In this document: positions 1 through 64,000 of the stretch, piece by piece | How positions within the stretch are numbered: the stretch's first letter is position 1 | Layout of the letters: every line of letters starts with the position of its first letter | Source of the DNA: Escherichia coli | GTDB lineage: Bacteria > Pseudomonadota > Gammaproteobacteria > Enterobacterales > Enterobacteriaceae | Length of the DNA: 64,000 bases | Strand: one strand, 5' to 3' | Assembly (NCBI RefSeq): GCF_003334785.1 | Contig: NZ_QOWV01000011.1 | Translations under genes and position numbers: made by a program | Notes under the pieces: model-generated | Database searches by the model: none | What the model saw: the letters and a program-made list of their open reading frames with translations, nothing else | Told to the model about the DNA's origin: nothing

Positions 1-1103
1 TGCGGCCAGGCCGACGCGCCAAAATCCATACCTGGTTCAAAGGTATAGGCACGCCAGTAGAAGCAGACGGCATACATAATAAAGCTGAAGGTTACCAGCC
101 GCCGCATATCCAGTTTATGCGCGAAGCGGCCGATAATCGGCGACAGGATCACCGGAATAATCCCTACCGGCGCAGAGGCCAAACCTGCCCAGGTCGCCGT
201 GTAACCGTAGACCTCCTGCAACAACTGCGGCAGCAGAACAATAGCGCCGAAGTAGAGCATATACGCGAGGCTGATACACAAGCAGCCGATGGTGAAGTTG
301 CGCGACTTAAACAACGACAGATCGACTATCGGGTTATCGTCGGTCAGCTCCCAGACAATCAGGAAGCAGATAGCCACCACCGCCACCACGGTAAGGATGA
401 TAATTTCCTGTGATGAAAACCAGTCCAGCTCTTTACCGCGGTCGAGCATAATCTGCAGGCTGCCGATACCAATAACCAGCAGTGCCAGCCCCACGGCATC
501 AATCCGCCGCCGTTCGGTGCGGGTTTCACGTCCGCGCAGAGTTTGCAGTGTCATCAACACCACCGCCACGCCAATCGGCACGTTGATGAAGAATATCCAG
601 CCCCAGTGGTAATTATCGCTGATATAACCGCCGAGGATCGGGCCGCAAATTGGCGCGACAATCACCGTCATCGACCACAACGCCAGCGCGATCGAGCGTT
701 TGGCTGGCGGGTAGTTATTCAGCAATAGACTTTGCGAAAGCGGGATCAACGGCCCGGCGACAATCCCCTGAATCACGCGGAAGAAGATCAGCATATTCAG
801 GCTGCTGGAGACACCACACGCCCACGACGCAATAGCAAAGGCGATGGTGGACCAAAGGAACAGTTTCACTTCCCCGACGCGCTTTGCCAGCCAGCCGGTA
901 AGCGGGATCGAGATGGCATTCGCCACCCCGAAAGAAGTGATTACCCACGTTCCCTGGCTGAGCGATGAGCCCAGATTCCCGGCGATAGTGGGGATCGCCA
1001 CGTTAGCAATGGTGGAGTCCAGCACCTGCATGAATGTCGCCAGTGACAGCGCAATCGTCATAATGACCAGTTGCGCGCCTTCCAGCGGTTTTTGCTGTTG
1101 CAT
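1..1103 (-). CDS. emrB: Multidrug efflux MFS permease EmrB, partial (N-terminal ~367 codons; 3' end of gene lies before window start)
   Basis: Reverse-strand translation begins MQQQKPLEGAQLVIMT at the CAT (ATG) at 1101-1103 and runs off the window start; matches E. coli EmrB as I recall it; directly downstream of emrA as in K-12. Confidence 0.9.
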   Translation of the reverse strand, partial: MQQQKPLEGAQLVIMTIALSLATFMQVLDSTIANVAIPTIAGNLGSSLSQGTWVITSFGVANAISIPLTGWLAKRVGEVKLFLWSTIAFAIASWACGVSSSLNMLIFFRVIQGIVAGPLIPLSQSLLLNNYPPAKRSIALALWSMTVIVAPICGPILGGYISDNYHWGWIFFINVPIGVAVVLMTLQTLRGRETRTERRRIDAVGLALLVIGIGSLQIMLDRGKELDWFSSQEIIILTVVAVVAICFLIVWELTDDNPIVDLSLFKSRNFTIGCLCISLAYMLYFGAIVLLPQLLQEVYGYTATWAGLASAPVGIIPVILSPIIGRFAHKLDMRRLVTFSFIMYAVCFYWRAYTFEPGMDFGASAWP

Positions 1104-1119
1104 CACACGCACCTCTGGA

Positions 1120-2292
1120 TTAGCCAGCGTTAGCTTTTACGATATCGTCGATCAGTTTATTGACAGGTGCCAGGCTGATTTCACGCGCGGTGCTTACCGC
1201 TACCGGAGTGGAACGTACTTTATTTGCCAGTACCTGACCGTCACGGTTAGTGGTATTGACGCTCACCAGCGTGGACAAACCGATACGCAGCGGATATTGC
1301 TCCAGCTGTTTCTGGTCCAGTTCGATACGCACAGGCAGACGCTGAACGACTTTGATCCAGTTACCGGTCGCATTTTGCGCTGGAAGCAGTGAGAACGCGC
1401 TACCTGTGCCCATATCCAGACCAACCACTTTACCGGTGTATTTCACATCATCGCCGTAAATATCCGTGGTGATAGTGACCGGCTGACCGATACGCATATT
1501 GGCAATCTGCGTCTCTTTAAAGTTGGCATCCACCCACATATTGGTGGCTGGAACGACCGCCATCAGCGGCGTCGTTGGGCTAATTTGCGCCCCAGGCTGT
1601 ACCGCGCGGCGGGAGACATAACCGGTCATCGGACTGATAATACGAGTACGCTCCAGCGCCAGCCAGGCGTTACGTACTTCGGTGGCAGCCTGTTGCACGG
1701 CTGGCTGATCTTCCAGTTTAGTCCCCAGAATCATCGCCTGATTGGCATTGTATTGTTGAATCGCGACGTCCAGTTGCGCCTGGGCACTGGTGACGGCGTC
1801 GCGGGCGTGTTGCAGCTCTTCGCGACCAATCAGGTTGGCATTGCCCAGCGGCACACGGCGGTTGTAGTCGCTTTGTGCTTTCGCGAGGGCGATTTTCTGC
1901 ACCTCAATATTCGCCTGCAACTGCTTGCTGTTAATCATCAGCTGGTGGGTTTGGCGAACGCTGGAAGCCAGTGCAGTTTTGGCTTTTTCAAACGCCTGGC
2001 GAGCATCTGTCGGGTCGAGAGTGACCAGCACGTCGCCTTCTTTTACAAAATCGGTGTTATCGGCCCAGACTTTCGTCACGCTGCCAGACACCTGAGACAT
2101 AATTTGAATTTGATTCCCTGCCACGTATGCGTCATCGGTTTCTTCGAAGTGACGCAGTACCAAAAACCAATAAATCCCTATCGCTACGGCAATAATTATA
2201 AAGAGCAAGGTGAGAAGGAGGAGCAGACGCTTACGTTTGCCGCTCTTCTTTACCGGTTGCTGCGGGGTTTGAGTCTCCGCATTTGCGCTCAT
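1120..2292 (-). CDS. emrA: Multidrug efflux membrane fusion protein EmrA
   Basis: ORF track 1120..2304; true start taken at MSANAETQTPQQ (ATG 2290-2292, GGAGAA RBS upstream), giving 390 aa; sequence and synteny match EmrA. Confidence 0.93.
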   Translation of the reverse strand: MSANAETQTPQQPVKKSGKRKRLLLLLTLLFIIIAVAIGIYWFLVLRHFEETDDAYVAGNQIQIMSQVSGSVTKVWADNTDFVKEGDVLVTLDPTDARQAFEKAKTALASSVRQTHQLMINSKQLQANIEVQKIALAKAQSDYNRRVPLGNANLIGREELQHARDAVTSAQAQLDVAIQQYNANQAMILGTKLEDQPAVQQAATEVRNAWLALERTRIISPMTGYVSRRAVQPGAQISPTTPLMAVVPATNMWVDANFKETQIANMRIGQPVTITTDIYGDDVKYTGKVVGLDMGTGSAFSLLPAQNATGNWIKVVQRLPVRIELDQKQLEQYPLRIGLSTLVSVNTTNRDGQVLANKVRSTPVAVSTAREISLAPVNKLIDDIVKANAG

Positions 2293-2418
2293 ATTGTTCT
2301 CCACGATCTTCTTAACTCATCGGCTGAGCCGACCTGCTTGCCAAAAAGGCCAGCATGTTGCGATGCTGGCCAGTCATTTTTTCTTTTATAAATCTGGATT
2401 TTTGAGCGAGATGACGCG

Positions 2419-2949
2419 TTAGCTCATCGCTTCGAGAACCACACCGTCTTGTTCCATCTGGTCGAGACGGGAGAGCAATTTGCGGGTGATTTGCTCGAGC
2501 TGATCTTTTTCTGTTGTGCTGAGCGCGGACCAGAGTTGATGCAGGCAGTTATGCTGCGGTGGTAAAACCTCGCGCAAAAACTCGTGACCTTTTTCCGTTA
2601 ATTGCAGATGCAGGCAGCGGCGATCGTTATCGCTTTCACGACGTTCGATCCAACCGCGTTTTTCCAGTTCATCGGCAATACGCGTCGCGTTGGTACGGGA
2701 TGATCCAAGAGCACAACTTAATTCAGAAGGCTGAATACTGTGGTTTTCCTGAGACTCCAGCGTAATCAACGCCATAAACAACGTCTCGTTAATCCCCTGA
2801 GCCTTCAGCATTTTATTGCGGTTCTCCAGCAGCTTGCTTTGCATGTGCATGCAAAGACGAGTCAGAAGGATCTCCTGATAAGGAAAATCTTCGTGGCGGC
2901 TGGCGCGAAATTTTAGCATTTGTTCAATGGGCGTAAACGAACTATCCAT
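2419..2949 (-). CDS. mprA: MarR-family repressor of emrAB (MprA/EmrR)
   Basis: 176-aa [29 protein letters not shown]...; identical in length and N-terminus to MprA; lies upstream of emrA. Confidence 0.93.
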
Positions 2950-3039
2950 TTGGGTATGACCTCATTAATTTCAGCCGATATAGTAACGACAGTGACAAAT
3001 AAAGTAAATGTATTGTTTTAGAAAAATGATTCTTGTGGG

Positions 3040-3375
3040 TTATATAATCGCCATCACTTTCCAGGCGAGCCCATAGGCCAGCGCACTAAGCAGTGTTGGG
3101 ATGATAATGCTGCGTGTTTTATAGAAACTGGCACCCAGTACCGCGAAGCCGACCAGCGTGGGCACGAAACGGCGTGTATCGTGCATCACTTCTGGTGCGG
3201 TAGAGACAACCAGCAGAGCGCATATCGAGGCGATGCCAATGGTGTCGAGCAAAATACCTACCGCGCCACGTTTGGTTGGGCGGGCATTACCCACACGCAG
3301 GCGCAGCGGCAAATAGCGGAAGCAATAATTCGCCACGCCAACTAGTAACCCAAGCAGCAGAACCTCATAGCTCAT
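3040..3375 (-). CDS. ygaH: L-valine exporter small subunit YgaH (AzlD-like)
   Basis: 111-aa hydrophobic ORF overlapping the ygaZ stop; position and length match K-12 ygaH. Confidence 0.88.
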
Positions 3376-4102
3376 CGGGCGCTCCTTGCCAGAATGCCTG
3401 GATTAACGCAGTGAGGCAGCCACAGACAATGCCTGCCAGAATGGCGACGGGAATAGAAAATAGCGTTACGCCTGCAAGGGCACCAACTAACGCTGCGGTA
3501 ACGCAAAGAGATTGTTTGCGCTGGAAAGAGGCGAGCAGGAAACTCATAAAGAGTGCCGGAAGCATAAAACCTAATGCAGCTTCAACGGCGGGATAACCTT
3601 GCAGCAAGCCGCTGCCGGAGAATGCCCCTATTACCGTACCAAATACCCACGATGACCATGAACTGAAGGCAATGCCGATCATCCAGTTCTCGCTCCAGCG
3701 GCGATTATTGCGTACCAGTTTTGCGGTTGCGGCGGCAAAAACCTCATCCGTCAGGCCAAACGCCCACAGGGCGGTTTTCGATTTTTGCAGACGCTGAATA
3801 ATACGGCTACGCAGTGACGGGCCATACAACACATGGCGAACATCCATTGCCATGACGGTCAGTGCAGCAATCCACAAACTACTCCCGGCTGCCAGCATCG
3901 CGGTAATGACGAACTGGCTCGCGCCTGCATAAATGATGCAGGAGAAAAAAACGCTTTCGAGAGGAGAGAATCCCAGACGGGTCGCATTCAGACCGAACGC
4001 AAAGGCCACCGGAATATAACTAATAACAATCGGTAAACTGTCTTTGCATCCTTCCATGAAGGTCGCCGAACCAGGAGCAGGCTGTGGAGTAGGGCTTTCC
4101 AT
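3365..4102 (-). CDS. ygaZ: L-valine exporter large subunit YgaZ (AzlC-like)
   Basis: 245-aa membrane ORF; synteny ygaZ-ygaH next to mprA. Confidence 0.88.
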
Positions 4103-4225
4103 AGAGTGTACGCTTAACGATTGTTAATATTATAAATAGACTGAATGAATATCTTAACCTTATCAGACTGATGGGCTTCTTAACACCCTTATAAGTGTAA
4201 AGCCACGAAAACGGTTGCTGATTGC

Positions 4226-5410
4226 TTAATTTGCGGCTTCCTGACGATGAAAACCTCGCCACCAGACCAGTAAGTTAACCAGGGCAATCGTCGCGCCAGC
4301 CAGACAAACGCCAGCCCAACCGCCATGTTGCCAGGCTGAGGCTGAAATTAGCGAACCGGCGGCACCGCCAATAAAGTAGCTAGTCATGTAACCTGCGGTC
4401 AGGCGATTGCGCGCATCAGGATGTATCCGATAAATTACCGTCTGGTTAGTGATATGCACGCCCTGCACGGTGAGATCCAGCACCAGGATTCCGATAATCA
4501 ACGCCAGTACGGAAGTGTGACCAAACCAGATCGCCAGCCATGAAAGTAATAGCAGCAGCAGACCGAAAGTTGTGGTGTGGTGCGATTTGCCCTTATCGGC
4601 AAAACCGCCCGCCGGACGAGCGCCCAACGCTCCGGCAGCTCCCGCAAGTCCAAACAGACCAATGACACCATCGCTGTAGTTAAAAGGTGGAGCGGCAAGC
4701 AAAAAGGCCATTGAGGTCCAGAGAATGCTGAAATTGGCAAAGGTCAGGCAGCCCAGCAACGCGCGGGTACGCAGAATTTTATCGCTGATAAACATACTGA
4801 AAACGGAACCCAACAACTGTGGGTAGTTGAGGTGGGTTTCTGATTTCATTTGTGGCAGACCACGCCATAATGCCAGCGCCATCAGTGCCATTAACACCGA
4901 AGCAACCCAAAAGACGGTGCGCCAGCCGCCGAGATTCGCCAGCAATCCGGCAACTGTCCGTGCCAGCAAGATCCCCAACAGCAGACCGCTCATAATAGTG
5001 CCAACCACTTTGCCGCGTTTATCCGGTGAAGCCAGCGTCGCTGCCAGCGGAACCAGAATTTGTGCCACGACTGAGAATAAACCGGTTAATGCCGTACCGA
5101 GGATCATCATCGCCAGCGACTGACTGCTGGCGGTAATCAACATGCCGCATGCCGCCAGTAAGGTCATCGAGACAATCAGGCGGCGGCGTTCAAACATATC
5201 ACCGAGGGGAACAAGAAACAGTAGACCTGCGGCATAGCCCAACTGCGCGGCGGTAACAATAAAGCCTGCCGAACTGGCGGAAAGGGAAAAGTTACGCGCG
5301 ATGGTGTCGAGCAATGGCTGGGCGTAATAGTTACTGGCTACCGCCAGACCGGTGGCGATAGACATCAGCACGATCAGCGCCGGGCTAAGCTCATGATTAG
5401 GTTTAGTCAT
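4226..5410 (-). CDS. ygaY: MFS transporter YgaY (intact here)
   Basis: 394-aa uninterrupted ORF with 12-TM-like hydrophobic profile; positioned between proX and ygaZ where ygaY lies in K-12. Confidence 0.85.
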   Translation of the reverse strand: MTKPNHELSPALIVLMSIATGLAVASNYYAQPLLDTIARNFSLSASSAGFIVTAAQLGYAAGLLFLVPLGDMFERRRLIVSMTLLAACGMLITASSQSLAMMILGTALTGLFSVVAQILVPLAATLASPDKRGKVVGTIMSGLLLGILLARTVAGLLANLGGWRTVFWVASVLMALMALALWRGLPQMKSETHLNYPQLLGSVFSMFISDKILRTRALLGCLTFANFSILWTSMAFLLAAPPFNYSDGVIGLFGLAGAAGALGARPAGGFADKGKSHHTTTFGLLLLLLSWLAIWFGHTSVLALIIGILVLDLTVQGVHITNQTVIYRIHPDARNRLTAGYMTSYFIGGAAGSLISASAWQHGGWAGVCLAGATIALVNLLVWWRGFHRQEAAN

Positions 5411-5511
5411 TATTTTTGTTCATCAGGTGATGATTAAGCTGGAAATCAATAATAGCGGATGTTGATGAATATGGGATGAAAGATAGATTGTTGAAATGTG
5501 CGATGTGGTTT

Positions 5512-5592
5512 GTAGGCATGATAAGACGCGCCAGCGTCGCATCAGGCATTGTGCACAGAACGGCGGATGCGGCAAAAACGCCTTATCCGCCC
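5512..5592. repeat. REP (repetitive extragenic palindrome) pair in the ygaY-proX intergenic region
   Basis: gtaggcatgataagacgcgccagcgtcgcatcaggc and cggcggatgcggcaaaaacgccttatccgccc match the enterobacterial REP consensus family. Confidence 0.75.
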
Positions 5593-5601
5593 GAATAAAA
5601 A

Positions 5602-6594
5602 TTACTTCTGCGCTGCCAGCGCCTCATTCACCCAGCCATCGAACTGCTGCTGGTGGGCTTTGATCCAACCATCAACGTGTCCCTGAATATCGCCTTCTGA
5701 GGCTTTGCCGTCATGCATAATGGCGTTCTGGGCGTTAATATCTGCCACTGGCAACTGCATAATGGCAAACAGTTTCGCTGCTGCCGGGTTTTTCTCAGCC
5801 CAGGCTTTGTTGGCAACGATATGCATGGTGCTGACCGGGAAGCCATAATTCGCACCATTCGGCAGTTTGGTATCGGCGTTTTTATCGCCCGGCAGTGCGG
5901 AGAACGGCACCTGCAACCAGACGACATCTTTGCCCGGCTTCAGTTCGTTACTCACCCAGTACGGCGTCCAGGTGTAATAAAACACCGGTTTGCCCTCTTT
6001 GTAGCGACTGATGGTGTCGGCCATCATCGCTGCGTAGTTCCCCTGATTATGCGTCACGGTGTTGGTCAGTTCATACGCGGCAAGCTGGTGGTTGATCGCA
6101 CCTTCGCAGCCCCAGCCAGGGTTACAACCGGTTAAATCCGCTTTTCCGTCGCCGTTGGTATCGAACAGTTTGGCGATCTTCGGATCTTTCAGTTGTGCGA
6201 TGTTGGTGATTTTGTACTGGTCGGCGGTTTTCTTATCGATCAGGTAACCCTGTGCCGCGCCGTTAACAAATACCCCTTCACGATAAAATTTCTTATCGCC
6301 ACCGGCAGCTTCGTACATGTTGTCATGCAGTGGCGTCCAGTTCACGGCGGTGAAGGTTGCATCGCCGGAAGCAAGCGAGGTGTAGCCAACGTTGTAATCT
6401 ACTTCGCTGGGTTTGTTGACGGTATAACCTAATTTCTCCAGCGCACGACTGACCAGCAGCGTCTGGAAGGTTTCTTCAGTGATGGTGCTCTGAACTGGAT
6501 TAACAGTAATGCCTTTGCCCGGCAGATCGGCAGCAAAAGTTTGTGTAGAGATAAGCGTGGCAAACGCTGTCGCAAAAAGTACGCTATGTCGCAT
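5602..6594 (-). CDS. proX: Glycine betaine/proline ABC transporter periplasmic binding protein ProX
   Basis: ORF track 5602..6636; start placed at [21 protein letters not shown] (signal peptide), giving 330 aa as in ProX; follows proW. Confidence 0.92.
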
Positions 6595-6651
6595 TGTTAT
6601 TCCTTTTTTTGGCAGGGTGATAATGCCCGGCGTCACCGGGCAAGTGCAGAG

Positions 6652-7716
6652 TTACTTAATGAATGGGCGGGTCAGCAGACCAACAGGGCCAGTGGTGTAC
6701 CAGCGACGGTTGCCGCGACTGCGTGAGTCGCGCCCAACGGCCTGCGTCAGACGATCGAGGATAATGGCGAGGATCACAATCCCGACGCCGCCAACGGTGG
6801 CAAGCCCCATATCCAGACGACCGATACCGCGAAGTACCATCTGACCCAACCCGCCGACGGCAATCATCGAGGCGATGACCACCATAGAAAGGGCCAGCAT
6901 CAGCGTCTGGTTAACGCCCGCCATAATGGTCGGCATCGCCAGCGGTAACTGAACTTTGAACAGCATCTGGCGCGGGCTGGCACCGAATGAGCGCGAGGCT
7001 TCAATCAGATCCGCCGGAACCTGGTTAATCCCCAGAATGGTCAGACGGATAATCGGCGGCAGAGCAAAGATGATCGTCACCACCACGCCCGGCACGTTAC
7101 CGATACCAAATAGCATGACGATTGGCACCAGATAAACAAACGCTGGCGTGGTCTGCATGGCATCAAGCAGTGGACGAATAATTTTCGCCGCTCGCGGACT
7201 TCTCGCCAGCCATATCCCCAACGGCAAACCGATGACGATACAGAACAGCAGGGCGGTTAACACCAGCGCCAGAGTCACCATTGCCTGCGACCAGGCACCG
7301 ATTGCGCCGATGGCAATCAGCGAAACCAGCGTCGCCACACCCATTCCGACCCCGGAAATCTGCCAGGCGATGAGAGCGAAAACGATAATCGCCACCGGTG
7401 CGGGCATACCCAGCAGCAATTGCTGGAAACCGTTGAGGATATAATCAACCGGAACGCGCACGCCCTGGAAGACGGGACGGAAATGGGTAACGACCCAGTC
7501 GATCCCTTCAGTGACCCAACTGTCGAGCGGGATCAGCGTTTTATGGAACGGATCGAGAATATTAAAATGCTCGACGTTTGGCGCAGGCGTACTGGTCAGC
7601 CAGTCAGCACCACCGCCGTCAGTCGGTGCAGTCGTCGGTGTACCCCAGGCGTCTGCGGATTGCGCGGCACTGTCCGCCGCTGGCGTGGTATCCCACGGAT
7701 TATTTTGATCAGCCAT
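6652..7716 (-). CDS. proW: Glycine betaine/proline ABC transporter permease ProW
   Basis: 354-aa [22 protein letters not shown]...; matches ProW; overlaps proV stop by 8 nt. Confidence 0.93.
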
Positions 7717-8911
7717 TATTTACCCCCTCACGATCTAAAGCGCGCAGCAGCATTCCTTTCGAAATGATGCCGACATACTGTTGGTCCTCGTCGACCACGG
7801 GCACCGCACAGGGTGCCTGTCCGACATGAGAGAGCAACTCGCTAAGAGGCGTTTGTGCATCGACTGCTAACGGCGCATCAATCAGCGCCGCATCAAGACC
7901 TTGCTGCTGCGTTAACGCGGTTTTAAGCGAATCGATGGAGACTGCGCCGACAAACTTATTACCGCGTTCGATAACGTAGCCATATTCGCGATCTTCATCC
8001 TGCAATAATTTCAGTGCCGAACGTGGGCCGAAGCCAGGGGTTTTACGAATTAAGCCATTCGGTGTCCGGCGGGCAATATCTTTCGCACTGAATACCTGAC
8101 TAATATCAACGCCACGGAAGAAGGTACGGACATAATCATTCGCCGGATTATTGAGAATTTCATCCGGTGTGCCGACCTGTACCACTTCACCATTTTGCAT
8201 AATGGCAATTCGGTCGCCAATACGCATGGCTTCATCAAGATCGTGGGAAATAAAGACAATGGTGCGCTGATGTTTCGCCTGTAATTTTACCAGCTCATCC
8301 TGCATCTCGGTGCGAATTAATGGATCGAGCGCCGAGAAGGCTTCGTCCATTAATAATATATCCGGATTAATCGCTAACGCGCGGGCTAATCCCACACGTT
8401 GACGCATCCCGCCAGAGAGTTCATCCGGGTAGCTGTGGGCATAATTTTCCAGCCCGACCTGACGCAGTGCATCAAGGGCTTTTTCCCGGCGTTCTTCGGC
8501 ATTAATTCCGGCCAATTCCATACCGAACGCAGTATTGTCCAGCACGGTCATATGCGGCATTAAGGCAAAGGACTGGAAGACCATCGCAATCTTTTTTCTG
8601 CGCACCTCACGGAGTTCGGCGTCGGATATTTTGGCAATATCCACACCATCAATCAGCACTTGCCCGCGGGTGGGTTCAATCAGGCGATTGAGAAGGCGTA
8701 CCATTGTGGATTTACCCGAGCCGGATAATCCCATGATGACAAATATCTCGCCTTCTTCAATGGCCAGACTGGCGTCTTTTACGCCAAGCGATAGCCCAGT
8801 TTTTTCCAGAATTTGTTCTTTTGAAAGTCCTTGTTCGATATATTTGAACGCTCGCTGTGGATGCTCGCCAAATATTTTATAAAGATTTTTAATTTCTAAT
8901 TTAATTGCCAT
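7709..8911 (-). CDS. proV: Glycine betaine/proline ABC transporter ATPase ProV
   Basis: ORF track extends to 9184, but the ProV N-terminus [22 protein letters not shown] starts at ATG 8909-8911 (400 aa); Walker [10 protein letters not shown] and C-terminal CBS domains present. Confidence 0.93.
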
Positions 8912-9180
8912 GCAATAGAAAGATTCCTTTATTTGTCTATGTCGATATATTACCCAATGGAAATAGTCACTTTTTTCTACCCTAACATACTGAGAATCTG
9001 AGGCAACCCCTGATGGCAAATGTGGCATGAATATTGATGCGAGCAAATCGCCGGAATTTCCCGTGATATAAGGGCTGAGAGCAAATCGAGAAAGTTGATA
9101 TTTTTTGTCAAAGATAGCGAAAAAACGCCTGAATATTGTGGTTTCAGGCGAATAATGCAACAGAGTATCAGTGTAGATCA
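8912..9180 (-). promoter_or_regulatory. proU (proVWX) osmoregulated promoter region
   Basis: AT-rich 5' region immediately upstream of proV; assignment from established knowledge of proU regulation, no individual -10/-35 mapped by me. Confidence 0.4.
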
Positions 9181-9264
9181 CCACAAATTATTTGCGTGAT
9201 AAAAAGCTATTTGGCGGGAATTATTTCCCTGCTGCGGGTAGTGATATTTTTGAAAATAACACCC

Positions 9265-10233
<969 letters not shown>

Positions 10234-12378
10234 TTAAAGTGCACAGGAGACGCAGCCTTCAATTTCAGTGCCTTCCAGCGCCATCTGACGCAGGCGGATG
10301 TAATAGAGCGTTTTGATACCCTTGCGCCAGGCGTAAATCTGCGCTTTGTTGATATCGCGAGTGGTGGCGGTATCGGGGAAAAAAAGCGTCAGCGACAGCC
10401 CCTGATCGACATGGCGAGTCGCTTCCGCGTAGGTGTCGATGATCTTTTCTGCGCCAATTTCGTAAGCGTCCTGATACAGCGCCAGATTCTCGTTAGTCAT
10501 AAACGGGGCAGGGTAGTAAACGCGTCCTGTTTTGCCCTCTTTGCGTATCTCTACTTTCGCCACAATCGGATGAATACTCGACGTAGCATGGTTGATATAA
10601 GAGATAGAACCGGTTGGCGGCACCGCCTGAAGATTCTGGTTGTATATGCCGTAGCGCATCACGTCGTCGCGCAGCTGCGCCCACATCTCACGGGTAGGTA
10701 ACGTAATACCGCTACGGGTAAACAGTTCGCCAACTTTCGCCGTTTTCGGCTGCCAGTTCCCTTGCAGATATTGGCTAAAATATTCACCACTGGCATAGCG
10801 TGACTGTTTGAACCCGGCGAAGGTTTCACCGCGTTCGCGTGCCAGCAACATCGAGGTACGCAGTGCATGCCAGGTGATGGCATAGAAATAGAGATTGGTG
10901 AAATCCAGTGCTTCCGGCGAACCATAAGCGATGCCTTCTCGCGCCAGATAGCCGTGTAAATTCATCTGCCCCAGTCCGATGGCGTGCGAGGCGGCATTTC
11001 CGGCTTCGATGGACGGCACGCTGCGGATATGACTCATATCTGATACTGCCGTTAAACCGCGCACGGCAGTCTCTACCGTGCGGGCAAAATCGGGGGAATC
11101 CATGGTGTGCGCAATATTCAACGAACCTAAATTGCAGGAAATATCATGGCCTGTGCGGGTATAGTCGAGATTCTCGTCATACTCTGAGGCGCTGTTAACC
11201 TGCAAAATTTCTGAGCAGAGATTACTCATATTTATGCGCCCGGCGATAGGGTTAGCACGGTTTACCGTGTCTTCATACATGATGTAGGGATAGCCGGACT
11301 CAAACTGGATTTCTGCCAGTCGCTGGAAGAAATCACGGGCGTTGAGGTATTTTTTGCGAATGCGTTCATCGGCAACCAGTTCGTCATAGTGTTGGCTGAT
11401 GGCCACATCGGCAAACGGCTTGCCATAAACTCGCTCTACGTCATAAGGCGAAAACAGCGCCATCTGCGCATTCTCTTTTGCCAGATGGAAAGTGATATCC
11501 GGGATCACCACGCCAAGCGACAGTGTTTTAATGCGGATTTTTTCGTCGGCATTTTCCCGTTTCGTGTCGAGAAAACGCAGAATATCGGGATGATGAGCAT
11601 GTAAATAGACTGCACCAGCCCCCTGACGAGCGCCGAGTTGGTTGGCATAGGAAAATGCGTCTTCCAGCATTTTCATCACCGGAATTACGCCAGAAGATTG
11701 ATTTTCAATACGTTTAATTGGCGCGCCCGCTTCTCGCAGATTCGACAGCAAAAATGCTACGCCGCCGCCGCGTTTCGACAGCTGCAGTGCGGAATTTACC
11801 GCCCGACCAATCGACTCCATATTGTCTTCAATACGCAGCAAAAAACAGGAAACCAGTTCGCCGCGCTGCTGCTTACCGCAGTTGAGGAATGTTGGCGTGG
11901 CTGGCTGAAAGCGTCCTGACAGCATTTCATCGGTCAGTTGCAACGCCAGCGTCTCATCGCCTTGTGCCAGCGTCAGCGCCACCATCGTTACTCGATCGGC
12001 AAAATCTTCCAGATAACGTTTACCGTCGAATGTCTTCAACGTATAGCTGGTGTAAAACTTCCATGCCCCGAGGAATGTCTGGAAACGAAAACCGCTGGTG
12101 TGTGCGTGGGCAAACAGCGTAATGACAAAGTCGCGAGAGTAGCGATTAAGAACGCTTTCATCATAGTAACCTTCGTTGACCAGCCAGTTCAGGCGCTGCT
12201 GCTGGCTACTGAAGGTCACACTGTTCGGACGCACATGCGTCGCAATAAAGGCGTCAACGGCCTGGCGGTCTTTATCGAACTGAATGCGACCTGCGCTATC
12301 GTAGAGGTTAAGCATCGCATTCAGCGCGTGGTAATCCATCGTTTCCTGCGTCAGGCATTCTGCGGTTGTCGTTGCCAA
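10234..12378 (-). CDS. nrdE: Class Ib ribonucleotide reductase alpha subunit NrdE
   Basis: 714-aa ORF; RNR alpha features (C-terminal CVSCAL); synteny nrdHIEF. Confidence 0.94.
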
Positions 12379-12761
12379 AATTCGGTTACTCCTTTACGAA
12401 CGTTTTCGATATCGCTTTGCGTACCCATGAGTTCAAAACGGTACAGCCACGGCACGCCGCATTTCCGGGCAATCACATCTCCGGCGCGGCCATACGCCTC
12501 ACCAAAGTTGCGATTACCAGAAGCAATAACGCCGCGAAGCAACGCCCGGTTGTGCTCGTCGTTTAAAAAGCGAATTACCTGTCGTGGCACCGCGCCAGCC
12601 GTACCGCCGCCGCCGTAAGAGGGCACGATCAGGATGTAAGGCTCGTCTACCTGAATCCGTTCCCGCTCATTGAGCGGGATGCGCACCGCGGGCAGACCTA
12701 AACGTTCGATAAAACGCTGCGTGTTTTCGGAGCTGCTGGAGAAGTAGACGAGCTGGCTCAT
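12351..12761 (-). CDS. nrdI: Flavodoxin-like NrdI
   Basis: 136-aa [24 protein letters not shown]...; overlaps nrdE start and nrdH stop. Confidence 0.93.
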
Positions 12762-13003
12762 GCACTGGCCGCGTGTGGCGCTGGATGCAGACGGTTAATC
12801 ATGTCCGGACGGAAACCAGACCAGCTAAGATCGCCAGCAATCACTACCGGCAACTGACGAAAGCCCTGAGCACGCAACGCTTCTGCCGCTTCAGGAACGC
12901 GATCGACATTAATCATTTCAAAATCAAAGCCCCGGTTTTCCATCGCCCGTTTGGTGGCGTGGCACTGAACGCAATCGTTACGAGTGTAAATAGTAATGCG
13001 CAT
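12758..13003 (-). CDS. nrdH: Glutaredoxin-like protein NrdH
   Basis: 81-aa [29 protein letters not shown] with CVQC redox motif. Confidence 0.93.
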
Positions 13004-13190
13004 GATTCGTATTTCCGTTTAAAATGAAGATACGGCGCGATGATACGCGTCGGGTTGTCTCTCTGTTGATACAGAGATACTAGATGTAGTTGAAAAAAGA
13101 TTCAACCACACAATATATAGCAAATAGTGGTCGAAATTACCCTGGATATGAGCGTGACGGGGTAGGGGGATTTTTGTGATTCACCAGGCA

Positions 13191-13220
13191 AAAAGAAACC
13201 CCGAAGACAGGCTTCGGGGT
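13191..13220 (-). terminator. Rho-independent terminator downstream of ygaM
   Basis: Hairpin ccccgaag/cttcgggg (5-nt loop) followed on the minus strand by a T-run (A-run 13191-13199 on plus strand), just 3' of the ygaM stop. Confidence 0.7.
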
Positions 13221-13250
13221 CAAAGACGCGTATTTATTATCATTTTTGCA

Positions 13251-13580
13251 CTACGATTTGCGCATGCTTAACAGTGCGCCGATAAAAATACCTACCGCAG
13301 CTGCTGTACCCACGCTACACCAGGGTCTTTCACGAACAAAAGAATCCGCGCAGCCAACGGCATCGCGCGCGGCTTGCTGGACGCGAGTACGACCATGCAT
13401 TCGCGCCCTGGTTTCTTTCAGCAATGCCTGAGCTTTACTGCGTGCGGCTTCAGCTTCCCCTTTGGCGTCGCTGCCCCAGGACTTCAATACAGATTCGAGG
13501 CTGTCAGCTAATTGATTGACATCATTCTGGATATCCTGCACGCCATCATCAACGTCGTTGCGGTTCGGTCGGTTAAACAT
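13251..13580 (-). CDS. ygaM: Ribosome-associated membrane-anchored protein YgaM (ElaB family, DUF883)
   Basis: ORF track 13251..13592; start taken at MFNRPNRNDVDDGVQD (109 aa); C-terminal TM helix. Confidence 0.85.
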   Translation of the reverse strand: MFNRPNRNDVDDGVQDIQNDVNQLADSLESVLKSWGSDAKGEAEAARSKAQALLKETRARMHGRTRVQQAARDAVGCADSFVRERPWCSVGTAAAVGIFIGALLSMRKS

Positions 13581-13731
13581 ATGATCCCCCATTAGAATTC
13601 GATGTAATTTTCAGTGTAGACCATAATTTTCTTAACTGAGGTTCATCGCGGCTTTATGGACTTTTCTGAAAGCGTTGTGAATGCGCAATCAGGTAAGGTA
13701 GGCCCGCGGTTGATAATAACGAGGATCAAAT

Positions 13732-14076
13732 ATGTATTTACGACCAGACGAGGTGGCGCGCGTACTTGAAAAAGTCGGTTTTACTGTCGATGTGGTAACC
13801 CAGAAAGCGTATGGTTACCGCCGTGGGGAAAATTATGTCTATGTTAATCGCGAAGCGCGAATGGGACGTACCGCTCTGGTAATTCATCCAACATTAAAAG
13901 AACGCAGTTCGACACTGGCTGAACCCGCTTCTGATATTAAAACTTGCGATCATTACCAGCAATTTCCGCTCTATTTAGCAGGCGAGCGACACGAGCATTA
14001 CGGTATCCCGCATGGCTTTAGTTCGCGTGTTGCGCTTGAACGTTATTTGAATGGTTTATTTGGCGAAGCCAGTTAA
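13732..14076 (+). CDS. ygaC: Uncharacterized protein YgaC (DUF2002)
   Basis: 114-aa [27 protein letters not shown]...; synteny between ygaM and alaE. Confidence 0.88.
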
Positions 14077-14112
14077 AGACGCGACTGGCGATGCCAGTCG
14101 CGAAAAGAAGAG

Positions 14113-14562
14113 TCAGGCTTTTACCTGCTGGTAACGGCTGACTTTAAACAGTCGGCGGCAATAATCGAGGAAGTAGCCATAAACCGCCCCCATCAACATC
14201 GAAACAACGATGTTTGAACTGACCGCCGCCATAATCTGATGCCAGTCTGCGCCCACCACTAACAAGATCGCCACATACACCGGTGACTGGAACGTCACAT
14301 AAGCCAGGATATCCGCCAGATTTTTTATCCAGCCCGACGGGCTAACTTTGCGTGCCGCGCGCATAAACAGATCACGGTACATACCGTATGGCCATGCAAT
14401 TAAGATGTTCACCGGAATCGCTACCAATCTGGAATAAAAAGACTGTTCGAAGCTCATTCCGGAGAGGAAAACTTCAATACACATGTTCACGACAGAACAG
14501 TAAACAACCATCGCGAACGTATCTGCAACTGCATGACGCAAGCGTGACTGCGGTGAGAACAT
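14113..14562 (-). CDS. alaE: L-alanine exporter AlaE (YgaW)
   Basis: 149-aa membrane ORF; position adjacent to stpA. Confidence 0.88.
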
Positions 14563-15230
14563 GCTAATGCTCCTTAATAAAAGCGTAATGGGATGTTAAT
14601 GGAGATGAAAGCAGTGGATCTCATTGCCATCTGCATTTTCGCATAGCGTATATCGCTGGCTATGACTAATCAATTAGTGAAAAATTTTTATTTAGTCAGT
14701 TTTTGTAGATAAAATATTCCGTAACGGCTCGTTTTTTGTACATTGTGGATTTTTACATGCCGATATGATTTATTTTTAATTAAATCAATTAGATATGGCC
14801 TTACCTTTAATATCACTAATGAAAGTTTGGGGGTGAGGTAACGCTATAAGCGTAGAGAATTCGGTGTATGTAGTAGCTGGGTCATTTTCAGCATTTTTTA
14901 TGCCAGACAATGTACATTAACAGCAGAAAGCACCAGTGATGGATGTTTTCTTTTATTCTGTTATATTGCATTTTTATTCACTTTGATTTTGTCAGGCTTG
15001 CGGAATTAGCGAGCAGAGAGCGCCGCTCTGTTCACCAATAATCTAAATTACTCATCAAAATGGCTAATATATAATCTTGAAATTATTCTGAGAGTTTCAG
15101 AAAATAACAGCTGAAATAATCTCGCGCAGGACTGTAAATAGATTAAATTTTGTGGAAATATAATAAGTGATCGCTTACACTACGCGACGAAATACTTTTT
15201 TTGTTTTGGCGTTAAAAGGTTTTCTTTATT

Positions 15231-15635
15231 ATGTCCGTAATGTTACAAAGTTTAAATAACATTCGCACCCTCCGTGCGATGGCTCGCGAATTCTCCATTG
15301 ACGTTCTTGAAGAAATGCTCGAAAAATTCAGGGTTGTCACTAAAGAAAGACGTGAAGAAGAAGAACAGCAGCAGCGTGAACTGGCAGAGCGCCAGGAAAA
15401 AATTAGCACCTGGCTGGAGCTGATGAAAGCTGACGGAATTAACCCGGAAGAGTTATTGGGTAATAGCTCTGCTGCTGCACCACGCGCTGGTAAAAAACGC
15501 CAGCCGCGTCCGGCGAAATATAAATTCACCGATGTTAACGGTGAAACTAAAACCTGGACCGGTCAGGGCCGTACACCGAAGCCAATTGCTCAGGCGCTGG
15601 CAGAAGGTAAATCTCTCGACGATTTCCTGATCTAA
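15231..15635 (+). CDS. stpA: H-NS paralogue, DNA-binding protein StpA
   Basis: 134-aa [36 protein letters not shown]...; preceded by a ~670-bp AT-rich regulatory region. Confidence 0.94.
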
Positions 15636-15681
15636 TTACTGAGGCCGGATGTCGCTGCTAGGGCGCGTCCGGCGTCGCTTC

Positions 15682-16206
15682 TCAAGCTCGTTGGTTCCAC
15701 GGCATCTTATCTAACAACCTTGCCATTCCACAAAAACCGCTGATTCCTGCAAACAGTAACCCGGCACCAACAAAGCCACTTAATAAGAAGAAACCGCTAT
15801 TTACGGTATAACCCAGTACAACGCCGATTAATATTAAACCACCCGCAGCGATCTGCACCTGGCGCATTAACGGCAAGGGTTGAGATTTATTTACCGCTAC
15901 TGGCAATCCTGCTTTTTTCCAGCCATCAATCCCATCTTCGAGTAAAAAGATTTCTGCGGGGGCGGCAATCGCTGCTAATTTATCGGCATTATTACTGGTG
16001 CGTTTACCTGCCTGGCAGTGGAATATAATTTGCTCGTGACGTAATTTAGCCGGAAGACCTGACTGTTCCAGCACGGATAATGGAGCCAGATCTGCTTCAG
16101 GAATATGTTCACGAAGATATTCATCAGCATCACGAATATCGATTAACTTTGCGCCGCGTGCGATTAATTCTTGTGCATCATGCGGCGAAATGGTTGTCAA
16201 AGCCAT
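15682..16206 (-). CDS. ygaP: Membrane-anchored rhodanese-domain sulfurtransferase YgaP
   Basis: 174-aa ORF with rhodanese active-site CQAGKRT and C-terminal TM helices; downstream of ygaV. Confidence 0.88.
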
Positions 16207-16215
16207 AGTGACTCC

Positions 16216-16515
16216 TTACGGACAATAGACATTTTTCAGGGTGGCGATAATGGCATTTACCGCCTCATTTTTAATGGAATATAGAATGCGTTGGGCATCC
16301 CGTTGGCTGTCGATAAGCCCTTCGTCCCGCATACGAGCGAGATGCTGTGATGTCGCAGAGGCACTCAGTCCGGTAATGCGCGTCAGCTCTCCCGCGCTGG
16401 TGCCGGGGGAACCGCTAAGCATGCACAGAATCAGCAATCGTTTAGGGTGGCTCATTGCTTTCAATAAGGCCGCTGCCTGTTCGGCACTGGCCTGTAATTG
16501 CGCGAGTTCAGTCAT
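16216..16515 (-). CDS. ygaV: ArsR/SmtB-family transcriptional regulator YgaV
   Basis: 99-aa ORF with HTH; forms operon with ygaP. Confidence 0.88.
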   Translation of the reverse strand: MTELAQLQASAEQAAALLKAMSHPKRLLILCMLSGSPGTSAGELTRITGLSASATSQHLARMRDEGLIDSQRDAQRILYSIKNEAVNAIIATLKNVYCP

Positions 16516-16697
16516 ATTTATTTAAGTATTTTCTAAATTAAGTAAACTCTAAACTAAAAATGCAACATATACCAGCCTCAGCAGCGTAAATGAGAGTAAA
16601 AGCGTAAGCTGAAACTGGCAGGCTCCGCTAAAATTACTACGCTTAAGAGATAAAATCTCTTTTTAAACAATGAGTAATTTTCTTATAGGGAGTACAT

Positions 16698-16856
16698 ATG
16701 GGTTTCTGGAGAATCGTCATCACCATCATTCTGCCGCCGCTCGGCGTGCTGCTCGGTAAAGGGTTCGGTTGGGCGTTCATTATTAATATTCTGTTGACAC
16801 TGCTTGGGTATATCCCCGGTTTGATTCACGCGTTCTGGGTGCAAACCCGCGATTAA
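16698..16856 (+). CDS. yqaE: Pmp3/UPF0057-family small membrane protein YqaE
   Basis: 52-aa ORF MGFWRIVITIILPPLGVLLGKGFGWAFIINILLTLLGYIPGLIHAFWVQTRD read from the sequence; below the ORF-track length cutoff on the plus strand. The antisense 61-aa ORF at 16683..16868 is not called. Confidence 0.85.
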   Translation: MGFWRIVITIILPPLGVLLGKGFGWAFIINILLTLLGYIPGLIHAFWVQTRD

Positions 16857-16939
16857 ACCTGTGCTCATCCCCGCGGCGTTAACGCGCCGCGTTCCTCTGC
16901 TACACTTTCTGAGTGTTTCCGTTAACGAATGAGGTAGCT

Positions 16940-17389
16940 ATGGGTCTGTTCAATTTTGTGAAAGATGCCGGAGAAAAACTCTGGGACGCGGTTACAGGTC
17001 AGCACGATAAAGACGATCAGGCGAAGAAGGTGCAGGAGCATCTGAACAAAACCGGTATACCGGATGCCGATAAAGTGAATATTCAAATTGCCGACGGCAA
17101 AGCGACGGTCACTGGTGACGGCCTGAGTCAGGAGGCGAAGGAGAAAATCCTTGTTGCGGTGGGGAATATTTCCGGTATTGCCAGTGTCGATGATCAGGTG
17201 AAAACGGCGACACCAGCCACTGCCAGCCAGTTTTATACCGTTAAGTCTGGCGACACTCTGAGTGCCATTTCCAAACAGGTCTACGGTAACGCTAATCTGT
17301 ACAATAAAATCTTCGAAGCGAATAAACCGATGCTAAAAAGCCCGGATAAAATTTATCCGGGGCAAGTGTTGCGTATTCCGGAAGAGTAG
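16940..17389 (+). CDS. kbp: Potassium-binding BON/LysM protein YgaU (Kbp)
   Basis: ORF track 16913..17389; start at [15 protein letters not shown] (149 aa); C-terminal LysM motif ([30 protein letters not shown]). Confidence 0.88.
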
Positions 17390-18052
17390 TTAATTGCCAG
17401 CCATCGCCTGCTGGATAATGGGAATTGGCGTCAGTAAATGCTGGCGCATTAACTCACTGGCGCGCGCGGTATCTCGCGCCAGTACCGCCGCAGTCAGGGT
17501 CTGGTGCTGATCGTGTTTATCCTCCAGCATTTCCACCGAAAGCACCGTTCGCCGCAGCCAGATAAATCGATAACGCGCCGCCAGATCAAACAACCGTTCA
17601 CGCATTTGCAGCAAATAGTGAGAACCACAGCCCGCCACAATTGCCGTATGAAACGCCTGATGACGCAGATCCCACTCATCAAGCATTTTCTCGCTGGCGT
17701 CACAGGCCTCAAGCTTACTCAGCAGATGCGCTTTTGCGAGAACGTCTGCCTCCCACTCATCGCCACCGCGGGCAATCGCCAGACTCACTAACATCGCTTC
17801 CATATTGGCGCGGGCGTCGAAAATATCGAGCAGCTCCTGCTCTGACATAGACGCCACCCGATACCCTTTTTGATTCACCACCGTGACCAGCCGTTCCGCC
17901 ACCAGTTGCGAAAGAGCTTCCCGTAACGGCCCAACGCCAAGTGCATAACGCGATGTCAGCAAACTCATTCGTAATTTTTCATCCGGTTGAAAATTACCGC
18001 GAATAATATCGTTCTTCAGCCAGCGATAGCCATCCAGAGACGTAATGGTCAT
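17390..18052 (-). CDS. csiR: GntR-family regulator CsiR (GabC)
   Basis: ORF track 17390..18070; start at MTITSLDGYRWLKNDII (220 aa); downstream of gabP. Confidence 0.9.
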   Translation of the reverse strand: MTITSLDGYRWLKNDIIRGNFQPDEKLRMSLLTSRYALGVGPLREALSQLVAERLVTVVNQKGYRVASMSEQELLDIFDARANMEAMLVSLAIARGGDEWEADVLAKAHLLSKLEACDASEKMLDEWDLRHQAFHTAIVAGCGSHYLLQMRERLFDLAARYRFIWLRRTVLSVEMLEDKHDQHQTLTAAVLARDTARASELMRQHLLTPIPIIQQAMAGN

Positions 18053-18072
18053 GGTGTGACTCCTGATCATGA

Positions 18073-19473
18073 TCAGCGCGTATTATGAACGGGTGTTTTT
18101 TGCCACAATACCAGCTTTTTCCAGCGAGCCATAATTGGCACGGTACAGATAATCCCTATCGCTAATAAGCCGGTGGAGATCACTTCTAACTGTTGCGCCG
18201 GACGGAATAGCATCACTACCAACACAAAGGTAATAAAGCCGATGACTAGCCAGGTGAGCCACGGATAAAGCCACATTCGCAAGCGAATTTCGCTTCCTTC
18301 TGCTCGCAGAATTTTGCGCATCCGCAACTGTGAAACGGCGATGACTAAATAAACCAGCAGGGCGATAGCGCCGGAGCTGTCGATCAGAAATTTAAATACC
18401 TTCGCAGGCGCGTAATAGTTCACCACCACCGTTAAGAATGCCGCGCCGGTGGAGAGTAACACCGCCACGTACGGGGTTTTACTGCGGTTGATTTTACCCA
18501 TTACCGCGGGAGCATCACCGCGACGACTTAAGGAGTAGAGCATCCTTGACGCGGTATACAGCGCCGAGTTCAGGCAACTGGTTACGGAAAGTAATATCAC
18601 GCAGTCCATGATTAATTTCGCATGGGGAATATTGAGCAATTCCAGTACCGAGCGATAAGAACCGACGGCTTTTAGTCCGGGCATATTCCACGGAATTAAT
18701 GCCACGACGACAAAAATAGAACATAAATAGAAGATAGAAATACGCCAGATAACCGAGTTGGTGGCGCGGACAATATGTTTTTCCGGCGTGTCGGATTCCG
18801 CGGCGGCAATGGTGACAATTTCTGCGCCCATAAACGAGAACATGGTGATCAACATCGCGCTTAATACCGCACCGAAACCGTTTGGCATAAAGCCGCCGCT
18901 ATCCCACAATCTTGAGATCCCGCTCACTTCGGCATACGGGTAAAAACCGCTAATTGCGACTGCACCAAGGAAAATAAAGGCCAGGATAGCGATGACTTTG
19001 CACAGCGCCAGCCAGAACTCAAATTCGCCGTAGTTTTTAACGCTTAATAAGTTACTGCCAGTTAAGGCGAGGGTAATGACGAGGGAAAATAACCAGATGG
19101 GAATGCCTGGAACCCATGAGTGCAGGATCATGGCGGCGATGTTGGCTTCCAGCGGGATAACCAGTACCCAAAACCACCAGTACAACCAGCCGATGGTATA
19201 GCCCGCCCAGCGACCAATGGCTTTATCGGCATAGGTGGAAAACGAACCGGTATCGGGCGTGGCAACCGCCATTTCCGCCAACATCCGCATAATCATAACC
19301 ACCAGTAGCCCGGCGAACAGATAGGCCAGTAATACCGCCGGGCCCGCTTCGGCGATGGCGACGCTGGAACCGACAAACAGACTTGCGCCGATAACACCGG
19401 CAATAGACAACATGGTGACGTGGCGTGACTTCAGCCCGCCGCCTAACTCATGTGGTTGCGATGATTGCCCCAT
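18073..19473 (-). CDS. gabP: GABA permease GabP (APC family)
   Basis: ORF track 18073..19536; start at MGQSSQPHELGGGLKSRHVTMLSIAG (466 aa). Confidence 0.92.
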   Translation of the reverse strand: MGQSSQPHELGGGLKSRHVTMLSIAGVIGASLFVGSSVAIAEAGPAVLLAYLFAGLLVVMIMRMLAEMAVATPDTGSFSTYADKAIGRWAGYTIGWLYWWFWVLVIPLEANIAAMILHSWVPGIPIWLFSLVITLALTGSNLLSVKNYGEFEFWLALCKVIAILAFIFLGAVAISGFYPYAEVSGISRLWDSGGFMPNGFGAVLSAMLITMFSFMGAEIVTIAAAESDTPEKHIVRATNSVIWRISIFYLCSIFVVVALIPWNMPGLKAVGSYRSVLELLNIPHAKLIMDCVILLSVTSCLNSALYTASRMLYSLSRRGDAPAVMGKINRSKTPYVAVLLSTGAAFLTVVVNYYAPAKVFKFLIDSSGAIALLVYLVIAVSQLRMRKILRAEGSEIRLRMWLYPWLTWLVIGFITFVLVVMLFRPAQQLEVISTGLLAIGIICTVPIMARWKKLVLWQKTPVHNTR

Positions 19474-19623
19474 CCTGAATCCTCTCGAAAGTGTGTCACT
19501 TGGGAGAGCGCCCCGACATTTCCCGCGCCGGGTCACGCGTATAATTGTTATTGATTCTTTTTGCCGGAGAGCGGCTCCGCCTTACCCGGCCAACATAGAT
19601 TTCTTCCTGTTCACGTACAGATT

Positions 19624-19700
19624 GTCGGATGCGGCGTAAACGCCTTATCCGACCTGGATCCCCGTAGGCCGGACAAGACGCGCAGCGTCGCCTCCGGCAT
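19624..19700. repeat. REP element pair in the gabT-gabP intergenic region
   Basis: gtcggatgcggcgtaaacgccttatccgacc and cgtaggccggacaagacgcgcagcgtcgcctccggca fit the REP consensus. Confidence 0.75.
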
Positions 19701-19710
19701 AGGAGCGGCG

Positions 19711-20991
19711 CTACTGCTTCGCCTCATCAAAACACTGGCTGATGATCTCCAGACCCTGACGGATCTGAGCGTCTTCAATGGTGAGCGGTACAAGGATGCG
19801 CAGCACGTTGTAATACGGGCCGCAGGAGAGAAGAATCAGGCCTTTATCGCGGGCGCGAGCCACGATCTCGGCGGTGAGTTTGGCGTCCGGCTTGTTGTGA
19901 TCGCCGTCTTCAAACAGCTCAATGGCGATCATCGCCCCCAGCCCGCGTACGTCGCCGATCTCCGGGTGTTTTTCGGCTATCGCCAGCAATCCGTCTTTCA
20001 ACTTCTGCCCCAGATCGTTGGCTTTTTGCAGCAGATTTTCCTGCTCAAACACCTTCAACACTTCCAGCGCAGCCACGCAGGCAATCGGGTTACCCGCATA
20101 GGTGCCGCCCAGACCGCCTGGAGCGACGGCATCCATTACTTCCGCGCGCCCGGTGACGCCCGCCAGCGGGAAGCCGCCCGCGATCGATTTCGCAAAGGTG
20201 GTAAGATCCGGCGCAACGCCCATCTGCTCCATCGCAAACAGCGTGCCGGTACGCCCCGCGCCGCTCTGCACTTCATCGGCAATCAGCATGATCCCGTGCT
20301 CGTCACACAGAGCGCGTAAACGCTGCATAAAGGCTGGCGACGAGGCGTAGAAACCGCCTTCGCCCTGAACCGGCTCAATCACGATGGCGGCGATATCTTC
20401 CGGCGCGGCATCATTTTTGAAGATCCGGTGGATGCTGGCGATAGCGTCATCCTCGCTTATGCCGTGCAGCGGGCAAGGATAAAGCGCGCGATAAACATGA
20501 CCCGGCATCAGCCCCATGCCCGCAGAGTACGGATTCACCTTGCCGGTCAGCGCCAGCGTGTAATGCGTGCGCCCGTGATACGCGCCGCTAAAAGCGATGG
20601 TGCCGCTACGTTTGGTGGCGGCGCGGGCGATTTTTACCGCGTTTTCCACCGCTTCGGAACCGGTCGTAACCAGCAGCGTTTTCTTGGCGAAATCGCCCGG
20701 CACCTTCTGATTCATAATCTCGCACAGCTCCAGATACGGCTCGTAAGCCAGCACCTGGAAGCAGGTGTGCGACAGTTTTTTCAACTGCGCTTCCACCGCG
20801 GCCACCACCTTCGGATGCAGGTGCCCGGTATTGAGCACCGCAATCCCGCCCGCGAAATCAAGATACTCACGGCCTTCAACGTCCCACACCCGGCAGTTTT
20901 CCGCGCGGTCAGCGAAAATCGGGTGAATTTGCCCAACGCCACGGGGAATCGCCTGACTGCGGCGCTGCATTAACTCTTTATTGCTGTTCAT
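19711..20991 (-). CDS. gabT: 4-aminobutyrate aminotransferase GabT
   Basis: ORF track 19711..20997; start MNSNKELMQRRSQAIPRGV (426 aa); PLP aminotransferase class III. Confidence 0.93.
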   Translation of the reverse strand: MNSNKELMQRRSQAIPRGVGQIHPIFADRAENCRVWDVEGREYLDFAGGIAVLNTGHLHPKVVAAVEAQLKKLSHTCFQVLAYEPYLELCEIMNQKVPGDFAKKTLLVTTGSEAVENAVKIARAATKRSGTIAFSGAYHGRTHYTLALTGKVNPYSAGMGLMPGHVYRALYPCPLHGISEDDAIASIHRIFKNDAAPEDIAAIVIEPVQGEGGFYASSPAFMQRLRALCDEHGIMLIADEVQSGAGRTGTLFAMEQMGVAPDLTTFAKSIAGGFPLAGVTGRAEVMDAVAPGGLGGTYAGNPIACVAALEVLKVFEQENLLQKANDLGQKLKDGLLAIAEKHPEIGDVRGLGAMIAIELFEDGDHNKPDAKLTAEIVARARDKGLILLSCGPYYNVLRILVPLTIEDAQIRQGLEIISQCFDEAKQ

Positions 20992-21004
20992 TCGCATTCT
21001 CCAG

Positions 21005-22453
21005 TTAAAGACCGATGCACATATATTTGATTTCTAAGTAATCTTCGATGCCATACTTCGAACCTTCACGACCCAGACCCGAGGCTTTGATGCCGCCGAA
21101 CGGGGCCACTTCATTGGAAATAATGCCGGTATTGATGCCGACGATGCCGTACTCCAGCGCTTCGCCCACGCGGAAGACGCGGCTTAAATCACGGGCGTAG
21201 AAATAGGCGGCAAGGCCAAACTCGGTGTCATTGGCTTGCGCAATCACATCAGCTTCATCTTTAAAGCGGAACAGCGGGGCGAGGGGGCCGAACGTCTCTT
21301 CTTTCGACACTTTGGCGTTGGCCGGAACGTCCACCAGAATGGTCGGCTGGAAGAAGTTGCCGCCGCGTTCGTGCGCTTTACCGCCGCAAACCACGCGCGC
21401 GCCTTTCTCCAGCGCATCGGCAATATGCTCTTCCACTTTTGCTACCGCTTTTTCATCGATCAGCGGCCCGATGGTGACGCCGTTATCCAGCCCGTCGCCG
21501 ATGTGCAGTTTGCTCACTGCCTGCTGCAATTTTTCGGCAAAACGGTCATACACGCCGTCCTGCACATACAGGCGGTTGGCGCAGACGCAGGTTTGCCCGG
21601 CGTTGCGGAATTTCGAGGCCAGCGCGCCTTCCACGGCTTTGTCGAGGTCGGCATCGTCAAAGACGATAAACGGCGCGTTACCGCCCAGCTCCAGCGACAC
21701 TTTCTTGATGTCTTTCGCGCACTGTTCCATTAACTGGCGGCCAATTTCGGTCGAACCGGTAAACGACAGTTTGCGCACCAGCGGGTTACTGGTCAGTTCG
21801 TTACCGACCGCGCCCGCCGAACCGGTGACCACGTTAAATACCCCAGCCGGAACGCCCGCGCGGATCGCCAGCTCCGCCAGCGCCAGCGCAGAGAACGGCG
21901 TCTGACTGGCGGGCTTCAGCACCATGGTGCAGCCTGCTGCCAGCGCCGGACCGGCTTTGCGGGTAATCATCGCCGCCGGGAAGTTCCACGGCGTGATAGC
22001 CGCGGTGACGCCAATCGGCTGCTTGATAACAATCAGGCGTTTATCGGCCTGATGACCAGGAATGGTGTCGCCATAAATGCGTTTGCCTTCTTCGGCAAAC
22101 CACTCAATAAAGGAGGCGGCGTAGCTGATTTCGCCTTTCGCTTCGGCCAGTGGTTTACCCTGTTCGAGGGTCATCAGGCGCGCTAAATCGTCCTGATGCT
22201 CCATCATCAAATTGAACCAGTTGCGCAGAATGGTGGCGCGTTCTTTGGCGGTGAGCGCGCGCCAGGCGGGCAGGGCGCGGTTGGCGGCGTCGATAGCGGC
22301 GCGGGTTTCATCCGCGCCCATTTTCGGCACGCTACCCAGCTTGTCGCCGTTCGCCGGATTGGTGACGTCGATGGCTTCACCATTGTTGGCGTCCAGCCAT
22401 TCCCCGTTAATCAACGCCTGCTGGCGGAATAAGTTACTGTCGTTAAGTTTCAT
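21005..22453 (-). CDS. gabD: Succinate-semialdehyde dehydrogenase (NADP+) GabD
   Basis: 482-aa ORF MKLNDSNLFRQQALINGEWLDANNGE...; aldehyde dehydrogenase family. Confidence 0.93.
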   Translation of the reverse strand: MKLNDSNLFRQQALINGEWLDANNGEAIDVTNPANGDKLGSVPKMGADETRAAIDAANRALPAWRALTAKERATILRNWFNLMMEHQDDLARLMTLEQGKPLAEAKGEISYAASFIEWFAEEGKRIYGDTIPGHQADKRLIVIKQPIGVTAAITPWNFPAAMITRKAGPALAAGCTMVLKPASQTPFSALALAELAIRAGVPAGVFNVVTGSAGAVGNELTSNPLVRKLSFTGSTEIGRQLMEQCAKDIKKVSLELGGNAPFIVFDDADLDKAVEGALASKFRNAGQTCVCANRLYVQDGVYDRFAEKLQQAVSKLHIGDGLDNGVTIGPLIDEKAVAKVEEHIADALEKGARVVCGGKAHERGGNFFQPTILVDVPANAKVSKEETFGPLAPLFRFKDEADVIAQANDTEFGLAAYFYARDLSRVFRVGEALEYGIVGINTGIISNEVAPFGGIKASGLGREGSKYGIEDYLEIKYMCIGL

Positions 22454-22475
22454 CGCTACATCCTGTTTTCAAAGG

Positions 22476-23744
22476 TTATTGATTAAATGCGGCGTGTAAG
22501 GCATCCACACTACGTGCCGCTCGCAGCGTGCGTCCGGGGTTACTCTGGCTTGCCAACAGCGTTTGTACCTTGCTGACAATATGCGCACCAATAGGAATTG
22601 CTGATGTCGCTGCCGGGGAGGGCGCATTGCAGGTGTGGATCGTGCGCGGGGTGGTGACAAACAGAAAATCGTCAATCAGCTTGCCGTCCGGCGATACCGC
22701 CTGCGCCCGCACACCGGCGGGCCAGGGCTGGAGATCGCTTAACGAAAGCCGGGGACAATACTTTTGCACCAGCCGCAGATAGCCGCTTTTGCACAGCGAG
22801 TTTTTCATCTCGCCCAGTCCTGAGCGTAGATGGTTTTGCAGCACCCGGCGAATCCCCGACGAGCCCAAAATCTCCAGCGTGTCGCTAAATGAGAAGTCGC
22901 GCTTGCGATAGCCTTCGCGTTTGAAAGCCAGCACCGCGTTTGGCCCGACGGTCACGCTGCCGTCGATCATGCGGGTGAGATGAACGCCCAAAAACGGCAT
23001 TGCCGGGTCGGGAATGGGGTAAATCAGGTGGTTAACAATCTGGTTATGCTCCGGCGCAAGGCGGAAATACTCGCCACGGAACGGGCAGATGATAAAGCCC
23101 GGTTCGAGTCCGAGCATTTTCACCAGCCGGTCAGCCATCAGCCCGGAACAGCTAATCAGCGTTGATGCTTCATATTCGCCGCCCTGACGGGTACGTATCA
23201 CCACGCCGTTTTTATGCTCATTAAGCCCGCTGACTTCGGCGTTATAGATAATTTCACCGCCTCTGGACTGGAAGATTTTTGCCATCGCCGCCGTCACGTC
23301 GCGGTAGCTGACAATGCCGCTGGACGGCACAAAAATGCCGCCGAGCCCGGTGATATTCGGTTCGCGCTCGCGCAGTTCGTCGGCGTTAAGCCATTCGCGC
23401 TCGATACCGTTCGCCGCTGTGCGTTCCCATAAGGCGCGCATCCGTTCCATTTCGAGATCGGACGTGGCAACCAGCATCTTGCCGCAGTTGTCGTAGCGAA
23501 TGCCGTTTTGATCGCAAAAGGCTTTGGTGGCGCGGTTTCCCGCCAGGCAAAACTGCGCCTTCAGGCTGCCGGGCGTGTAATAGACCCCGGCATGGATCAC
23601 GCCGCTGTTGTGGCCCGTCTGGTGACAGGCCGGGCCGGACTCTTTTTCCAGCAACGCAATGCGGGCGTCCGGATAGACATCAATCAGTTGCATGGCGGTC
23701 GACATGCCGATGATGCCGCCGCCAATAATCACAAAATCATACAT
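22476..23744 (-). CDS. lhgO: L-2-hydroxyglutarate oxidase/dehydrogenase LhgO (YgaF)
   Basis: ORF track 22476..23810; start MYDFVIIGGGIIGMSTAMQL (422 aa) with FAD-binding GxGxxG. Confidence 0.92.
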   Translation of the reverse strand: MYDFVIIGGGIIGMSTAMQLIDVYPDARIALLEKESGPACHQTGHNSGVIHAGVYYTPGSLKAQFCLAGNRATKAFCDQNGIRYDNCGKMLVATSDLEMERMRALWERTAANGIEREWLNADELREREPNITGLGGIFVPSSGIVSYRDVTAAMAKIFQSRGGEIIYNAEVSGLNEHKNGVVIRTRQGGEYEASTLISCSGLMADRLVKMLGLEPGFIICPFRGEYFRLAPEHNQIVNHLIYPIPDPAMPFLGVHLTRMIDGSVTVGPNAVLAFKREGYRKRDFSFSDTLEILGSSGIRRVLQNHLRSGLGEMKNSLCKSGYLRLVQKYCPRLSLSDLQPWPAGVRAQAVSPDGKLIDDFLFVTTPRTIHTCNAPSPAATSAIPIGAHIVSKVQTLLASQSNPGRTLRAARSVDALHAAFNQ

Positions 23745-23763
23745 CCGCTCAATTCCTTTGCGC

Positions 23764-24900
<1,137 letters not shown>

Positions 24901-25076
24901 ATTAAGGCAAAGTGAGACAGGAAATGAATAACTAAAGCAACAGGTTAGGGGGAGTTAACATTAGAGAACAGATTATCTGGTCGATAAAAAACAGTAAATG
25001 GCTTCACTGCAAAATGACCGTTAGTAAACTAAACATATTATCTGCCCCGTTTTATCGGGGCAGATATAACATTAAA

Positions 25077-45036: not shown

Positions 45037-47142
45037 ATGTTACGAAAAAGCAAACTTACAGAGATATATAAAAGGTTTGGTTTTACTGAAGAAAATACAG
45101 GTAACGAAAGTATTGCTGTATATTCTATTAAAACAGGGCACTACCATAACGCGGACATACTTCCACTAAATAATGAGGTTAATGTAAATCAAACCTTTGA
45201 AGAATATAGGCAGTTAGGTTATGCATGTCAAATTAAAAAATATCAGTCTTATGAAGAAGCACATAAGGAATTATTTAATGGCTTCTTTAGCGTCGATTCA
45301 ACTAAAGAAAGGTTGATTAAAGATTATAATACTTTCACAGATTCAATTGTAAAAATTCACTCACCTACTGCAACTTATTCCTACATAAATTCAAAATATT
45401 ACTTAAATGGTGTTATTGGCGAAGCTAATGTTGTTACGGAAATATTAGAGAGAATACAACATAGGCGTCCAATTCTGTTTTTGATTGAGGCTGCAGCCGG
45501 TTTTGGAAAGACTTGCACGGCGTATGAATTATTGAGGGAGATTATAGTTAACAATATAGGGAAAATACCATTATTTTCAGAACTATCAAGGAATAGGCAA
45601 GCAAAAATATTCAGGTATGTACTATTAGATGAAATTGATAGAAGTTTTCCTTTGTTAAGCTCAGCCTTAGTAAGGAATGAAATAAGAGCAGGAAATGTAC
45701 CAGTTATACTTGACGGGTTTGATGAACTATTGCATGAAAGTACAAACGGAATTGAAAATAATTATGAAAAAACAGAGCCAATGCTGGAAACAATAAGTGA
45801 GCTTCTAACTGATAGTGCAAAAGTGGTTTTGACAACTCGAAGAACAGCTATATTTGACGGAGATGAATTCCATCAGTGGATAGCATCACATCAAGAAGAT
45901 TTTGATGTGATAAGAATAAGAATTCATGAACCACAAATTGAAGACTGGCTTCCAGGTCAACGTTTAGATGAAATTTCATCGACAGGATTTCCTCTTAACA
46001 AATTATCAAACCCTGTACTGCTATCATTTCTAAGATGCATCGACGACACCGACTTTAATAAAGTTATAAGCGACCCAACAACTATAGTGAGGAAGTATTT
46101 TGATTCAATGCTTGAGCGAGAAAGAAAAAGACAAGATTTATTAATGTCTATTGAAGATCAATATACTATACTAAAAATAATAGCTGACGACATGGTCGAG
46201 GGTAACTACACATCTGAGTCTAGAGAGTATATATCGTTAGTCATAACTGAAAAGAATCAACAACTCTTGGAGGCTACAAGAAAGCTTTATACTGTAGATG
46301 AAAGACCAACTACTGACGAATTAGTTAATAAATTAGCATCGCATGCTCTATTAGATCGGTCAGGCTCAGAAAACCAAGGTATTGGATTTGTTAATGAATT
46401 TGTTCTTGGTAATTTTGTTTCTGAAAATATTATTAATGATAAGTCAAATGAATGGATTGGTGATAAACGTTTTATAGAACCAGCAGTGCAATCTTATATG
46501 CCGAGGATCGATGATGAAAAAGAATTACTTTGGCATAGCTTAGAGTTTGCTTTATATTTTATGTCAGGTAATGATAAAATCCTTTATAGTCATTTGCTTA
46601 TAGGAAAAGTTCCATTAGATTTAAAAAATGATAGTGTTGAGCAATTGTCTATATCAAAACTTTCTTTAGGCGATATAAATATAATACATGATACTATCTT
46701 TGTTGATTGTTCGTTTTTTAGCAGCATATTTACCTGTGGTAATTATAAAAACGTTACATTCGTGAACTGTTCTTTTATAGATTGTAGTTTTAACGAATTA
46801 AGTGGTAGGGAAGATATTTATTTTTTGGGATGTGAATGTGACAATGATGCTATTAATAAAAAATCTGTCGAGATAAACAGTGAAAATGATCACGATATTA
46901 CAGATTGTGATATTTACATCTTAGAGAAGTTCTGTCCCAGAGGGAGTGTTAGCTATCATAAGCATCGGCCTATAAAAGGCTTATGTTCTAACAACAATCA
47001 ATTTCAGTTAAGTGAAATACTCCATTCTTTAGATAAATTGAGGAAAGACGGTCTTTTACTTACGCCAGACAAGCGTTCGTTCCTTGAACTTAACATGGCA
47101 AGAATATCAGAGATTAAAGCAATTCTTGGGAGGAATTTCTGA
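45037..47142 (+). CDS. STAND/NACHT-type P-loop NTPase with C-terminal pentapeptide-like repeats (candidate sensor)
   Basis: ORF track 45028..47142; start at ATG 45037 with AGGAGG RBS 45024-45029. Walker A AAAGFGKT, Walker B hhhhDGFDE (VPVILDGFDELL), sensor-like VVLTTRRT; C-terminal FVDCSF...FVNCSF...FIDCSF five-residue periodicity. Confidence 0.8.
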   Translation: MLRKSKLTEIYKRFGFTEENTGNESIAVYSIKTGHYHNADILPLNNEVNVNQTFEEYRQLGYACQIKKYQSYEEAHKELFNGFFSVDSTKERLIKDYNTFTDSIVKIHSPTATYSYINSKYYLNGVIGEANVVTEILERIQHRRPILFLIEAAAGFGKTCTAYELLREIIVNNIGKIPLFSELSRNRQAKIFRYVLLDEIDRSFPLLSSALVRNEIRAGNVPVILDGFDELLHESTNGIENNYEKTEPMLETISELLTDSAKVVLTTRRTAIFDGDEFHQWIASHQEDFDVIRIRIHEPQIEDWLPGQRLDEISSTGFPLNKLSNPVLLSFLRCIDDTDFNKVISDPTTIVRKYFDSMLERERKRQDLLMSIEDQYTILKIIADDMVEGNYTSESREYISLVITEKNQQLLEATRKLYTVDERPTTDELVNKLASHALLDRSGSENQGIGFVNEFVLGNFVSENIINDKSNEWIGDKRFIEPAVQSYMPRIDDEKELLWHSLEFALYFMSGNDKILYSHLLIGKVPLDLKNDSVEQLSISKLSLGDINIIHDTIFVDCSFFSSIFTCGNYKNVTFVNCSFIDCSFNELSGREDIYFLGCECDNDAINKKSVEINSENDHDITDCDIYILEKFCPRGSVSYHKHRPIKGLCSNNNQFQLSEILHSLDKLRKDGLLLTPDKRSFLELNMARISEIKAILGRNF

Positions 47143-48047
47143 TGTATAACGGGAATGAATTGCGAATTATTCAAAGTTTGCAAAAAGATATAGAAGATGA
47201 ACTTAATCGTATTGGATTACTTTATCGTTTTTTTTCGAGGACAAAATCAGAAAGCTCAATAATTAAGAAATATGAAAAAGAGCCTAATAAATACTCAGAG
47301 GATGGTAAAAAAATTCAAGACTTATTTGGGGTTAGGATAATATTATATTTTCCTGATGATTTATTTATTGCTCAAAAAACACTGGAGAAATTATTCGAAA
47401 TTGAATCTAAAACCGTAGACGAAACCACGGCTAATCTCTTTGCGGCAACTCGATGCAATTACGTCTTTAAGTTACCAGAAGTATTATCAAATGATAGTGT
47501 CTTATTAAAGAAATATTCTTATATTGATACTACTTTTGAAGTCCAATTTAGAACTATTTTATCTGAAGGATGGCATGAAGTTGAGCATGATCTACGCTAT
47601 AAGTGCAAAGAGGATTGGGTTGAGCATAATGACCTTAGTCGCGCGCTGAATGGAATTTACGCCTCTTTGGAAACATCTGATTGGGGAATAATGAAGTTAT
47701 TTGAGGATTTAGCATATAGAAATTATAAGTCAAGCGCATGGTCCGCTATGCTAAGAAATAAATTAAGATTGAGAATGGACGATAAGCTTGATGAAAAGAT
47801 AATTTCAATAATTAATGAGAAAGAGCTTGGTAAAAAGTTTTATAGAATTGACAGAGATCGTTTGTTATCGTTAATGTTAGATTATAATATTGATATACCA
47901 ATTAATCTTAATAATATAATTTACCTTTGTAATTATTTTTTCATAAAATCTACGGAGCTTCAGGATATAGCCCCTGCTTTAATAATGAAAAAGCTTACAG
48001 ATGCTGATGAAAAATTCAATAAAAATACTATTTTAGCATCTAAATAA
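47142..48047 (+). CDS. RelA/SpoT-homologue (small alarmone synthetase / toxSAS-like) nucleotide pyrophosphokinase (candidate effector)
   Basis: 301-aa ORF; start ATG overlaps the upstream TGA (tgATGa); GGGAGG RBS. Synthetase motifs: RTKSESSIIKKYEK (Syn1-like), DLFGVRIIL (DxxGxR), EVQFRTILSEGWHEVEHDLRYK (ExQxRT...W.E..H...YK). Confidence 0.8.
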   Translation: MYNGNELRIIQSLQKDIEDELNRIGLLYRFFSRTKSESSIIKKYEKEPNKYSEDGKKIQDLFGVRIILYFPDDLFIAQKTLEKLFEIESKTVDETTANLFAATRCNYVFKLPEVLSNDSVLLKKYSYIDTTFEVQFRTILSEGWHEVEHDLRYKCKEDWVEHNDLSRALNGIYASLETSDWGIMKLFEDLAYRNYKSSAWSAMLRNKLRLRMDDKLDEKIISIINEKELGKKFYRIDRDRLLSLMLDYNIDIPINLNNIIYLCNYFFIKSTELQDIAPALIMKKLTDADEKFNKNTILASK

Positions 48048-48075
48048 TAACTATCTCCGGCTATTAAGTAGGCCT

Positions 48076-48103
48076 TGTATTTTAGGCCTACTTAAAAAGT
48101 TTC
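48076..48103 (+). terminator. Hairpin immediately after the RelA/SpoT-like gene (possible terminator)
   Basis: aagtaggcc ttgtatttta ggcctactt (9-bp stem) followed by aaaaagttt; U-tract weak. Confidence 0.4.
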
Positions 48104-49099
48104 ATTATGTGAAGTGATGATGATAGCAAATCTGCTATCTTTATGGTTGGATGCGAGAAAATATTTTTATCCCGACACAACAACTGGTAATGATAGAAAA
48201 TTTAAACCCAAAAATGCTACAGTAGCCTCAGCTCACAAACGGAGTATAAAGTGGCGGTTACTCTTTAGTGGGAATACTGTAGATAGTTGATAAACTGGGC
48301 TGGATTTTCTTTTCTAACCGAAGGGAAGAAAAGCAAGGGGAACCCAAAGAAACAAGCGCAGCGGCTTCGTAGGGTTAGCCCTTGCTTCTTTTATAATTGG
48401 CATTATTCATTCAAGAACAATAGGATCTTCGCTTGTACAAGCGAAGCTATAATAAAAAATCAATTAATTATTTTAAAAGTATTAAGCAAGAGCCTATTGA
48501 CATTCGTAAAATAAAAGTTATTTTTAATGTATGCCATAAATAAAAAGTTTTATGTCATATGTATCCTGCACTATGTGCAGTTAATGTGCCACTTGTCCCA
48601 TATATGGGAATATTGGAAAGGTTACTTTGTTTTGAAGTAGCCTTTCGTCCTTCAATATTCACGATTACTTATTGCTATTACCAAGTCCAGTCGAATCGAA
48701 GAACATCTTTTATCTGAAACGACTCCTAATACCAGGTTGAAGCCACAATATCTCTCGCATAAGTAGACCAAAGAAAAATTATGATATTAACTATGTGATT
48801 TTTTTTAGTGTTAAGTTGAATAATTATATACTGGAGAGTTTTCTGTACACTACCAATTGCTGGTTCATCTGTTCTGCCGCTGATGTTTCTGACTAATCTC
48901 CCGGTGACACAGAACTGTCCCTCTCTACCAGCCTTTATTCGACTCAATGTCCGGCTGCTGATACGCAGTTATCCCTTCGTATCAATGACTGACTCTTAAA
49001 CGCAATGCTTTGGTTGCTGGCGTATCTGACAGCTTCTTCGGCGTGAAGGTCGTTGTGTAAGTATACTTCTTGGTTTATTTAGGCTATATAAAACCATGA

Positions 49100-49996
49100 C
49101 TATGACTGGCTGTTTTCAGTAAGAGTCTTATCATCCAAAGAATTTATTCTAGAAATTCTTTTTAACTCATTAAGATAATCAACCTCGTTTTCTAAGAACC
49201 AATGAAGAACTTTAGAGTTGCCAAGTAATTTATTAATATATGACTGGATTATAACGAATTTCAACATATCTGAACCATACTCGGTTTGAAGTTTTTTCGT
49301 TTCTTCCGAAGTTGTTGCCATTTCTTGTTCCAGACGAAGTATGGTTTTTTTTATGTCCTTTTTATAGGGAGTGTTTTTCCCTTTATTTACTATCATCGAT
49401 GACGGTGTTGCATCCAAGATGCTCATTGCAAATTTTTTACTATAATTATCAAAATTAATCATTGTACCGACTGCTTCAATTTGACGAATTGGCTTCATTT
49501 TCCTCAAAACGTCAAATGTAGCCTTAGGTATAGGTTTATCAGAAAGTTTCGCAATTACACTTGGATCTATGCCGTTCATCACATTAGCTTTATCTTTTAT
49601 GGCATCAACAGATATGCCCAAAGCAGCACTAAGTTTTTCAATTGATACTTTTGCCAGAGACTTAATTATCATTCTATGTTCTTCAACTACATTTATATGA
49701 TTCACTTGTTTGTTAGGAGTGAAAGCATCATCTATGCTCGAAAGTATACATGGAGCTTTTTCTATATCTAAGTCTTTTAAAGCCTCAACCCTTAAATGGC
49801 CATCAAGTATCTTAGTGACATCTTTATCTTTGTCATAGAATACTATTATTGGTTCAATAATACCCAAGCTTTCGATAGAGGTAACTATTTGATGATATTT
49901 ATGGCTTCGCTTTACGTTTTCTAATAATTCCTTAGATGGAATTAACTTATTAGTTTCCAGGTAAATAAAATTTTTGCCAAAACGTATCTGAATCAT
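49100..49996 (-). CDS. ParB/Srx-domain protein 2 (ParB-like DNA-binding/nuclease fold)
   Basis: 298-aa ORF with ILDGHLRVEAL motif (ParB-box-like DGxxR) and HTH-like LSAALGISVDAIK; start overlaps stop of upstream paralogue (ATGA). Confidence 0.65.
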   Translation of the reverse strand: MIQIRFGKNFIYLETNKLIPSKELLENVKRSHKYHQIVTSIESLGIIEPIIVFYDKDKDVTKILDGHLRVEALKDLDIEKAPCILSSIDDAFTPNKQVNHINVVEEHRMIIKSLAKVSIEKLSAALGISVDAIKDKANVMNGIDPSVIAKLSDKPIPKATFDVLRKMKPIRQIEAVGTMINFDNYSKKFAMSILDATPSSMIVNKGKNTPYKKDIKKTILRLEQEMATTSEETKKLQTEYGSDMLKFVIIQSYINKLLGNSKVLHWFLENEVDYLNELKRISRINSLDDKTLTENSQS

Positions 49997-50889
49997 TTTG
50001 ATACCTCTTTGTTTACTGGGTTTAATATCTGAGATGGTAGTTCTGAAAGATTCTCTTGTTCAAGTATATTTTGAAAGCTTTTATTCATCATTATGATGTT
50101 AAAAATCTCATTTATTATTAGTAGATTGGTTTTTATAAATTTCGAGTTGTTATAAACAGATTTATGTTCAGCGATACTATTTTCATAAAGCTCAATCAAC
50201 TCCTCTGCAGTCATCCTTTTTGATGGTTTGTGATAATAAAATCCGGCTGCTTTTGCACCTTTATTCCCAACTGTTCTTTGATTTAGAATGTATTTTATCT
50301 TTATAATGTCCCGACTTTTTATTAATTTTTTATCATATGCTTCGGTAAGAATATCTTGTGCTTCCTCAGTTTCACATCTTGCAAATTGCACTGCGAGATA
50401 CAGAGGCAAATTACCCCGTTCGACTGCTGAGAGAAGTTTATGCTCTCCCTTATCAAGAAGCATATTAATACTGCTCACCCAGTTCGATGAATATCCAGTA
50501 ATCTCACTTATTTCGGAGTCTGAAAGTCCTCTGATTTTCATGTCTTTAATCACCTGTAATAACTCATTAGAACGTGGTCTTCTCCTTGCAATGTTTTCAA
50601 CTAAACTCATAACGTAAGCATCTTCTTCTGATACATCTCTTATAATTGCTGGAATAATAGTTTCACCTAATGCAACAAGAGCCTCTATTCTCCCTTGACC
50701 ACAAATTAAAGCATATTTGAAATCGTCTTCATCAATAGCTCTTACGCTTATAGGCTTGCTTAATCCTCTTTTTTTTATGCTTTCCTTTATTTCTTCATGC
50801 ACTACCTTATTTCTTGTTCGTGGGTTAAGAAATTTTATTTTTGCAATCTCAATTTGAATTATTGGGAATTCATTTTTTTCAGGCAGCAT
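49993..50889 (-). CDS. ParB/Srx-domain protein 1
   Basis: 298-aa ORF with LICGQGRIEAL motif and ...LVENIARRRP...; overlaps serine recombinase stop by 11 nt. Confidence 0.65.
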   Translation of the reverse strand: MLPEKNEFPIIQIEIAKIKFLNPRTRNKVVHEEIKESIKKRGLSKPISVRAIDEDDFKYALICGQGRIEALVALGETIIPAIIRDVSEEDAYVMSLVENIARRRPRSNELLQVIKDMKIRGLSDSEISEITGYSSNWVSSINMLLDKGEHKLLSAVERGNLPLYLAVQFARCETEEAQDILTEAYDKKLIKSRDIIKIKYILNQRTVGNKGAKAAGFYYHKPSKRMTAEELIELYENSIAEHKSVYNNSKFIKTNLLIINEIFNIIMMNKSFQNILEQENLSELPSQILNPVNKEVSK

Positions 50890-52435
50890 ATAGTTCCCTC
50901 ACTTTCATGCGAGTAATAATTTGTAGAAATTTATCAAGATTATCAAATCTATAGAGATCTAACCGAATGTTGTTTGTTTCCATCATACACATTTTACTAT
51001 ATTCGTTTTCAATCTTTGGTATGATATAAAAATCAAGAGGTGAAATATTTTGTGAATTCATTCGTATAACAATTGTTATGTCTGCTTTCTGTGAGTTATC
51101 AAACCGGACTTTCCATCTAAGTTTACCTGATTTCATATGTATGCATTTAGTAACAAGGACGGAAATTAAAAACTCATCATTGATGTAAAGCATTGGGTAA
51201 TATTTATACTCGTCTATATGACAGTTACTTTTTAATATTTCGCCCTTAAAATCCTCAATTATCTCTGAGTAAAATGATCTTAGTGCTTCATTTATTTGGA
51301 GATAGCTGTAATCATGTTCTGGCTTATAACCAATCAAAGTATATGCTCTTAAAAGACCACCAAATCGGGTTCTATAAACAGAAGATGAAGGGCCTGTATC
51401 ATCTTCATCAATGATAAAGCCTGATAGTTTTCCATTAGATTCTAATTTTTCTTTTAGCTTTTCTAATAGATCTTCATTAGTCAAATGAATGGATCGGAGC
51501 TGAATTATTTCTTGAGCTTTATTATATTTTTTCTTTGAAATAATTGGTTTATATGCCTTGTCACATCTAATCCATTCATGTTTGGGGTTTTTTACAAGCT
51601 TACTTTTTAGTTTAGATGAGGTTTTGTTATATATGTTGTTTCCAATATATTTTTCATTTGTCAAAATTTGATGTATTTTTGCACGAGTCCATGATGTTCC
51701 ATTTTCTGCAGGTATGCTCTGTTCATTTAATCTCTCAGCAATAATGAATTCTGGGACGTTACTATCTATAAAGAGATCATAGATTCTATTTACAATTTTT
51801 ATTTCATTTTTTGGTCCCGGAATTAATATTACCCTATCTGTTTGAATACTCTTTCTTTTGCGGAAATTCAATATTTCTTTAGCTATGCCATTTTCGTCTA
51901 CTAAAAGACGTCTCAGCCCATAACCAGCCATACCGCCTTGATGATAACCAAGCTTTATTAAATTTACTTGCCCTATAAATACCTTTTCAGATAGATTCCT
52001 GCTGTGATATGCAGCACTTGATCTTTTTATATTCAGTATAACAGAGGACTCTAAAGGGAAATCTTTAGTGGGTATAGGTTCGGAACAATATATAAGATCT
52101 ACACCATTTCTTTCAAATAGAAAGGAATAATATGCAGCTTCATCACTATTTTGAAAACGACCAAAACGGCTCACATCATAAAATAATACAGCCTGTATAT
52201 CTATTTTCTTTTGTTCTACATCGCTAAGTAACTGCTGCAAAGAATGCCTGCCTACGATACTGACTCCGCTCTTACCTGCATCATCGTAGGTATAAGCGAT
52301 TTCCATATTGTTCTTTTCAGCATAATCTTTGATATATTCAGACTGATTATGTAAAGAATATTGCTGATGGTCGGTAGACATCCTCAAGTACTGTGCGACC
52401 CTAACTCTATGATTTTTTTCATTTCCGCTAGCCAT
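50879..52435 (-). CDS. Large serine recombinase (resolvase/invertase catalytic domain plus recombinase domain)
   Basis: ORF track 50879..52441 (TTG); ATG at 52433-52435 with GAGG RBS. N-terminal YLRMSTDHQ catalytic-serine motif, ~518 aa. Confidence 0.8.
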   Translation of the reverse strand: MASGNEKNHRVRVAQYLRMSTDHQQYSLHNQSEYIKDYAEKNNMEIAYTYDDAGKSGVSIVGRHSLQQLLSDVEQKKIDIQAVLFYDVSRFGRFQNSDEAAYYSFLFERNGVDLIYCSEPIPTKDFPLESSVILNIKRSSAAYHSRNLSEKVFIGQVNLIKLGYHQGGMAGYGLRRLLVDENGIAKEILNFRKRKSIQTDRVILIPGPKNEIKIVNRIYDLFIDSNVPEFIIAERLNEQSIPAENGTSWTRAKIHQILTNEKYIGNNIYNKTSSKLKSKLVKNPKHEWIRCDKAYKPIISKKKYNKAQEIIQLRSIHLTNEDLLEKLKEKLESNGKLSGFIIDEDDTGPSSSVYRTRFGGLLRAYTLIGYKPEHDYSYLQINEALRSFYSEIIEDFKGEILKSNCHIDEYKYYPMLYINDEFLISVLVTKCIHMKSGKLRWKVRFDNSQKADITIVIRMNSQNISPLDFYIIPKIENEYSKMCMMETNNIRLDLYRFDNLDKFLQIITRMKVRELYAA

Positions 52436-52717
52436 GCACAAAACCTCATGGATGATTCAATACAATGTAGAGGATAAAATTGATCAAATTTTAACCGAAT
52501 TCAACTGTTTTATCATTGATTAGAGCGAATTTGGTAGTTCTTCGAGGTGTATGATAATCGAGAAGAGATGTGAATTATTTAGCTGATATGACCGACAGCT
52601 TTCGTTATGTGGCCTCAAGGTACCCATTTGTAAATGGCTATGCTTAGTCCACATAGGTTAATGGTGTGATCATTAATTCTTCAAATAAATCAAGATAGTT
52701 AACCCATCATGGAAGAG

Positions 52718-53947
52718 TTATGCGGCAATAACTTTGTATTTTTGAGACGAAACATAGTCACTCCACCATTGCATGAGAACCACACGTTCTGTGAGATACT
52801 CTGCACGATTGTAGGCTGCAATTATTTCATCTTTTTTCGAGTGGGCAAGGGCGGCTTCTAAGACATCAGTTCTAAACTTGCCACACTCCTCAGCCGCCGT
52901 TCTAGCGATTGATCGCATACCATGAGCTACAAGCTCACCTCCGAAGCCCATACGGATTATAGCCGCATTAGCTGTTTGTTCATGCATGTGATTGAGTGGA
53001 GCTTTGATACTGGGAAAAACCCACTCTCTATGCCCGCTGATGGCTTTCATTGAATCCAAGACTCGCAAAGATTCTTTGCTCAGTGGAACTTTGTGAGGCT
53101 TCTTCATTTTCATAAACTCCGCCGGGATGTTCCACATGCTGGTTTCTATATCAATATCTGACCATCTTGTGCGAACAGCTTCACCAGGGCGAACCCATGT
53201 GAGAAGTTGCCACTCAATCAGTAGCCTTGTTTCTAAACGGATAGAAGCATTGTTTAGAGCAACCAGGAAGCGGGGGAGTTCGGAAGGGGGTAATGCTGGC
53301 ATATTCTGTTTTTTTGGCTTGCTGAACCGTTGCCCCAGGTTGTCAGCCGGATTGAATTCTATGAGTTCTTCTGTTGCTGCATAGCGGAAAATTTCATTCA
53401 GGCGGGATATGACGCGGCGAAGTGTTTCAAGGACACCTCGTTTTTCTATGGGGTCTAAATGCTGTTTAAGCATTTTAGGGCGAATCTCCTTAATGGGGGT
53501 ATCACCCAACGTTGGAAAGATATTTCTCTCTAGGCTTCGCCAGATGTCGTTAGCATGATCCTGGGAGATGCCTGACGTTTTGACTTTCTCATCAAGCCAC
53601 TTCTTGGCTACTGCTTGAAATGTATGTTCCGTTGCATCCTTAAGGGCATTGGCTTTGTGGGTGTTATGAACTTGTGGGTCTATACCATTTGCAAGCAACG
53701 ACAAGTACTCATCACGTAAAGCTCGTGCCTTCGCAAGTGTAAGGTGAGGATAGGTTCCTAAGCTCACCTTAGTTCGCTTTTTGGTCACAGGCACTGCATA
53801 TCTGAAATACCAATTTTTCTTTCCTCCCTTCGCTAAGGGGGCGATTCGCAGGAGCAAACCATCGCCGTCAAAAAGGTTAACCTCTTTCTCGGCAGGTTTG
53901 GTGCTTTTGATTTCAGTGTCAGTGAGCTTCTTAGCGATTTTTGCCAT
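52718..53947 (-). CDS. P4-type tyrosine integrase (phage integrase family)
   Basis: ORF track 52718..54091 runs into the ssrA terminator; start placed at MAKIAKKLTDTEIK (ATG 53945-53947, 409 aa). C-terminal catalytic HxxR (VAHGMRS) and Tyr (AAYNRAEY); adjacent to ssrA. Confidence 0.85.
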   Translation of the reverse strand: MAKIAKKLTDTEIKSTKPAEKEVNLFDGDGLLLRIAPLAKGGKKNWYFRYAVPVTKKRTKVSLGTYPHLTLAKARALRDEYLSLLANGIDPQVHNTHKANALKDATEHTFQAVAKKWLDEKVKTSGISQDHANDIWRSLERNIFPTLGDTPIKEIRPKMLKQHLDPIEKRGVLETLRRVISRLNEIFRYAATEELIEFNPADNLGQRFSKPKKQNMPALPPSELPRFLVALNNASIRLETRLLIEWQLLTWVRPGEAVRTRWSDIDIETSMWNIPAEFMKMKKPHKVPLSKESLRVLDSMKAISGHREWVFPSIKAPLNHMHEQTANAAIIRMGFGGELVAHGMRSIARTAAEECGKFRTDVLEAALAHSKKDEIIAAYNRAEYLTERVVLMQWWSDYVSSQKYKVIAA

Positions 53948-53990
53948 GTTTGGGACCCTCATGTTTTGGACCCTTTGTGTTGGGTCCCAA
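53945..53990. promoter_or_regulatory. Repeat array in integrase 5' region: CATGTTTGGGACCCT, CATGTTTTGGACCCT and inverted TGGGTCCCA
   Basis: ccatgtttgggaccctcatgttttggaccctttgtgttgggtcccaaaaag between ssrA and the integrase start. Confidence 0.55.
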
Positions 53991-54044
53991 AAAGGGTGCC
54001 ATAACGAGTAGATTCTAGCAATTCTCGGTAGACTACTATAGACG

Positions 54045-54079
54045 TAAAAAAGCCCGCAAGGCTGGTTCCATGCGGGCTT
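54045..54079 (-). terminator. ssrA rho-independent terminator
   Basis: Hairpin aagcccgca / tgcgggctt with 12-nt loop, followed on the minus strand by T-run (A-run 54045-54051 on plus). Confidence 0.75.
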
Positions 54080-54113
54080 GATAGACTTCACTGAACTTCA
54101 ATATATCAAAAAT

Positions 54114-64000: not shown

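Follow-up and report, generated by a model that had tools for sequence, protein, structure and literature searches.

Bacterial immunity is known to employ both NLR-like STAND proteins and RelA/SpoT toxins. In Avs systems, recognition of a phage protein makes a STAND NTPase oligomerise and turn on an effector that is usually present in cis, the clades involved being different from the one considered here and the sensors being TPR-like. Other bNACHT proteins confer phage protection on E. coli, and those tested were, with few exceptions, single genes having either a fused effector or no effector (Kibby et al., bioRxiv 10.1101/2022.07.19.500537). That paper has the combination of NA-iREase2, NACHT and pentapeptide repeats in bNACHT clade 15 (Table S1, e.g. 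V. cholerae WP_142737953.1), and the tested members of the clade, bNACHT09, 34 and 69, have other N-termini. Alarmone synthetases are catalogued as fused NACHT effectors; RelA_SpoT-NACHT-WD40 is an architecture of fungal NLRs (Dyrka et al. 2014, PMC4986451), and Tox-RelA+NACHT from Reticulomyxa is in Table S1 of Kibby et al. (10.1101/2022.07.19.500537). That a RelA/SpoT enzyme can serve as an abortive-infection effector is illustrated by CapRel (Zhang et al. 2022, PMC9712102).

The locus dealt with here brings these elements together as two adjacent genes in the window (the whole stretch of E. coli DNA analysed, 64,000 nucleotides). Its features are as follows.

44908-44971, + strand: putative regulatory region 5′ of gene 1 (consensus scan and inverted-repeat search; weak)
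45023-45028, + strand: ribosome-binding site AGGAGG, 8 nt 5′ of the gene 1 ATG (sequence)
45037-47142, + strand: gene 1, 701-aa NLR-like NACHT/STAND NTPase; RefSeq WP_000944877.1 (NACHT domain-containing protein)
45052-45405, + strand: NA-iREase2 domain, aa 6-123 (Pfam PF22723, E = 3.2e-33)
45412-46596, + strand: NACHT NTPase module, aa ~126-520 (invariant columns, weak Pfam NACHT match, NLR fold matches)
46609-46851, + strand: pentapeptide-repeat β-helix, aa ~525-605 (Pentapeptide_4, E = 0.007; model β-ladder aa 533-597)
46903-47139, + strand: small basic C-terminal α/β domain of gene 1, aa 623-701, pI ~9.2 (model secondary structure, conservation, pI)
47140-47144, + strand: stop/start overlap TGATG of gene 1 and gene 2, one base (sequence)
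47142-48047, + strand: gene 2, 301-aa RelA/SpoT-type pyrophosphokinase; RefSeq WP_000282312.1 (RelA/SpoT domain-containing protein)
47142-47621, + strand: synthetase domain of gene 2, aa 1-160 (86-sequence alignment; alignments to RelQ and RelP)
47622-48044, + strand: all-helical basic C-terminal domain of gene 2, aa ~161-301 (model; pI)
48122-48139, + strand: terminator-like hairpin with a T-rich tail, 75 nt 3′ of gene 2 (consensus scan; weak)

The reading favored, with a probability of roughly 0.6, is that the pair forms one mobile two-component NLR-like abortive-infection module whose effector, gene 2, acts in trans; being adjacent wherever this could be checked and often located among anti-phage genes, the two genes are a credible candidate for a phage-defence system. 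What is new is the joining of two themes, an NLR controlling a RelA/SpoT enzyme, for which no characterised system is known, with the same combination occurring in fused form in fungal and protist NLRs. The split layout parts sensing from killing and so makes two questions, trans activation and the nature of the gene 2 product, directly testable in E. coli: how an NLR oligomer would switch on an unfused enzyme, the proposed link being a dead nuclease fold in which LFxGFF is invariant, and what the divergent pyrophosphokinase makes.

No named system matching the pair was found in PADLOC 2.0, NCBIfam 20.0 or the literature searched, and no PADLOC model, Avs included, matches gene 1. Since neither PADLOC-DB 2.0 nor NCBIfam 20.0 has a model for it, the pair is missed in defence inventories built from them. 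An initial reading of the sequence had called the system undescribed. The computational checks by which that reading could have been refuted were all carried out, and none went against it. The label undescribed applies to the two-gene system, which is unnamed, and not to its parts, as NA-iREase2, the clade 15 family and RelA_SpoT-NACHT fusions were already catalogued. Gene 1 shares with clade 15 the central NACHT, the N-terminal NA-iREase2 joined to it and the pentapeptide C-terminus, an assignment made by architecture and not by placement on the Kibby tree. Gene 1 was not found among the proteins tested by Kibby et al., whose table gives abbreviated sequences so that the check is not exhaustive, nor did the searches made of that paper (10.1101/2022.07.19.500537) find mention of the pair. 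In contrast to the bNACHTs tested there, the pair has a dead N-terminal domain and, in every locus checked, an adjacent second gene. The eukaryotic RelA/SpoT NLRs have the same two modules, an NLR-type NTPase and a RelA/SpoT enzyme, but as a single polypeptide with the enzyme N-terminal, whereas here the enzyme is a separate coupled downstream gene and the N-terminal position is occupied by a dead REase fold. The proposed logic is that of Avs, with the differences that the effector is in a separate gene and that a pentapeptide rather than a TPR-like region is present.

Linkage and mobility of the pair

Both open reading frames lie where the initial reading had put them, and RefSeq annotates the same two genes. 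As read from the sequence, gene 1 starts with ATG at 45037 and stops with TGA at 47140-47142, and the ATG of gene 2 starts at 47142. The one-base overlap was correctly located earlier, though it had been written tgATGa and the base following TGATG is t, not a. It putatively couples translation of gene 2 to that of gene 1. Upstream, the consensus scan gave a weak sigma-70-like candidate, CTTACA-17-TATTAT (44908-44936), overlapped by a similarly weak 24-nt imperfect inverted repeat (44909-44932 and 44948-44971) from the inverted-repeat search; the Enterobacter copy of the whole region, being 98% identical, is too close for its conservation to be judged.

Co-occurrence of the two genes had been named as a check, and it bears the pairing out. 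In all 46 loci counted, those with DNA available downstream of gene 1, gene 2 follows directly, mostly with a 1- or 4-base overlap, and these loci come from at least six phyla. The pair is found in Proteobacteria, Campylobacterota, Myxococcota, Bacteroidota, Firmicutes and Spirochaetes. A search starting from gene 2 agrees, with three distant relatives also having a NACHT gene upstream; an NA-iREase2 gene likewise precedes distant gene 2 relatives that share 35-36% identity. The distance matrix of one protein correlates with that of the other (r = 0.76-0.90), no domain standing out in the mirror-tree analysis. Wherever loci were checked, in six phyla or more, the two genes co-evolve and lie side by side. 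With thousands of homologues (1630 clusters for gene 1) and strict adjacency wherever checkable, the pairing is far beyond chance.

No third conserved gene is kept across the 46 loci, and the only conserved neighbor of gene 2 is a 700-aa NACHT gene, on which ground a toxSAS pair was rejected. The pair is without the small antitoxin gene and the SAH of toxSAS loci (Jimmy et al. 2020, PMC7229694), its sensor being a separate STAND NTPase. The overlapping bicistronic layout nevertheless resembles that of toxSAS loci, and the module is carried on mobile islands and on plasmids, IncF among them. This would suit an addiction arrangement with a constitutively toxic, toxSAS-like gene 2 and the NACHT protein as a large antitoxin, stabilising the island or plasmid or firing on antitoxin degradation. 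Such an arrangement is improbable, given that the product of gene 1, 701 aa long, is a STAND NTPase whose NTP-binding residues do not vary, not a small neutraliser or SAH hydrolase, and that rapid evolution of a repeat region, as in gene 1, is what sensors typically show. Decay of the locus is pertinent too. The pair decays repeatedly in E. coli, and several genomes keep an intact gene 2 beside a frameshifted or IS-truncated gene 1, which argues that gene 1 is not a required antitoxin. The viability of these strains could also reflect lost gene 2 expression, through polarity or loss of the promoter, rather than an intrinsically inactive enzyme.

Of 5426 E. coli genomes, 76 carry the pair, which is located in the ssrA island. 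In the window the island integrase (~52718-53947), adjoining ssrA (54114-54476), is 4.7 kb downstream of the pair, close to the 5 kb first estimated, and a decayed type II REase adjoins the pair upstream. GC content is 31-33% in the pair versus about 50% in flanking core genes. Carriers include gut Bacteroides and Klebsiella IncF plasmids, one of which, from K. pneumoniae, has the pair near pifC. At one locus (L033) the pair lies inside a type I R-M operon, with hsdM-hsdS and hsdR around it; in those loci of Bacteroides and Prevotellaceae that were checked, AbiEi/AbiEii are found upstream; further neighbors include type III and type IV REases, type I R-M, Mrr, and DndB with HNH. In this partial survey of about 25 neighbors, about half of the sampled large ones are not defence genes. 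The pair lies on islands and plasmids, often within or beside known defence systems.

These surroundings bear on whether immunity is involved at all. The closest sequence and fold relatives of gene 2 are the housekeeping synthetases RelQ and RelP, as would be expected of accessory stress signalling in which an NTPase-regulated small alarmone synthetase tunes (p)ppGpp for the host or the mobile element. That is quite improbable in view of the patchy horizontal distribution, the low GC, the repeated decay in E. coli and the R-M, AbiE, Mrr and Dnd-type genes that enclose or adjoin the pair, and gene 2 has not kept the G-loop with which (p)ppGpp synthetases bind their acceptor.

The NACHT protein

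Gene 1 has, in order, NA-iREase2, the NACHT NTPase, the pentapeptide β-helix and the small basic C-terminal domain, with a linker that is acidic and variable (aa 606-622) in front of the last; its AF2 model has a pLDDT of 85. The motifs quoted from the sequence-only reading are all present, namely Walker A (AAGFGKT, aa 152-159), Walker B (PVILDGFDELL, aa 222-231) and TTR (in LTTRRTA, aa 265-271), as is DLFGVR in gene 2.

The N-terminal domain had been left unassigned, yet some 125 aa of it match the NA-iREase2 family, which Pfam defines as inactive. In the alignment columns D/E40 is the sole conserved acidic position, and neither a conserved Lys nor the (D/E)xK catalytic motif was found when sought there. 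All 40 sequences have L79, F80, F83 and F84 of the LFxGFF motif (aa 79-84). From these columns the domain is predicted to be a catalytically dead restriction-endonuclease fold. With the REase motif absent while LFxGFF is invariant, gene 1 would be without an enzymatic effector of its own, and neither the Pfam search nor the AF2 model disclosed another enzymatic domain in it. The NA-iREase2 domain is proposed to be an adaptor for gene 2.

The conserved residues of the NACHT module, from 21- and 44-sequence alignments, are G155-K158-T159, D226-G-F-D229-E230, sensor-1 R268, N325-P326 and the winged-helix H436. Across 44 sequences, with identities as low as 29%, K158, D226, D229, E230, R268, P326 and H436 do not vary, nor do the stretches G155-F-G-K158-T159 and V-I-L-D226-G-F-D229-E230, i.e. 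a Walker A and a NACHT-type Walker B. By their position in the model, the invariant R268 (TTRRT) and H436 (ASHALLD) would be equivalent to two NLR residues, the sensor-1 Arg that comes after strand β4 and the winged-helix His in contact with bound nucleotide. The best 16 Foldseek matches of the model in the PDB are all NLRs (NLRP7, NLRP14, NLRP3, NAIP5 and NLRP5-type; E from 2e-8 to 3e-6), with Cdc6/ORC and Clp AAA+ proteins ranking below them, and the model has a predicted NLR-like NBD-HD-WHD fold. Motifs and fold thus sustain the original NACHT assignment, though the match to the Pfam NACHT profile PF05729 is only marginal (E = 0.008, 16.4 bits, aa 150-271); some gene 1 homologues have a precomputed match to it.

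C-terminal pentapeptide repeats had likewise been suggested. The β-strand ladder predicted for aa 533-597 fits them, but the sequence match is weak, as are matches of the region to QnrS and HalA. Together with the linker, this region diverges fastest in gene 1, and it is the fastest-diverging folded part, with the lowest mean identity (27%); in one comparison it is 81% identical versus 89-93% for the rest. The β-helix is proposed, from this pattern, to be a ligand sensor.

Signalling in the reverse direction can be envisaged, with the RelA/SpoT enzyme sensing infection or stress, its nucleotide activating the NACHT protein, and the REase-fold or C-terminal domain being the effector. Nucleotide binding by NACHT modules, the conserved acidic D/E40 and a basic C-terminal domain that could, from its composition, bind nucleic acid would each be in keeping with it. 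It is nonetheless very improbable when set against the absent (D/E)xK, the Pfam definition and the lack of another detected enzymatic domain, and when the variable repeats sit in gene 1 while the gene 2 model has no recognisable sensor domain.

Proposed activation of the enzyme in trans

In the abortive-infection module favored here, the NACHT protein would rest in an ADP-bound, autoinhibited state until its β-helix/C-terminal region recognises either a protein from a phage or another invader or some disturbance that infection brings about. NTP-dependent oligomerisation of gene 1 would then gather the NA-iREase2 domains, and these may recruit the gene 2 enzyme or switch it on allosterically. 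The enzyme would move pyrophosphate from ATP onto an acceptor, and growth arrest would abort the infection. From the proposed activation by gene 1 it follows that gene 2 would be an effector that is off by default and not restrained by an antitoxin. A candidate acceptor is ADP/ATP, yielding (p)ppApp and draining ATP; others are GDP/GTP, yielding (p)ppGpp, the tRNA 3′ end or a non-canonical acceptor.

The RelA/SpoT-type enzyme

The RelA/SpoT assignment made at the outset holds on three counts: gene 2 matches Pfam PF04607, has invariant catalytic residues and has the nucleotidyltransferase fold of small alarmone synthetases. Invariant in the synthetase domain are R33, K35, K43, D60, R65, D73, F100, N106, E133, Q135, R137, E146, H149, Y153, K154 and W159; R33, K35, K43, D60, R65, E133, Q135, R137, E146, H149, Y153 and K154 are so in 86 of 86 sequences, and S39 is present in 85 of the 86. 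ATP-binding and catalytic motifs are all represented, with RxKxxxSxxxK, the Mg-binding Asp in DxxGxR (within QDLFGVRI, aa 59-66), the catalytic Glu in ExQxRT, and EHxxxYK. All catalytic residues of gene 2 are conserved, and it is a pyrophosphokinase of the RelA/SpoT fold, with predicted activity.

The best sequence and structure matches are RelQ and RelP (PDB 5DEC, 6EWZ, 6FGK and 2BE3), with which gene 2 has these Syn motifs in common. It differs from them in its 15-22% identity, in replacement of the GYRSxH acceptor loop, in an extra 140-aa helical domain, and in its presence on a mobile element with linkage to a NACHT gene. A profile of the gene 2 family finds RelQ and RelP (about 1e-13 to 7e-15) and, at E <= 1, neither CapRel (7ZTB) nor Tas1. 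Compared with CapRel (Zhang et al. 2022, PMC9712102), the C-terminal domain is all-helical with no fused pseudo-ZFD, and the G-loop Tyr essential there (Y155) is not conserved in the gene 2 family. A CapRel-type fusion was rejected for want of the pseudo-zinc-finger domain and of CapRel-level similarity, in agreement with the view taken at the start that the pair is neither toxSAS nor CapRel. The PADLOC candidate PDC-S33 was also rejected, its match to gene 2 being weak and partial (E = 8.4e-5, 20 bits, aa 8-84 against positions 46-119 of a 349-position profile) rather than full-length.

The helical C-terminal domain has no structural match among the PDB matches listed. It is common to sister-clade fusion proteins, whose match runs to about aa 280-297, and since these fusions carry it without a NACHT neighbor, it is not a dedicated NACHT-docking domain.

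The equivalent of the G-loop is F100-x-[PA]-x-R104-x-N106-[LIY]-[VI]-F, with the alignment uncertain in this loop; subject to that uncertainty, the 86-sequence alignment has no conserved Tyr or His in the segment. As the synthetase domain is acidic (pI about 5.4-6.0) and without the G-loop Tyr, its sequence favors neither a (p)ppGpp nor a tRNA model. A more far-reaching, and doubtful, reading is that the NLR activates a separate enzyme via a dead REase-fold adaptor and that the divergent acceptor loop leads to a product or target new to the superfamily; if true, this would be a new mechanism of NLR trans-activation together with new effector chemistry. That reading takes the acceptor loop of gene 2 to be unlike those of all the (p)ppGpp, (p)ppApp and tRNA pyrophosphokinases characterised so far.

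The two genes as a unit

Gene 1, for a NACHT/STAND NTPase, and gene 2, for a RelA/SpoT-type pyrophosphokinase, overlap by the single A of TGATG, and both open reading frames (ORFs) were found where the sequence-only reading had placed them, together with the motifs that it had quoted.

Features of the pair and of the DNA just upstream
43925-44197, minus strand: remnant of a type II restriction endonuclease, a 90-aa ORF (last 88 residues; PADLOC REase_II, 7.5e-42; DUF4928 fragment in RefSeq)
45023-45028, plus strand: AGGAGG ahead of the gene 1 ATG, read in the sequence
ATG at 45037 to TGA at 47140-47142, plus strand: gene 1, an ORF of 701 aa (WP_000944877.1, RefSeq "NACHT domain-containing protein")
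ATG at 47142 to 48047, plus strand: gene 2, an ORF of 301 aa (WP_000282312.1, RefSeq "RelA/SpoT domain-containing protein")

The two genes form a unit. Scanning the gene 1 alignment over one genome per species yielded 49 loci, from Gamma- and Betaproteobacteria, Campylobacterota, Myxococcota, Bacteroidota, Firmicutes and Spirochaetes. In 46 of them the DNA continues beyond gene 1, and each of the 46 has a gene 2 homologue as the next gene downstream on that strand (the remaining three stop at a contig edge), so that the co-occurrence on which the initial proposal depended is borne out. The junctions are mostly 1- or 4-base overlaps. Distance matrices of the two proteins correlate at r = 0.76-0.90, and partners have therefore not been swapped; the homologue lists of the two have contigs in common, with identities that run parallel. 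Searching from gene 2, three relatives at 35-36% identity are also downstream of a gene for a protein with the same N-terminal domain as gene 1 (NA-iREase2, see below), with stop and start overlapping. Clustering of all the flanking ORFs of the loci gave no third conserved gene, the sole further recurrent cluster being an antisense shadow ORF within gene 1. Mirror-tree analysis is uninformative on the interface between the two proteins, as all gene 1 domains correlate with all gene 2 domains and partial correlations do not single out NA-iREase2.

An NLR-like NTPase and a divergent pyrophosphokinase

The N-terminal domain of gene 1, initially taken to be unassigned, is a described one since aa 6-123 strongly match the Pfam domain NA-iREase2 ("NACHT-associated inactive restriction endonuclease 2", PF22723, E = 3e-33). 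Its sole conserved acidic position by column counts is D/E40, and no (D/E)xK motif was found in the same counts over the homologue alignment; all 40 sequences of 40 keep the LFxGFF motif of aa 79-84. No enzymatic effector of its own was recognisable in the gene 1 protein. The Pfam NACHT match itself is marginal (aa 150-271, E = 0.008), and the NACHT assignment holds because of invariant motifs and fold. In alignments of 21 and of 44 homologues, down to 29% identity, the invariant residues are G155, K158 and T159 of Walker A, the NACHT-type Walker B D226-G-F-D229-E230, R268 (in TTRRT), N325-P326 and H436. An AlphaFold model from the 44-sequence alignment (pLDDT 85) has NLRs as all of its 16 best Foldseek matches in the PDB (NLRP7, NLRP14, NLRP3, NAIP5 and NLRP5-type), with Cdc6/ORC and Clp ATPases ranking below them.

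The C-terminal part includes a marginal Pfam pentapeptide-repeat match (aa 554-587, E = 0.007) within a predicted β-ladder at aa 533-597 that constitutes the pentapeptide region; NCBIfam matches to HalA and QnrS were discounted as a mere reflection of these repeats. The β-ladder and the acidic linker behind it are the least conserved portion of the protein, with a mean pairwise identity of 27% versus 55% for the nucleotide-binding domain, and in the closest relative this region is 81% identical and the remainder 89-93%. Such low conservation is the pattern expected of a putative ligand-sensing surface.

Gene 2 almost certainly encodes an active pyrophosphokinase, to judge from a Pfam RelA_SpoT match (aa 32-157, E = 8e-15), from the invariance, in an 86-sequence alignment, of the ATP-binding and catalytic residues (R33, K35, K43, D60, R65, E133, Q135, R137, E146, H149, Y153 and K154), and from the matching of RelQ and RelP in the PDB by the family profile at ~1e-13 to 7e-15. 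The same profile did not find CapRel or Tas1 in the PDB at E <= 1. The acceptor of the enzyme is not readable from its sequence: the segment aligned to the acceptor-binding G-loop, GYRSxH in RelQ, is F-x-[PA]-x-R-x-N-[LIY]-[VI]-F in this family and lacks a conserved Tyr, the residue that is essential in CapRel (Zhang et al. 2022, PMC9712102).

The remaining 140 residues of the gene 2 product form an all-helical C-terminal domain in the model, and a comparison with the PDB brought up no structural match to it. This domain is not specific to pairing with a NACHT protein, since a sister clade of stand-alone proteins of 590-800 aa (P0308, P0319, P0336, P0356, P0389 and others; loci L052 and L053) has the same synthetase-plus-helical module with other fusions. 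Of 29 long gene 2 relatives, 25 have in common a C-terminal module that is similar to the N-terminal part of HEC-07, a PADLOC candidate system, that part being AdoMetDC-like plus thioredoxin-like according to its authors. The sister-clade proteins look like single-chain relatives with the enzyme where HEC-07 has its RelE toxin domain. In P0344 the module is instead fused to AAA_28 and CYTH. Its occurrence in these settings shows that the module is re-used with different partners, as is typical of defence effectors. The idea that the long relatives have a P-loop NTPase in cis, which would be Rosetta-stone support, was dropped, as just one of the 29 (P0344) has a Walker A and the gene 1 family HMM matches none of them.

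Direction of control and relation to known systems

The E. coli locus has undergone repeated, independent inactivation (L056, L057 and L058; matches H1, H60 and H63-H69). Gene 1 is split by a frameshift in L056 and truncated by an IS66-family element in L058; other lesions comprise IS2 upstream, insertions of IS2, IS3 and ISVsa5 within the locus, and 5′ deletions, with some genomes retaining just the last 560 bp of gene 2. In several of the decayed genomes gene 1 is broken and gene 2 intact, and it is therefore hard to reconcile with them that gene 1 is the essential antitoxin of a constitutively toxic enzyme, though breaking gene 1 may silence gene 2 as well, via polarity or promoter loss. 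An enzyme that is off until activated by gene 1 fits these genomes.

Favored here, at a probability of about 0.6, is that the pair is a defence system in which a sensor activates an effector. The NACHT protein would recognise a phage-derived cue with its β-helix/C-terminal part, and its NTP-dependent oligomerisation would cluster the NA-iREase2 domains; these in turn would recruit, or switch on, the RelA/SpoT enzyme, and pyrophosphorylation of a nucleotide or of tRNA would then arrest growth and so abort infection. Each of the rivals, i.e. the toxin-antitoxin arrangement that is hard to square with the broken gene 1 copies, signalling in the reverse direction between gene 2 and gene 1, and a non-immune role of the pair, is given a smaller share, and a likewise small one is kept for explanations outside those weighed. 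The interpretation offered by the sequence-only reading, a sensor that activates an alarmone synthetase-like enzyme, survives every computational test run.

That RelA/SpoT enzymes can be abortive-infection effectors is known from CapRel and other toxSAS (PMC9712102, PMC7229694). The pair is, as had been claimed, neither toxSAS nor CapRel-type: a toxSAS has a small antitoxin or hydrolase gene, and neither is among the conserved neighbours of the pair, whereas the pseudo-ZFD of CapRel, and sequence similarity at the level of CapRel, are lacking in gene 2. An N-terminal RelA_SpoT domain has been known in fungal NLRs since 2014 (Dyrka et al., PMC4986451). In the bNACHT survey of Kibby et al. (bioRxiv 10.1101/2022.07.19.500537), proteins of NA-iREase2+NACHT(+Pentapeptide) composition are already listed in clade 15, the clade 15 genes that were tested (bNACHT09, 34 and 69) have N-termini other than NA-iREase2, and searches of the paper found no mention of the gene 2 partner; the survey also has "alarmone synthetases" among NACHT-fused effectors in the supplementary discussion and a Tox-RelA+NACHT protein from Reticulomyxa in a table. 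Gene 1 is without a model in PADLOC-DB 2.0, where gene 2 has no more than a weak, partial match to PDC-S33; NCBIfam 20.0 (June 2026) likewise offers nothing specific to either, and no study of the pair was found in the literature searched, specific candidate papers included. The description of the pair as undescribed thus stands for the two-gene system, for which neither model nor study was found, and not for NA-iREase2 and the NACHT family, which were already catalogued. The pair is best classed with the NLR-related systems (bNACHT clade 15), as one whose putative effector is a separately encoded, divergent RelA/SpoT pyrophosphokinase.

Neighbourhood and mobility

The island that bears the pair is inserted at ssrA (tmRNA, 54114-54476) and also has a tyrosine integrase, a second recombinase, two ParB-like genes and a relaxase; the GC content of the pair is 31-33% versus ~50% in flanking core genes. 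By megablast, a 3.2-kb stretch with the pair is present at >=99% identity in 76 of 5426 complete E. coli genomes, in all cases on the chromosome. Plasmid copies of the pair also occur, e.g. L054, a divergent pair (gene 1 at 36% identity) at 3615-6598 of the conjugative clinical K. pneumoniae IncFIB/IncFII plasmid OW967220.1, lying between pifC and the replication and XerD genes. No gene 1 homologue was found in 50,697 GenBank phage records. Seven IMG/VR matches were not accepted as evidence of phage carriage, as all are predicted proviruses from isolate genomes and four, at 99-100% identity to gene 1, are probably the pair's own island.

Directly upstream of the pair, ORF 43925-44197 is, on its sequence matches, a decayed restriction-modification system. 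A textbook case of a candidate system embedded within a known defence operon is L033 (1521-11195), from a horse-gut Bacteroidales MAG, where the pair interrupts a type I restriction-modification operon and separates hsdM-hsdS from hsdR. In an uncultured Prevotellaceae MAG (L029), AbiEi and AbiEii are the two genes directly upstream, and ORFs clustering with these recur in four further loci, Bacteroides included; elsewhere a type III restriction enzyme, a type IV-like enzyme, type I restriction-modification genes, Mrr, or DndB with HNH is beside the pair. About half of the large neighbours in a partial sampling are unrelated genes. Even so, enclosure by known defence systems or adjacency to them, a place on mobile elements and a patchy distribution together amount to the usual signature of defence cargo.

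Upstream of gene 1, a 24-nt imperfect inverted repeat (44909-44971; 79% complementary, 15-nt spacer) overlaps the sole promoter-like site there, and may act as an operator or form an RNA hairpin. On the minus strand at 49100-52435 is an unusual ParB-ParB-recombinase block, in which the ParB-like genes, two tandem ones of 298 aa with a 4-nt overlap, precede a 518-aa 'recombinase family' gene; next come the tyrosine integrase and ssrA. Near the far end of a ypjA/CP4-57-like region, ARAGORN calls a tRNA-Met with a CAT anticodon (27889-27964) whose counterpart in a related genome is annotated tRNA-Ile; if the two are the same gene, it would be the usual lysidine-modified CAT tRNA-Ile2.

Follow-up and report, generated by a model that had tools for sequence, protein, structure and literature searches.

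A pentapeptide-repeat β-helix, an acidic linker and a basic winged helix form the C-terminal module of a NACHT NTPase encoded beside a RelA/SpoT-type gene in Escherichia coli

Positions 46618-47139 of the window, the whole 64,000-nucleotide stretch of Escherichia coli DNA that we analysed, encode the module that a bacterial NLR-related NACHT NTPase carries at its C-terminus, in the position of a sensor. This module has three parts: a short acidic pentapeptide-repeat β-helix (~14 pentads), then an acidic linker of variable sequence, and finally a basic winged helix (Table 1). A sensor role for the module is plausible, judging from its position and its evolutionary rate. With confidence slightly above even, we explain the locus as a phage-triggered NACHT NTPase that carries this β-helix/linker/winged-helix module in the sensor position and acts through a RelA/SpoT effector.

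The protein has the domain order NA-iREase2, NACHT, pentapeptide, winged helix. RefSeq places its start at the ATG at 45037 (WP_000944877.1, 701 aa); we counted residues from the GTG at 45028. The peptide singled out by the initial annotation was found at the coordinates given for it, in frame with the open reading frame 45028..47142 (+ strand). Both the NA-iREase2 match and the NACHT match in Pfam, the latter weak (E=0.008), lay N-terminal to the repeat module. The central domain has the Walker A (GxxGxGK[ST]) and Walker B (hhhhDGhDE) motifs of NACHT/STAND NTPases, followed by helical and winged-helix arms, and G158, G160, K161, T162 and D229-E233 were invariant or almost invariant across 118 sequences. 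The solved folds nearest to the full-length AF2 model in Foldseek were those of Avs4, NOD2 and NLRP3, at E values of ~1e-8.

Table 1. Features of the NACHT gene, its protein domains and the partner gene (positions in the window)
Feature	Coordinates	Strand	Residues	Remarks
NACHT (NLR-related STAND NTPase) gene	45028..47142	+	704 aa from GTG 45028	stop TGA 47140-47142; ORF list, RefSeq annotation
NA-iREase2 (NACHT-associated inactive restriction-endonuclease fold)	45052..45405	+	9-126	Pfam PF22723, E=3.2e-33
NACHT NTPase module with helical and winged-helix arms	45406..46602	+	127-525	
Walker A AAAGFGKT	45499-45513 (G158-T162)	+	G158-T162	
Walker B DGFDE	45712-45726	+	D229-E233	
Pentapeptide-repeat right-handed β-helix	46618..46842	+	~531-605	~14 short strands; net charge -8
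Strict core, seven consecutive pentads	46687..46791	+	554-588	HDTIF VDCSF FSSIF TCGNY KNVTF VNCSF IDCSF
Variable acidic linker	46843..46902	+	606-625	between 'CECDND' and 'DCDIY'
Winged-helix domain	46903..47139	+	626-704	
RelA/SpoT-type nucleotidyltransferase	47142..48047	+	301 aa	downstream; start overlaps NACHT stop (TGATG)

The five-residue periodicity proposed in the initial annotation was borne out by residue spacing and by conservation. In the strict core, the aromatic residues F558, F563, F568, Y573, F578, F583 and F588 are spaced exactly five residues apart, each with a small residue at i-2 (T556, C561, S566, G571, V576, C581 and C586, respectively). The query sequence alone contained six F..F pairs at lag 5 where 2.0 would be expected, a count reached by 54 out of 5000 shuffles; a general hydrophobic-phase test on the query alone was not significant (86/500 shuffles). 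Because the query-only periodicity was weakly significant, we took conservation in the family as the main evidence. Across 118 homologues, reaching down to ~30% identity, the repeat was conserved in register: F558 was kept in 117 out of 118 sequences, C561 in 108, F563 in 113, F578 in 115, C581 in 112, F583 in 114 and C586 in 106. The F phase had a mean column entropy of 1.04 bits and the C phase one of 1.76 bits, and the three outward-facing phases were near-random (2.7-3.1 bits).

The AF2 model, with a pLDDT of ~90 overall and 89-97 for ten-residue blocks across the repeat, showed a right-handed quadrilateral β-helix with four pentads per coil. Pentapeptide repeats have Leu or Phe at their centre, position i, and a small residue (A/C/S/T/V) at i-2, with the two side chains facing inward; the seven core pentads fit this pattern, with F or Y at i and C, T, S, V or G at i-2. 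From the ~14 strands in the model we estimated ~3.5 coils, with small bulges at residues 548-552 and 590-596. A family profile matched AlbG (1.4e-12), MfpA (1.3e-8) and the Qnr proteins EfsQnr and QnrB1 (~1e-6), as well as SV2C and HalA (Hailong), whose ligand is oligo-dA. The query alone was borderline in Pfam (Pentapeptide_4, E=0.007 at full length and 0.0006 for the C-terminus). When 61 family members were compared with the Pfam pentapeptide families, 31 matched at E<=1e-3 and 57 at E<=0.1. NCBIfam returned sub-threshold matches only (HalA, 5.5e-4; QnrS, 0.018), which served as leads rather than evidence. The model, the family profile and Pfam thus agree with the earlier proposal of a short pentapeptide β-helix in the sensor position, and neither a model lacking a repeat fold nor poor conservation of the repeat in homologues, the two outcomes named as telling against it, was found.

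The top profile matches, AlbG, MfpA, EfsQnr and QnrB1, are DNA-mimicking, topoisomerase-binding proteins, and the β-helix is acidic in 93% of homologues and is followed by an acidic linker. It could accordingly be a DNA-mimic bait like MfpA, Qnr or AlbG, with the NTPase being activated when a phage DNA-binding enzyme (a topoisomerase, terminase, polymerase or nuclease) is captured. We consider this unlikely. MfpA and Qnr are long dimeric rods that mimic DNA, with ~8 coils per subunit, and their subclass is marked by gyrase binding and a charge pattern like that of B-DNA. By contrast, the present β-helix shares the acidity of this topoisomerase-protection subclass (-8) but not its length: its ~14 pentads, which take up ~75 of the 704 residues of the protein, make ~3.5 coils, too few to imitate gyrase-length DNA. 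Moreover, profile matches among pentapeptide proteins mostly show a common repeat and not a common function, and an equally good structural match was the luminal domain of SV2C, a protein receptor. Kaur et al. (2020), on the other side, noted that DNA-binding proteins could be what the pentapeptide repeats of conflict systems act on.

The initial annotation had also described a Cys/His/Asp-rich stretch following the repeat. Its letters are present, with Cys 602, 604, 627, 636 and 653 and His 622, 644 and 646 falling within ~50 residues of the E. coli sequence, but the stretch is neither conserved nor a distinct module, being made up of the acidic linker and the winged helix. The clustering of five Cys and three His residues could indicate a metal-binding or redox-sensing module. 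Among 118 homologues, however, C604 was replaced by S, D, G or A in most sequences, C627 was Cys in only 32, C636 was Trp in 90, the C653 column held mainly Cys (44), Tyr (34) and Phe (16), and H622 and H644 were variable. Conserved positions in the region were C602 (102/118), which belongs to the last β-helix coil, and K645, H646 and R647. Two of the region's Cys and His residues, C602 and H646, were thus conserved, compared with the at least three to four conserved ligands that we looked for in a metal module. The stretch also covers three separate structural elements in the model, and no Zn-finger family was matched in Pfam or the PDB. We rejected the metal-binding reading for lack of Cys/His conservation, regarding it as highly improbable; the Cys/His-rich look of the E. 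coli sequence is incidental. The linker had a mean identity to the query of 13%, an entropy of 3.44 bits and a pLDDT of 58 for the block 611-620, and was net negative in 94% of homologues.

The C-terminal domain has the helix-strand-helix-helix-β-hairpin order of a winged helix, with the conserved motifs (V/I)LEKFWP.G(R/S)...KHRPIK and ..L(K/R)KxG.L...K..F.ELN...I.EIK..LGR. No other domain of the protein is basic; the median charge of the winged helix is +5, and its charge is positive in 99% of homologues. Its best match was RPA32C, which we take to be a protein-binding rather than a DNA-binding domain; other matches were the cullin WHB and the DNA-binding proteins SarA, MarR, TubR and F93. 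Since RPA32C is presumably protein-binding and the cullin WHB is not a DNA-binding regulator, nucleic-acid binding does not follow from the fold alone.

Of the folded domains, the β-helix is the least conserved, with 31% identity to the query, compared with 60% for the nucleotide-binding domain and 40% for the winged helix. This ranking was kept among close relatives; for example, the Citrobacter protein was 89% identical, with 82% in the β-helix and 93% in the nucleotide-binding domain. Alternatively, the positions of a solenoid that face the solvent may be weakly constrained, which could by itself explain the faster evolution of the β-helix. It is possible, though we doubt it, that the β-helix acts solely as a rigid spacer or as a scaffold for oligomerisation or autoinhibition and that another domain is the sensor: the basic winged helix, for phage DNA, RNA or a nucleic-acid intermediate, or the N-terminal inactive-REase domain, for DNA. 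The winged helix, as the sole basic domain with a resemblance to SarA, MarR, TubR and F93, would fit such a division of labour, as would the shortness of the β-helix (~3.5 coils). Table S1 of Kibby et al. (bioRxiv 10.1101/2022.07.19.500537) lists many NACHT proteins with a short, linker-like pentapeptide segment between NACHT and a β-propeller, and papers from the Aravind laboratory place pentapeptide repeats among 'supersecondary-structure/scaffolding' elements. The β-helix surface is nevertheless more variable than the winged helix, the pattern expected under phage selection, and the RPA32C and cullin WHB matches weaken the case for a nucleic-acid-binding winged helix.

Over 1100 homologues of the NACHT protein were found, ~700 aa in length. 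The C-terminal 231 aa matched only ~700-aa chains (at residues ~470-705) or contig-end fragments of such chains, and in AFDB50 the same tandem recurred among NA-iREase2-NACHT proteins from Proteobacteria, Bacteroidota, Firmicutes and Desulfobacterota. The module is family-specific and always sits on the same NA-iREase2-NACHT chassis. Two apparently stand-alone C-terminal modules, P0121 and P0128, were rejected; they start at contig ends and represent truncated genes.

The suggestion that this is an unusual, new sensor did not hold. Clade 15 in Table S1 of Kibby et al. contains 'NA-iREase2+NACHT+Pentapeptide' entries, for example from V. cholerae (WP_142737953.1), Paenibacillus (WP_020618620.1) and Desulfobotulus (WP_139448996.1), so the architecture, with NA-iREase2 at the N-terminus and the pentapeptide at the C-terminus as in our protein, was already catalogued. 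'Pentapeptide' appears 162 times in that table of NACHT proteins, and some homologues are already named 'pentapeptide repeat-containing protein' in NCBI and UniProt. The clade-15 entries have the same domain order, size (~700 aa) and repeat position as the E. coli protein (554-585 in the V. cholerae member, 554-588 here), and our own searches recovered the Desulfobotulus protein and a V. cholerae homologue (P0048, 60% identical). The E. coli accession is absent from Table S1, in which the C-terminal winged helix of clade-15 entries is not annotated. The RelA/SpoT partner was not mentioned anywhere in the text and supplementary tables of Kibby et al. that we searched, and we found no description of the C-terminal winged helix, the RelA/SpoT pairing or a NACHT-RelA/SpoT system in the literature searched; 'NA-iREase' occurred in no main text of that literature. 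Kibby et al. tested 27 bNACHT genes, none of them from this family; those of clade 15 were bNACHT09, 34 and 69. bNACHT09 and 34 have other architectures, and we judged bNACHT69 to belong to a different family because its visible start, MNWSDLENRVKQFSRLIYNRDSSSISISGMQFDC..., the part compared, is unrelated to the E. coli protein. PADLOC and PHROGs had no model for the NACHT protein, and the main text of a 2026 STAND survey (10.64898/2026.01.04.697583) mentions neither pentapeptide nor RelA/SpoT proteins. The finding as submitted therefore mostly re-discovers a catalogued architecture.

The partner gene was directly downstream of the NACHT gene in 7 out of 7 contexts examined, and the overlap of the two genes in the window (TGATG) suggests translational coupling. 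Its product matched Pfam RelA_SpoT (PF04607, E=7.8e-15), and its profile matched small alarmone synthetases in the PDB (RelP, RelQ and YwaC) at 1.5e-9 or weaker. Both RSH synthetase motifs, DxxGxR and ExQxRT, are present, and D60, G63, R65, E133, Q135, R137 and T138, which we take to be catalytic, were invariant in 35 sequences. The conserved basic C-terminal half had no sequence match to any solved structure. Partner homologues occurred in many of the same genomes as the NACHT protein, with parallel levels of identity; other matches were a weak one to PADLOC PDC-S33 and some to PHROG families of unknown function. The RelA/SpoT enzyme is the presumed effector of the NACHT protein, given the adjacency of the genes. 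The locus lies in a low-GC mobile island at ssrA, found in ~1% of complete E. coli genomes; in the window, an integrase, a recombinase, ParB-like genes and a relaxase adjoin the tmRNA gene. Neighbours in other hosts included AAA_15/21 ATPases, a kinase with a PP2C, AAA_13 and MqsA.

By analogy with characterised Avs and bNACHT proteins, the C-terminal module would keep the NTPase closed in an ADP-bound resting state. A phage-derived trigger, most likely a protein or else a nucleic acid, would bind the variable outer faces of the β-helix, the basic winged helix or both, releasing autoinhibition so that the nucleotide can be exchanged and the protein can oligomerise. Once clustered, the inactive-REase adaptor domains at the N-termini would recruit or activate the RelA/SpoT enzyme, which may stop growth through a toxic alarmone, for instance (pp)pApp or (p)ppGpp, or through pyrophosphorylation of tRNA 3' ends, with abortive infection as the outcome. 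We know of no characterised NACHT or Avs protein whose sensor is a pentapeptide repeat, nor of any NLR-like protein shown to signal through a RelA/SpoT enzyme. We tentatively put forward, as a less probable extension, that the NACHT and RelA/SpoT proteins form an uncharacterised anti-phage system with an output undescribed for NLR-like proteins, in which a compact β-helix/winged-helix module senses infection and switches on a separate alarmone-making or tRNA-pyrophosphorylating enzyme; the basic winged helix may be covered by the acidic β-helix and linker of the same molecule, which would serve as a DNA mimic, and be exposed once a phage factor pushes this mimic aside. The family is widespread, with its many homologues spread over several phyla, and the operon is small (3 kb) and native to E. 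coli, a standard phage-defence host. It is thus a convenient entry point for finding out what binds to a pentapeptide β-helix and by what means an oligomerised STAND protein can switch on a nucleotidyltransferase in trans.

Among known systems, the Rfr-fold proteins (MfpA, Qnr, AlbG, the SV2 luminal domain and cyanobacterial Rfr/Alr proteins) share with the E. coli repeat the aromatic residue or Leu at i, the small residue at i-2 and the four-sided right-handed β-helix seen in the model. Unlike in those proteins, the repeat here is embedded as a single domain within a STAND protein; Cys dominates at i-2, and Asp or Asn occurs at i+2 rather than at i-1 as in the canonical A(D/N)LXX. The toxSAS and CapRel-type effectors resemble the partner in being small RelA/SpoT nucleotidyltransferases with intact motifs, encoded on a mobile island next to a presumed regulator. 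Their regulator is a small antitoxin or a fused pseudo-zinc-finger domain, whereas the one here is a 700-aa NACHT NTPase, and we found no paper linking toxSAS with NACHT or NLR proteins in the literature searched. Like Avs1-4, with their TPR sensors, and bNACHT01, 11 and 25, with SNaCT, the E. coli protein is built in three parts, with an output domain at the N-terminus, a STAND NTPase in the middle and the sensor position at the C-terminus, and its C-terminus evolves faster than the NTPase, as Kibby et al. report for SNaCT. It differs from the Avs and bNACHT proteins in that the sensor-position module is a pentapeptide β-helix with a winged helix instead of TPR or SNaCT, an inactive nuclease is predicted as the N-terminal domain, and the enzymatic effector is apparently a separate RelA/SpoT protein.

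The region at 46560-47139, annotated initially as a pentapeptide-like repeat followed by a Cys-rich stretch, corresponds to the final 194 codons of an open reading frame (45028..47142, plus strand) that encodes 704 amino acids from the GTG at 45028, from which we count residues. RefSeq names the product "NACHT domain-containing protein" (WP_000944877.1) and places its start at ATG 45037. Its N-terminal NA-iREase2 domain, by name an inactive restriction endonuclease, has D43 and N41 invariant among closer homologues (alignment A1). We found more than 1100 homologues, nearly all of ~700 amino acids. The full-length AF2 model had a mean pLDDT of 90.8 and a pTM of 0.78, and its nearest solved folds were Avs4 bound to phage portal, NOD2 and NLRP3.

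The proposed pentapeptide β-helix was correct and well supported. Aromatic residues recur at an exact five-residue spacing (F558, F563, F568, Y573, F578, F583 and F588), preceded two positions earlier by T, C, S, G, V, C and C, respectively. In the query alone this signal was only modestly unusual, with six F-F pairs at lag 5 versus 2.0 expected (54 of 5000 shuffles reached six), and a general hydrophobic-phase test on the query was not significant. We regard evolutionary conservation as the decisive evidence for the periodicity. In an alignment of 118 homologues, down to ~30% identity, the inward-facing columns were retained at F558 (117), C561 (108), F563 (113), F578 (115), C581 (112), F583 (114) and C586 (106). 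Mean entropy was lower at the two core phases (1.04 and 1.76 bits) than at the other three pentad positions (2.7-3.1 bits), which face outward and are close to random. A profile (A3) built from 61 members over their C-terminal 179 residues matched the solved proteins AlbG (E 1.4e-12), MfpA (E 1.3e-8), EfsQnr and QnrB1 (both E ~1e-6), HalA (E 5e-6) and SV2C (E 7e-6). When the 61 members were scanned singly against Pfam, 31 matched Pentapeptide_4 at E<=1e-3 and 57 at E<=0.1. The AF2 model placed 14 short strands with five-residue spacing in residues 532-604 (pLDDT 89-97 by 10-residue block); residues 548-552 and 590-596 form small bulges. Modelling residues 526-704 on their own gave an agreeing result (pLDDT 90.3). 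Because the model contains a β-helix and the repeat core is kept among the 118 homologues, neither objection foreseen for this idea, a missing β-helix or poor conservation, applies, and it stands unrefuted.

By contrast with the repeat, the Cys/His/Asp-rich module described after it did not prove real. Across the 118 homologues, position 604 is mostly S, D, G or A; 32 have Cys at 627 and 90 have Trp in place of C636. Position 653 holds C, Y or F, and H622 and H644 are variable. Conservation is limited to the K645-H646-R647 motif and to C602, which supplies the small inward residue of the final β-helix coil; in the model the stretch splits into three elements. The linker among them shows 13% identity to the query, and its block 611-620 has a pLDDT of 58. 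The winged helix (626-704) is the sole basic part of the protein, with a net charge of +4 in the query (homologue median +5, positive in 99%); the β-helix (-8) and linker (-3) are acidic like the remainder. The acidic β-helix could alternatively be a bait that mimics DNA, as MfpA and Qnr do, although at ~3.5 coils it is short for that role; MfpA and Qnr have ~8 coils.

An exhaustive phmmer search of 1.84 billion representatives, with the last 231 residues as query, recovered 112 proteins, and the region lay at ~470-705 of a ~700-residue chain in every full-length match. The two short matches examined as candidates for a stand-alone module begin at contig ends and are truncated genes. Foldseek recovered the β-helix and winged-helix tandem in AFDB50 (TM 0.6-0.9) in NA-iREase2-NACHT proteins of Gammaproteobacteria, Nitrosomonas, Bacteroidota, Firmicutes and Desulfobacterota; this recurrence indicates that the architecture is old and fixed. 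The β-helix was the least conserved folded domain among the 118 sequences. Close relatives keep the same ranking, with the β-helix at 82% versus 93% for the nucleotide-binding domain in Citrobacter, and 72% versus 90% in a Morganellaceae protein. This ranking fits a recognition surface under diversifying pressure, and it also fits a mere lack of constraint on exposed solenoid positions. The β-helix might be only a spacer or scaffold, the sensor being the N-terminal domain or the basic winged helix.

Coordinates of features of the NACHT locus, its surroundings and related proteins (identity, mean to the query over 118 sequences)
Feature	Position	Strand	Evidence or remark	Identity
NA-iREase2	residues 9-126; 45052-45405	+	Pfam E=3.2e-33	40%
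Nucleotide-binding domain	residues 127-300			60%
NACHT	residues 153-274		Pfam, weak match	
Helical arms	residues 301-525			47%
Pentapeptide β-helix	residues 530-605			31%
SV2 luminal domain	residues 555-602		Pfam, borderline	
Pentapeptide_4	residues 557-590		Pfam, borderline, E=0.007	
Cys/His element 1	last β-helix coil		model; contains LGCECDN	
Cys/His element 2	residues 606-625		model; variable acidic linker	
Cys/His element 3	first helix of compact domain 626-704		model	
C-terminal winged helix	residues 626-702			40%
RelA_SpoT nucleotidyltransferase	47142-48047	+	Pfam E=7.8e-15	
Low-GC island	~24000-52000		adjoins ssrA	
tRNA, CAT anticodon	27889-27964	+	ARAGORN, tRNA-Met	
Ankyrin-repeat gene	41935-42888	-	in island	
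ParB/RepB/Spo0J-like gene 1	49100-49996	-		
ParB/RepB/Spo0J-like gene 2	49993-50889	-	adjacent to gene 1	
tmRNA gene ssrA	54114-54476	-		
Pentapeptide, V. cholerae WP_142737953.1	residues 554-585		Kibby et al. clade 15	
Pentapeptide, Paenibacillus WP_020618620.1	residues 550-589		Kibby et al. clade 15	
Pentapeptide, Desulfobotulus WP_139448996.1	residues 545-587		Kibby et al. clade 15	

The RelA/SpoT-type partner gene starts at an ATG that overlaps the stop codon of the NACHT gene (TGATG). In each of the seven contexts examined, such a gene came directly after the NACHT gene: the E. coli window, Pseudomonas, Idiomarina and four metagenomic contigs, among them those of the most divergent members. 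Partner homologues came from many of the same genomes as the NACHT homologues, with parallel identity levels. Residues D60, G63, R65, E133, Q135 and R137 are invariant and were identified from sequence as the catalytic DxxGxR and ExQxRT motifs; the nearest solved relatives were the small alarmone synthetases RelP, RelQ and YwaC. The conserved C-terminal half (~170-301), rich in invariant Lys and Arg, had no match in Pfam or, by sequence, among solved structures, and could be a tRNA-binding or NACHT-docking domain. The analysis shows the domain identities, domain order and operon structure; beyond these, Avs and bNACHT proteins serve as the analogy from which we infer a mechanism. The C-terminal module would hold the NTPase closed until a phage-derived trigger bound the β-helix faces and/or the winged helix. 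Nucleotide exchange and oligomerisation would follow, and the clustered N-terminal inactive-REase domains would recruit or activate the RelA/SpoT enzyme, which would halt growth via a toxic alarmone or tRNA pyrophosphorylation, the routes used by known toxSAS enzymes.

The window is E. coli chromosome. Megablast of 44000-48500 matched complete E. coli genomes at 100% identity; at least 80% of this 4.5-kb query is present in 55 out of 5426 genomes, and 442 E. coli genomes matched part of it, 350 of them at only 90-95% identity. GC content around the NACHT gene is 32-44% versus ~50% in the flanks. Island genes annotated by RefSeq encode an integrase, a serine-type "recombinase family" protein, a relaxase and two ParB-like proteins; the island resembles an integrative mobilisable element that carries the NACHT operon. 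In the matching RefSeq genome, two adjacent DUF4928 family fragments (~43925-44381, minus strand) lie shortly before the NACHT gene in the opposite orientation; one is marked partial, and they may be a decayed neighbouring gene. The same genome annotates the CAT tRNA as tRNA-Ile, which would mean a lysidine-modified CAT. In the window this tRNA lies ~2 kb further right than strain FDAARGOS_1248 coordinates predict, so relative to that strain the window's strain has a ~2-kb indel somewhere between ~27.9 and ~41.9 kb. On contigs of other hosts carrying the operon (L002/L003, 1-4712; L006, 4593-6282; L007, 3611-4495), an AAA_15/AAA_21 ATPase and a Ser/Thr kinase with PP2C phosphatase occur nearby, as do DUF3800, an AAA_13 ATPase, an MvaT-like protein and an MqsA-like antitoxin; these gene types are typical of defence islands and mobile elements.

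In the literature we searched, neither the C-terminal winged helix nor the RelA/SpoT pairing was described, and no paper connected toxSAS to NACHT or NLR proteins. In the survey by Kibby et al. (bioRxiv 10.1101/2022.07.19.500537), "Pentapeptide repeat (Pp)" is one of the C-terminal domains given for bacterial NACHT proteins; "Pentapeptide" occurs 162 times in their Table S1, and clade 15 contains "NA-iREase2+NACHT+Pentapeptide" entries. Those entries belong to the same family as the query; our homologue searches also recovered a V. cholerae homologue and the Desulfobotulus protein, and some homologues already bear the name "pentapeptide repeat-containing protein" in NCBI and UniProt. Because this architecture was already catalogued, the suggestion of an unusual new sensor is not supported. 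Among the clade-15 genes tested in that study (bNACHT09, 34 and 69), bNACHT09 and bNACHT34 have architectures other than that of the query, and the start of bNACHT69, the visible part to which the comparison applies, is unrelated. The NACHT protein belongs to a known kind of system and is itself uncharacterised, and any novelty may be functional: what the putative sensor formed by pentapeptide repeat and winged helix recognises, and whether a RelA/SpoT effector can be driven by a NACHT oligomer.

Follow-up and report, generated by a model that had tools for sequence, protein, structure and literature searches.

In the oriT of the IncQ-1 plasmids R1162/RSF1010, the nick is located within a short conserved core that comes after an inverted repeat, and MobC serves as the accessory protein. 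In R1162 the nick lies 8 nt after the repeat. This logic of IncQ oriTs was reportedly described by Loftie-Eaton and Rawlings in 2012, as cited in the IncQ-3 paper. The IncQ-3 plasmids possess a putative oriT core, TTACACCTTGCT, that was itself inferred by homology (PMC7557826). A 2026 preprint reports that the usual place of an oriT is upstream of its relaxase gene and that, in integrative elements, defence systems are clustered next to oriT (10.64898/2026.01.13.699239).

The window, the whole 64-kb stretch of Escherichia coli chromosome analysed here, carries a mobilizable island inserted at ssrA and contains, in this order, ssrA, int, a serine recombinase gene, two ParB genes, a gap, the cargo and a relaxase gene. 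In E. coli and its relatives, a large share of the variable anti-phage arsenal resides in islands at ssrA and near ygbA. Within the gap (48048-49099) lies an 86-nt element at 48304-48389 that we consider to be the oriT of the island, with a probability of about 70%. This reading rests on conservation, on hairpins that covary, on a placement and orientation that stay constant with respect to the mob genes, and on homology to the oriT region of IncQ-3 plasmids; we only infer which strand is nicked, where the nick falls and that transfer takes place.

A junction of cargo and backbone

The gap is flanked by a RelA/SpoT-like ORF (47142-48047, + strand) and a ParB-like ORF (49100-49996, - strand). 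Both point into it, as expected from the original prediction, which described a space between convergent genes without a convincing ORF. The longest ORFs in the gap are 73-75 aa with TTG starts, and the RefSeq annotation across hundreds of genomes consists of an IS3 pseudogene and is otherwise empty. The small ORFs in 48527-48717 do not keep their frames in relatives, where indels break them (alignments inspected by eye). The parts of the gap are as follows:

48048-48305, + strand: 3' tail of the cargo, a NACHT and RelA/SpoT module, present only with that cargo
48064-48095, + strand: hairpin after the RelA/SpoT gene, with a perfect 12-bp stem and an 8-nt loop, 16 nt past the stop codon
48122-48149, + strand: terminator-like hairpin of 7 pairs, then a T-rich tail
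about 48306/48307-49099: island backbone, common to ~500 E. coli genomes with different cargo
48915-49062, + strand: internal scrap of an IS3-family (ISKpn34-like) orfB, residues ~30-79, with one frameshift and two stop codons

At least 80% of the gap is covered in just 78 E. coli genomes, and ~500 others match only from about 48307 onward. Strains whose gap is identical include ML35, NCTC9100 and FDAARGOS_1248. Across these ~500 genomes with other cargo, 48307-49099 is 96.6% identical, and the backbone segment is matched by ~11% of complete E. coli genomes. The gap is thus where exchangeable defence cargo meets the conserved backbone of an integrative mobilizable island at ssrA, and is not decayed wasteland. 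On the cargo side, a hairpin with a 9-bp stem had been placed at 48076-48103; the hairpin exists, but its coordinates are 48064-48095 and its stem is 12 bp. It lacks a T-run and is probably a 3'-end or stabilising hairpin, and the hairpin at 48122-48149 is a candidate terminator of the cargo operon.

On the backbone side, the GC content of the richer stretch (48840-49070), which had been thought to look like decayed coding sequence, is 0.42-0.46 compared with about 0.30-0.34 nearby. The rise is real and is mostly accounted for by the IS3 scrap at 48915-49062, a decayed piece of orfB that also bears out the suggestion of a gene remnant. The scrap is 78% identical to ISKpn34 at the nucleotide level over 146 bp of the N-terminal part of orfB, tblastn gives 72% identity in two frames, and a RefSeq pseudogene is annotated there in several genomes. 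It is not an intact IS3 element, as 48915-49062 has no orfA match, catalytic domain or terminal repeats; unlike ISKpn34, a roughly 1.2-kb element, only ~150 bp is left. In other strains, including BL21(DE3) derivatives, IS1-mediated truncations are found at 48720 and 48756, and the left part of the gap is therefore dispensable for the host.

The two-hairpin element and its mob genes

The most conserved feature of the gap, missed by the original prediction, is found at 48304-48389. Its parts, and the mob genes to which it is linked, are as follows:

48304-48389, + strand: two-hairpin element of 86 nt, candidate oriT, the sole copy in the window
48309-48333, + strand: hairpin A, stem CTTTTCT/AGAAAAG, with a loop that includes AACCGAAGGG
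48334-48385, + strand: hairpin B, lower stem CAAGGG/CCCTTG and middle stem AACCC/GGGTT (48341-48345 with 48370-48374)
48375-48386, + strand: 12-mer TTAGCCCTTGCT, directly 3' of the inverted repeat, the best-conserved part of the element and the presumed nick region
41329-41733, - strand: mobC-like relaxosome accessory gene, outside the gap
40100-41329, - strand: relaxase gene with a MobA/VirD2-like nuclease domain (Pfam PF03432, E = 3.5e-22)

The covariance model R1 scores 94.9 bits at 48304-48389 and detects one copy in the window; no second copy was found upstream of the window's own mob operon. Elsewhere, 37 copies were found in related loci and 5 more in loci picked by relaxase protein. 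In a BLAST search of E. coli, divergent copies are confined to about 48305-48399 (75-91% identity), and homology among relatives stops 3-5 nt before hairpin A. When one genome per species was scanned with a sequence pattern, 33 hits resulted; all of them, save one apparent chance hit, come from Enterobacterales or from unplaced metagenome bins with the same mob genes. The invariance of AACCRAAGGG and GTTAGCCCTTGC in these species-wide hits is partly imposed by the search pattern; independently found copies exist, some of which differ at these positions.

The hairpins show compensatory changes. In the stem of hairpin A, one pair is C-G or U-A in 12 sequences each and another is C-G in 23 and U-A in 5. 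The top of hairpin B varies in sequence and length between relatives, always with pairing kept, and an independent variant occurs in a related locus (L016, 8303-8379). In an unfitted MAFFT alignment 88.7% of cells are paired compared with 42-63% when the partners are slid, and 8 pairs are changed on both sides compared with 0-3 in the slid controls. The model-fitted alignment reaches 89.6% paired and 10 pairs changed on both sides, values reached by none of 500 shuffles. A different pairing proposed by RNAalifold on the MAFFT alignment (loop AAGGG with CCCTT) was rejected because it stems from a one-column misregister. Folded on their own as single-stranded DNA, nine copies adopt the same two-hairpin shape, with z scores of -3.3 to -5.7 in eight relatives; the window's own copy, which has one A-C mismatch, folds less well (z = -1.9 on the + strand and -2.5 on the - strand).

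The possibility that the gap is functionless decayed DNA with chance palindromes is the least probable of the readings weighed here. The IS3 scrap and the host's tolerance of the IS1 truncations are in keeping with it, but for 48304-48389 it is contradicted by a presence in many Enterobacterales genera, by the compensatory changes and by the fixed link to mob genes. Decay is tenable only for 48651-48914 and 49063-49099.

The mobC-like gene is the cognate partner of the element. Its product is 42% identical to MobC of pKPSH70 (E = 9e-22) and has a weak NikA-like Pfam match, and the relaxase is 43% identical to IncQ-3 plasmid relaxases over 91% of a query of 272 N-terminal residues. In the 23 loci of the species-wide scan that hold mobC-like and relaxase genes, the side and orientation of the element are constant throughout, and the E. 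coli loci agree. In most cases it is found 115-200 bp upstream of the mob operon. In the window its orientation toward the operon is kept, but 6.6 kb of defence cargo intervenes; since oriT acts in cis, this separation does not exclude function. When loci were picked by the relaxase protein alone, the element was found upstream on the expected strand in five of nine. Three of the four others encode relaxases 91-100% identical to that of the window, and in these the element is therefore probably located outside the 4-kb flank. The record OX345050.1, described as a plasmid whose relaxase is 80% identical, was set aside, as it is a 3.6-kb linear contig that ends before the expected position of the element.

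The element is also placed in a characteristic promoter context. In 20 of 42 copies the predicted mob promoter has its -35 hexamer 15-32 nt outside hairpin A, and on the other side an outward-facing TTGAC[AT] occurs at most 70 nt from hairpin B in 15 of 42 copies, against a background of 3%. Because promoter-like sites point away from it on either side, the element in its usual setting is predicted to be an untranscribed spacer. This bears on the reading that 48304-48389 is a small RNA ending at a hairpin B terminator, or that 48531-48650 is a ~120-nt small RNA from the TTGACA site at 48497, which we consider quite unlikely. Stems covary in both regions, and in the window hairpin B with the tail TTCTTTTAT is scored as a terminator; this tail is T-rich, and hairpin B could therefore also act as a terminator here. 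However, the T-rich tail is not conserved, its counterparts in relatives being ATATTAAC, TGCTGATAG and TAATAAAT, and hairpin B thus does not qualify as an intrinsic terminator. Moreover, the element has no conserved upstream promoter, homology ends just outside hairpin A, the usual loci have no gene upstream of the element on its strand, and the usual arrangement sets it between promoter-like sites pointing away. On both strands of 47900-49300, Rfam 15 gave no match at E up to 1, and a scan of the window at gathering thresholds gave none in the gap. The ncRNA once suggested for the gap is not supported for 48304-48389, with no Rfam match and no predicted transcription, and is possible only for 48531-48650.

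Plasmid leading regions, such as those of F and ColIb-P9, carry single-strand signals. The element might be a priming site (ssi) or a single-strand promoter that acts in the recipient on the strand transferred there, the true oriT being elsewhere. DNA hairpins with compensatory changes in predicted untranscribed DNA would suit such a signal, as would a position adjoining the presumed leading region. We nevertheless regard it as very unlikely, as the 12-mer and the whole layout match the proposed IncQ-3 oriT region and the loci examined show no second conserved non-coding element alongside the mob operon.

The palindrome and the four-hairpin block

Beyond the candidate oriT, the conserved backbone at 48427-48646 contains three further features:

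48427-48446: perfect 20-bp palindrome CTTCGCTTGTACAAGCGAAG, composed of CTTCGCTTGT and ACAAGCGAAG, 41 nt 3' of the 12-mer
48497-48524, + strand: sigma-70-like promoter (TTGACA, 16-nt spacer, TATTTT) pointing away from the element
48527-48646, + strand: four successive hairpins, H1 (48527-48562), H2 (48566-48580), H3 (48596-48609) and H4 (48616-48646)

A perfect 16-bp palindrome had been reported at about 48436-48451; the palindrome is real, but it occupies 48429-48444 and is part of the 20-bp one. No other palindrome of at least 20 bp is present in the 64-kb window, and in first-order Markov simulations of the gap one of at least 20 bp arose in 4 of 2000 runs and one of at least 16 bp in 63 of 2000. 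It is kept in AR437, in Enterobacter sichuanensis and in an IMG/VR locus, and is found with one central change in EC5654 and Salmonella diarizonae. In its place ET915 has two direct repeats, each starting with the same half-site. The palindrome is a candidate site for a dimeric DNA-binding protein, perhaps a relaxosome accessory protein. It does not resemble a parS-type ParB site, being present as a single copy in the window, and in three loci (L013, L037 and L040) it occurs without ParB genes in the fetched DNA, which spans only 7-14 kb. The palindrome and the pKPSH70 oriT have the motif AAGCGAAG in common; it is enriched in the loci, yet many copies lie inside mob coding sequence and it is therefore not specific evidence.

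The TTGACA of the promoter-like site is invariant in 6 relatives that are 73-97% identical. The imperfect palindrome CTGCACTATGTGCAG, predicted at about 48566-48580, was found at exactly this position and corresponds to H2. Compensatory changes occur in H2 (C-G to U-A), H3 (U-A to C-G via U-G) and H4 (U-G to C-G), and in ET915 and ET745 the block directly abuts the 3' end of int. The block may be either a ~120-nt small RNA or a set of hairpins of the transferred single strand. The invariant -35 hexamer and wobble pairs that fit the + strand only favor the RNA; against it, H4 has no U-tract, and the comparison comprises 6 similar sequences only, with 2 pairs changed on both sides.

The element could also be a docking or recombination site for defence cargo, with the palindromes serving the serine recombinase or the ParB-like proteins. 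At most a few bases separate the ends of the element from variable cargo, which lies on either side of it depending on the island, and a large serine recombinase gene and two ParB-like genes are adjacent. However, sharp conservation edges are expected of any functional element, and both the element and the palindrome, which is single in the window, occur in loci without recombinase or ParB genes in the fetched DNA. ET915 lacks the recombinase-ParB-ParB block (about 48651-52717) as an indel with no repeats or shared sequence seen at its ends. We regard the docking site as very unlikely, and the earlier suggestion of a recombinase target site finds no support in these same islands and indel edges. 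Neither PADLOC nor NCBIfam assigned the recombinase or the ParB proteins to a defence system.

Proposed transfer and comparison with known systems

If 48304-48389 is the oriT, the relaxase (40100-41329) and its MobC-like partner (41329-41733) would assemble on it after excision of the island. The transferred strand would be the + strand, on which TTAGCCCTTGCT is preceded on its 5' side by hairpin A, with its ACCGAAGGG loop, and by the hairpin B inverted repeat. The relaxase would nick in or near TTAGCCCTTGCT, by analogy with R1162 at about 48384/48385, and the strand would be exported rightwards through the mating pore of a helper plasmid. The palindrome, the promoter and hairpin block, the ParB-ParB-recombinase genes and int would enter first and the mob genes last, whereupon the hairpin would re-form on the incoming strand and allow the relaxase to close the circle. 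A more speculative extension, which we consider unlikely, is a 'defence-cassette shuttle' in which oriT doubles as a cargo-exchange point: relaxase-mediated recombination between the oriTs of co-resident islands or plasmids would swap the flanking defence cassettes, and 48427-48646 would provide early single-strand signals (a leading-region promoter or priming site).

With a defined 86-nt oriT candidate and a cognate relaxase, mobilization of the island is directly testable, and the sequence and structure model of the element can be used to find such islands in genomes. The element itself is of a familiar kind. The oriT reading helps to explain why defence cargo is placed immediately on either side of one short conserved sequence and bears on the spread of defence islands.

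BLAST of 48300-48720 gave no match in 72,556 plasmid records or in phages, and a literature text search for the 12-mers returned unrelated primers only. PIME islands, with an IncP-like oriT and TraJ, and ROD21-like islands, with a MobA/MobL relaxase, were considered and rejected as the same mobilization system. As in the MOBP systems RP4/R64, where oriT lies between divergent promoters, the island element is flanked by promoter-like sites that face outward; MOB-suite assigns the relaxases of the related plasmids to MOBP, and the accessory protein of the island is weakly NikA-like. In contrast to RP4/R64, the ATCCTG nick motif is absent near the element, and also upstream of mobC in the related plasmids. 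R1162/RSF1010 shares with the island the logic of an inverted repeat, a short core and a MobC accessory protein, whereas its core TAAGTGCGCCCT differs and its relaxase belongs to the MobA_MobL family.

The IncQ-3 plasmids (pGNB2/pKPSH70 group) differ from the island in several respects. Their hairpin stem around the ACCGAAGGG loop is G/C-rich (CCCCCG/CGGGGG) whereas the island stems are A/T-rich, and the island element is chromosomal, in an integrative island, with a relaxase that is not fused to a primase and, in the window, with 6.6 kb of cargo between element and mob genes. However, the island 12-mer TTAGCCCTTGCT is identical to the putative core TTACACCTTGCT at 10 of 12 bases, and the same two or three positions differ among independent copies from islands. 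pKPSH70, pSMBC31-5K and a Marinobacter plasmid all have the core motif upstream of mobC. In pKPSH70 it is located 123 nt upstream of mobC on the non-coding strand, where an inverted repeat and a hairpin precede it, the hairpin again carrying the ACCGAAGGG loop. Likewise, the island core lies directly 3' of the middle and upper stems of hairpin B, which end in GGGTT, on the strand opposite the mob genes. In both systems the core pairs partly with an upstream complement. The region lies upstream of mobC in the plasmids and in most related island loci, and the MobC proteins and relaxases of the two systems are 42% and 43% identical, respectively. The comparison connects a chromosomal island family with the system by which small IncQ-3 resistance plasmids are mobilized.

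The gap and its place in the island

The window is E. coli chromosome (100% matches), and an island of ~20 kb adjoins its tmRNA gene ssrA. From ssrA, the island carries genes for a tyrosine integrase, a large serine recombinase and two ParB-like proteins, then the gap, the RelA/SpoT-like and NACHT genes, DUF4928 remnants, an ankyrin-repeat gene, a small gene and a relaxase gene whose product has a MobA/VirD2 nuclease domain (PF03432). The island looks like an integrative mobilizable element since no mating-pore genes are in view in it. The RefSeq coordinates carried over from a near-identical genome (40064-41329) run past the end of the relaxase ORF, whose first stop codon in the window is at about 40100; the resulting 409-aa protein contains a (PV)6 repeat. 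Rfam also reports two features unrelated to the gap, a naRNA4 (REP-type) element (5515-5592) and a tRNA (27889-27961; anticodon CAU, annotated tRNA-Ile).

Features of the gap and its surroundings
47142-48047 (+), RelA/SpoT-like ORF
48064-48095, hairpin after the RelA/SpoT-like gene, perfect 12-bp stem and 8-nt loop
48304-48389 (+), two-hairpin element, candidate oriT (hairpin A 48309-48333, hairpin B 48334-48385)
48427-48446, perfect 20-bp palindrome
48497-48524, promoter-like site (TTGACA, 16-nt spacer, TATTTT), -35 hexamer invariant
48527-48646, four hairpins after the promoter-like site; a few compensatory or wobble changes, fitting the + strand only
48566-48580, imperfect palindrome CTGCACTATGTGCAG
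48915-49058, IS3-family remnant
49100-49996 (-), ParB-like ORF
54114-54476, tmRNA gene ssrA

The gap was confirmed to separate the convergent RelA/SpoT-like and ParB-like ORFs and, as first proposed, is non-coding: the ORFs inside it are all short and start with TTG or GTG. The hairpin and palindromes named in the original prediction all exist, but the hairpin lies at 48064-48095 and the supposed 16-bp palindrome is the inner part (48429-48444) of one of 20 bp. The GC-richer stretch, thought to be decayed coding sequence, is also real (GC 0.42-0.46 across 48800-49099 versus about 0.30-0.34 nearby), and the suspected gene remnant is an IS3-family scrap that explains most of it. Positions 48915-49058 are 78% identical to part of ISKpn34-type elements and correspond to orfB residues about 30-79, split over two reading frames and interrupted by stop codons; neither orfA nor the catalytic domain is detectable in the scrap. 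Several genomes have an IS3 pseudogene annotated at this place in RefSeq. No relatives of 48651-48914 and 49063-49099 were found.

The entire gap is present in only 78 complete E. coli genomes. A further ~500 E. coli genomes match 48307-49099 at 96.6% identity and carry other cargo on the left, such as the type I restriction-modification system of strain AR437, so the gap is a mosaic in which 48048-48305 is part of the NACHT/RelA-SpoT cargo and 48306-49099 is island backbone. That cargo (45028-48047) is a two-gene operon of a NACHT NTPase and a RelA/SpoT-domain protein, a pair also found in Enterobacter sichuanensis. The operon matches no PADLOC system, having only a weak PDC-S33 match and faint similarities to HalA and AbiGI, and may be an undescribed anti-phage system. 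IS1 has cut the backbone at 48720 in some strains; in the E. coli B lineage, for instance in Nico21(DE3), the cut is at 48756. In the loci from Nico21(DE3) (L004) and L005, IS1 deleted everything from the gab operon side to 48756 (or 48720), so that int, the recombinase gene, both ParB genes and 344-380 bp of gap sequence remain. The oriT-like element is consequently missing from these laboratory strains.

The two-hairpin element and the mobilization genes

The principal feature of the gap is a conserved element that the original prediction overlooked. It emerged when 48300-48720 was compared with E. coli genomes by sensitive BLAST, in which many genomes match only about 48305-48399 (75-91% identity); by eye, these copies keep both hairpins while stem bases change. 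A species-wide scan with the pattern AACCRAAGGG-N30-60-GTTAGCCCTTGC, using one genome per bacterial species, gave 33 loci. All but one apparent chance match belong to Enterobacterales (Citrobacter, Klebsiella, Enterobacter, Salmonella, Pantoea, Erwinia, Pectobacterium, Brenneria, Serratia, Kosakonia, Buttiauxella, Tatumella and Morganella) or to unplaced metagenome bins with the same mob genes. Conservation of the two motifs is partly imposed by the search pattern. The architecture is confirmed by copies found independently of it, namely the E. coli BLAST matches, the second copy of locus L016 and those of five loci selected through their relaxase protein, and these copies vary within both motifs.

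The top of hairpin B varies in length and sequence among copies, and its pairing is always kept (AACTGAGC/GCTCAGTT, AACTCAGC/GCTGAGTT, AACTTA..TAAGTT). In a plain MAFFT alignment, 88.7% of cells pair in the named structure versus 42-63% when partners are slid 1-3 columns, and both-sided changes occur in 8 pairs versus 0-3 in the slid controls. A model-fitted alignment reaches 89.6% paired with both-sided changes in 10 pairs, a result attained by none of 500 shuffles. Nine copies folded alone as single-stranded DNA take the same architecture; folding z-scores are -3.3 to -5.7 in eight relatives, and the window copy is weaker (-1.9 on the + strand, -2.5 on the - strand). With the covariance model, the window yields a single copy, at 94.9 bits.

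A mobC-like/relaxase gene pair lies within the fetched DNA in 23 loci of the species-wide scan, always on the hairpin A side and directed away from the element; the E. coli loci agree. The element is 115-200 bp from the mobC-like start codon in most loci, and in the window and a few others 2.6-6.6 kb of defence cargo lies between the two. In the converse test, nine loci from viral and prophage contigs were picked by relaxase similarity alone, and five had the element upstream on the expected strand. In three of the other four, a copy probably lies beyond the 4-kb flank because the relaxases are 91-100% identical to that of the window.

In the usual arrangement, the predicted mob promoter has its -35 hexamer 15-32 nt outside hairpin A, and an outward TTGAC[AT] stands just past hairpin B in 15 of 42 copies (3% background). 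Promoter-like sites thus face outward on both sides, so the element lies in a spacer predicted to be untranscribed, and its covarying hairpins are best explained at the DNA level. In canonical loci (e.g., 4895-5000 of locus L010), a conserved palindrome, AAGCATA-ttcct-TATGCTT, separates the predicted mob promoter from the mobC-like start codon and resembles an operator or 5'-UTR hairpin; the mob upstream region of the window (41734-41934) lacks it. E. coli MB06022 (L016) has two element copies 1.2 kb apart (7011-7080 and 8303-8379), the second being a divergent variant that takes the usual place before a mobC-like gene, which suggests tandem or composite islands. Islands with the element adjoin ygbA/fhlA instead of ssrA in L016, L012 and L013. 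In L013, backbone matching 48306-48802 lies ~360 bp from ygbA, and the fetched DNA has no integrase.

The remaining backbone

The 20-bp palindrome is the sole one of such length in the window, and one of at least 20 bp appeared in 4 of 2000 Markov-simulated gaps. Close relatives keep it intact, and relatives of about 82% identity show one central change. The proposal of a recombinase target site found no support: the palindrome is present in loci whose fetched DNA has no recombinase or ParB genes, the two boundaries of the indel that removes those genes share no common sequence, and no evidence of a recombinase or ParB site was found in the backbone. ET915-type islands have in place of the palindrome two direct repeats starting with the same half-site, CTTCGCTTG. 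In ET915 these are 43 nt long and 88% identical (8137-8178 and 8241-8283 of locus L008) and start GCTTCGCTTG; the oriT region of plasmid pKPSH70 contains AAGCGAAGCG twice. The half-site may represent a protein-binding motif that both have in common, but the same 8-mer also occurs often within mob coding sequence.

In strains ET915 and ET745, the four-hairpin block directly abuts the int 3' end. The missing block, 48651-52717 (4.07 kb; compared with L008 8746-8749), holds the serine recombinase, which resembles CcrB, both ParB-like genes and 48651-49099. The recombinase-ParB-ParB trio, for which PADLOC calls no system, could be a module that is gained or lost on its own. The hairpin block may be either a small RNA or hairpins of the transferred single strand.

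A candidate oriT and its plasmid counterparts

The element is most likely the oriT of the island. In R1162, an inverted repeat 5' of the core marks the transferred strand; as this order is found on the + strand of the window, that strand would be the one transferred. The nick would fall in or near the conserved 12-mer, with transfer running rightwards, presumably via a helper plasmid. Under this strand assignment, the ParB-ParB-recombinase-int genes would lie in the leading region and point towards oriT, as leading-region genes usually do. The layout agrees with the reported clustering of defence systems beside oriT in integrative elements (10.64898/2026.01.13.699239). A literature search found no prior description of the element sequence; recent large-scale catalogues of candidate oriTs may already include it. 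It is useful and testable, and introduces no new principle.

Among plasmids, the island relaxase is closest to those of IncQ-3 members such as pKPSH70 (43% identity). The MobC of pKPSH70 is 42% identical to the small island protein (E = 9e-22). A putative 12-bp oriT region, TTACACCTTGCT, is common to all 29 IncQ-3 plasmids, including pKPSH70 and pGNB2, and was identified by homology to the oriTs of Loftie-Eaton and Rawlings 2012 (Piotrowska et al. 2020, PMC7557826). Within the island element, the best-conserved stretch is TTAGCCCTTGCT (48375-48386), which agrees with it in 10 of 12 positions. Plasmids pKPSH70 and pSMBC31-5K and one from Marinobacter carry the motif 123-150 nt upstream of mobC, where it immediately follows an inverted repeat on the strand opposite the gene. 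Further 5' on the motif strand, pKPSH70 and pSMBC31-5K have a hairpin, CCCCCG-ACCGAAGGGAG-CGGGGG, with the loop of hairpin A and a stem of G/C where the islands have T/A. Plasmids and islands agree in the order of these parts, in their strand and in their position relative to mobC, and by this likeness the element is most likely a chromosomal-island oriT homologous to that of the IncQ-3 plasmids.

Follow-up and report, generated by a model that had tools for sequence, protein, structure and literature searches.

A serine recombinase gene coupled to two ParB-like genes at the edge of the Escherichia coli ssrA island and of other genomic islands

Introduction

Large serine recombinases such as φC31, Bxb1, A118, TP901-1, SprA, CcrA/B and TnpX/TndX consist of an N-terminal catalytic domain, a long αE helix, the 'Recombinase' domain and a zinc-ribbon/coiled-coil domain, the last of which controls synapsis and directionality. 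The invertases Hin, Gin and Pin are much smaller (~190 aa) and end in a C-terminal HTH. The ParB-family CTP-switch clamps (ParB/Spo0J, Noc, RK2 KorB and repABC RepB) are composed of a ParB_N domain, an HTH and a RepB-type C-terminal region, and ParB/Srx-fold NTPases paired with a nuclease are known in GmrSD and Dnd/Ssp-type systems. To our knowledge, no ParB-type accessory factor has been described for any serine recombinase, the directionality factors of the large enzymes included. The plasmid-borne parCBA–parDE locus of RK2/RP4 includes an operon of three genes with a serine recombinase gene at its head; the ParA of RP4 is a small resolvase and its ParB a nuclease unrelated to the ParB/Srx fold.

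A similar arrangement has been described in the integration module DsiB/DsiA of the ssrA genomic islands of Dehalococcoides, where the gene next to the ssrA repeat encodes a serine recombinase, the proposed integrase; the other genes of this module encode a second, small recombinase, a single ParBc protein of 210 aa and RecF-, Mom- and polymerase-like proteins (PMC3146451). The locus analyzed here is located in a 64,000-nt stretch of E. coli DNA (contig NZ_QOWV01000011.1; the window). The two modules resemble each other in layout: both are conserved, lie on the reverse strand next to ssrA with variable cargo behind them, and combine a CcrB-like serine recombinase of ~540 aa with a ParBc-domain protein (PMC3146451). 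In contrast to Dehalococcoides, a tyrosine integrase abuts ssrA in E. coli, and the E. coli module consists of exactly three genes.

Results and Discussion

Gene organization of the trio

An earlier note on this DNA had described three coupled minus-strand genes with overlaps of 11 and 4 nt, and the ORF listing bears this out. The recombinase ORF extends from 50879 to 52441 and encodes 520 aa with a TTG start or 518 aa with the ATG at 52435. The latter start is used by RefSeq (50879–52435; 'recombinase family protein', 518 aa), and a GAGG is found ~8 nt upstream of it. The recombinase stop overlaps the start of ParB1 (49993–50889, minus strand, 298 aa) by 11 nt (50879–50889), and ParB1 shares 4 nt, ATGA (49993–49996), with ParB2 (49100–49996, minus strand, 298 aa). 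The motifs YLRMSTDHQ, LICGQGRIEAL and ILDGHLRVEAL were each found in the ORF translations.

Domain architecture of the recombinase

The profile search confirmed a serine recombinase of the reported size, with matches to Resolvase (PF00239, E 1.4e-21) and Recombinase (PF07508, E 1.1e-21). The catalytic domain spans aa 16–154 (51974–52390, minus strand), with Ser20 in YLRMSTDHQ as the nucleophile, and the 'Recombinase' domain of large serine recombinases spans aa 212–314 (51494–51802, minus strand), which also matches the NTD and RD of integrases structurally. Of 72 trio-linked homologues, 71 have Y16, R18, S20, Q24, D87, R90 and R93, and the last one has a gap there. The catalytic domain, the long αE helix, the 'Recombinase' domain and the active-site residues are thus common to the trio enzyme and the large serine recombinases. 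The best sequence-family matches were CcrB/CcrC and the PHROG 'integrase', and 1,351 cluster representatives of the recombinase family were obtained at E < 1e-30.

In the AF2 model (pLDDT 87), the first ~330 aa can be superposed on structures of large serine integrases, those of phages included (Foldseek). The remaining region, aa 320–518 (50882–51478, minus strand), differs from that of the known large enzymes: in place of the zinc-ribbon/coiled-coil domain, the model has a helical module followed by a domain of the PD-(D/E)XK fold at about aa 405–500. No zinc ribbon was matched in Pfam, and no conserved Cys pairs were seen in an alignment of 33 sequences. The enzyme is therefore an atypical large serine recombinase, in which the Resolvase and Recombinase domains are present and the zinc-ribbon/coiled-coil domain is absent.

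The helical module weakly matches the 'homing endonuclease associated repeat'. The domain behind it is predicted to have a restriction-endonuclease-like α/β core, for which the homing endonuclease I-Ssp6803I is the best match. Within this domain, P451-D452, R458 and D468 are near-invariant, and the conservation of P-D452, R458 and D468 is limited to homologues accompanied by ParB genes. It has no similarity at the sequence level to I-Ssp6803I or to the Holliday-junction resolvases Hjc/RecU, and no PDB entry matched the C-terminal domain at this level. Unlike these enzymes, it forms part of a recombinase and reads D468-Y-Y at the position of the (D/E)xK signature, the canonical lysine being absent. 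Judged from its conservation, R458 could substitute for this lysine.

The two ParB-like proteins

The ParB-like assignment of both 298-aa proteins is supported by Pfam matches to ParB_N (PF02195) and RepB (PF07506). ParB1, of the ParB_N plus HTH/RepB type, matches ParB_N with E 5e-13 and RepB with E 4e-7, whereas ParB2 combines a strong RepB domain (E 7e-24) with a divergent ParB_N (E 8e-5). TIGR00180 scored above its cutoff for ParB1 only, and the nearest solved relatives of ParB1 are Spo0J/ParB/Noc/KorB.

ParB1 retains the NPR, GxxR and ENxxR boxes of the ParB-family clamps, with LNPRxRN, CGQGR and VENxARR as family-conserved motifs. Those of ParB2 are LLDGHLR, FTYNKRVN and QEHxMI; here the glutamate of the 'ENxxR' box is replaced, and ParB2 is thus without the catalytic glutamate. 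Both depart from the known clamps in the GERRxR motif, which reads GQGRxE in ParB1 and GHLRxE in ParB2. The locus further differs from these clamps in encoding two divergent proteins instead of one, in the lack of a ParA/KorA-type partner or a recognizable parS, and in its location, which is neither at an origin nor, as a rule, on plasmids.

The earlier description of the pair as paralogous holds for the common domain architecture; BLASTP, on the other hand, aligned the two with 30% identity across 63 residues only, and each belongs to an orthologous lineage of its own. Their sequences are compatible with ancient paralogues at most. A phage origin was considered and discarded, since ParB2 gave one weak match among 50,697 phage records.

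Conservation and distribution of the trio

The order recombinase, ParB1, ParB2 and the tight coupling were retained in 71 of 80 GTDB loci from Alpha-, Beta-, Gamma- and Deltaproteobacteria and Bdellovibrio, the other contigs being truncated, and in 62 of 80 IMG/VR loci. When ParB2 was used as the anchor, ParB1 and the recombinase were found upstream in 49 of 51 loci. The trio is therefore a single cassette and not a chance cluster. The breadth and strictness of this conservation go beyond the earlier note, as does the replacement of the C-terminal domain in the recombinase.

The trio was identified in 656 of 5,426 complete E. coli genomes (12%) at 657 places, so that it is essentially single-copy; BL21 is also a carrier. 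All 657 places are chromosomal, and no E. coli plasmid carries the trio. Among all plasmids, 67 of 72,556 do, and the plasmid and chromid carriers include pAtC58 and Sphingobium and Burkholderia plasmids. Two divergent copies are present on a single Pseudolabrys contig. A 13-kb 'Lactiplantibacillus plasmid' with the recombinase gene, considered as an excised circle, has a GC content of 63–68% and was rejected as a contaminant contig.

A classical partition module, one of the functions raised earlier, is not supported, given this distribution and the lack of a ParA ATPase: the operon consists of the recombinase, ParB1 and ParB2 only in the 71 genome loci, and ParA-type Walker ATPases are absent from the top 20 Pfam families of both neighbour censuses. 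The trio might instead stabilize large replicons and excised islands in a manner comparable to parCBA–parDE of RK2/RP4, in which the recombinase resolves multimers at a nearby res-like site while the ParB pair tethers or segregates DNA via host factors. The occurrence on megaplasmids and chromids, the RepB partition domain in both proteins and the several alphaproteobacterial trios that, like the RK2 operon, diverge from a ParDE toxin–antitoxin pair agree with such a role, as do the clustered inverted TTCTCCGCA motifs upstream of the trio. These motifs, however, occur in one lineage and are not general, the RK2/RP4 locus is plasmid-borne whereas the trio is overwhelmingly chromosomal, no ParA is encoded, and an integrated island would gain nothing from multimer resolution. 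A stability function is accordingly regarded as quite unlikely.

The ssrA island of E. coli and the cassette borders

The separate tyrosine integrase reported next to the trio was confirmed at 52718–53947 (minus strand). It is the P4-type integrase of the ssrA island (NF007246, 444.6 bits, above cutoff; RefSeq), and the tmRNA gene ssrA, the attachment site of the island, is located at 54114–54476 on the minus strand (ARAGORN; Rfam RF00023, 295.8 bits). This integrase is linked to the trio in 632 of the 703 E. coli genomes that carry it, and the trio is always found at one of two sites beside it. The insertion of this island at ssrA is accounted for by the tyrosine integrase and not by the trio recombinase.

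Comparison with relatives that have the integrase only showed that a 263-nt leader (52436–52698, minus strand) travels with the trio. It contains a promoter-like site at 52516–52488, which overlaps an imperfect TTGATCAA-centred palindrome at about 52477–52493; from its sequence, this palindrome is a candidate operator. At the other end, the homology of the argW-island lineage stops after a 48-nt tail 3′ of the ParB2 stop (49052–49099, minus strand), so the E. coli cassette spans about 52698–49052. It is abutted by the remnant of an IS3-family element (48952–49051; matches to IS3/ISKpn34 ends), and a full IS3 is located at this position in the Klebsiella loci L100 and L101. In strain CH468, fragments of the integrase 3′ end flank the trio. 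This was considered as a junction made by the recombinase, but the breakpoint coincides with the IS3 end and hence points to an IS-associated rearrangement.

Similarly tight borders were found elsewhere. In Rhodobacterales, a cassette of about 4 kb (borders about −480 to +130) is common at 90–94% identity to genomes with unrelated flanks, and in pAtC58 the cassette (11515–15389) lies between independently distributed AbiE and Fic modules. By these sequence comparisons, the cassette is tightly delimited and is transferred as a whole.

Borders this tight (in E. coli, 263 nt before the recombinase gene and 48 nt after ParB2), the near-identical cassettes within unrelated flanks and the two Pseudolabrys copies would fit a selfish mini-element of about 3.6–4 kb that is moved by its own recombinase and settles in permissive island DNA, the modelled resemblance of the C-terminal domain to a homing endonuclease providing the target domain. 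Against this, the cassette is essentially single-copy, in E. coli it occupies only two sites, both beside the same integrase, and it has no terminal repeats. The sole candidate, an inverted pair at 52683–52702 and 48787–48806, was dropped because the collinearity with Salmonella extends beyond it, to 48294. We therefore consider a selfish mini-element highly doubtful.

Search for recombination sites and products

The search for flanking repeats proposed in the earlier note gave none above chance around the E. coli cassette, where only AT-rich pairs of chance level were obtained, the inverted ones being 70–89% complementary. Copies of the ssrA 3′ end that could act as internal att sites were not found within the window, nor were direct repeats of tRNA ends at the far ends of islands. 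Iterated 10-mers upstream of the recombinase in 44 loci were mostly no better than shuffles and revealed no general motif. Repeats of the parS type were limited to the imperfect palindrome in the leader and the motif cluster of one lineage. No excised or empty-site variants were present among the 703 E. coli genomes, and exact-protein look-ups in Sphingomonas and Aliiroseovarius returned only occupied sites on record. Two further candidates were explained otherwise: the inverted repeat that bounds a 12-kb element shared by Halothiobacillus and Pararhodobacter is an IS66 terminal repeat, and contig breaks of draft genomes ~2 kb upstream of the recombinase, which might have indicated recombinational heterogeneity, are due to a tRNA gene there.

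An inversion switch, suggested earlier for this locus, does not agree with these results. The flanking inverted repeats are not above chance, the junction between the integrase and the trio keeps its collinearity in 632 E. coli genomes, and the recombinase is, with 518 aa and a Recombinase domain, unlike the Hin/Gin/Pin invertases; the Mpi invertase model scored 24 bits against a cutoff of 272.

Island-edge position and neighbouring genes

In all resolvable cases the trio is located ≤2 kb from an island edge. The order is ssrA, int, trio in E. coli, Klebsiella and Salmonella; hisGD…, small ORF, trio in Sphingomonas; tRNA, Fic, small ORF, trio in Rhodobacterales; and conserved backbone, trio, variable region in pAt plasmids. 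In Aliiroseovarius it is ParDE, small ORF, trio, Shedu, tRNA-Ser, and the recombinase of the trio is the sole one. Pfam gave no match for the small divergent ORF. Since a tyrosine integrase is found ≤10 kb away in only about 10 of the 71 loci, the trio recombinase is the sole candidate integrase in most of them.

The upstream neighbours are housekeeping/core or mobile-element genes. Downstream, most are defence or toxin–antitoxin genes and, less often, prophage genes (capsid, terminase, tail). A Pfam census ≤6 kb downstream in 47 dereplicated loci yielded ResIII, TIR, ThsB, SIR2, MmeI/Eco57I/type I methylases, AbiEii and RES-Xre; the association with defence is read from the raw counts of this census and from the locus contexts. 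In the E. coli, Klebsiella, Aliiroseovarius and Agrobacterium contexts, the neighbours include NACHT+RelA/SpoT, RloB/AAA_15, Hxs+DUF6119, Mrr/McrA, Shedu, AbiE and Fic, and in a related ssrA element without the trio, TIR and Kiwa-like genes occupy its E. coli cargo slot.

The second integration module and the defence-associated module are the two leading readings among those proposed in the earlier note. As the main rival of the former, the trio would be a new anti-phage or anti-plasmid defence system, in which the ParB/Srx-fold proteins serve as nucleotide-switched DNA sensors or clamps and the recombinase as an effector that cuts foreign DNA via its serine and/or the PD-(D/E)XK-like domain. 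The defence-rich downstream census, the alternative occupation of the cargo slot, the patchy, single-copy distribution of a tightly shuffled cassette and the retention of P-D452, R458 and D468 only alongside ParB genes argue for it. Several observations are difficult to reconcile with it. It is not obvious why a mere nuclease effector would keep the recombination active site in full together with the Recombinase domain, the (D/E)xK lysine is missing, and neither the edge position nor the upstream/downstream asymmetry is expected for a generic cassette. Island backbone genes would also adjoin defence genes. We know of no defence system that uses a serine recombinase.

The trio could not be assigned to a named system, in agreement with the earlier note: its function is not described in PADLOC, NCBIfam or the literature searched. 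PADLOC gave no match for the recombinase or ParB1 and, for ParB2, solely the ParB-like N-terminus of a methyltransferase model; the NCBIfam defence models did not match the trio proteins. In a 2026 preprint on anti-plasmid immunity, ParB is solely a microscopy reporter. The trio is neither a ParABS system nor an invertase switch, and it is not in PADLOC. A defence function is conceivable but rather improbable.

Proposed function

Our preferred explanation, put forward tentatively, is that the trio may be a self-contained module for site-specific recombination in which the ParB-like pair assists the recombinase. In its favour are the domain content, the intact active site, the strict three-gene linkage, the modular horizontal spread and the island-edge position, all of which are shown above, together with the asymmetric neighbours and the scarcity of tyrosine integrases nearby; DNA recombination in vivo, its sites and the role of the two ParB-like proteins are inferred. 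The module would belong to integrated mobile elements, namely small islands with defence cargo and, in fewer cases, prophages. Catalysis would rest with the recombinase through its Ser20 chemistry, and the enzyme would recognize its DNA site through the homing-endonuclease-like C-terminal module instead of a zinc-ribbon/coiled-coil domain. Translational coupling could provide ParB1 and ParB2 in a fixed ratio to the recombinase. ParB1 probably retains nucleotide (CTP) binding, with ParB2 as its putative degenerate partner, and the pair may bind DNA at or near the module and license, direct or architecturally assist the recombination. The outcome would be integration/excision or resolution of the element, possibly together with retention of an excised circle. 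In the E. coli island, the tyrosine integrase would insert at ssrA with the trio as the first cassette behind it; the trio may serve this island or represent the stranded core of an element that had inserted here.

Some observations weigh against a recombination module. The variable cargo of Enterobacteria starts beyond the shared IS3 and not at the cassette border, so its turnover is not explained by the trio recombinase. No att/res sites or excised variants were found, the island already has a tyrosine integrase, and ParB-type accessory factors are not known for serine recombinases. In addition, the tight borders equal those of ordinary defence cassettes and fit the defence function equally well, and the provirus borders of IMG/VR at the recombinase may merely reflect software that treats a recombinase as an integrase.

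A broader, and rather unlikely, possibility is a novel DNA-transaction machine, in which two dedicated nucleotide-switch clamps of the ParB family load onto DNA and license a hybrid of serine recombinase and homing-endonuclease-like PD-(D/E)XK domain, either for plasmid/phage immunity or for a clamp-gated recombination that builds or moves defence islands.

Implications

The recombinase family is large, and the trio is present in about one in eight E. coli genomes. Its carriage by BL21 makes the module directly testable in a standard strain. A large-serine-recombinase architecture without the zinc-ribbon/coiled-coil domain would be added, a domain on which present models of how these enzymes choose sites and direction, and their use in genome engineering, centrally depend, and ParB-type CTP switches would gain a new kind of partner. 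Whichever explanation holds, the trio would have a bearing on the assembly and movement of defence islands.

Location and gene organization

The window covers the ssrA–smpB–ratA–bamE–recN region of the E. coli chromosome and contains a low-GC island (32–45% vs. about 50%), whose limits are approximately 24,500 and, at 54,114, the 3′-end of the tmRNA gene. Leaving ssrA on the minus strand, the genes of a P4-type tyrosine integrase (52718-53947; NF007246 above cutoff), a 518-aa serine recombinase (50879-52435; Pfam Resolvase and Recombinase) and two 298-aa proteins, here named ParB1 (49993-50889) and ParB2 (49100-49996; both Pfam ParB_N and RepB), follow each other. The separate integrase next to this trio, the gene overlaps of 11 and 4 nt and the motifs quoted in an earlier note on this sequence were all confirmed, and the Pfam profiles, which it had named as a check, agree with its recombinase class and its ParB-like assignments. 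Its description of the two ParB-type proteins as paralogous holds in part, since they have their architecture in common, yet are only 30% identical over 63 residues.

A relaxase/mobilisation gene and, beside it, one for a small ATP-binding partner were also found in the island (40100-41329, minus strand, and neighbours; 11071-12722 in L001, the locus of strain 300709). Therefore, the entire ssrA element was regarded as an integrative mobilisable element in which integrase and relaxase enclose a variable slot for defence cargo. A tRNA-Met gene at 27889-27964 (plus strand), within the low-GC region and distant from the ssrA end, may represent the junction between two accreted islands.

Conservation of the trio

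For the recombinase, 1.84 billion cluster representatives were searched, resulting in 1,351 relatives at E < 1e-30. Most of them are about 520 aa in length and align end to end with 33–46% identity. Scanning GTDB with one genome per species gave 80 loci, distributed over Alpha-, Beta-, Gamma- and Deltaproteobacteria, Bdellovibrio and others. In 71 of these, the recombinase is followed by ParB1 and ParB2 orthologues, usually with the stop codon of one gene overlapping the start codon of the next, whereas the remaining contigs are truncated or frameshifted. The same order was found in 62 of 80 IMG/VR loci, and a search anchored on ParB2 identified ParB1 and the recombinase in 49 of the 51 loci having sufficient upstream DNA. 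These sequence comparisons identify the trio as a single, old unit.

A small divergent ORF of about 130 aa, for which the Pfam search gave no match, is located about 70 nt upstream of the trio in 38 of 71 loci and is absent from E. coli. Further upstream, past this ORF and 550–640 nt away from the recombinase, the motif ATTCTCCGCA occurs three to four times, with copies in both orientations, in six Rhodobacterales loci (L055, L063, L066, L072, L073 and L080). The cluster is possibly a res/operator-like site confined to this lineage.

The cassette also travels as a block. A cassette of about 4 kb is common to Rhodobacterales genomes at 90–94% identity, while its flanks are unrelated. On Agrobacterium pAtC58 (11515-15389), its neighbours on the two sides are an AbiE module and a Fic gene, each of which was found independently on other plasmids. 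Furthermore, a Halothiobacillus MAG (gammaproteobacterial) and Pararhodobacter (alphaproteobacterial) have an 11.9-kb trio-bearing element in common (comparison loci L016, 8417-20282, L039 and L045), which consists of a ParE-type TA, the small ORF, the trio and helicase-like genes of 413, 617 and 1,024 aa. Its identity of 97% points to a very recent inter-class transfer. In Pseudolabrys (JARYIJ010000001.1), two divergent trio copies (L022 and L027) in opposite orientation are situated about 60 kb apart, at about 1.88 Mb and 1.94 Mb, and may bracket one large element.

Features of the encoded proteins

In the AlphaFold model of the recombinase (pLDDT 87), only the first ~330 residues correspond to recent cryo-EM structures of large serine integrases. 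Neither a zinc-ribbon domain (Pfam) nor conserved cysteine pairs (homologue alignment) were found. Residues 312–518, modelled alone (pLDDT 90), form two parts, of which one is a helical module with a weak match to the ‘homing endonuclease associated repeat’.

Residue conservation was compared over 72 recombinases encoded beside ParB genes. Of these, 71 have the serine-recombinase active site, and the one exception is gapped in this region. P451-D452 is conserved in 70, and R458, D468 and P473 in all 72. For three solitary paralogues without ParB genes (L005, 2275-3846; L011, 6792-8477; L037, 14447-16057), a partial loss of the T454, R458 and D468 positions of the C-terminal domain was observed: D468 is missing from two of them and R458 from one. 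The nuclease-like motif reads D-Y-Y and has no canonical (D/E)xK lysine, so a nuclease activity of this domain is uncertain; no sequence-level similarity of the domain to any solved nuclease was found. To our knowledge, this recombinase architecture has not been described.

The closest solved relatives of ParB1 are Spo0J/ParB, Noc and KorB. Its family conserves LNPRxRN, CGQGR (replacing GERR) and VENxARR, motifs which would be compatible with nucleotide binding. ParB2, in which the RepB domain is stronger than in ParB1, conserves DGHLR and YNKR and therefore does not have the glutamate that serves CTP hydrolysis in canonical ParB. The two proteins may form a heteromeric pair.

Distribution and borders in Enterobacteria

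The trio was identified in 656 of 5,426 complete E. coli genomes, including BL21, at 657 places, every one of them chromosomal. MG1655 does not have it. No ParA was found, and only 67 of 72,556 plasmids, nearly all megaplasmids, carry the trio; a classical partition system, as considered previously, was therefore rejected. One record of the public plasmid collection, the 13.5-kb linear ‘Lactiplantibacillus plantarum plasmid plas1’ (L096; NZ_CP110863.1), has a GC content of 63–68% and a proteobacterial-type recombinase. This contig is almost certainly a contamination. The trio accompanies the ssrA integrase in 632 of the 703 E. coli genomes with that integrase. An inversion switch, also proposed earlier, was rejected as well. 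The same ssrA–int–trio arrangement occurs in Klebsiella and Salmonella, and a second E. coli trio lineage (95% identity) is located inside an argW island.

The conserved block ranges from about 52698 (~20 nt beyond the integrase stop) to about 49052 (48 nt beyond the ParB2 stop). It is bordered there by an IS3-family element, which has an identical position about 50 nt after ParB2 and is intact in Klebsiella (L100/L101, 12564-13675) and a remnant in E. coli (48952-49051 in the window) and Salmonella. Hence, the insertion is older than the spread of this island backbone. The IS3 ends are also the starting points of rearrangements such as those of strains CH468 and SHP24.

Past the IS3, this window carries NACHT and RelA/SpoT-like genes, while Hxs with DUF6119, Mrr/McrA-like, UvrA-like/ThiF or HNH genes were found in other genomes. 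A related ssrA element lacking the trio has TIR and Kiwa-like genes in the equivalent slot, before the same relaxase module. The cargo genes of the window (45028-48047, plus strand) encode a 704-aa NACHT-domain protein and a 301-aa RelA/SpoT-like nucleotide pyrophosphokinase and are start/stop-coupled (ATGA at 47142). They look like a candidate two-gene defence pair of STAND sensor and toxSAS-like effector. PADLOC returned a weak PDC-S33 match for the second gene and nothing else, and this gene is split in strain 300709. In the latter strain, the island integrase is separated from ssrA by an inserted anti-phage dCTP deaminase gene and a degraded P2-like prophage (L001, 25382-41482), which shows tandem accretion at the ssrA site.

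Position at island edges and possible function

In every case that could be resolved, the distance from the trio to an island edge is no more than about 2 kb. The order is ssrA, int and trio in Enterobacteria; hisGD…, small ORF and trio in Sphingomonas koreensis; tRNA, Fic, small ORF and trio in Rhodobacterales; and conserved backbone, trio and variable region on pAt plasmids. In Aliiroseovarius (ParDE, small ORF, trio, Shedu, tRNA-Ser) there is no recombinase besides that of the trio. A tyrosine integrase was found within 10 kb in only about 10 of 71 loci.

For 47 dereplicated loci, the ORFs up to 6 kb downstream of ParB2 were included in a Pfam census, in which restriction-modification, TIR/Thoeris, SIR2, AbiE, RES-Xre and helicase families predominate. 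In the matching upstream census, housekeeping genes, integrases, IS66, HipA and Ku were found. A minority of IMG/VR contigs has phage capsid, terminase, tape-measure or GTA baseplate genes directly downstream. In several Rhodobacterales (L125, L127 and L190), a tRNA gene is found on one side of the trio island and, downstream of ParB2, the tail end of an RcGTA-like cluster (megatron/baseplate gene) on the other, and this adjacency accounts for the IMG/VR provirus calls there. A phage function in general was rejected, with one weak match to ParB2 in 50,697 phage records.

The edge position, the asymmetry of the census, the few tyrosine integrases and the phage-gene neighbours favour a recombination module belonging to the edge of integrated elements, which is tentatively the best explanation. 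The second integration module suggested earlier is in line with this reading. However, neither an att or res site, an excision product nor an empty site was found for the trio in the loci and genomes examined, including by the inspection of flanking repeats that the earlier note had proposed, and the enterobacterial cargo varies past the shared IS3 and not at the cassette border. The other leading reading, the defence-associated alternative in which the trio is a new defence system, draws on the same neighbourhood data, on how tight the cassette borders are and on a nuclease-like motif whose conservation is linked to the presence of ParB. It is rather unlikely. Searches of known defence models gave no match, and a catalogued system was rejected. 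It is quite improbable that the trio serves as a stability/resolution module, and equally so that it is a selfish mini-element.

The earlier statement that the trio could not be assigned to a known system agrees with these searches and with the searchable literature, in which no description was found. The closest published analogue is the ‘integration module’ of Dehalococcoides ssrA islands, in which a ParBc-domain gene accompanies a CcrB-like serine recombinase (PMC3146451).

The trio is genuine and forms a strongly conserved, uncharacterised module. While there is a small chance that it is something more unusual, it is classed among the serine-recombinase modules of mobile elements.

Follow-up and report, generated by a model that had tools for sequence, protein, structure and literature searches.

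What is the function of the short direct and inverted repeats that lie between the tmRNA gene, ssrA, and an adjacent integrase gene (int) in this Escherichia coli chromosome? An earlier note on this DNA had likened them to arm-type or regulator binding sites. The repeats are conserved and laid out as in phage P4, and between the two kinds of site that the note had named, sites for the integrase (Int) are favored over sites for an AlpA-family regulator, as the repeat motif tracks the N-domain of Int. We consider it very probable, from comparison of sequences, that the four TGG(G/C)ACCC copies (53951-54001) are the int-proximal (P') arm-type Int sites of a ~20-kb ssrA island. This reading is supported by the layout of the copies, their conservation, their P4-like geometry, the arm-binding domain of Int, and the co-variation of the motif with the Int N-domain.

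The window (the whole 64,000-nt stretch of DNA that was analyzed) is part of the E. coli chromosome, and alignment to the attR of the K-12 element CP4-57 places the point at which identity to K-12 resumes at the attR core (Table 1). The K-12 counterpart of this core is the annotated pseudo-ssrA 'psaA', which is the CP4-57 attR. Since the sequence is K-12-identical from the attR core onward, the island measures ~20.4 kb (33.68-54.11 kb). Pattern searches of the window for an exact or near second copy of the ssrA 3' end gave nothing usable. The cargo of the island, assigned by homology with strain 300709, includes a serine recombinase, two ParB-like genes, a NACHT protein, and a relaxase. At the other end of the island, ssrA and int have the same orientation (both on the minus strand) and are 166 bp apart. 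The interval holds the whole attL arm, and a terminator follows ssrA. An Rfam scan of the window returned only the tmRNA, besides a far-sub-threshold fragment of IsrM over the ssrA end and the terminator.

Table 1. Features of the ssrA island and its flanks, in window coordinates; arm sites are numbered in the direction of int transcription.
Feature	Position	Strand	Remarks
attR core, pseudo-ssrA 3' end	33677-33691	-	CGCCAGC-CCACCAAT; short-word BLAST and direct reading
Candidate P-arm pair	33748-33768	-	TATGGTTCC (33760-33768) and TAGGACCA (33748-33755), 12-bp period; 57-75 bp from attR core
AlpA-family protein, 68 aa, candidate recombination directionality factor	35094-35300	+	PF05930, 1.6e-19
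int, P4-family tyrosine integrase, 409 aa	52718-53947	-	
int start codon (MAKIAKK...)	53945-53947	-	PGAP start in identical genomes
Arm site 4	53951-53959	+	TGGGACCCT, inverted relative to int sense; 153-161 bp from attL core
Second in-frame ATG	53960-53962	-	15 nt upstream of the start, AGGG before it; window's lineage only
Arm site 3	53966-53974	+	TTGGACCCT, inverted relative to int sense, core of the second 15-mer; 138-146 bp from attL core
Arm site 2	53981-53989	-	sense TGGGACCCA, 'inverted copy' of the earlier note; 123-131 bp from attL core
Arm site 1	53993-54001	-	sense TGGCACCCT, first of direct pair (12-bp period); 111-119 bp from attL core
Candidate int promoter elements	54012-54021	-	read by eye; putative
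Island-borne intrinsic terminator, 3' of ssrA	54050-54079	-	
attL core, ssrA 3' end	54112-54129	-	block CGCCAGCTCCACCAAT, common to attR
ssrA (tmRNA), integration target	54114-54476	-	Rfam tmRNA match
smpB	54691-55173	-	

The two 15-mers that had been singled out in the earlier note are present with the letters as quoted, CATGTTTGGGACCCT at 53945-53959 and CATGTTTTGGACCCT at 53960-53974, and match at 14 of 15 positions; they are contiguous (0 bp apart, period 15) and not separated by 1 bp as had been stated. The inverted copy reported to follow them is found at 53980-53989 (TTGGGTCCCA), and the first repeat does overlap the integrase start, the CAT at 53945-53947 being the reverse complement of the ATG that PGAP annotates in identical genomes. 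One more copy, which is degenerate (AGGGTGCCA, 53993-54001), had been overlooked and brings the total to four. Conservation is confined to a core of ~8-9 bp in each copy. The second 15-mer carries the extension 'CATGTTT' only in the window's lineage; its relatives read ATCG, ACCG, or CTTG at this place. The close resemblance of the two 15-mers stems from the upstream in-frame ATG.

On the sense strand of int, TGGCACCCT is followed at a 12-bp period by TGGGACCCA, at a 15-bp period by an inverted TTGGACCCT, and at a further 15-bp period by an inverted TGGGACCCT, with the complete string reading TTA-TGGCACCCT-TTT-TGGGACCCA-ACACAA-AGGGTCCAA-AACATG-AGGGTCCCA-AAC-ATG. The last of these sites overlaps the int Shine-Dalgarno sequence (GAGGG, 53956-53960, minus strand), and its end is separated from the ATG by 3 nt. 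The core, GGG(A/T)CCC, is nearly palindromic, and only analogy and the flanking bases give the sites an orientation. A window-wide motif search located no further good copies outside the cluster, as the copies in the attR arm (described below) are missed at the one-mismatch level.

Comparison with related ssrA islands had been put forward as a way to check the earlier reading. We aligned the int-proximal arm of E. coli classes whose integrase regions are 94, 81, and 79% identical to that of the window in DNA, together with islands from Pluralibacter, Superficieibacter, two Yersinia species, Dickeya, and metagenome-assembled genomes, in which the Ints are 86-92% identical. Across these ten islands, from at least five genera, the four cores vary little or not at all, while the spacers between them diverge: variable columns make up 5 of 31 in the cores and 15 of 23 in the spacers (Fisher p=4.6e-4). 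The spacers occur as TTTT, GAAT, or CCTT; as ACACAA, CGAAGA, or CTAAGA; and as AACATG, AAATCG, AAACCG, or AACTTG, whereas TTATGGCACCC of arm site 1 is unchanged in 10 of 10 islands. Within the species, 1,332 of 5,426 complete genomes, about a quarter, carry the int-proximal arm, and the four cores are kept in ~1,300 E. coli genomes.

The same layout extends well beyond this group of islands. In all 80 related loci, we read the 150 nt that precede int, and an automatic repeat finder was run on them as well; many of these relatives, down to 34-37% Int identity, show two direct copies followed by one or two inverted copies. The 12- and 15-bp periods are also often shared, and both are kept in four distant loci (L063, L071, L085, and L074). 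The letters of the motif, in turn, are particular to each clade: AGGCCCA (in the CP4-57 clade, including K-12), AGGCACC, AGGTACC, GTAGTAC, GTAACAC, GACACCACAG, GGGGGCA or GGGGGCC, GGGGTAA, and GTGGGTAAA.

For phage P4, the GenBank record (NC_001609) names such repeats outright. Its 'attP arm sequence repeat' features comprise two tandem 12-mers at 3942-3965, located 113-136 bp from the 20-bp core; an inverted repeat at 3915-3926, located 152-163 bp from the core and over the int start; and, in the other arm, two tandem 12-mers at 4151-4174, located 54-77 bp from the core. This inverted repeat, the counterpart of arm site 4 in the window, also contains a pair of in-frame ATGs at a spacing of 12 nt. 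The distances from site to core in the window (111-161 bp) agree with those of the P4 arm repeats to within a few bp.

The window Int contains an Arm-DNA-bind_3 domain (PF13356, residues 8-95, E=5.7e-23), followed by the Phage_int_M and Phage_integrase domains, and it is 49% identical to the IntA of CP4-57 in K-12 and 35% identical to the Int of phage P4. Two natural switches of motif can be followed against this domain. In the CP4-57 clade, all three copies change together from AGGCCCA to AGGCACC, and the DNA between them stays alignable. Compared with K-12 IntA, Ints of the AGGCACC class are 72-73% identical over residues 1-110, 90-93% over residues 111-200 (84% in locus L022), and 85-89% beyond; in Ints of the AGGCCCA class with more diverged catalytic parts (82-86%), residues 1-60 are still 92-95% identical. 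In the second switch, in E. coli E-1246, GGGACCC is replaced by TAGTANCC in three of four copies, which read TAGTACCC, TAGTAGCC, and TAGTATCC. The E-1246 Int is 58% identical to the window Int over residues 1-65 and 69% over residues 1-95, versus 84% for the rest, and clade members that retain GGGACCC have N-domain identities of 85-99%.

In both switches, the change of motif thus coincides with a change in the Int N-domain. As the sites and the sequence encoding the N-domain are adjacent, part of this co-variation could result from linkage or from the swap of a module, and some contribution from linkage is to be expected. Pure linkage is argued against by the observation that three separate copies changed in concert within otherwise conserved DNA.

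The distal end of the island carries a candidate counterpart to the int-proximal sites. The pair in the attR arm is weaker, with two mismatches in each copy to the consensus, and the block in which it lies is kept in the O55:H7 island, the sole comparator lineage; the attR arm is carried only by the class identical to the window and by the O55:H7 class, and the abundant 94% class is truncated by insertion sequences (IS). At 57-75 bp from the attR core, the candidate pair is spaced much like the P-arm pair of P4 (54-77 bp). A pair with a 12-bp period (TAGGACCAACAATGGGACCAA) is present in the CP4-57 attR arm of K-12 as well. Matches to the consensus for integration host factor (IHF) occur three times in the arms at 12 of 13 positions, but the window-wide count of such matches is at chance level.

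Could the repeats instead have come together by chance, or stem from a recent duplication in tandem, without any function? A random 64 kb contains about two clusters of at least four copies of an 8-mer (up to one mismatch, on either strand, within 60 bp), and the 15-nt identity, including the 'CATG', is specific to the window's lineage, both of which are in keeping with this explanation; for a contiguous repeat matching at 14 of 15 positions, we estimate that ~0.05 would be expected per window. Because the generic repeat-cluster statistic does not discriminate, the case for more than chance rests on comparison. There, the cores are kept across genera and the spacers are not, and the layout falls within a few bp of the annotated arm repeats of P4; chance or functionless duplication is extremely improbable in our judgment, and is effectively refuted by the comparative data. 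The repeats might also serve as operators for a protein of the island other than Int: the AlpA-family protein or another island-encoded regulator. An AlpA-family gene is present in the island, the AlpA of K-12 is annotated as an activator of intA, and the directionality factors of related elements bind attL beside int, as described for TorI (PMC2951348) and RdfS (PMC11963761). The motif nevertheless does not follow AlpA, given that an AlpA 78% identical goes with AGGCACC while AlpAs that are only 61 and 53% identical go with AGGCCCA, and in the sister clade represented by CP4-57 the motif class tracks the Int N-domain. The equivalent repeats of P4, moreover, are annotated as attP arm repeats. 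In ~530 E. coli genomes, IS-truncated islands without alpA and attR keep all four cores, although this may only reflect the little time available for decay. Taken together, operators for AlpA or for another regulator, in place of Int sites, seem very unlikely.

The remaining alternative is that the repeats act in RNA, with the int leader forming site 1-site 4 and site 2-site 3 pairings that would hide the Shine-Dalgarno sequence and the start codon and thereby control translation, possibly via the Vis/AlpA-like protein as an RNA-binding factor. The predicted fold of the leader has an energy of -27.3 kcal/mol (z=-3.7; 0 of 200 shuffles as good), a report cited in PMC2951348 has P4 Vis binding int mRNA, and all four sites would be transcribed if the -10-like element TGCTAGAAT were used. 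Among nine clade members, however, compensatory changes affect 0 of 18 predicted pairs and four substitutions break pairs; Rfam holds no matching family; and in P4 the -10, by our reading, lies between the direct copies, which would place them outside the transcript. A hairpin also leaves unexplained the tandem 12-bp direct copies, the copies in the attR arm, and the co-variation with a protein domain. Translational control by this fold is consequently an unlikely primary role for the repeats, though a hairpin may still add a translational layer. A combined use is likewise doubtful, namely DNA sites for the Int N-domain together with a leader fold that hides the ribosome-binding site, with the AlpA/Vis-like protein perhaps acting on the RNA and the lineage-specific duplicated unit of Shine-Dalgarno sequence and ATG giving two Int isoforms, as has been suggested for P4.

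Arm-type sites for Int are thus the reading that we prefer, and a mechanism may be proposed on this basis. The N-terminal arm-binding domain of Int would bind the four sites and the weaker pair in the attR arm, while the catalytic domain would engage the core at the ssrA 3' end, and the bridges so formed would fold attL and attR (or attP) into a recombination complex (intasome). In addition, the sites fill the space from the terminator to the start codon, and the last covers the ribosome-binding site, so occupancy by Int would be expected to lower int expression.

Where int transcription begins bears directly on this expectation. The terminator that follows ssrA confines any int promoter to the ~100 bp up to the ATG, a stretch that it would share with the sites. 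A scan for the sigma-70 consensus found no promoter. By eye, TTGCT (54017-54021) is a possible -35 that is invariant in the clade; it is situated ~11-12 nt before the first repeat, in the position occupied by TTGAAA or TTGACA in P4 and many relatives. The overlapping TGCTAGAAT (54012-54020) resembles an extended -10 and is found only in the window's lineage, and across the clade the two elements read by eye are not kept together. Whichever of them is used, the sites would overlap the promoter or would sit just downstream of the transcription start.

Repression of an integrase gene by its own product has precedents. P4 Int is described in PMC2951348 as repressing its own promoter through sites in attL, and IntS of KplE1 does so through attL sites as well (PMC2951348); IntI of PAI I536 also represses its own promoter (PMC7286903), and in ICEMlSymR7A, IntS bound at attP blocks intS transcription (PMC11963761). 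By analogy with these four systems, Int bound at the sites described here probably also represses int. Autoregulation is the least secure step of our explanation, since no sigma-70 consensus promoter was found. Furthermore, the annotation of K-12 AlpA as an activator of intA indicates that regulation need not be repression only, and positive control is possible.

Of the known systems, P4 is the closest in organization. The two elements have homologous Ints with the same three domains, and each has an AlpA/Vis-family directionality factor (the island protein is 37% identical to P4 Vis). They also share a tandem pair with a 12-bp period in P', an inverted copy over the int start, and two in-frame ATGs in the repeat at that start; the tandem pair in the P arm of P4 has a candidate, weaker counterpart in the window. 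The P4 motif is GGGGGCA, as opposed to TGGGACCC in the window, and its target is leuX rather than ssrA. P4 lacks the second inverted copy that is present in the window at a 15-bp period, and it has recognizable -35 and -10 elements embedded in its repeats, whereas the scan found no consensus promoter in the window. P4 is, furthermore, a satellite phage, and the element in the window is a mobilizable island (relaxase, ParB, NACHT).

CP4-57 of K-12, with its IntA and AlpA, resembles the island in its ssrA target, its attR sequence, the presence of TAGGCCCA twice at a 12-bp period with an inverted copy upstream of intA, and a pair with a 12-bp period in its attR arm, where the island has its candidate pair. 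It differs in its motif (AGGCCCA), in having one inverted copy as opposed to two, and in its other cargo genes. Phage lambda offers a parallel in logic: its Int is heterobivalent, and the N-domain binds arm sites (P'1-P'3) that are next to int in attL. The lambda sites belong to an unrelated sequence family, however, and they are all direct and clear of the int start, with int expressed from pI and pL.

Two further elements place an integrase gene beside attL. In KplE1 (CPS-53) of K-12, a tRNA-type gene and intS are co-oriented, as ssrA and int are here, so that the integrase promoter lies inside attL (PMC2951348). The arm-type sites of IntS and the directionality factor repress intS, an arrangement predicted for most tRNA-linked integrases (PMC2951348). 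KplE1 differs in its integrase lineage, in a site motif that contains TAAA, and in that its TorI sites have been mapped (PMC2951348), while the sites in the window are predicted from sequence. In ICEMlSymR7A, intS is immediately 3' of attL, and five arm-type motifs (P1-P5) are needed for integration (PMC11963761); the directionality factor, RdfS, stimulates intS transcription (PMC11963761). The motif of this rhizobial integrative and conjugative element is TGKTGGTATC, and the gene for its directionality factor is far from int, in contrast to the island described here (PMC11963761).

The annotation of phage P4 already describes this arm layout, so the finding, though well supported, is an ordinary one and reveals no new kind of system. 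For a widespread ssrA island, it defines where the functional ends lie and gives TGG(G/C)ACCC as the motif that Int is likely to recognize. For the family, the attP layout of P4 recurs in many of the 80 relatives, distant ones included, and motif and N-domain change together. The natural pairs of motif and N-domain (GGGACCC, TAGTANCC, AGGCCCA, AGGCACC, and others) are material with which arm-site specificity might be decoded or re-engineered, and they could help to predict cross-mobilization between co-resident islands.

The attR end of the island, at the pseudo-ssrA 3' end (33677-33691), is missing the T of ...CCAGCTCCACCA, so that excision would be expected, judging from the sequence, to leave ssrA one U shorter. 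In the Shewanella prophage CP4So, excision that leaves ssrA one U shorter has been published (PMC5148205).

Between the terminator that follows ssrA and site 1 (the arm site nearest the attL core), the block GTCTA..GAGAATTGCT is near-invariant across genera in the alignment of related islands, and could contain a promoter or a host-factor site. Both arms have IHF-consensus matches, three in all, in the interval from core to arm sites; the window-wide count of 12/13 matches is at chance level. Upstream of the annotated start of the integrase gene (int) by 15 nt, there is an extra in-frame ATG, which has its own AGGG and is restricted to the lineage of the window in comparison with related islands. 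Similarly, the inverted arm repeat of phage P4 also holds two in-frame ATGs, at a spacing of 12 nt.

Features of the window
Feature	Coordinates	Strand
IHF-consensus match, 12/13 positions	54002-54014	-
IHF-consensus match, 12/13 positions	54104-54116	+
IHF-consensus match, 12/13 positions	33710-33722	-
Near-invariant block	54022-54049	
Upstream int ATG	53960-53962	-
49-bp-period direct repeats	37691-37824	
TGGCAC tandem run	40457-40498	
Relaxase ORF	40100-41329	-
tRNA gene	27889-27964	

Elsewhere in the island, an intergenic-looking stretch has three direct repeats (period 49 bp, 75-81% identical), possibly iterons or else an oriT/regulatory array, and the hexamer TGGCAC occurs in a tandem run within the relaxase ORF, which could be a coding repeat prone to slippage. 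The window also includes a tRNA gene, called tRNA-Met (CAT anticodon) by ARAGORN; this is probably ileY-type, because the syntenic O55:H7 gene is annotated as tRNA-Ile.

In E. coli 300709, ssrA is occupied in tandem: positions 3470-20170 of L007, which separate it from the same island, hold a P2-like prophage as well as a defence gene encoding a dCTP deaminase. The int-proximal arm of the island there is 100% identical to that of the window. A variant truncated by IS1, IS2, and IS3, represented by E. coli WCHEC035125 and standing for ~530 genomes, has int and the four arm sites intact and also contains a type I R-M system. Because it has neither attR nor alpA (the candidate recombination directionality factor gene), this variant is presumably immobile. 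In the sister island of E. coli E-1246 (L092, 1480-1545), three of the four arm sites are altered to TAGTA(C/G/T)CC, and the N-domain of its integrase is only 58-69% identical to that of the window, as compared with 84% for the remainder of the protein. On the basis of these sequences, the sister island looks like a natural specificity switch.
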